Below are positions 1 to 64,000 of a stretch of 64,000 bases of DNA, in pieces (within the stretch, counting starts at the first letter, position 1; each line of letters begins with the position of its first letter). The DNA is taken from the NCBI RefSeq assembly GCF_040938485.1, contig NW_027271100.1, positions 2,232,001 through 2,296,000 on the forward strand. Reading direction: 5' to 3'. Source of the stretch: Diadema antillarum. Taxonomy: Eukaryota. Under the pieces are notes generated by a model, which made no database searches, had not been told where the DNA came from, and saw only the letters and a program-made list of their open reading frames with translations. The position numbers were made by a program, and so were the translations under genes.

Positions 1-28086: not shown

Positions 28087-31001
28087 CTATGAAAGGTTCT
28101 TTTTCAATTTTCTTTTAAATGAATTCAACGTTAAACAATCTTTTATACTACTTGGTAAATCATTCCACAATTTTGGTCCTTGATAAGTTATGAATGAATG
28201 TGAAAATTTAGTTCGTCCATTTTATATGGAACTCGAATATGAAATTTTGATCTTGTATTATAATTATGAATATCAATATTCTTTACAAATAATGAACTAA
28301 ATAACTCTGGTAATAATTCTTTACTGTATAAAAACATAAATATGGCAAGATTATACTCATAGAGTTGATATATTGGTAAAATATTCAATCTAATAAACAA
28401 TGGTCTAGAATGAGACAGAAATGATGACTTTGTTATTACTCTAACAGCTCTTTTTTGCAGCTTATGTAATCGCTTTAAGAGATACTTATTGCACTTACCC
28501 CAAAGTATAATACAGTAATTAAGATGAGGGAGTACCAATGTATTATACAGCAACAATAATATATTTTGAGGTAGACAATCTCTCAACTTGCCCATGATAC
28601 CAACATTTCTTGAAACCTTGCTAAGAATTTGAGCAACATGGCTTTTCCATTTCATTTCTTCATCAAGAAAAATTCCCAAGAACTTTACAGACCTCACGTG
28701 TTCTATCTTTGTATCATTAATATATAAGTCTGTGTCAACATTAATTGAATTACTATTATCAAATTTCATAAAATGTGTTTTAGTAACATTCAAAACTAAT
28801 TTATTTACAGAAAACCAATCATTAACTTTAGCCAATTCAATATTCATCAAATCTTCCGCTTGATTAATATCTTTATGCTTCAAAAATATGTTGGTATCAT
28901 CAGCAAACATCAAAAATTGCAATACAGATGAGGCAGCAGGCAAATCATTTATATAAATGAGAAATAAAATAGGGCCCAAAATTGAACCCTGCGGAACACC
29001 GCAAGATATTGTTTGCATTTGCGAAGAATATGAATTATAGGTAGTAAATTGTTGTCTGTTTTCTAAATAACTTTTCATCAGCTGTAATGGTGACCCCCTT
29101 ATACCGTAAAAATAAAACTTACACAACAAAATTTCATGATCAATACTGTCAAATGCCTTTTTAAGGTCTAAAAATACCCCCAATAAAGATTCTTTCTGTT
29201 CTAAGGCAAGATTTAAATTACATAAAAAATCACAAGCTGCTAAAAGAGTAGAGTGTTTTTCTCTAAAACCAAATTGCTTCTTAAACAGAACATCATTTTT
29301 ATCTAAAAATTGCAATAATCGCACACTTATACATTTTTCAAAAATTTTAGCAAAACATGTTAACAATGAAATTGGACGATAGTTGGTAAAATCATCTTTT
29401 GCACCACTTTTATATACAGGAATAACTTTTGATATCTTGCCTGCATTTGGAAAGACCCCTTTTTCAAAACAATAATTAATCAAAATACTCAAAGGTTTAC
29501 ATAAAACATGAATTGCTCTTTTAATAACTTTGATATCTATAAAATCATAACCAGGAGATTTACCATTTTTAAAACTTAATACAATATCAATAATCTCCTT
29601 TTCTGTTACTGGCTTCAGAAAAAGTGACCTAATATATGAACCTTTGAGGTAAGAATGAACAGATAAATCAGTATTTGCAAAACTAAGTGATAATTTTTTA
29701 CCTATATCCACAAAATATTGATTAAATTTTTCAGCAATTTCCTCTTGACTATAAATCATACCAGAGTCATCTTTGAATTCAACATCTTCAGATACCGTAG
29801 CTTTTTTCTTAGCAAGTATGTTGTTAATTAATTTCCATGTTCCAGTACTATTTCCTTTCACATTCAAAAACTTTTGAGTATAAAATCTTTTCTTGGTATT
29901 TCTAACAGCATTTGTATACTTGTTCTTGTAAGTCACATAAACATTTTTACGATATTCAGTTGGATTATTTACAAATTTCCTGTATAATATATTCTTCTTT
30001 CGATACATTTTTCTAAGATTTTCATCGAACCATTCATTTTTATTGCTCTTAATGCAAACTTTCTTATATGGAAAACACTGATTGTATATGTTCAAAACAA
30101 TATCGACAAACATATCATACAGAACATTTGGATCAGAACATGTAGAAGATATCTTATCAGCATCAGATAAAATTTTAAAATCAGCTTTATCTATTTTCTC
30201 CAAGAATAAACAAATATTATCTTCATTTATGATACGTTTATTAATATAACTTGATTTCCTCTGCAATACAAATGAGTAATTTAGAAAACAAAATACAGGA
30301 AAATGATCTGAAATGTCACAGACAATAGAACCAGATGATACATTACATACGCTATTCACAAAAATATTATCAATCAAACTTTTGGAAGTTTCTGTAATTC
30401 TTGTCGAACTTTCAATCAGAGGTTCATATGAATATGATACTAATATTTCTAAAAATTCACTTGCAATATTACAACTATCAACTTTATTTAAGTCAACATT
30501 GAAATCACCAAGTATAACACAATCTTTTCCCTCTTTATCAATAATATTCAGAGACTCTCCTAATTTTTCATTAAATTCTAATACAGATTGATTAGGAGGC
30601 CGATAACAAACCCCTACAAGCAAACTTTTATTTGGTTTTGGTATTTCAATAAAAAGCGATTCACATACATTTCCAAATATACTTAAATCTGGTCTGACTT
30701 TAAAAGACAATTGATTATTAACACATAATCCAACACCCCCTCCTCTTTTATGCTCACGTTCTGATCCAACAAATGTATAACCATGGAACATATGAGGAGG
30801 TAGAGCATTGTCACTAAGCCAAGTTTCTGTGAGTGCTATAACCTTGAATGGACACTCAATCTGACTCAACGTAGCTTCAATCTCATTGTAGTTCCTATTC
30901 AAACTTCTACAATTAATGTGCAATAAAGAAAATAATGTATTTGGATGTGACTTAGACAGTTCGCTGAATTCAGTGATGCTATATTGATTACCAATATCCA
31001 T
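28087..31001 (-). pseudogene. LINE ORF2: apurinic-type endonuclease + reverse transcriptase; 937-aa open frame plus one frameshift near the C-terminus
   Basis: APE motifs: HINCRSL, ALTETWL, GGGVG, CYRPPN, ILGDFNVDL, LIDNIF, SDHFPV. RT motifs: NYRPISLL, QFGFR, FLDLKKAFDSIDH, GVPQGSILGP..FLIYINDL, FADDT, FLGI. The track ORF stops at 28188, but another frame continues RTKFSHSFITYQGPKLWNDLPSSIKDCLTLNSFKRKLKKNLS* to a stop at 28087-28089, the expected LINE C-terminus. The frameshift lies near 28215-28225. Confidence 0.95.
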
Positions 31002-31441
31002 ACTTGTGGGTAAAGGTCGACATTACGTGAAAGAACCTGACATCTGATGATTCATAAGGTACGTATAAAATTGTAAGTTCAAAATGCAAAATGTAATGAC
31101 AGAAAAGTTTTGACGGGTTAATACTATTCGAAATTACATAAAAAAGATCAACATGTACATATAACAAAGAAAACCTGATCATAGGGAAGATATACACTAT
31201 GAGTGAGCTAGATCAACTCACCAGGAATTTACAAATTTCATCTCTGTTGACTGACAAGAACCTGTACTACAAAATGTGTACAGCGCTTATGTAGCCCTGT
31301 TTCGGTGGTGTAACTTTTGTGGTCGTAGACTATGCCTCACTTTCACTGTGTGAGACAATGAAAATCCATTCACAGAAGTAGGTCAGCATGAAGAAGAGGA
31401 AGAAAAAATGTTGCTGCATGTAATGATAAGCATTACTGTCG

Positions 31442-32026
31442 TCATCTATTGTTACTTGGGCTGGGAAGGTTGTTCAGGTCTTGAATTGTTGCAATGAGTT
31501 TGGTGATTTTGTGACCAGTATTTGTCTTCAGGAGAGCAATGATCCTGCCGTCTGCTGTCCATGCCTGATCAACTGCTGGATGTGCTATGGTAGACTTGAG
31601 GAGCTGGAGTTTGGATGTAGTGAGGTCTTCACTTATACTGATGCCAGTTTTCTTCAAGTTTCTCCTACGGGTGATCATGTTGTGCCTGGGCTTGTAGCTT
31701 GTGAATTTGACTAATATTGGCCGTGGGTGATCCTTTGGTCTCCCTCCTTGCTGTCCACTTGCCTGGGCTTGGTTTTGTCGCGTTTTGGGCTTTCCGGTCC
31801 TGTGTGAACGGTCAATATCAGCAGGTGTGAGATGGAGACCAAGTTTTTCCGCAACACTGATCACGAGTTGATCAGTGTCTTCATCTTTGGTCTCTGACAT
31901 TCCAAAAATCCTCAAGTTGTTGCGTCGGCCATATTGTTCTAGGTCATCACATCTATTGCTGAGTCTGCAGCACGTTTCTTGCTCACTTTTGACACTTTTC
32001 TTCAAATTGTTTAATTTTTTTTTCAA
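31442..32026 (-). pseudogene. LINE ORF1 C-terminal fragment (coiled-coil end + L1-type RRM/CTD, Transposase_22-like)
   Basis: Motifs DDLEQYGRRNNLRIFG, DIDRSHRTG, PRPILVKF, ISISEDLT and AWTADGRI are hallmarks of L1-like RRM ORF1 proteins of CR1/L2-group LINEs. There is no ATG (the track uses TTG), so it is 5'-truncated. Confidence 0.88.
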
Positions 32027-33227
32027 ATCAACTTAAACGTGAAGAAAATACTCCTCACAATACACTTTAGATGCCTAAACTACACAATGAACTCGCCCAG
32101 TAATTGTATTACAGGGTCTTTATGATAACACTATAGTTAACGACCAGTGTGCTTTTCTTTCGGAAATTAATTGTTAGTATTAAAGCGTGCCATTCATCAT
32201 GGTCGATACATATATATGATTCTCGCCAAACATTTTTGTTTTTGTTTTTCCAGTGTTTTGCAATACAGCACAGCTCGAGACAAAGGGATTCATGTTACCA
32301 TGGTTAACTGCTTACACGATCCTTATCTTATGTTGCACGTTTTTGTGTCTTCCCTTATCTGGTACGGTATCTCTTTTTTGATATTGCTTTCCATCTCTTA
32401 TGTAAGATGATGTGTATCTTATCTTTTGTGAAAAGTTTATATGATTTCTTTTCTTTTCTGAAATGTGTATGTCTTTCATTATATTTTATGAAAAAGTCTA
32501 TATAAAGTGGACACATCATACCCACAAATCTTTCTCCAAACAAAGTAATATCGGTCGGCAGGTACTCGATGTGTATCAGAGAAGAAGCTTATTATGATAT
32601 CCTGACAATATATGTCAAGGATAACAATCAAAGACGAACATTTTATTTTTCTTATTAAAGAGAAAGAGGGAGAGAGTGGAAACCAGGTTGTATAATATTA
32701 TGATCATACTGGTTTTGGAACTTCGTAAACCAATGACGATGGAGCCTTGTTGATGTTCACGAAGACAAAGGCTTTATGACAGCAGAGTGCAGTCCAAACA
32801 TGAAATGGCAAATCCCAAAACCATTATCGCTAATGAAAATACCGAATTTCCATCCAGAATAATTCATGTCGTCTCGCAAAGACCACAATGTCGATATTGG
32901 AAAAAATACTTTTTCTCTTTCACATCACGAAATGTACAAATACCCATAAAATGACAAAAAAGGGACAAAATAATAAAGAAAATATGTGGTCTTCCCTGGC
33001 ATACTGATCTCCATGGAGCAAAAGAGCACATATGAAGCTTGCGTATAACAACGTCATTTCATCATATCGTGCAGTTGACCTGAAGTTGGTTCAAATTTAC
33101 AGTGGAATTTTCATTTGACATATCTTTAAAGCTGGACAAAATCCTCTCATATAAAAGTTCCTCAGCCTCTCCAAGGGATTCGTAAGAAAGAGGACAAGGT
33201 TTTATTTCATGTTTTCTTGTATCTTCC

Positions 33228-34111
33228 TTCATTTTTGTTTGCTTTTTATTGCTGCATTTTTCGAAGACAAACTAATTATATATGATATGAAACTTAGAAA
33301 TATGTGATGTACATTGCATACATTACTGTTAATATCATATTAGAATGATTACTGTAATAAATTTTATGGTTTATTTGATTAAATTTAGTTCCGTTTCGTA
33401 GTGGCTAAAAGGAATAAATCGTATTGCATAATCTATCATTGACGGCAATTCATTTTTGTTTGCTTTTTATTGCTGCATTTTTCGAAGACACAGAAATTAT
33501 ATATGATATGAAACTTAGAAATATGTGATGTACATTGCATACATTACTGTTAATATCATATTAGAATGATTACTGTAATAAACTTTATGGTTTATTTGAT
33601 TAAATTTAGTTCCGTTTCGTAGTGGCTAAAAGGAATAAATCGTATTGCATTATCTATCATTGACGGCAATTCATTTTTGTTTGCTTTTTATTGCTGCATT
33701 TTTCGAAGACGAACAAATTATATATGATATGAAACTTAGAAATACGTGGCGTACATTGCATACATTACTGTTAATATCATATTAGAATGATTACTGTAAT
33801 AAACTTTATGGTTTATTTGATTAAATTTAGTTCCGTTTCGTAGTGGCTAAAAGGAATAAATCGTATTGCATTATCTATCATTGACGGCAATTCATTTTTG
33901 TTTGCTTTTTATTGCTGCATTTTTCGAAGACGAACAAATTATATATGATAAGAAACTTAGAAATACGTGATGTACATTGCATACATTACTGTTAATATCA
34001 TATTAGAATGATTACTGTAATAAACTTTATGGTTTATTTGATGAATTTTAGTTTCGTTTCGTAGTGGCTAAAAGGAATATATCTTATTGCATGATCTATC
34101 ATTGACGGCAA
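33228..34111. repeat. Tandem array of 4 x 221-bp AT-rich units (minisatellite/satellite-like)
   Basis: Units start at 33228, 33449, 33670 and 33891 (ttcatttttgtttgctttttattgctgc...attgacggcaa). They are highly similar, contain no ORF, and are followed by an A-run. Confidence 0.97.
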
Positions 34112-34769
34112 AAAAAAAAATCAATCTAATTGATGTAGGCCTACACACTGAATTTATTTGGGGCGGGGGTTGGTAAAGGAGAATGAAACTTAAACATATG
34201 TATGTTCATTGAGTACATGCCGAAATTGTAGTTGAAAACAGTAAAATTAAAAGCAGACAATCCGTTATTAAGCTTGGAACTTTTGAAGTTTTGATACCTC
34301 CGTCGCTGGATAAGTAGACTATAATAATTCGTGACGTCACGGTTGGACAACGTCTAAAAGAAATAATATAAAAAGAGTTACTTCCACTTGACCCTGACAT
34401 CAAGTCAAATATGTCACATGACAAATATTACTAGTCTCCCCCCGGTTTCTGAAAAAAGATTAGCCATCCAGTCCCCTTAATTGTGCAAGAAAATGAAAAT
34501 AGGTCGAATTCTCATTATATTCTTTTATATCGTTGTCCAACTGTGATGTCACCGATTGAGGTAGTCTCCGTATTCTGCGATGGTGATACAGAATCTTACA
34601 AATTCATTTTTTTTTTGACTGATGTTCCGTATAATATTTGACTAATGTATCGTTCAAATACTTATCCATTCTCTCAATCCACAACATTCTCATTCATACA
34701 GAGTCCTACTAATAATCGCACTGAAAGGCAAGGTCACAATCAATGAAAGACTAGACCTCTCCCAAGAAG

Positions 34770-35145
34770 ATAGTGAACCGGTTTGCTGTAGGATTTTACC
34801 ACGAAATTAAAGAACGTACATCAGTGGTTGTTGCACACCACAGTCTGCAAGAAAAGACGTCAAGTCGCTGCAAACCAAATCCCTATGCAATAATTATATT
34901 AGCAGGAAATTTTAACATCCCCAACATATTAACTCATCAAGCAATGAAACCATCTCCCTTATGGCCCAATTCAAGACCTTTGAATTAACAAATACATGTA
35001 GAATGTCATTTTCTCTACGTGAGCGAATGAGATTGGAACTGAGAAGAATTAAATTTCTTCTCTACTACTCAACCTGTACGAAACAAGGATTTCCTCCCAC
35101 ACACATTGATAACAGACCACTCAGTCGTCAGGGTCAACATTGACT
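34770..35145 (+). mobile_element. Decayed LINE apurinic-endonuclease fragment
   Basis: AVGFYH...IIILAGNFNIPNI (compare GDFN.P.I) and, in another frame, LITDHSVVRVNID (compare ISDH..V); frameshifted. Confidence 0.6.
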
Positions 35146-35627
35146 CTCGACGTAAACCAACAAAATTAAGCAGGGATGATGTTCCCCTCTTACGTGCTTA
35201 AACATTTTCAACCATTAAACATATTTTTGAAGCAAAAGCGTTTCATTATACTTGATACTGTGCCTGTGAATTATGATTTGCGGATATCACCCGGTGGAAT
35301 TGAAGATATGCTGTCTTCCTATATATATATCAAGCAGTAATACCATCATAGTTTTGATTTGTAGCTACAACCAAAGCCTTCGAGCCCATAGACACCATCC
35401 AATAACGACATGATGAATGTAACAGTGTAGTTCGTACAATGTGATAGAAGATTGCAGCTACAGTTGTGTCATTTGCACGTATTATGCCCTCGTATCTCCT
35501 TCAGATACCCCGCGAGACATTTACATCTTATGTTGAATGAGCCTCATGACACCAAGGAAGCATTTGCATTTAAGTGAGAATTTGAGCGAAATTGGACACA
35601 TAGTCACGAAAGTCAAGGCTGTTTAGT

Positions 35628-35852
35628 TGGTTAGTCAGAACGTTCATGATCCCGAAAATGAAATAAGAGTTTTTTTTTTCTTTTGTTTCGTAGGTACTTT
35701 AATCCGAAAATGAAATAAAGTTCGTTATTTCGAAGGTTCGTAAATTCAAAAATGAATAATGTTTTCTTATTACGAAGGCCGTACGGACTCACCTTATTCC
35801 CGCTTCTTATCATCTCTGGATTAACGAACCACCGAAATAACGAACATCATCC
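35628..35852. mobile_element. Degenerate copy of the TTCGGAATAACGAA MITE family
   Basis: Shares tccgaaaatgaaataag, ttcgttatttcgaaggttcg and ggattaacgaacc..gaaataacgaac with 59053-59405. Confidence 0.6.
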
Positions 35853-36365
35853 GTTAAGCCATCAACGAATTAACTTATAGATAACAGTATAACGTCCTGA
35901 GAGTTGCTAAAGCCTTACTAAATCAAAGTTCATTTATCACATTGCAGCATATCTGTGTCAATACACAGAACATTGCTTTACTAGCGCTTGGTCTCAAAAG
36001 TTGAAAATCTAAATCACACCACGGGTATAGCAAAGTAAGACACCAAAGCTAAGAGGTATGCTATACAACAGCATTCATTAGCACAGACTATGTCCAGTCA
36101 CGTCAGGATTGATATTTGCTTTTGGTTTGGTTTTTGTAGCCTTGATGTTGCTACCCGTTTCGGAGGGGTTTGATCATTTTAGGAAGTATTTGCATGTGAT
36201 TTTTATTTGACTGTATTTTAGACTGAGAATGTTTTGTTTTTGAGAGTAATGACAATGAAGATATTATTGTATTATGACGACAATTGCAATATAGTGATAG
36301 AAATATAAACAGTTATATAAATGTTTGTGATCATTACGTTATAGTAATATAGCATTTCAAACGTA

Positions 36366-37549
36366 CACTCTCATTTCTGCGGCGTCAAAAATAACTCGGA
36401 AAGTGTGAAATGTGACTCGGAAATGGCGCCAGCTGGGAGTCAACTCCTTCCGAGTGAAAGCTATTCGGACTTCCGAGTCAAATGATTTCACTCCGACTCC
36501 GAGTCACTTTCCGAGTCATTTCTGTGGCGTCAAATTAACTCGGAAAGTGTCAAATTTGACTCGGAAATGGGGTCAGTTAGGTGCAATCTATTCAAGCAAA
36601 TGACACGGATTTATGAATCAAAAGATCACAATTTCACTCTGATACGGTGTCGTTTCCCGCATTGTAAGTAACCCATTTTGGTGTAGTAATGACTCGGATT
36701 TGGTGTGCACTTTTCTGGAGGAATGCGGAATGGAGGAATACATAGGAGTTTTCATCGGTGAGCACCCACCTCATTCACAACATTCATGTAAATAATTGCC
36801 TGAAACATGGTCTAAACAGTCAGTTTTATTTAGGGCAAAATGAACTTTCGACACGGACACATTGACTGGTAATGGCGTAGCCATAGGCGGCCGTACGGTA
36901 GCTCGAATTAGCAATCAGGATCGTATGTGTATTTTATGTATGTACAGTGGAGGTGTAGCTAGGTAGGTTCACATCTATTGTAGATTGGTTCTAACGTATA
37001 ACATACAGCTCAGGGCTACGTGCAAAAGGTACGAGCTACCGTACGGCCGCCTACGGCTACGCCATTACCAGTCAATGTGTCCGTGGCGAAAGTTCATTTT
37101 GCCCTAAATAAAACTGACTGTTTAGACCATGTTTCAGGCAATTATTTATATGAGTGTTGTGAATGAGGTGGGTGCTCACCGATGAAAACTCCTATGTATT
37201 CCTCCATTCCGCATTCCTCTAGAAAAGTGCACACAAAATTGTCAACCTTGAAGACAAAGAGTTGCAAGACATCTCGCGGATTGTCGAGAAATAACGCTTT
37301 TTTTTTCGCGGGGGTACTACGTCACATAGGCCACATGACATGTTTTGTGCAATTTATTGTGTATGTCATGTACACCGCGCTGGGTACTTCTGATGTGACT
37401 CTGCACAGGTTTAAAAAGTCCGATAATCAAAATGATAACTCGGATTTGAGTCAAAAGTACACGGTTGGTATTAAATTTACACGGATCGGAATGAAAATTT
37501 TTTGACTCGGATTCAGAGTTGAAATTTTGACTCGGCAGAAATAAGAGTG
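36366..37549. mobile_element. Non-autonomous CACT-terminated (CMC/EnSpm-like) DNA transposon with TA TSD
   Basis: Ends are TA|cactctcatttctgc ... gcagaaataagagtg|TA. Multiple subterminal GACTCGGA/TCCGAGTC motifs occur at both ends. The superfamily assignment is inferred from the termini only. Confidence 0.75.
36703..37234. repeat. Long inverted repeat (foldback): ~203-bp arms at 36703-36905 and 37032-37234, 126-bp spacer
   Basis: The arms are reverse complements with 5 mismatches counted by eye. It lies inside the CACT element. Confidence 0.95.
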
Positions 37550-37577
37550 TATGATTAACAAAAAGGAGTTACGTATA

Positions 37578-37621
<44 letters not shown>

Positions 37622-37686
37622 AGTGCGAGAAGACATGGGCTTGAAGGAGCTACTGTCTGGTTCTGTACAAGGTCGGAACTCCTCGC

Positions 37687-37731
<45 letters not shown>

Positions 37732-40700
37732 GTATATCATATATATATATATATATGTATACATATATATTATACAACACATACATGTTGGAACTGCTCT
37801 CCTGTATGATTCTCCCCATGAAGGATATCTCGCCCATCTAAAAGTTGATTCAAAGTCATAAAAGTTTACTCATTTTAATCATACTGAGAAGAGTGAGAAA
37901 CACGCAGCAATTTGATGGAGAGATTACATTACCGAAATAAATGATAATGCATGACAATCTCTTTGACCATGATGGTGATCTTAGGATATCATATGCCGCA
38001 TTACCTTGTTAATTTGAACAATTACTTTTTTGAAATTCACGTTTATTGTGTTGTCCACTAACGAGCTAGAAGCAATGTTAGAAGTACCTCGGTCCGTAAA
38101 CAGCCTTACGGAAATTGGCTTCAAGATTTTTGTTTTGATTTTTTTGATTTTTTTTTTTTTTTTTGGGGGGGGGGTACGAGGTCTCTGTAAAATACTATAG
38201 ACCGAACAAAAAACGATACAGCTGGGTGATGTCTTTGTCAATCCTCTGTCATCCCAGGGTCCGATCTTTTTTTTTACAAACATATCTGTGATTATTGTAA
38301 AGCATAATAAATTGAGAGTTACCCAGGCAAACACCCAAACACGGCTGATCATATTTTTTTTTTCGTGTTGATGGCATATGACACATTGCAATCACAATAA
38401 TGGCAACCGGGTGCCTTACGAAACAGGACCCAGGTGTTGTTATGTCTTTTGTTTCAAAAATCAGTTGTTCATTTTGTTTGATTGATTTTAGTCCATCTGA
38501 TTTTTTTATCACACTTCCTGGGACGTTTGTTCTTTCGTTCAAAGCTTAGCCTAGAGGAGCCCATCCAGATCAAGCAAAGCCAATGTTGAATAGCCAAGTA
38601 CCGTGTATAAATGAATTTTAAGTGGAGTTATTCTTTTCTCCGGCCATTTTAAAATCTAAACAGTTTTTGCCCTCAAGGCAAACTGATAATGCGTTACTTC
38701 CATCGCATAATGCCACACAATTTTAGGAGAAGTGCAGAGAATAAAGAGAAGGAAGACTCGCTCGAGCGAAAATCTTGGTGCCCCATGGGGTTGACATTTC
38801 CCAAACTCCTGTTAACAATGGCATCCTGAAATGCTATTCCGGAAGGAAAGCCTTGCCGGGAACACGAGCTGCCCGTAATGCAATGATGAACATACCGCAA
38901 GGCATAAGCATCGATGATTGGGACTCGGATTTCTCACCCATAAACGAGGTGACATGATTCGAGCGACTGATGGAGCGATTGGGGAATTGACGGAGGTGCT
39001 GCAAACACGACTCGGACAACCCCCTCAAGTCTGCTAGTGATCTTCACATACCTGCCATGTCTGTTAGCCACATCCGGTACATGAGGCAGGGAACTTGAGA
39101 AATATTGAATTTAGTCATTATGCAATTATTGAGAACCTTTAAACAGTATTTCATAATGATTGAAAAGAACAAACGTATCCAGGCGGTTAGAATTTCGAAT
39201 ACTGAGGAGGAGAGTACATGTACTTTATTCTTTTAAAAAGAGGGATAAAGCAATCTTAACTCGCTAGCTGACGACAACTTCCTTTTTGAAAGAGAACACT
39301 GTGCATTTTGTGTCCAGTATAACAATGACTCGAGATAATCACATCTTGTTTCTGCTTTCATAAATACATGATATTGATTTTAACTGATATCTTACCGGGA
39401 GCTACACTTGAAAAATCTTGTGAATGCACGCGCCAGTTTACAAAAGATGTAATAACCATGGTTTACCGACTTCTTTTAATAATTATACAAGACAAGAGTA
39501 CGTAATTGTAAAACCTTTCCAATTGCATTGAATATTGTTACTTCATCTACACTTGTTTCCTCTCCTGCATCCTTAAAGGTATATTTTACCTTTGGGAGCA
39601 GAGATTAAGAAAAAAAAAACAATGCTCAAGTTACCACATTTGATACATTTGTGTATGTCAATTGTGTCACAAAACATCCTACCATAAAAACAACGCAATA
39701 AAGAGCAAATTATAAGGAGATATCACTATTTTTCTCAATAAACCATAGGTGTAGACGGTTTATTCAAGAAACAATTTTATTAAAACTATTGTTGATATTT
39801 TGTTTATCTAACAATACTTAACATTGATTACACTGATTAACATTTTCATATTGGTTGTTTCTATCCCTAACTCACATTTTAGAACTTTTTGAAGCACTAA
39901 AGTTGAGTTTTTATTTCATCTGCAAATGGTAAATAATGCCTTTAAGCTCCACTGAAAACAAAAACGAAAATCACCCTGTGTTTCGTAAGACTCGAAACCA
40001 CCCTGTCGTGTGTGTCGCTCGGTAGGGTTTCCTGTATAGATACAAACATAATCATATCAACCGAAAAATTAACGGGTCTTTTGCAAATAAGTCGCATTTC
40101 GCTCTTTTCTGGTCATAGTGGCTAAAGACGCTCTAAAGAAACACTGAAATCAAAGCCACATTATCTTTCTGCAGAAATTTTTAATAAGTTCCATGGTTGT
40201 GTTCGTAGGAATAGACTTACAATATACTAGATAATCCCAAAGAGTATGGTACAATGTTCTTATTACATCTTACGTTTTCGAACAGATTTTTGAATTGATT
40301 AATTTGATACGCCCAACATAGTATGTCTAATACGATAAGATCAACACAAAATGGCGCCTCTGTGTAGCTTGTGGATGTTTGATGTAGCAATCAAGTTCAT
40401 TTACAATGTTCTGATTCCACTGCGTGACTCCGTATTCAGATTGGCAGGAAATATCCAGCCATGTCTGTGTAGCCGTGGGAACTTTTATCCAGTTGTGATC
40501 AAGACTTACGAAAAAACAAACCGAAATGGGCTGTAACGATAACAGATGAGTCCGCCCGCAATCAACGAGATAACTAGACATGGACCACGTTCAACATTGA
40601 CTCCCGTCTTTAATGCCGCTGGTGTTGGAAAAATGTCGACGTAACTGCTTATTCTGAGCAGCTAGGGCAAATCAGACGTGACACCGTTCGTGCCATGCTG

Positions 40701-41324
40701 GTGGATGTTCCGCCCTGATCCGAATTAGCGTAATGGCGGCTAGACAAAACTTCGATTGCGTCTCCATCACTGAATGCGCAATCCAAGGCCTTTTCATCTG
40801 GGTCTTGGCGCATGAAGCAGAACTGATGTAATTACAGGTGCGTCGGGTTGAGCGAGGTCGATTATCATTCATGCCAACTGAATCCATCTACCCTCTGAAT
40901 TTCCCTTTCATTTTTCCTTGCTTTCTCTCCCTCCCCCTCTCTGCCTTTCTCTCTCTTCCCCTCTATTTTCTTATACATGTACTTTGCTGCAAAGCAAACT
41001 ACTTTGAGAGATTATGAAGTTGCCGAATTCCGTCGTACATCCGATCGATGGTTTGCTGAATGATGGCTGCGGTGCACATGGAGCAATCGGACCGGGTAGG
41101 CTGTCCATCAGGTTCTAGAAAAATATAAGCTTTTTTTTTTCCCCGAAGCTTGAGTGTTGAGACGCAATGACTCGTGCCATGCAAAGCATGGCGGTGTGGT
41201 TAGTGAATTGTTTATTTTCTCTTGAACATCTTGTTATGGAAATGCCGGTGATACGGTACTGAAACATCGGCCTCAACATAATTATATGGGCTTGGGTAAC
41301 TGAGTGTAAGTGAGTGTATGGGCA

Positions 41325-41356
<32 letters not shown>

Positions 41357-41944
41357 TTTCCCCCTGTCTCTCTCTGTAAAGTATTAATCATAGAGATGGG
41401 AGACCACCTCGCCGTGATAATGAATCGCTGGAGTGGATACCTAATGGACTGATGATTAAGTACTCCGGTATCTACTGCTATTTTTTGACTTTTTCAAAGC
41501 AAACAAGTGTAGCTAGAGTGTCTCCTGAAGTATTATCTTGTTGTCCTTGTGCTATTTTGAGCTCAGCTTGTCTTCAGATTTCAACCAAGCAAATATTGTT
41601 GAAGGACATTGCATTTTACCTAGATTACCTGCAATTCTGTAATGGTATAGCGACCTCTCCAAATAATTAACGAGCTAATGTAGACGTGGCACAGGCAACG
41701 CGATAAAATGACTTTGACTTTCTCTGGTATATCTCAGAACGTGTGTGAAGGACCATCCGTCAAATGACCTCAAATGAGCATCAAGTTGTGTTCAAATCTT
41801 GTATCAGCAAAACTGGAGAGCATGCAAGTCAAAACTTGATCATAGTGATGAAGAAAGCAATGGAAACCAGTAAAGTTTTGAATCTTGGTGGGAGCGCAAG
41901 CCGTTTGGGGTTTTTCCAGTAGCACGAGTCGCGACAGTCACGTC

Positions 41945-42233
41945 TATGGCATGCCATTTGCTCAATAATTCCGAAAACTATATTTATCGCCGATAAACAC
42001 TGTTTCGCGATAAACATGTTTATCGCTCAAAAAACTGTGTTTATCGGCCGATAAACATTGTTTTTCTGAAAAACTATGTTTATCGAGTGATAAACAGTGT
42101 TTCTGGAAATACTATGTTTATCGGGCGAAAAACTTAGTTTATCGATCGAAAAACATTGTTCATCGCCGACAAACAGTGTTTATCGGCGATAAACATAATT
42201 TTTCGGAATTATTGGACAAAATGGCGTGCCATA
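41945..42233. mobile_element. IS3EU-like MITE
   Basis: TIRs tatggcatgccattt..aataattccgaaaa / ttttcggaattatt..aaatggcgtgccata. Perfect 6-bp TSD cacgtc at 41939-41944 and 42234-42239. The interior is built of tttatcg/cgataaac repeats. TAYGG..CCRTA termini with a 6-bp TSD match the IS3EU superfamily. Confidence 0.8.
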
Positions 42234-45200
42234 CACGTCGTCGTCTTCTTCAGCTCCAGTGAGATAGGTTGTTTACCAGACACACCAAGACCTCAGAACT
42301 GCCATTTATCTGTAATGGCAGGAGAAGGGAGGGAAGGGACGGAAAGGAATCTGTGATTATAATTCCACAGTTATTACCCCTTTTTATCTTCTTAGCATGG
42401 ATATATATGCTATAGATGTCATGACAACAGTGTGATTACAAGTATTTCAACTTACGATAATGATCACTTTTGATCATTCGCTGGTATTGAAAGGAACAAC
42501 ATTTACGGAAATTGCGAGAGTGTTAAGACAAAACGTATACAGTTATTTTTGGGGGGAGGAGGGGCAAGAGAGCGTTGCAAACGAGTTTTAAAACTTAAAG
42601 ATTTGTTTTTCTTGCAGGGATGTTGTGTGAAAAGAGGACTGTTAATAATTAAGGTATCCCAAGAAAAAGATAAATAGGTCCTGACAGGGGTTATGAAGAA
42701 GAAGAGAAGGAAAAAGAAAAAGATGATGATGAAGAAGAAGAAGGAGAAGAAGAGAGAAAAAGAGAGATAACTCACAATCTTCTGTATCTCTTCATCATTC
42801 TTATGATGGCACCTAAAGCGGAACAAGTTAACGTGTTTGTGTGTTTGACAATCACACAAAGGGAGAGATCTATTTTGAAGAGTAATGCAATTCTGATGCA
42901 GAGTGCGTTAATGTAACTGGTGCAGGTTTTTTTTCTTTTATGCCAGAAGGGATGGATTTCAATAAAAGAAATAGCTTCTTGTGGGGGAAGAAATTTAAAA
43001 TTAGCAACTAAAATTTGATCAGTGCAATTCAAACGTGGGAATGAATTACTGCCACATTCCCAACCAAATTCATTCTTTCTTTCTTTTTTGTCAGTAGTAG
43101 AGAAACTTACCATAAAAGGGCAAGGGCGAAGTTTCTGTTGCGATATTAGATTGAACAGGTTGGGAGTGTTGACGTCACTGTGATACATAAGGCAAAATAT
43201 GTGACTTTTATTGTGATTACTTGAATACGTGCTCTCTGTGAAACGAGTGGCTGGGAAGATAACGTTTTTGTCAAGACTATCTTAAAAGAAAAATTTGATT
43301 AAACAGAGCTGGAACTTTTACAGCAACATTACAGTGAGTGAGGATTTTGGTTACATAAAAAATGTGTTCTTTCTAACAGATTATAATTCAAAACGTAAGG
43401 TTCTTCAAATAACTTAGTTGTATGGCTATGCCTACACACTAGGAACGTTACCATTAGTATACATTATAAAATGGGTAGAAATTGACGGGTGGGAAATGTC
43501 TTTCGTCATCTACATAAGGCGGTTGCTCTAACGTTTAGAGATTTGCTGAGTCAGGCTGTCCCATGCTTGTAATATGGGATATTGAGAAAGTTCTCGGTAT
43601 CATTCATTTATTACGGCCATGATTAACAATCGAAAGGAGGAGATTCTGAGCGTTCTCTTTGCCAATTACTCTCAAAATTATCAGCTTAGCACTTCTTAGC
43701 TGAAAGTATGTCCAGTCATCAAAAGAGATTTGGAGAGATGAACACTGAAATACAAAAATAATAGTCAACGCGGCATTGTCACGATTTTAATACAGCAGCG
43801 AAGAGGATGAAAGAAAGGCATCTTGTTTTGATATATTTGCCAAGTTCAACGTTTAGAAATTGATAGGTTTTCAAGATAATGCTTTCGATGAGAGATGAAA
43901 AGCAGATGTTAAATAAAGAGAAACATTGGAAGAAATTCGGTAAATCTTGGGGACGGATCTTGATAATTTGATAAAATGACGACAAAAAGTATAATGTTTA
44001 TATCAGTTACTAGGAGCAAATGCGTGGCAATACCAACGATAAATTAGGCAGAAGATTGATCTGGCTGTGATGAAAACAGTTTACTAGTATCCACTTCAGA
44101 GAAAACACTTTCTTTTTAAAATGCACAGTTGACCAGATGACGAATGACACTAACGGAATACGAAGTAGAAGACGCTCACAGCCGAAATTTTCATTTCTGT
44201 ATATTGCTATCTACATCTTTGGCTATCAAGATTGTCACAAGGTTGGTAATTTCTTTTATTCATTTTTTTCCATATCTGACTCTTGGGCGCCGTCATCAGT
44301 CACATTAAGCTTTCAAAATTGGCAGGTCCCATTTGTTACCATCACTCAGGCGGTACAAAGACAGAGACGAAGTCAAAATATGGTCAGTGAGTTTTTCAGC
44401 TTTACTGCTTTCACTTCTGGTGATGCCAGCGCAATGTCAGTACGTTCTGAACATACTAATCCCTCGTGCACTTTGTGGCATATTATAGAGAGGTCTACAG
44501 GAATGGAAACCCTCTTCCCGCCGATGGCAAAGAACAGGGGCCGGCGATTTAATTCCAAACGCATGCAGAGAAAGGTACATTGGCGACTACTTAACAGCTA
44601 TACGACTTGATACAGTTTGAGAAAATCGATCTGAGCGGAAGCCCAATACGTGGATCGGTTCAGAGGCCGACTCGAGTAGACTGATCGACTACAGGTGTTT
44701 GGTTAGTCGTCACCTTAAGTGGTCTTTCCTTAAGGCGAATAAAGGCGTAACTCCTTCAGACTGGAATTTGCTGCATCCCAACTTTCTTGGCTGTAGCAGC
44801 TAGGTTCCACAGAGTAATAGGGAGGGGTATATAGTGCCTGTTATGTTTTTTATTTTCATTTTACTGTTTTTATATTCATATATCTTTTTGGGAACTTTCT
44901 TTTTAATTACACTCAAATAATTATCCACCATTTTATACAATTAGAAAATATATCCTTGAATATGTTGTTTATAAACACCCCAGAAGGGCTTGTTACGTGT
45001 ACATTCGCACACGCACGATAATCACGTACCTTAAAGGTAGCTCTATAAAACATGATTCATCGTCTACGAAGTGTAGGGTTAAAAACCCATCATGTCGTAA
45101 ATATGTCAATTTGTAAAACACGAAGTGGCACTGACGATTGACTGAAATTAACCCCCCAAAAAAGTAAGTATGAATGGTCATTGAAAAGAGACTAAAACCA

Positions 45201-47311
45201 AGGAGGCGGTAAAGCACACGATGGGAATCTATAAATACAGCACACATCCGGATACAATTTCGGAAGACAGAGATCGCGTGGTGCCGCCTACATTTATGGC
45301 TATAGTGACCAATGACAGAAGAAAGATTGCTATACAGTAAGGGACCTGCAGAAATTGTGTCAAAGTAAGAAAACTGAGCTGACAAGCAAAATCAAACGAA
45401 CGAACAAGCAAGAGGAAGTCATAAAACTTCCGAACCATAAAGGTAAATGCCACAAGATGGTCCAAATCATACTGAAAAGAATGGTAGCATTGACAAACGA
45501 TATTATGTGCATGGCAATGTTGAGTCTTTTGTCTGCGTGATGTCCGTATGTACGCCATACATTTCTCAATAACAAGCACTTGTATTCTTTAAGTGCTAGA
45601 ATATAAGGTCATAGGAATGTAAGGTTATAGCAGATATCAGTCATGTCGAGGACTGATTGAAATAAAATGAGTTTTCAAGATCCGATGACATTTAAAAATC
45701 ATTAGAAAAGAAATTTGTGACCCTACGCTTCCTACGGTAGATTGTTCGTTTATACTCAAACACTCAAAACTTAATGACACACAGAGAAGTGATTATGTGA
45801 GCCACCGTTACAAACTCAAAGCTATCATAAATGCTTTTCTCCTTGTATTGAGAGTGTTGTTTACACCGAAGTAGTGGCTTGAGACGAGACATCGAATCTA
45901 GAGTGGTCGGAATATGAGAGATTGTTCTCGTAACAACTACGTTTTCTTATGATTTATAACAAACATTTCTTGTGGCTTGTTCAATAATCACTGAAATCTT
46001 ACCTTGCGTGCCGTTTACGCGTCCATGTACGGCATTATCATTGAGAAATAATGAACTGAAAACATGGAAAACTAGTTCATATGTTACGAAAAGTCTAGCA
46101 ACTAAGATAAAAAAAAAACACTTCTGCTTCATTCTTTTTTTCCAGTTTCAAAGGATTGATTTATTAAACGATAGAATGGCAGCTGAAGAAAGAAGAGCAA
46201 TGTTCCGGCAGATATTGGTCAGTTCATTAATCTTTTTGATGTTGATGGCTATCTAGAGAATAAAATAGTCATAATCACACACTCTGAAATATTTTAGTGA
46301 CTATGGTGAACAACAAAACAGGAATCAATCACTTTATATTATTAGATAGTATTGTTGAAGGTCTGCGGAATCTACTCACATGCGACGTTTCCCTCCAACA
46401 TTTTAGTTAAATTCTATCTGCTACTTCCAACGTTGCTAGAGACTGTGCGTGCTAAATAGAATGCCTCCCCGAAGAAGCCTAGTTCGCCCATCTGTCCAAC
46501 TGGTATTTTCGTTTTCATATATTACCGTTTATCAAATGAAACCTAAGCTGCCTTTATTCGATAGCTGCACGAATAGGGAATGGTTGAATAATCCCTATCC
46601 GCCCAAGGAATGGCACTGCAAAGACTTCGTCCATCTTCTATTTATTTGTGGGGTTTTTTTTAGGCTCAGGTTTAGCTTTAATATCAACATTCTTCACTAC
46701 CTTTATTTCATTATTTCTTTTTAACGAAAGCACGATTCACGTTCAACTAGAACACAGCTTAAACACAATTTCACGCCGCTAATCGTTACCATGATGTTGA
46801 TTGGCTCCAAGCAACATTATATGATTTTCAATAGGTTATTGGGCCTTGAGCCCCAGGGACAAGCTATATCGGCATCTTGGAAAGAAAACATTATCCGACT
46901 TATATTTTCTCAGCTGCTCCGCAAATTGGCATATTTCTACCGCTGATGAAATGTTCCAAGCTTACTGTTGTTTGTTTTTTTCTCGCACTTTGGTTAGTAA
47001 GCCGCATATGGTTGATTGTCCCGCTGTACAGATTGAGGTTTTGCACGCACATGCCCATTACCCAGGCAGAAACTCAATACCTTTCACCTTCAATCTTATG
47101 TCCAGTACATGTAGTTCTGTTAATCGATCCTTATTAAATTCTGTCATCTGTATTAACAAGAAAAACAACCAACCAAATGAGCCGTCTCCTTCATCCATGT
47201 AGCAAAGTATCGATTGTCGGCTTACAATAGAAATACAACAATTTCCTTCTTGTTATTTCTATAATCACATAACACCGACACACAAACACACACGCACATA
47301 TCTGCCATTAA

Positions 47312-47357
<46 letters not shown>

Positions 47358-48572
47358 CTGTACCGTGTAATATCTACCGTGCATCCTAGGCTTACGTCAT
47401 CTACTATGGGTGAGAAGAGAGTAAGAGCAAACAAGCTATCATAATATAATATTACATTCTCATCCCCTCGACCTATATTCGTCTCGTTTTTGTTGATGTT
47501 GTTACCGAATTGTTTGTAACATTGTTTCGCTGAGCTCAAGCTAACAGGGAGCAAAGTGAATGACTGATACTTTGAAGGAGGAGTACGATAAACTGTGTTG
47601 ATTAGACCGGTCTGCTAGGAGAGAACATGCTGAACTCCAGACGAATCAAATTCAGAGGAGTTTTATGAGTTTTATGGATACATGAGCAATCATGACTAAT
47701 TGTCACGTGATCACGGTGGATAGTTGAGTTACTAACAGCATATGCTTATTCGTAACATTCTGATTTGTTTGATTTCGCGTCATAATGTTCTCATTAAAGA
47801 TTGCTCGATAACGTGCCAATATGTTTCAAGACCTCAATCGAAACGGATCAAGGAAATTTCACTGTTTTAAAGAAATGACAGGAAAATCGGAATGAGATGA
47901 ATTTGCTACATACACACACCAGGGGTGACAGTAATTTTAACAAATTCTCACGTGAGGAAAAGACTGACATATGTAGGCTGAGTGGGAGGGGAGTCTAGAA
48001 AATCGAACACGTTATAACGCTAAGGACAGGAGTCAATTCCGGGGCCCTCCTATGAAGATTCTATTTGAATTTGACTCAAATTTCGCTTTTTCATTTCTCC
48101 GCTCTCTGTTCGCGAGCTAAGAGAAATCTGACGCCCCTCTCTAACGCTCATGACTGTGAGTGTTGTGTTTTCTCAGTCTCCCATTACGTGCGCTGTCAGA
48201 CTGTGTCGTTCTCCGGATCTTTTTTTTTTTTTTTTTTTTTTTTTGTGCTGGCCGAATCGGCGCTCATTTGCCTACGTCCTAATTCACTGCACCTCACTCA
48301 TCACTTCGAAAGGAACGTGGAAACATTGAGTCAAAGAGGGACACACCGTATAAAAACCTTTTGATGGAATTGCTAAAGGTTCACATTGTATTCATTTTAT
48401 GTCTATATGACTTCAAAAAGTACTCAAGTGCATGTAGATTTTTTTTGTGGTAAACCCGATGTATCCCAGCTGACGATGTTGTATGATATATTATTACTAG
48501 TATATGATTAAGTGTATCTTTATTTCACATGACTGCACATATCCATGTAACCCATATCATCGATACACACAT

Positions 48573-48656
<84 letters not shown>

Positions 48657-49397
48657 GTCTACCGATTATGAAGATAGTGATGTCAATGTTAGAAAAAAAA
48701 TGTCTCAGGTCGCGACATTTTCTCTATCAGGCATGAAGCAATATTGAATCAAAAGAAAAAAAAAACCAGGAAAATCTATGTCGCCACATTAATGCCGGAT
48801 TGCAGAGCTACAAACAAAATCCACTCGAAGAAAGAGGAAAAGAAACTTGACTGTCCCTCGAGGGAGAATCAGAATCCAGATCATGTATGGTGTCTACTTG
48901 TACAAACGTAGATTTTCCCCCTTTTTACACTCACTCATTTGCTCCTCACTCACACCTCTTTATTTTGCTAGAACAAACATGTACTTCAGTGAGGGGAAGA
49001 GTGGAGTGTTGACTCGATAGATCAAGGGAGCCAGCTCTACTCGAACTGCTGAAAGAAATGCCGAGTAGAATTCATCTCCACAGGAATGAAAAATGCTCTT
49101 TCGACTGACACTTCGGAGCTACGATCTTTGTTGTCTTGAGACAAAAAAAAAGAATGATTTTTCGTTTAAAGATAAATTTAAAAATGCAACTGTTCATAGA
49201 AATAATCAAAGTATTATGGATTGTTTCATATGTGTGTGCGCGTATAAGTGCAAATATGTATTTCATTCGTAAGAATAAAAAAAGTATTAATTAAAGTTCT
49301 CTTTTTTCTGGGGTCAGTCGAGACAGGTCCACATTGCCATCCTTCATAGGATTAGTTTGCAGAGTACATTTTCAAAGACTTTTGACAGTGATACTGA

Positions 49398-49620
49398 TTA
49401 AAGGGGTGGCATAGTTTTGGCTGAGGTAGGGATTCAGATTTCAACATTTTGCGAAATAATTAGGAACCACTCATGTGAAATATTAAAGGGTATTAAGTAA
49501 TCTAAAAGGAATTCAAAGTTTTATTTGATGAAAATCGGTTTTGCAATGACTGAGATATCCAAAACAGAGTAAAACAAAATCGTCCTAGTAAAAGGCGGGT
49601 CCCACCTTTTATCAGGACCA
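49398..49620 (+). mobile_element. End fragment of a TTAA-flanked (Kolobok-like) non-autonomous DNA transposon
   Basis: TTAA|AGGGGTGGCATAG start and a ggaattcaaagttttatttgatgaaaatcgg core that resembles echinoid TTAA-type MITEs (recalled pattern, not searched). The partner end was not found. Confidence 0.42.
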
Positions 49621-50239
49621 CTACCTCTAATAGCCCCTACAAAACTACAGGCCGACAATTTTTATACGCCATGCTCATATCTCTACACATTCTTGTCCAA
49701 CAATACAAAAACAGTCTTATTTTAGCATAACATGAAAGGGACACAAGCAAATCTGCTTTGCGTTCAGGTGCATGGAATCCATTCTGCTGAGCCAACTGTG
49801 ATGGTAAATATAACTACCTATCACTACCACCACCACCGCCATCTCCATTATTTTTTTACCAAAACCCACACAGGTCGACAAAAATGTTAACCCCCATGTT
49901 CATATCACTACACATTCTCGTCCAACTGTGATGGTATAAAATACCTACAGTAATAAATGCCAAATTATTTTTAAAAAATCTTATCACGGCTCTACTGGTA
50001 TCTACGTGGGCATTCCTGTACATAGCCCACGCAGTTTAAAAAAAAAAAGAAGAAGAATGCTGTAATCAGTGACAGTAAACTACATCCTACTTATTGTTCG
50101 TATTCCCTTATTTGTAATGTGATTTTTGAGCAACGATGATGCGTCAAAGAGTTTGTTCGAGAATGACCAATGTTCGGGAAAAAAATAATGTCTCAAAGCG
50201 GACATTCAGGCATGTGCTACATTATAATATTCTACTTGA

Positions 50240-50312
50240 CAATAATAATAATAATAATACTACATTTATAAAGCGCATAATAAGCACATGCTTCTCTATG
50301 CGCTGTACAATT
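50240..50312 (-). mobile_element. L2/CR1-type LINE 3' terminus
   Basis: The minus strand reads gcgcatagagaagcatgtgcttattatgcgctttataaatgtag followed by (TAT)n, the typical L2/CR1 end stem-loop and tail. Confidence 0.6.
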
Positions 50313-51110
50313 CAGATACAACATACAAACAAATGACTAACAAATGGTTAAAAACAATTATTGTGAGCTCATCCTATTAACAGTGTTTGTGTGAGGTGTA
50401 CGTTAGATCTCGGGTACTCCATTAAGTAGGCCAACTGAAATTCGACAGAGGAGCAATTTGAGCCTTCGTTTTGGAGTATGGGTGGGGCGTGACACTTGTA
50501 TTCTTCCATTTAGCGCCTATGCCTCCCTGCCTTCAATGTGGAATGAATAAGTAGCCTACGTGTAGAAGCCTTGACAAGAAACCGTGATATTCTCACGCAG
50601 TCCGTATAGAAAACCCGGATTACGTTTTCCATTGTTAACTCCAGTCTTTTGAACTTCTGTAAATCCTCGACCACACTGCAAGAATACTTGGTGTCAAAGT
50701 TCCTTTTCAATGACGCTTAAGGTGTATTGAAACTGCCATAACTAGTCACGACCTGTTGTATACACAATCACTAAAACTCTGGGATTGTGGTTTCCATGTG
50801 ATTAATTCTTTCCTTTGTAGCTACATCGTGGGCACTCGATCCGGACAAGTAATAATTTGGTCTCCAGACGCAAGTCCTTTTTCACATAAACCGGATTTAA
50901 CACTCATACAATGTGATTGTGCTGTTGGACACTGTTATCTCTACATTTTGTAAGAGATAGCGGCTGGCAAGAAAAGACTAGGCTACTCGAACTGATGAAA
51001 ACTGTCCTTAAGCTCAATATTTTGGAGAAAGTGGCTGTCAAGAAAAGACTAGGTTGCTCGGGAATCATTCATGCAGAACACCCAAAAGTCAATAAAAGAG
51101 ATGCAACCCC

Positions 51111-52614
51111 CGGCGTAACCCTGCATTTCTCTCGATGCAGGAGTAGGCAGATGACATCATTTCCGGATCCCTGTCCCCTTCCTTCCGTTGTATATATATC
51201 ATTGTAAATATGAAAATAAATGTAATTTGCTTTTTTGTAAATAATTTAAAGTAGTTTAGGTTTTTATAATTAAATTTCAGGCATATCTGAATAATTATAT
51301 TTTTTGGAGCAAATTGCCCACCCGGCAGAGAGCTCCACAATCTAAAACAACAACAACAACGGTGGTCGGGGGTTGCCGATAAGGCAACTAGAGGCGCCTG
51401 ACCCCGGGAAAGGCCAAGACATCACCGGCGTCGGCGGGCGGGTCCTATACCTGCTTTGCCGACGGGAACGGCGTAACCCTGCATTTCTCTCGATGCAGGA
51501 GTAGGCAGATGACATCATTTCCGGAACCCTGTCCCCTTCCTTCCGTTGTATATATATCATTGTAAATATGAAAATAAATGTAATTTGGTTTTTTGTAAAT
51601 AATTTAAAGTAGTTTAGGTTTTTATAATTAAATTTCAGGCATATCTGAATAATTATATTTTTTGGAGCAAATTGCCTACCCGGCAGAGAGCTCCACAATC
51701 TAAAACAACAACAACAACGGTGGTCGGGGGTTGGGCTCCCCGGCCCAATGCCGACAAGAAGAGGCGCAGGAAGAGGAAGGAGAGCTACGGCATCTACATC
51801 TACAAGGTTCTGAAGCAAGTCCACCCAGATACTGGAATTTCGAGTCGCGCCATGTCCATCATGAACAGCTTCGTCAACGACATTTTCGAACGCATCGCCG
51901 CCGAAGCTGCCCGTCTCGGTCAGTACAACAAGAAGTCGACCATCAGCAGCCGTGAAGTGCAGACCGCAGTGCGCCTCCTTCTCCCCGGAGAACTGGCAAA
52001 GCACGCCGTCAGCGAGGGCACCAAAGCTGTCACCAAGTACACTACATCCAAGTAGATGTCCACAGTCGCCTCTAATCCAAACGGCCCTTATCAGGTTGGT
52101 AACGGGCTGACCCTATGTCAGAGAGAGGAGCTCAGCACCCTCCACCCCCCTAGCTGTCTGTCTTCTCGTTCTGTCTTCACCCTTTCCGCTATTCTTCTAT
52201 CAACACTTCTCTTCCACGATGTCTCTGCCTACTAGGCTAATAATAATTAACACCTAGGCCGATAAGGCAACTAGAGGCGCCTGACCCCGGGAAAGGCCAA
52301 GACATCACCGGCGTCGGCGGGCGGGTCCTATACCTGCTTTGCCGACGGGAACGGCGTAACCCTGCATTTCTCTCGATGCAGGAGTAGGCAGATGACATCA
52401 TTTCCGGAACCCTGTCCCCTTCCTTCCTTTGTATATATATCATTGTAAATATGAAAATAAATGTAATTTGGTTTTTTGTAAATAATTTAAAGTAGTTTAG
52501 GTTTTTATAATTAAATTTCAGGCATATCTGAATAATTATATTTTTTGGAGCAAATTGCCCACCCGGCAGAGAGCTCCACAATCTAAAACAACAACAACAA
52601 CAACGGTGGTCGGG
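51111..52614 (+). repeat. Three direct copies of a ~358-bp repeat unit: 5'-truncated copy 51111-51374, full copies 51375-51732 and 52258-52614
   Basis: The copies are near-identical (1-2 private substitutions each, different (AAC)n length). Full copies start gccgataagg and all end ...aaaacaacaacaacaac-ggtggtcggg. The unit has a GC-rich hairpin-forming 5' half and an AT-rich 3' half. The H2B fragment and a 162-bp pyrimidine-rich segment lie between copies 2 and 3. Confidence 0.95.
51734..52095 (+). pseudogene. H2B: 5'-truncated histone H2B (echinoid late-type) orphon ending in a truncated histone stem-loop
   Basis: Translation reads [106 protein letters not shown] (stop 52053-52055). The native ATG and N-terminal tail are missing; the track's 'MPTRQ...' start is a TTG inside the upstream repeat. 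The 3' UTR has AAAC-GGCCCT-TATC-AGG (52079-52095), i.e. the stem-loop without its last GCC. Confidence 0.95.
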
Positions 52615-53210
52615 CGGAATTCTCCCTGGTTGTCGCCGTGAGCGGACGCGCCGCACAAGCCCTCGCGCAACCGCGGACGCAAAAACACAAGCACGAACAC
52701 ACCAACACCGCCACCACCACCACCACCACCCACACCCCAACCCAGCAAGCACACAATGCCAAACGCAACCATAAGCCTACAGCCAAACAGCAGAAGCATG
52801 ACACCAAAGTAGTGCAAATAATAAAGCATAGCAGCATCAATTATAAAACTCATCGTAAATCCTATCTATCACCATGCCATCACAACCACGACACATGCCA
52901 TTTGCTCTCAATTCAGTAAATACAGTAAACACCTATTGTTTAATTCTTCACCTTCCATGCATTTTTCTCAAAATCTTTGAAATAACTCCAATTCCACACC
53001 CTGTTTACAATTAGCACGGCTTAAATCGTTTAATTCTTCACCTTTCATGCATTTGTCTCCAACAAAATAAACAGGCTTACAGCAAGTCAGATTTTTTTTT
53101 TCGTTTTAGGCCTATCCTGACATTCAGATTTTTGCCGCCATTTTAAATACATGTATATAAAAGGATTCAGGAGTTGAACGCAGCAGATTTGGACGCAGCA
53201 TCCTCTGCGC

Positions 53211-54110
53211 CCTGATGTATTCATCGAGACTATGGACGCGCAAACTGTGGTGTCAAATGGCGCCTCTTGAAAGACACGTACGGCCTAAACCGTGCTTGCC
53301 TCCTAAGCTCGGGGCTGGGACAGTCCGTACTCGTAATGTGAACGATCTGGACGAGGGATCCAATCTTACTGCCGAGTTTATGAGGAGGCAGAGTATCCCC
53401 GTCAAGGGCTACATCGATCGCCAGTCCTCTTCCAATGCTTGAGGTTTGTTCCACTGGAGTCCGAGACCTGAGGTTGTAAGGCTATACCAGCCCACAGTGC
53501 ACACCCCAGTGAGGTCTCCCCAATTTTTTTTCCTTGTATGTACTGCATCTTTAATTCACTGTGACTGTTACAATTATAAGTGCTATTTCATGTACAGATT
53601 TTGACATAGTTGATGGGGTGTGGGGTAGAAGACCTGTGGGTCACGGTAATCAACTTTACCTTTTCTTGCCCTTGGCAGCCCGGTTTTCTATTTCACAATC
53701 TAGGGTTTTTTTATTTATTTTTTTCATTTGTGCTTTGTTTCTGTGTTATAACTTATCTTTGTTATGCTGAATCAAATGTGTTTTGTGTTCACCCATTTAC
53801 ACATGTCTGAAAACAACAACAACAACAACAATAACTGCAGCGCTTATAGCAGGGAAAGATCCAACGCTGGAGACGAATCTTCCACTATCAGGACTCGTGA
53901 AATCAGCTTCCTGATGTATTCATCGAGTGTGTGCACACTTGCTCTCGTGTCAAACGGTGCCTTTTCAAAGACACGTATGGCTCAAACCGTGATTACCTCT
54001 ACAGTTCGAAGCGGGGAGTGGACAGTCCGTACAGTAGAGTTGACGATCAGCGCACACCCCTAGCAAGGAGAGATCCAGCACTGGGGACGAATGTCCCACT
54101 ATCAGGGCCT
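53211..54110. repeat. Diverged paralogous modules: cctgatgtattcatcgag...ggacagtccgtac...acgatc at 53211 and 53910; gca.gga.agatcca..ctgg.gacgaat.t.ccactatcagg at ~53849 and ~54063
   Basis: Direct by-eye alignment. The two short motifs are 214 bp apart, which is not a codon multiple, and no reading frame is conserved. Confidence 0.8.
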
Positions 54111-55246
54111 ACTTGGCAGTTTGACAGTTTGGCAGTTTCCGTCCAACAGTGAGGTACCACAATATTCCCACCGACACGTAGTGGTAGGGTAGTGAGAGGA
54201 GATGTTTCACAGCTTCCCCATGGATATCGACAGACGAGTCAACCAACAATCAGTCCAACGGGGAGGTATATCGGCTCTACGTTCGATACCAACTCGAATT
54301 ATGCGGCGAACAACCGGTGTCGGTCCCGTGTTGTGGCATTGGAGTCTAACGTTAACTCTACTCGTCCTTCCCAACCACTCTACTCCCCGAGGCGTCGGGC
54401 CGTTACCGCAATATTCTTCCTCTTTAAGGAGGGTTGGCAGCTTGTGCCGAGAAGGAACGGTTACCAACACCAGCGGAAAATCAATTCCGTGGTAAACTGG
54501 TAGCCCTCCTCCCTGTCAGCCTCCACCTGTCAGAACCTGAAGCCATGGCATACGGAAGCTTCCTATCAGAGTTGAAAAGAGGTCAAATCCAATATGAACT
54601 GGGCGCTGGTGCAACGCGTTGCATCGATCTTTTACATAAGGCCCTTAGTTTGTGGCAGTATGTGTGCCTTCTCAACTTCCTTTATACCTTCGTGGTGGAA
54701 GACCGCATCTCAAAATCCTCTTCTTTGCTCCTCTCAAATTGTCGCCCTGTCCTACTGAGTGATATTGTCTTTTATTACTTTTCCTGTCGTGTTTAATAAC
54801 GACAATAATGCCATAACTGAGCCTTCCCCATCTTTTAAAAGTCCGCAATTATCAAAATACTTTGTCACACCTGTATGATGCATCTTTCAAACTAGCGCAA
54901 GGGAATTGATTATTCTTGACATGCTAAACACACCTATTCCTCAAATGTCCATCGTCATTAAAAATCCTTGATTCCATCCTCTTCTTGACTTTTCCTGTTT
55001 ATTTTATCCATCAACACTGAAATGAAGTGACCACATTACTCTGTAATGAACAAATCCGTTAAGCACACTCTGTATATAAATATTCTATCATCTTTGAATG
55101 GAAACAAGGGCAGAAGCATGAAGAAAGAGCGCATGAAAATACACACCAATGTTCAACAACAAACAGGAGATAAGGAAATACCATCTCTACAGACTACAAA
55201 CAGACCACATTTAACCCGTAATCTCTCTCCCTCTCTCTCTCACTCT

Positions 55247-55297
<51 letters not shown>

Positions 55298-58200
55298 TAT
55301 CATGTTTTAAAAAGAAATTCAAAATCAAACTTATTCATTTGTACACCCTTTAATCATATCTCCGCGAATATTCCCTTCTTTTTGTGTCGTGTTTAATGTC
55401 ATAATAATCTCTTTAGTAATAACTTTATTTTGTGAGATTTCTTGAGATAAGCCATGATTAGGCCTTTTGTTAGTCTTTCGCGTTTGATATTATCTTGTCT
55501 CAGTTTTCACCTTTGTATCTTATCAGTGAAAAAAATGTGAAGTAAATGAACTTGGACTTAATATAGGCCTACTTATATACATTATATGCTTATATACATT
55601 TATTATATCTTACATTATATATCATTATCATGATCTACATTATCATTTTATATAAAGCACAGATTGACACGAAGTGATTTAGTCCTGAATTAAATCTTCC
55701 AATCTTTATTTGCTCTATTTGCTTTATCTTATGTGACCAGAATCATCAAGATTATATCTCAGTTTTTTATTCTCAGTTCCTTAGAAGAAATATCATGATA
55801 ATAATACTATGTGTTGTGTTATTGAATATATTCAGTTGAATATCATGTTGAATAATACAACAAACTACTGACTCAATGGAATTTAAACTTTGTTTCTCAC
55901 TTTCTTTGTCACTTCCCCGTGCTCTGTTGTTCACACTTTTCTTTAATCATCACCACCATTATCGTCACTATAGCCTTCGCCGTGGGCTTCCATTCATTCA
56001 TTTTCTACTTTTTCTCTACATTTTCTTCTAGGCCTATTATTTCTTCTGCTCCAACTTCTTATTTACAGTTCTTTCAGTCTTGCCTTGTCCTGTATTAAAA
56101 CCCTTTTTTCGCATTCGCAATGATATATTCACCGGTACAATTACGCTGGCCTAACGAGAGTTGAGGATCTCTGAACAAATACGACTTCATACAGGGCCCG
56201 GATAGAGGAAAGACTGTCACTCGCCTGTGGCAGTCCGAAGACGTCAGGATGGCCGAGTAGTTCTGTTGAGAACATGGGTAAATAGTGAAAGGTGATCGAC
56301 GCCGTTCGACTGCACTGATTTGGCCGTAAATGTTCCAGTTCGATCAATCCGTTATACATTGAAAAGACGGTTTGAATGATGTATGTATCAAAATTAGTGA
56401 CAAGGGAGACGGATAAAGCGAAGACAATGTCAGACAAACAAACGGAAACAAAAACAACAAAAAAGGAAAGGGCAAACTGTAAAATCGCCCTCTTTCGATG
56501 AATACATTTAACAATACGCGATTCTGATTCCTTCATCTTCTTGCAGGCATCCTACGCACTGACCAGCCACATTTTAGAACATAAAGACAAAAAGTATGCA
56601 TATTGTTTGACAAGTCGTTCAATCATTTTAATTGCAAACGAAAACACTATAGCACATTATTTCGTTGTTACAATTATCCATTCTGACTTCTAAGAATCAA
56701 ATTTCATTTTTAAGGCTGGCTTTGATGCTGATGATGGATCAGCCATTTGTAGCCTCATGATAACAAAAGCTGAAAATCAGTCTATCACTCNNNNNNNNNN
56801 NNNNNNNNNNNNNNNNNNNNNNNNNNNNNNNNNNNNNNNNNNNNNNNNNNNNNNNNNNNNNNNNNNNNNNNNNNNNNNNNNNNNNNNNNNNNNNNNNNNN
56901 NNNNNNNNNNNNNNNNNNNNNNNNNNNNNNNNNNNNNNNNNNNNNNNNNNNNNNNNNNNNNNNNNNNNNNNNNNNNNNNNNNNNNNNNNNNNNNNNNNNN
57001 NNCTATCGTCCTAACTTTCTCTCAACACACATGAGAGTAATAGTGTTGTTATTTTCCTTCTATTGTTCTTGTGTTGAGCAGGTGGTCATAAAACACAGCA
57101 ATCCCAGAAAAATTAATGAAATATGTCCCTAGTAGAGAAATGAGCAAATTTCATCCGTTCCTCATTGTTTGTTTCTGGCGTCAGGGATAGGGTATGACGC
57201 CGATAGATCATTACTAGGAACAAATGAAACGAAATGAAATGAACTGAAAAAGTAATATAATTTTAACACCTTCACAAGCAGGAAATGGGATACTTCTGTC
57301 CATGGGCATCCAATCAGCAACAAAACTTGTCAAATCCTCACCACGACTTCTCATCTTTCATTTCCAACATGCAACAATTGCTTGGCTCAAACAATGAAGA
57401 TCATGGGGTTTTTTATCTTCTTTTTGGAAGAATATCAATACCTGGGCTGTCTTCTTCTTTTAAGCTCGGGTTTTTTTTTCTGTTTGGCAGCTTCATCTGA
57501 CTTTGCCGTACACCATAGAAGTTCCCCTTTGCCAAGAAACAGTGTCATGCTGCCGTTCAAGGGAACCCACACACAACCAACAATGGAGGGAAATGTGTTA
57601 TGTGCAAATTCAATTCACATGTAAGGAGCGCGTAGCATTGTATGCATAGTGTTTTACCCCCCCCCCCACACACACACACACTCAATATATATGATAATAT
57701 GAATTTTTTTCCTTCCAGTTTGTCATGTCAATGCACATGCATAATTATGACCCCCACCCCCCCCCCAAAAAAAAAAAAAAAAAAAAGAGGTGAAAATACG
57801 AGATAACGATGTGCAGGAACAGAACCATCGTTGTCGGCTCACCAAGCTGAATTTCAAGAATTTGGCGTTTCTCTTCGTTGTTCTTTTTATGTAGAAAAGG
57901 GCACCATAAAGTATATAAAAAGAAAATAAGTATAAGAAAATAAAATGAAAAAAAAAAACTACGCCTATAATGACGAGATGGGAGTAGAGGTTCAAGGCGG
58001 GATTAAAATGTCATCTCAGATATAATATAACATGTCATAATCATTTCTTTTTACACAATTTTGTTTATAAAATGAAGAGATGTTGGACCATTTAGGCCAC
58101 ATATTCTTGCGTCCTGGTCTTGAAAGTCAGCTTTGAGGCATGAATCTGAACACATTGATGTTCCACAAATGACGTGAGTTTTCTGTAGTACATTGTCAAG

Positions 58201-58550
58201 TCGAGACACAACGGCAGCAGTGCAAGCGTGTTCGCGGGTCTTCTTTGTCACGAAAAGTCTGATGCGAGCAATATTCATTAAGTATGGTGCCTTACATATT
58301 GCTTTCACCTGACAATCCATCATCAGGGCTGCAGCAATCTCCACCCAAAGATTTGTGGATTCGGCTGGATGGATAGAGATGCTTGAGAGAGGGAGGGGGG
58401 GTGCAGAAAGACAAATTAAGGGTGAGATGTGGACGTGTCAGTCATGAAAAGTTGTAACTCGCGTATCGAGACGAGGTCATTTTGTCACAAGATTCGTTTG
58501 AATGTCTTCACTTAATGTCATCCCTAGCGTATACAGTTGCCTTCTACCTA

Positions 58551-58690
58551 GCCTTTTGTCAAGGCCCTCTCGCTGAACTTATAAATATTACATCATGGTG
58601 AAGAGAGCCCAGCTGCGTGGGGTTGCGCTGTCGCAATGGGCTGGGCTCGCTTCGCTCGCCTGTTATAGAGAGAGGGCCTTGACAAAAGGC
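58551..58690. mobile_element. TA-flanked MITE
   Basis: Ends are TA|gccttttgtcaaggccctctc ... gagagggccttgacaaaaggc|TA, with an internal gctcgcttcgctcgc motif. Confidence 0.82.
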
Positions 58691-59052
58691 TACCCTCTAC
58701 CGGGCTCTGATCAGCATGGATGTACCGTAGACAGCATCAACGTGCATACAAGTGAAATGACTACTTGAATTCATTAGGTTTGATGACATCAGAAGAAAGT
58801 CGAGAATGCATATTGAAACGCTATAAGAACCCTGTCGAACATAACATTTCAAATCAAGCAAGAAGGGATGAGCTACACAGTCACAACTTGGCGAGGGATG
58901 GCGGAAAGCAGCAAAGCCAGTCTGGGATGATACTGCAATGACATTTTGTGTTCGCTACTTGACATCGAAACCGCACTTTCTGACTGTGGTTGACATTGAC
59001 TATCAGTCTTCCTCTGGCTTCCTGTCCAGGATGCTCTCATACCAACCAGATT

Positions 59053-59405
59053 GGTTACAGCTCGTTATTTTGAGCGTTCGTTATTCCGAAAGGTTTGTTG
59101 TCCGAAAATAGAATAAGGCTAGTTATTCCGAAAGTTAATCAATGTGAAAATGAAATAAGGTTCGTTATCACGAAAAAGAAACGAAGGTGTCTACTAACGG
59201 ACGTTGAAGATCCGAACCTTTTTTTTTATTTTCGGATTAACGAATCTTCAGAGCAACGAAACATATTTCATTTTCAGATTAACAAACCTTCGAAATAGCG
59301 GATCTTCATATTCAGATTAACGAACCTTCGGAATAACGAAACTTCTTTCATTGTCGGATTCACGAACCTTCGCAGTAACCAACCATCGGAATAACGAATA
59401 TCACC
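59053..59405. mobile_element. MITE built of TTCGTTATTCCGAA / TTCGGAATAACGAA subrepeats
   Basis: The subrepeats face inward from both ends. A related copy lies at 35628-35852. Confidence 0.72.
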
Positions 59406-61043
59406 CCAGATTGCCACAGGACAGGGAGACAATGACAAGATGCTAGAAACTGGCTTCCTTACTGGCAATGGTCACGGAAATGAGTTCACAATGATAGCTT
59501 TCAAAGGTGTACAAAATAGCCAAGACGTCAACAGCCGTTTCGATAATTGATTGACTCCATATTTGGGAACAAAATAAATCTACGTTTTCTTTAAACGAGC
59601 AAGTGGAGTGTCGAATCAAAGCCGTGAACAGGCTTTGTTCGGTGAGAAAGCAACACCGTTAGACCCTCATCTGGCGTGACCCCGTAAAATGTAGATTGAA
59701 AAGAAGTAGCTTGCGGCAGTATGTTGTTGCAGTTGTTATATTTTTTTTTGCGTGAATGTTTGTGTTCGTATATCAATGCAGTTCTGTAGGCTTTTGACAG
59801 ATCTATCTTATTGCAATGCTCTTTTCCGACATCCACACACAAAAACAACCCTTCGGCATAGATTACAGGCAGTTTTGGTAGCACTGTCTCTTTCGGAGAA
59901 CTCCGCATTTATTGGGCTTGGACAAAAGCAACAGTCATGTGTCTCGCAGCTATAGGTAGTTACATGACATAGAAACGTGAGGTTAAAATAAATGCAGAGA
60001 AAAAAAAACGAAAATGAAAACATCTCACGGCCTCTTTAGAGACGGAGAAGTCAGCGTGATTTTTGGAACTCAGGTAAACAATCTTATTTCAGTTCACTCA
60101 GAATAGTATGTTGGTCTTTTTTGTTTTCTTAGGGAGAGATCTCCTCAAACTATGACTCTGCTTGACCAGCTTGCTTTGTTTTTGTTTTAAAACTTTTTGT
60201 GTTTTATCTGTCTACAAAGTTATGACTATATGCCTTCTACTCCTGATGGACAAACATATCTTGTCAATACATTATAGGTAAGGGGGAAGTATGTTAAAAG
60301 ATTCGGTCCTCACTAAAACTTTATCTCAGCCAGCCTTGTCAATGTCTGTACATCTTTATTTGCTATTTTCGGCCACTATTATATCAACATAATTACAATT
60401 CTCATTATTATTACAACAATTATTATTATGGTCATTGATCTATGTTTGATTTACCATGTATGTTACCACATTATATAAGAACTCAAACAGTCTTCTGTGA
60501 TTTAACGTGTAGAAGTTGTTTACGTAATAGTGGTTATTCAAGTTTGTTAAACACGTGTGTCAGCTTGTAATTAGTAATCATATGCCTTCTAGAGCCCCTT
60601 CGTCCATGTAGCGAGCGTGCTCATTGAAAACGCCGGTGCATCTCCGCTGCGTTCGTTTTTGGTCATTATTATGAAGACAAACAAACTTAATTAGAGGGTC
60701 TCAGCTGGTCAGGCATGCATTCCTGCTCTTTACTATCATATCACACACATAAAGACCATAATGCATCAGAAACTTCGGTGATTACTGTCTTGTTTTTATC
60801 ATTGTGTTATGAAACAAATGTGAGTTGAATTTTTGTATGTCATGCGCTGATGTCTTCCTTTCTAGGCGAAAAGACGCGACAAATGCGGTATTAGTTCAGT
60901 TCAGTTCTTTATTTCAACACTTTCATAAAAAAATCACAATGGATACACAACAAAAACACATTAACACATTTACAATCATACAATCCTCTGCAGGACAAGG
61001 GAGAAAATGGAAAAGAAACATTATAAAAGTGTAAGGGCACAAC

Positions 61044-62310
61044 CAGTGGCGTATCTAGGGAAAACGGCGCCCGGGGCAAGCGCGAAAATTGCGTCCCTAA
61101 TTTCTGAAAAAGACTAGTGTTCAACCCCAACCCGATCCCGGTAGGGACTTTAAGCAAAGTCCACATGATATGCTTTTCAAGCCCTTAAAAGGGGTCTTTT
61201 GAAAGTGATTTAAATGTAATGAATTTTGATAAATTTTGGCGAGCGAGCGCAGCGAGCGAGCCGAAAATTTTTGTATTTCAGCTGACAAAACATGGAATTC
61301 TTGTCATTTTTTTCTTATCAAATCTTACAATTCTAATCAAGAGGGTGACGGCCTTATAAAATTACGATTTATCTATACCAAGAAACTGAGTATTTTAAAA
61401 AATATTCTAAATCAGGGGGGCATTTCATGAAGCATTTTGTCCGACAACTTGTCGGACAAAATTTGCTCTCAGCCAATCAGAAGCAAGGATTTCAGTAGCT
61501 GTTAACAGTTTGTCAGACGAAATATCTGACAAATTGCTTCATGAAATGTCCCCATGTACGCGCGAGTGAGCCGAAATTTGTATATTTCCGCGTCATCATG
61601 ACATTTTATTCTTATCTCCTTTTTGCTTTGATAAATTTTGGCGAGCGAGCGCAGCGAGCGAGCCGAAAATTTTTGTATTTCAGCTTACAAAACATGGAAC
61701 TCTTGTCATTTTTTGCTTTTCAAATCTTACAATTCTAATCAAGATATAGTGACGGCCTTATAGATAACGATTTTTACCAACAAACTGAGGACTTGAAGAA
61801 ATACTCTAAATTAGTACGAGCGATTGAGCCGAAATTTGTATATCTCCACGTCATCATTACGTTTTGTTCTTATCTTGTTTGATTTTTTTTTGCGCCCCCC
61901 CGTATTTTCGAAACCGTTGGCGCCTTCTTTTGATCCAATTGGCTATCGCTTCAGAACGAAAGAAATTGCAGCCGCTGCTCTGTGAAACATTTTGCCTGCT
62001 AAACATAAAATGACATGTGTGAACACAATAAACATTGTCATTTTGTCCGAGTCATCATTGTTTTTTGTTTTTATCTTTTTTTGATTTGGTTTTCTGCCCC
62101 CCCCCCCCACACACACACCATTCTTCCTCCTCCCCCCCCCCCTTCCGGTGAGTTGTTTCTTCTTCTTCTGCTACTTCTTCTTTTTTTCTTTTTCTTTTTT
62201 CCTTTTTTTTCCTTTTTTCTTTTTTCTTTCTTCTTCTTTTTTTTGCGCCCCCAAGGAGTGGCGCCCGGGGCACGTGCCCCCCTTGCCCCCCCCCCCTAGA
62301 TACGCCACTG
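61044..62310. mobile_element. Non-autonomous hAT-type DNA transposon (MITE)
   Basis: TIRs cagtggcgtatctagg / cctagatacgccactg. Perfect 8-bp TSD ggcacaac at 61036-61043 and 62311-62318. Internal duplicated gcgagcgagcgcagcgagcgagccgaaaattt blocks; no transposase. Confidence 0.93.
61413..61556. mobile_element. Small MITE nested in the hAT element; same family as 23740-23891
   Basis: Inverted ends ggggcatttcatgaagca / tgcttcatgaaatgtcccc. The core caatcag.....aaggatttcagtagct is shared with the 23.8-kb copy. Confidence 0.75.
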
Positions 62311-64000
62311 GGCACAACAGGAAGGCTAATATAATTGCCTTATATGACGTTGGACCCTGATGACAAAATAATTCATTCAGATTTGCAGATTAATACACAC
62401 ACACACACACACACACACATACATTATGAGGTGACACATCGCTTTATACGTGGCAAGATCATTGTAAGTTAGATAAATCTAATAAGTACAACTTATATCT
62501 CTTCTTGAATTGATTTAGTGAAGAGATAGTTCTTATTTCGTATGGTAAATCATTCCTACCAAAGGGCCTCTATAGAAAACAGAATTTTTGAGCATAGAGG
62601 TACGTACGGACGGGAGATGATAATCAGTAGAATTTTCTTGTATAATAATCATGAATGGACCCGATTTAAAGTGAAATATTCTTGCAGAGAAGTAGGGAGG
62701 AGGTTGTGTGAACACATAAACATAAAAATAGCAATTTGGAAAATATGTATATCATAAATATTCAGAACTTTTAAAGAGGCAAACATTGGCTGAGTATGGG
62801 CATAATATGAAGAATTAAGTATAATTCGTATTGCACGTTTTTGTAATTTGAACAGTCGACTCATATTTCGTTCTGTGGTACTGGCCCATGACGTAATACA
62901 ATAGTTAATATGGGGTGCAAAGAGTGTATCATACAACATCACAATATATTTCTAGGAAAGAATCTTAGCTTGTTCAACACTCCAGCACTCTTAGATGATT
63001 ATTGCAGATGACGCCAATATGTTCCTGTATTAAAGAAAATAAAGAGATTAAAAAATGTATTATTGTCAGTGGGAAGATGAGTTGAAATCAGTACGAACTG
63101 ATTACACCATGAACAAAGGCAAACGACGCTTTACTGAAGTAGCCAGTATCAGTCAAATGAAATTGCACAATGGGATACTTTCTCACGTTTGACTGAGCTA
63201 ATGTTTTTGTGTTTATAGGTGAGTTTTAAATTCTTTCTTATATCCTGGAAGGCAACCTCACATGGTGTGTTATTATCACAAAAACGGTCTATAATCTTAA
63301 ATACACTAAACAGATTATGAGGACCAATAATCGCAGTCAAAGTCATGACTGTAGGCCTGCATGCAACTGTAACGAGAATATCGATTCGTCGGGTAACATC
63401 GGAAAGTAAGCCACAGCAAAAACAGGTAGGTGGAAAGCGTGTAAGATAACTGTTCCTGCTTTAAAATTACATTTGAATTTAAAATGTACACCTCGTTGCG
63501 CATCGAGTAACTTGACAGGACCTGCCTTGATCTTTACCCAGCTGAACGATTTTACGCGATTTCGAAGCTCACGGGGTAGAAAAAAAAGAGGGCGGAGCCT
63601 GAAGCTTTGTGAGAATAATTGTCAGCGAGAAGCGAAGATGTCTTGACCGAAAGGAAATGACACCAAAAGGCATAATTTGGATTCTTCTCATCTTCCTTCG
63701 TAATCCTTCAATGGAGGTTAACGAAACCGTAGGGAGTTCCAGTATCAATAACAAGACACAGATACTAACCATCGTAATCAATTAAATATCGGAGTAAAAA
63801 GAATCTAATTGTTTGACCTGTTACAAAAAACCAACTTCGATGGGCTATCATTTATTTCTAAAGAACGATACACACACTGGTATCATATTCTAATCTTTCT
63901 TTACACCCAAACATGAAATACATCACTGAATGAGATACTGTATATTGTGATTCAGTCAGTATTGATCGGTTTCCACACAGAAACTCGTTATGTTGGTCAT

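Follow-up and report, generated by a model that had tools for sequence, protein, structure and literature searches.

The array at positions 51111-52614 of the window (the whole 64,000-nt stretch of Diadema antillarum DNA analyzed here) was probably built by three successive target-primed insertions of the LINE family E at one and the same nucleotide of an interspersed repeat, T, 22 nt past a TATA-like box; the oldest and rightmost of them would be a chimera, in which a fragment of histone H2B is fused to E sequence. An earlier note had described the array as a series of co-oriented segments, A-A-H2B-X-A, the first of which 5'-truncated, all copied in a single event. Sequence comparison bears out this layout, and the co-oriented order A1-A2-H2B-X-A3 is established; segments and surroundings are listed in Table 1.

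Table 1. Features of the array and of its flanks (positions in the window)
Feature	Positions	Strand	Description
T-left	50720-51112	+	Upstream half of the old interspersed repeat T; ends ...gatgcaaccccc(g) at the insertion point
TATA-like box AATAAAAG	51091-51098	+	Lies 22 nt before the first-strand nick; proposed to direct targeting and to be kept through each insertion
A1	51113-51360 (start also given as 51111/51114)	+	5'-truncated; ~250 nt from the 3' end of LINE E, then (CAA)5
Spacer 1	51361-51375	+	GGTGGTCGGG, copied from the target, then GGTT(G); taken as the TSD (14-15 nt) of insertion 2
A2	51375-51718	+	344 nt from the 3' end of LINE E, then (CAA)5; read as second insertion
Spacer 2	51719-51733	+	GGTGGTCGGG plus GGTTG again; read as 5' target copy and inverted filler from the first, chimeric insertion
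H2B retro-fragment	51734-52095	+	Third base of codon 18 to stop (52053-52055), plus 40 nt of 3'UTR
X+A3	52096-52604	+	LINE E 3'UTR ("E-short"), one copy of 509 nt, with (CAA)6; 5' end at TTGGTAACGGG
T-right	52605-52700 (reaches beyond 52700)	+	GGTGGTCGGGCGGAATTCTCCCTGG...; downstream half of repeat T
Stretch missing from contig C55	50992-52656	.	C55 is co-linear, probable other haplotype; 50991 joins 52657 with 1-2 nt of microhomology

Segments A and X both derive from E, a 6-kb LINE with an ORF1, an ORF2 featuring APE endonuclease, reverse transcriptase (RT) and RNase H domains, and a (CAA)n tail, which is the end of the element in every other copy. X (52096-52257) directly precedes A3 (52258-52604), and over 25 further copies in the genome show the two adjoining in the same way, together forming the E 3'UTR; X, previously taken as a separate unit, is thus an unbroken part of the LINE. 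Similarly, the idea that A might be a SINE-like unit was rejected, since A is just the last 344 nt of the same element. The three E copies at the locus, of ~250, 344 and 509 nt, feature three different 5' truncation points. Both full A copies had been reported to start at gccgataagg: this is true for A2 only, A3 running on from X, and among 21 copies only one more (L011) starts there, so that gccgataagg was discarded as a favored 5' end. The private substitutions reported for the A copies are real, one being found in each of the four segments; that of H2B, a C at 51767, occurs nowhere else in the genome. With one private change each, they offer no resolution for ranking the three insertions by age. 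At a single site, A1 carries a C where both A2 and A3 carry a G, the C being a subfamily variant common to 10 of 30 copies. E is a young and apparently active family.

A 3' form of E, about 505 nt long, has a recurrent 5' end at UUGGUAACGGG, common to about 10 independent copies, some of which with TSDs; X+A3 begins at this end as well. The E 3'UTR carries TTTTTATATCCC, starting about 20-24 nt upstream of this end. No stable RNA hairpin was predicted at the 5' end of the form, where the fold is no better than those of shuffled sequences (z = 0.64). A search of both strands of 50000-54000 at E<=1 detected no Rfam family; on this ground, gccgataagg and the beginning of X were both rejected as possible sites of a ribozyme of the HDV-like or hammerhead type.

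According to the earlier description, all A copies share the same ending. It is true that GGTGGTCGGG follows each of them, but this sequence belongs to the target repeat T, while the element itself stops at (CAA)n. T copies (161 first-look candidates) are 70-78% identical; uninterrupted ones read ...gcaacccccGGATGGTCGGGCGGAATTC, and empty ones carry GG(A)TGGTCGGGCGGAATTC as native target (n = 6). Both internal junctions, A1/A2 and A2/H2B, are made of 10 nt of T-derived target and a 5-nt filler, a signature of repeated insertion with TSD. In a genome search, the G-variant of the 10-mer and the 14-mer, each with a CAA tail alongside, were found at this locus only: the spacers are, therefore, local DNA and not imported RNA ends. 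The view of GGTGGTCGGG(GGTT) as an RNA 3' end, or as a donor-derived 3' transduction, was accordingly discarded, because other copies end in (CAA)n, the 10-mer is T target and no donor was found. Within spacer 1, GGGGGTTG reads on the opposite strand as CAACCCCC, with which T-left ends. The GGTTG filler matches the adjacent CAACC, inverted, a match with a chance probability of about 1e-3; such an inverted origin could be a coincidence.

The chimera is flanked by a TSD, GGTGGTCGGG being present at 51719-51728 and 52605-52614, with the 5-nt filler after the 5' copy. The leftmost junction, between T-left and A1, shows a CGG microhomology (51111-51113) and no TSD, and the other haplotype has lost the site. 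Contig C55, the probable second haplotype, lacks the array as one block of 1,665 bp, which includes 171 bp of T; it was not retained as an "empty site", because the T part is itself gone and the native target of this T copy is not displayed there.

The same position of T is repeatedly used by E. Another insertion at this site is flanked by a 13-nt TSD, GATGGTCGGGCGG, consistent with the 14-15-nt spacer described here, and at least five insertions besides those of the array occupy the position (L035/36, L034/37, L073, L074 and L110), indicating a hot spot. In two other E stacks, C796 and L018, every junction likewise contains a copy of the target, and divergence is highest in the E copy lying farthest downstream.

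The H2B piece is identical at 361 of 362 positions to the H2B of the tandem, ~7.07-7.09 kb histone repeat, which is its parent, and not a "late" H2B gene, as had been proposed. It ends with ...GGCCCTTATCAGG, at the AGG of AGGGCC, lacking the GCC of the stem and the ACCA: the piece stops on the 3' side of the stem-loop, after 3 nt, and 7 nt short of the ACCA end of the repeat. In human cells, a position 3 nt into the stem-loop corresponds to the major 3'hExo/TUT7 decay intermediate (PMC5066620). Neither end of the piece carries spacer or promoter DNA from the histone repeat. At the junction with E, CAGG/TTGGTAACGGG, the two sequences are directly fused, with no target copy in between and at most 1 ambiguous nucleotide. 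The 23-nt junction pattern, searched with up to 2 mismatches, occurs only once genome-wide, and no donor with the same junction was found in 1.75 Gb including both haplotypes. The 3' part of the chimera is a 5'-truncated LINE, ending in the tail of E itself (last 509 nt, (CAA)6). LINE and H2B sequences are indeed neighbors also in genuine histone repeat units, and the earlier note had named A and H2B as neighbors at a functional histone locus among the findings that would refute its proposal; the junction there is, however, different, so that the array at 51111-52614 was not copied from such a unit. For the H2B piece the best explanation, we infer, is a reverse-transcribed histone mRNA, joined to the LINE RNA by a template jump of the RT: the end within the stem-loop, the recurrent 5' end of E and the unique junction concur on this part of the original proposal. 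Template jumping is supported for the H2B/E junction only, and not for the A-A or A-H2B joins.

The array was probably assembled as follows. The endonuclease would be positioned by the TATA-like box upstream of the nick; because of this location, both the determinant and a fresh copy of the target would survive each insertion, and the next one would occur at the same nick, pushing the older copies downstream. At first, a ~505-nt E 3' RNA would have been copied to its 5' end; the RT would then have jumped onto the 3' end of a H2B mRNA, trimmed 3 nt into the stem-loop, and copied it up to codon 19, the cDNA being joined to the target through a 10-nt target copy and the filler GGTTG, for which the adjacent CAACC, inverted, may have served as template. 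A 344-nt E copy would subsequently have entered at the same nick, duplicating 14-15 nt (GGTGGTCGGGGGTT[G]), and finally a ~250-nt copy from another subfamily, inserted without TSD; A1 would thus be the youngest element. The order of the insertions derives from the logic of the TSDs, divergence being equally low in all four segments.

Other explanations may be envisaged. All copies might have been acquired in a single integration episode, completed in one cell cycle, in which further E RNPs would prime again from the unligated T-left nick and copy target DNA and RNAs by turns. Private divergence equally low in all four segments and the absence of the entire array as a block from the other haplotype are in line with this possibility, as is the fact that, after fill-in of the target copy, the 3' end at the nick is again the starting primer sequence (...CCCGACCACC). 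It is nonetheless unlikely: the same 15-nt spacer would have to be templated twice from already paired DNA, A1 derives from the RNA of a different E subfamily, and ordinary re-insertion with 13-15-nt TSDs, such as those observed at the same site elsewhere, accounts for the same facts. The model originally proposed, in which a single cDNA results from serial 5'-end-to-3'-end jumps among free A, X, H2B, A and A RNAs, is hardly credible. R2-type RTs do perform such jumps in vitro (PMC8857657), double jumps are documented for fungal LINE chimeras (PMC2104539) and the H2B/E join has exactly this form, but X is not an RNA of its own, and the other two of the three joins contradict the model, consisting of 10 nt identical to the target of the locus plus filler (15 nt in all), while no donor with a GGTGGTCGGGGGTT flank is found in the assembly. 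Moreover, A1, A2 and H2B begin at internal positions rather than at RNA 5' ends, and A1 carries a subfamily variant without counterpart in A2 and A3.

An origin at the DNA level, by unequal exchange or replication slippage of one insertion, or by use of histone DNA as filler in break repair, is very unlikely. In the C796 stack, two units with an identical 5' truncation do suggest a later unequal exchange, and E copies lie within histone repeats; here, however, each of the three E copies begins at a different point of the element, the periodicity (622 bp, with a period of 358 bp) does not correspond to a simple duplication, and the end of H2B coincides with a known RNA decay position inside the stem-loop, a matter of a few nucleotides within a 7-kb repeat, of which neither spacer nor promoter DNA accompanies it. 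It is most improbable that the chimeric RNA pre-existed, either as a product of RNA ligation, as by RtcB for U6/L1, or as the transcript of an unsampled locus having E-short inserted in the H2B stem-loop. Ligation preceding retrotransposition has been documented for U6/L1 chimeras (PMC6789731), and the discrete 5' end of E-short could arise by RNA cleavage. Against this stand the lack of a donor junction in the 1.75 Gb searched and of ribozymes or other Rfam families in the region. In addition, a histone end trimmed by 3'hExo carries a 3'-OH, and not the cyclic phosphate required by RtcB. As to the assembly, the array is found on one contig only, which counts against the three-insertion reading too, with no independent read bridging it, and none of the short Logan contigs bridges an internal junction. 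The probability of an artefact is nevertheless practically negligible, as all junctions show the fine structure of LINE integration (target copies, microsatellite tail, 5' truncations), a Logan contig extends 38 nt to the left of 52615, into the tail/target junction, and the 1.5-kb structure is much shorter than long reads.

Successive insertion at one nick, the reading preferred here, may be connected with a more general property of E. Sequences flanking the nick differ among E sites, and their common feature is a TATA-like box about 22 nt upstream. Of 22 strong matches to TATAWAWR, 19 start at -27 to -20, most often at -23/-22. In 15 new sites, fetched prospectively, a match of at least 7 out of 8 positions starting between -27 and -19 was found in 10 cases, as compared to 4 of 90 control windows (binomial 7e-11); many boxes of this set are near-palindromic, making their orientation statistically inseparable. 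The association is based overall on about 30 sites from one genome. No TATA-like box is found at -22 in the site shared by L111 and L121, nor in L117, L020 and L026. Insertions about 22-23 bp downstream of TATA-like boxes include three histone promoters of the tandem histone repeat, within which E copies are present. These observations suggest that the E family may aim at TATA boxes. It is quite possible, and we propose it tentatively, that E is a non-LTR retrotransposon guided by a promoter landmark, nicking about 22 bp past a pol II TATA box and before the cap site, mostly in sense orientation, the box being read either directly or via bound TBP/TFIID. The nucleic-acid-binding activity that such guidance would imply might also account for the discrete 5' end of the ~505-nt form, given TTTTTATATCCC nearby.

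The locus offers a concrete case, at the sequence level, of how a replication-dependent histone mRNA, devoid of a poly(A) tail, may be retro-copied. The proposed route, by which the RT, on running off the end of a LINE RNA, would jump to a decay intermediate trimmed within the stem-loop, could generate dispersed histone pseudogenes or orphon-like copies, and is testable. Concatemers of LINE 3' ends separated by a constant short "tail" are tempting to over-read as products of RNA-to-RNA jumps; they are better read as stacked insertions with target copies. Probably most useful is the finding of a young LINE family lying at a fixed distance from TATA boxes, repeatedly in histone promoters; its targeting bears on how tandem histone clusters tolerate or purge insertions. 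If targeting of the landmark is true, the several-hundred-copy histone promoters would be the main niche of E, as rDNA is for R1 and R2; promoterless truncated copies could be transcribed from the captured TATA box; and the target would be automatically regenerated, causing insertions to stack.

Tandems with a target copy in the junction have a precedent (McGurk and Barbash 2018, PMC5932611): in R1 arrays, units are separated by 33-nt rDNA duplications, and tail-to-internal dimers are known for P-element and non-LTR elements. Like them, the array described here joins tails to internal positions, has units with distinct 5' truncations and keeps a copy of the target inside each junction. It differs in its target, which is defined by position (about 22 nt past a TATA-like box, within an interspersed repeat) and not by a gene-specific sequence, and in its spacer, which also contains a 5-nt inverted filler, itself duplicated.

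The chimera resembles the U6/L1 ones of mammals and the MGL ones of Magnaporthe, the latter bi- and tripartite, both made by RT template switching (PMC4476161, PMC2104539, PMC11838501). In all of them a copy of a cellular RNA lies directly 5' of the 3' part of a 5'-truncated LINE, in the same orientation, with the LINE tail on the whole and target copies at both ends. In contrast with those, the RNA captured here is a replication-dependent histone mRNA without poly(A), at the 3' end of a decay intermediate, E has a (CAA)n tail and a RNase H domain, and the jump would have started from the discrete 5' end at which a short 3' form of E recurrently begins. As in the end-to-end jumping of the R2 RT (PMC8857657), a 5' end meets a 3' end at the H2B/E junction, with no more than 1 extra nucleotide; unlike R2, E is an APE-type LINE, and such a join is found at only one of three junctions. 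In comparison with tandem retroelements bounded by ribozymes, such as retrozymes, Penelope-like elements and those with HDV-like 5' ribozymes, the locus has no self-cleaving ribozyme motif at a unit boundary. Histone orphons of sea urchins, reportedly described by Childs et al. in 1981, are likewise solitary histone sequences outside the tandem cluster and nearly identical to its members. Unlike them, the H2B fragment is promoterless, spans codons 19-124 plus 40 nt of 3'UTR, and has a RNA-type 3' end; lacking the promoter, the 5'UTR and codons 1-18, it is not a complete histone gene, as an orphon is, and represents a retro-pseudogene, not a dispersed functional gene.

We found no report in the literature of LINEs targeting a set distance from TATA boxes. 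Sequence-specific LINEs, such as R1, R2 and Tx1, recognize a single conserved nick sequence in one host gene, which E does not. Position-specific retrotransposons are known: the Dictyostelium TRE5-A inserts about 48 bp upstream of tRNA genes, and the yeast Ty3 is brought to pol III start sites by TFIIIB, a factor that includes TBP (PMC6101501, PMC5911963). Like them, E sits at a fixed distance from a promoter landmark, and the same positions are reused in multicopy genes; in contrast to both, its landmark is a TATA box of the pol II type, and the nick falls between this box and the cap site.

The order of parts described in the earlier note for 51111-52614 is present in the assembly, as listed in the table; the last junction between tail and target is reached by one Logan contig, which extends 38 nt to the left of 52615, such contigs being short and breaking at repeats. 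A and X, which the note had treated as separate units, are instead contiguous within one 6-kb LINE family, here called E, since X lies directly upstream of A in more than 25 genomic copies, with a similarity that extends kilobases further upstream. At least 347 first-look genome matches were found for A, many at 97-100% identity, and all but one end at the (CAA)n run, at base 344 of 358. A full-length E copy (L050) contains two reading frames, ORF1 (349 aa) and ORF2 (1258 aa), the latter with AP-endonuclease, reverse transcriptase and RNase H domains; downstream of ORF2 come about 810 nt of 3'UTR and the (CAA)n tail. By sequence comparison, A1, A2 and X plus A3 are assigned to three E copies, 5'-truncated to about 250, 344 and 509 nt, respectively. 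No ribozyme or other Rfam family was found in an Rfam search of the array region.

Features of the array and related insertion sites (positions in the window; a caret marks the insertion point)
Feature	Position	Strand	Details
Repeat T, left flank (T-left)	50720-51112		old interspersed repeat
TATA box	51091-51098		AATAAAAG, 22 nt before the nick
A1, 5'-truncated	end 51360	+	ends in (CAA)5
Spacer 1	between A1 and A2		GGTGGTCGGGGGTT
A2	51375-51718	+	
Spacer 2	between A2 and H2B fragment		GGTGGTCGGGGGTT plus G
H2B fragment	51734-52095	+	
X	52096-52257	+	
A3	52258-52604	+	with (CAA)6
Repeat T, right flank (T-right)	from 52605		GGTGGTCGGG after A3, continuing into CGGAATTC
Start of ~505-nt 3' form of E	52096		(T)TGGTAACGGG; also L013, L026/L081, L079, L082, L086, L088, L089/L030, L094, L095, L107, L112
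Histone site 1			68 nt upstream of H2B ATG; L010, L016, L024
Histone site 2			used three times, different 5' truncations; L006, L007, L011
Histone site 3			L008/L049
Box and nick, three histone sites, T, T2			TATAAAAGaggagagggggcag^GTGACC; TATAAATGggtgcggaaacaatc^AGCGGGG; TATAAAATgggagctgaatgtcc^GGCGG; AATAAAAGagatgcaacccccg^G(A/G)TGG; TATAAAAGaatgtgatacag^ATTCATCAA

The repeat holding the array, T, has 161 first-look candidates, 70-78% identical. Six uninterrupted copies read ...aataaaagagatgcaaccccc^GGATGGTCGGGCGGAATTCTCCCTGG, so that the GGTGGTCGGG following each A is T sequence, and what had been described as the common end of the A copies is target DNA; the second-position G of GGTGGTCGGG is private to the T copy of the window. 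An end imported by RNA from elsewhere is excluded, because the CAA tail followed by GGTGGTCGGG, or the 14-mer GGTGGTCGGGGGTT beside such a tail, occurs nowhere else in 1.75 Gb. The insertion position is a hot spot: another E copy occupies it at L035/L036, with the 13-nt duplication GATGGTCGGGCGG on its flanks, and other elements are found there at L034/L037, L073, L074 and L110. As to the content of these sites, L037 (contig C1265) carries, at cccccGGATG^, a small inverted-repeat element with (CCCTAA)n telomere-like repeats, which adjoins another (CAA)n-tailed element, and at L110 (C173) a C16 run separates an E tail from ATGGTCGGG. Downstream of T-right, a direct repeat spaced by about 700 bp (53204-53330 and 53903-54032, at 76-79% identity) and an (AAC)n run (53802-53835) may represent a further pair of old retroelement ends.

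Both internal spacers consist of GGTGGTCGGG followed by GGTTG. Since GGGGGTTG is the reverse complement of CAACCCCC, the final bases of T-left, the five extra bases look like an inverted copy templated by the neighbouring target end. In the simplest history, the rightmost unit, H2B with X-A3, would have inserted first, with 10 nt of copied target and this filler at its 5' junction; A2 would have followed at the same nick, with a duplication of 14-15 nt which took in the filler, hence the identical string in two junctions; and A1 would have arrived last, joined to T-left through a CGG microhomology, with no duplication. The opposite order of insertion would need the same 5-nt filler twice, beside a CAA tail devoid of any template for it. 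A subfamily variant of A1, common to 10 out of 30 E copies and absent from A2 and A3, which feature the other base, agrees with repeated insertion. The same may be said of two further stacks of E or E-like units, one of three units on C796 (L020-L019-L025, 386-390 kb), with CATAGCTTC in each junction, and one of two units at L018 (C1031:33.5 kb), with CTTGCTCATT between them: target copies are found at the junctions, and the most diverged unit is in both the downstream-most. Two units of the C796 stack have the same 5' truncation, and part of it was therefore probably expanded later by unequal exchange. A target copy inside the junction, together with differing 5' truncations, is the published hallmark of multiple insertion at one site, as in R1 arrays and non-LTR tail-to-internal dimers (PMC5932611), and the array is alike in both respects. 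It is best read as several ordinary LINE insertions stacked at a hot spot that regenerates, a structure of a known kind. The model of the earlier note, serial RNA-to-RNA jumps in one integration event, is not supported for two of the three joins, and only that between H2B and E is retained as a template jump.

A second contig, C55, matches the window co-linearly for at least 19 kb, with an identity of 98-100% and a few indels, and is probably the second haplotype. Here 50991 joins 52657 with 1-2 nt of microhomology; the array is missing, and with it 119 bp of the left T flank and 52 bp of the right one. The array is therefore polymorphic or very young; C55 was rejected as an empty site, being a deletion allele which has lost parts of T itself, and is thus uninformative on the native target. 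Two more indels separate window and C55 (L099, L100), at 50244-50353 (about 110 bp) and 56791-57002 (about 212 bp), and identity is about 100% near the array, going down to 98.0% at 42.5-48.6 kb.

The H2B fragment is identical at 361 of 362 positions to the H2B of a tandem histone repeat (period 7.07-7.09 kb, 323 first-look candidates, H3 lying downstream of H2B in the same orientation), which resembles the early-type histone repeat of echinoids; the sole difference, a C at 51767, is found nowhere else in the genome. The fragment spans from the third base of codon 18 to the stop codon plus 40 nt of 3'UTR, and ends with ...GGCCCTTATCAGG, where the tandem repeat goes on with GCCACCA; the fragment thus stops after the first 3 nt on the 3' side of the stem. 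The major intermediate of human histone mRNA decay ends at the same stem position: 3'hExo/TUT7 intermediates most often end at position 7, the G located 3 nt into the stem, and are usually uridylated there (PMC5066620). An RNA origin is strongly favoured, since a DNA fragment of the 7-kb repeat would end at this position only by rare chance. The bases after the H2B end, TTGGTAACGGG, are the start of X, and about ten independent E copies, some with clear target-site duplications (TSDs), start at the same T/TT, two allelic copies featuring a (ACGGGCTG)n stutter; recurrence and stutter suggest that the reverse transcriptase regularly runs out of template at this point. No stable RNA structure accounting for this 5' end of the ~505-nt form was found. 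As H2B stops at the decay position and E begins at a recurrent start, the sequences read as an end-to-end join, with at most one ambiguous T, which may belong to E or derive from a U appended to the histone RNA; a genome-wide search found this junction nowhere else. The oldest unit is best explained as a chimera formed by a template jump onto a decaying H2B mRNA, of the same type as LINE template-switching chimeras (PMC2104539, PMC4476161) and in agreement with the jumping activity of non-LTR reverse transcriptases (PMC8857657). A minor alternative, for which a precedent exists (PMC6789731), is that the two RNAs were ligated first and reverse-transcribed afterwards.

The most interesting outcome goes beyond the earlier claim, and concerns TATA-linked integration of young E copies and their repeated insertion in histone promoters. 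The occurrence of A beside H2B at a histone locus, which the note had indicated as evidence against its model, was checked, and E copies were found in histone repeat units at three positions, on contigs C654, C52, C1966, C1743 and C1488 (7.07-kb repeat). In three different histone promoters, these young copies are placed downstream of the TATA box and upstream of the cap site; they account for at least 5-6 independent insertions among about 35 young copies, far above expectation from the ~0.1-0.3% genome share of the repeat. At the 5' junction of L011 (C654:1296767 region), the 16-nt target AACAATCAGCGGGGAT is found 2.5 times upstream of the E copy, and at L006 the TSD is partly re-copied; these extra target copies, which hold no insert, may be traces of integration attempts aborted at the same nick.

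At the three histone sites, at T and at T2, another reused target, the first base of a TATA box lies 21-23 nt upstream of the first-strand nick. In 11 of the 14 sites scored first, whose nicks were defined by TSDs, the best or tied-best match to TATAWAWR starts at -20 to -26, counted from the nick, and at a further reused site, T3, TATTTAAG is seen by eye at -24. A second, prospective set comprised 17 further short E copies, found only via their tail sequence, 15 of which independent. Matches of at least 6/8 starting at -27 to -19 were present at all 15 sites, versus 18 of 90 control windows drawn from the same sequences (binomial 3e-11), and matches of at least 7/8 at 10 of 15, versus 4 of 90 (7e-11). 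Over the range -60 to -8, 19 out of 22 strong matches fall at -27 to -20, with the mode at -23/-22. The strand of the box is clear only where the box is directional (T, T2, histone promoters) and not over the prospective set as a whole. Exceptions are L117, L020, L026 and the site shared by L111 (C481) and L121 (C539), which any targeting mechanism must accommodate. The latter is a reused E site in another repeat family, lacking a TATA-like box at -22 and featuring TATAATAA at -42. In the E 3'UTR itself, TTTTTATATCCC starts about 20-24 nt upstream of the 5' end of the ~505-nt form, at the same spacing, the match alone being within chance.

Taken over about 30 sites of one genome, these sequences point to an association of E integration with the TATA box, and to repeated hits on histone promoters. 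A targeting determinant located upstream of the nick would survive each insertion, which would explain both the reuse of sites and the polarity of the stack, where the newest copy lies beside the box. No LINE with a TATA-distance targeting mode was found in the literature searched, where TRE5-A and Ty3, inserting at pol III genes, come closest.
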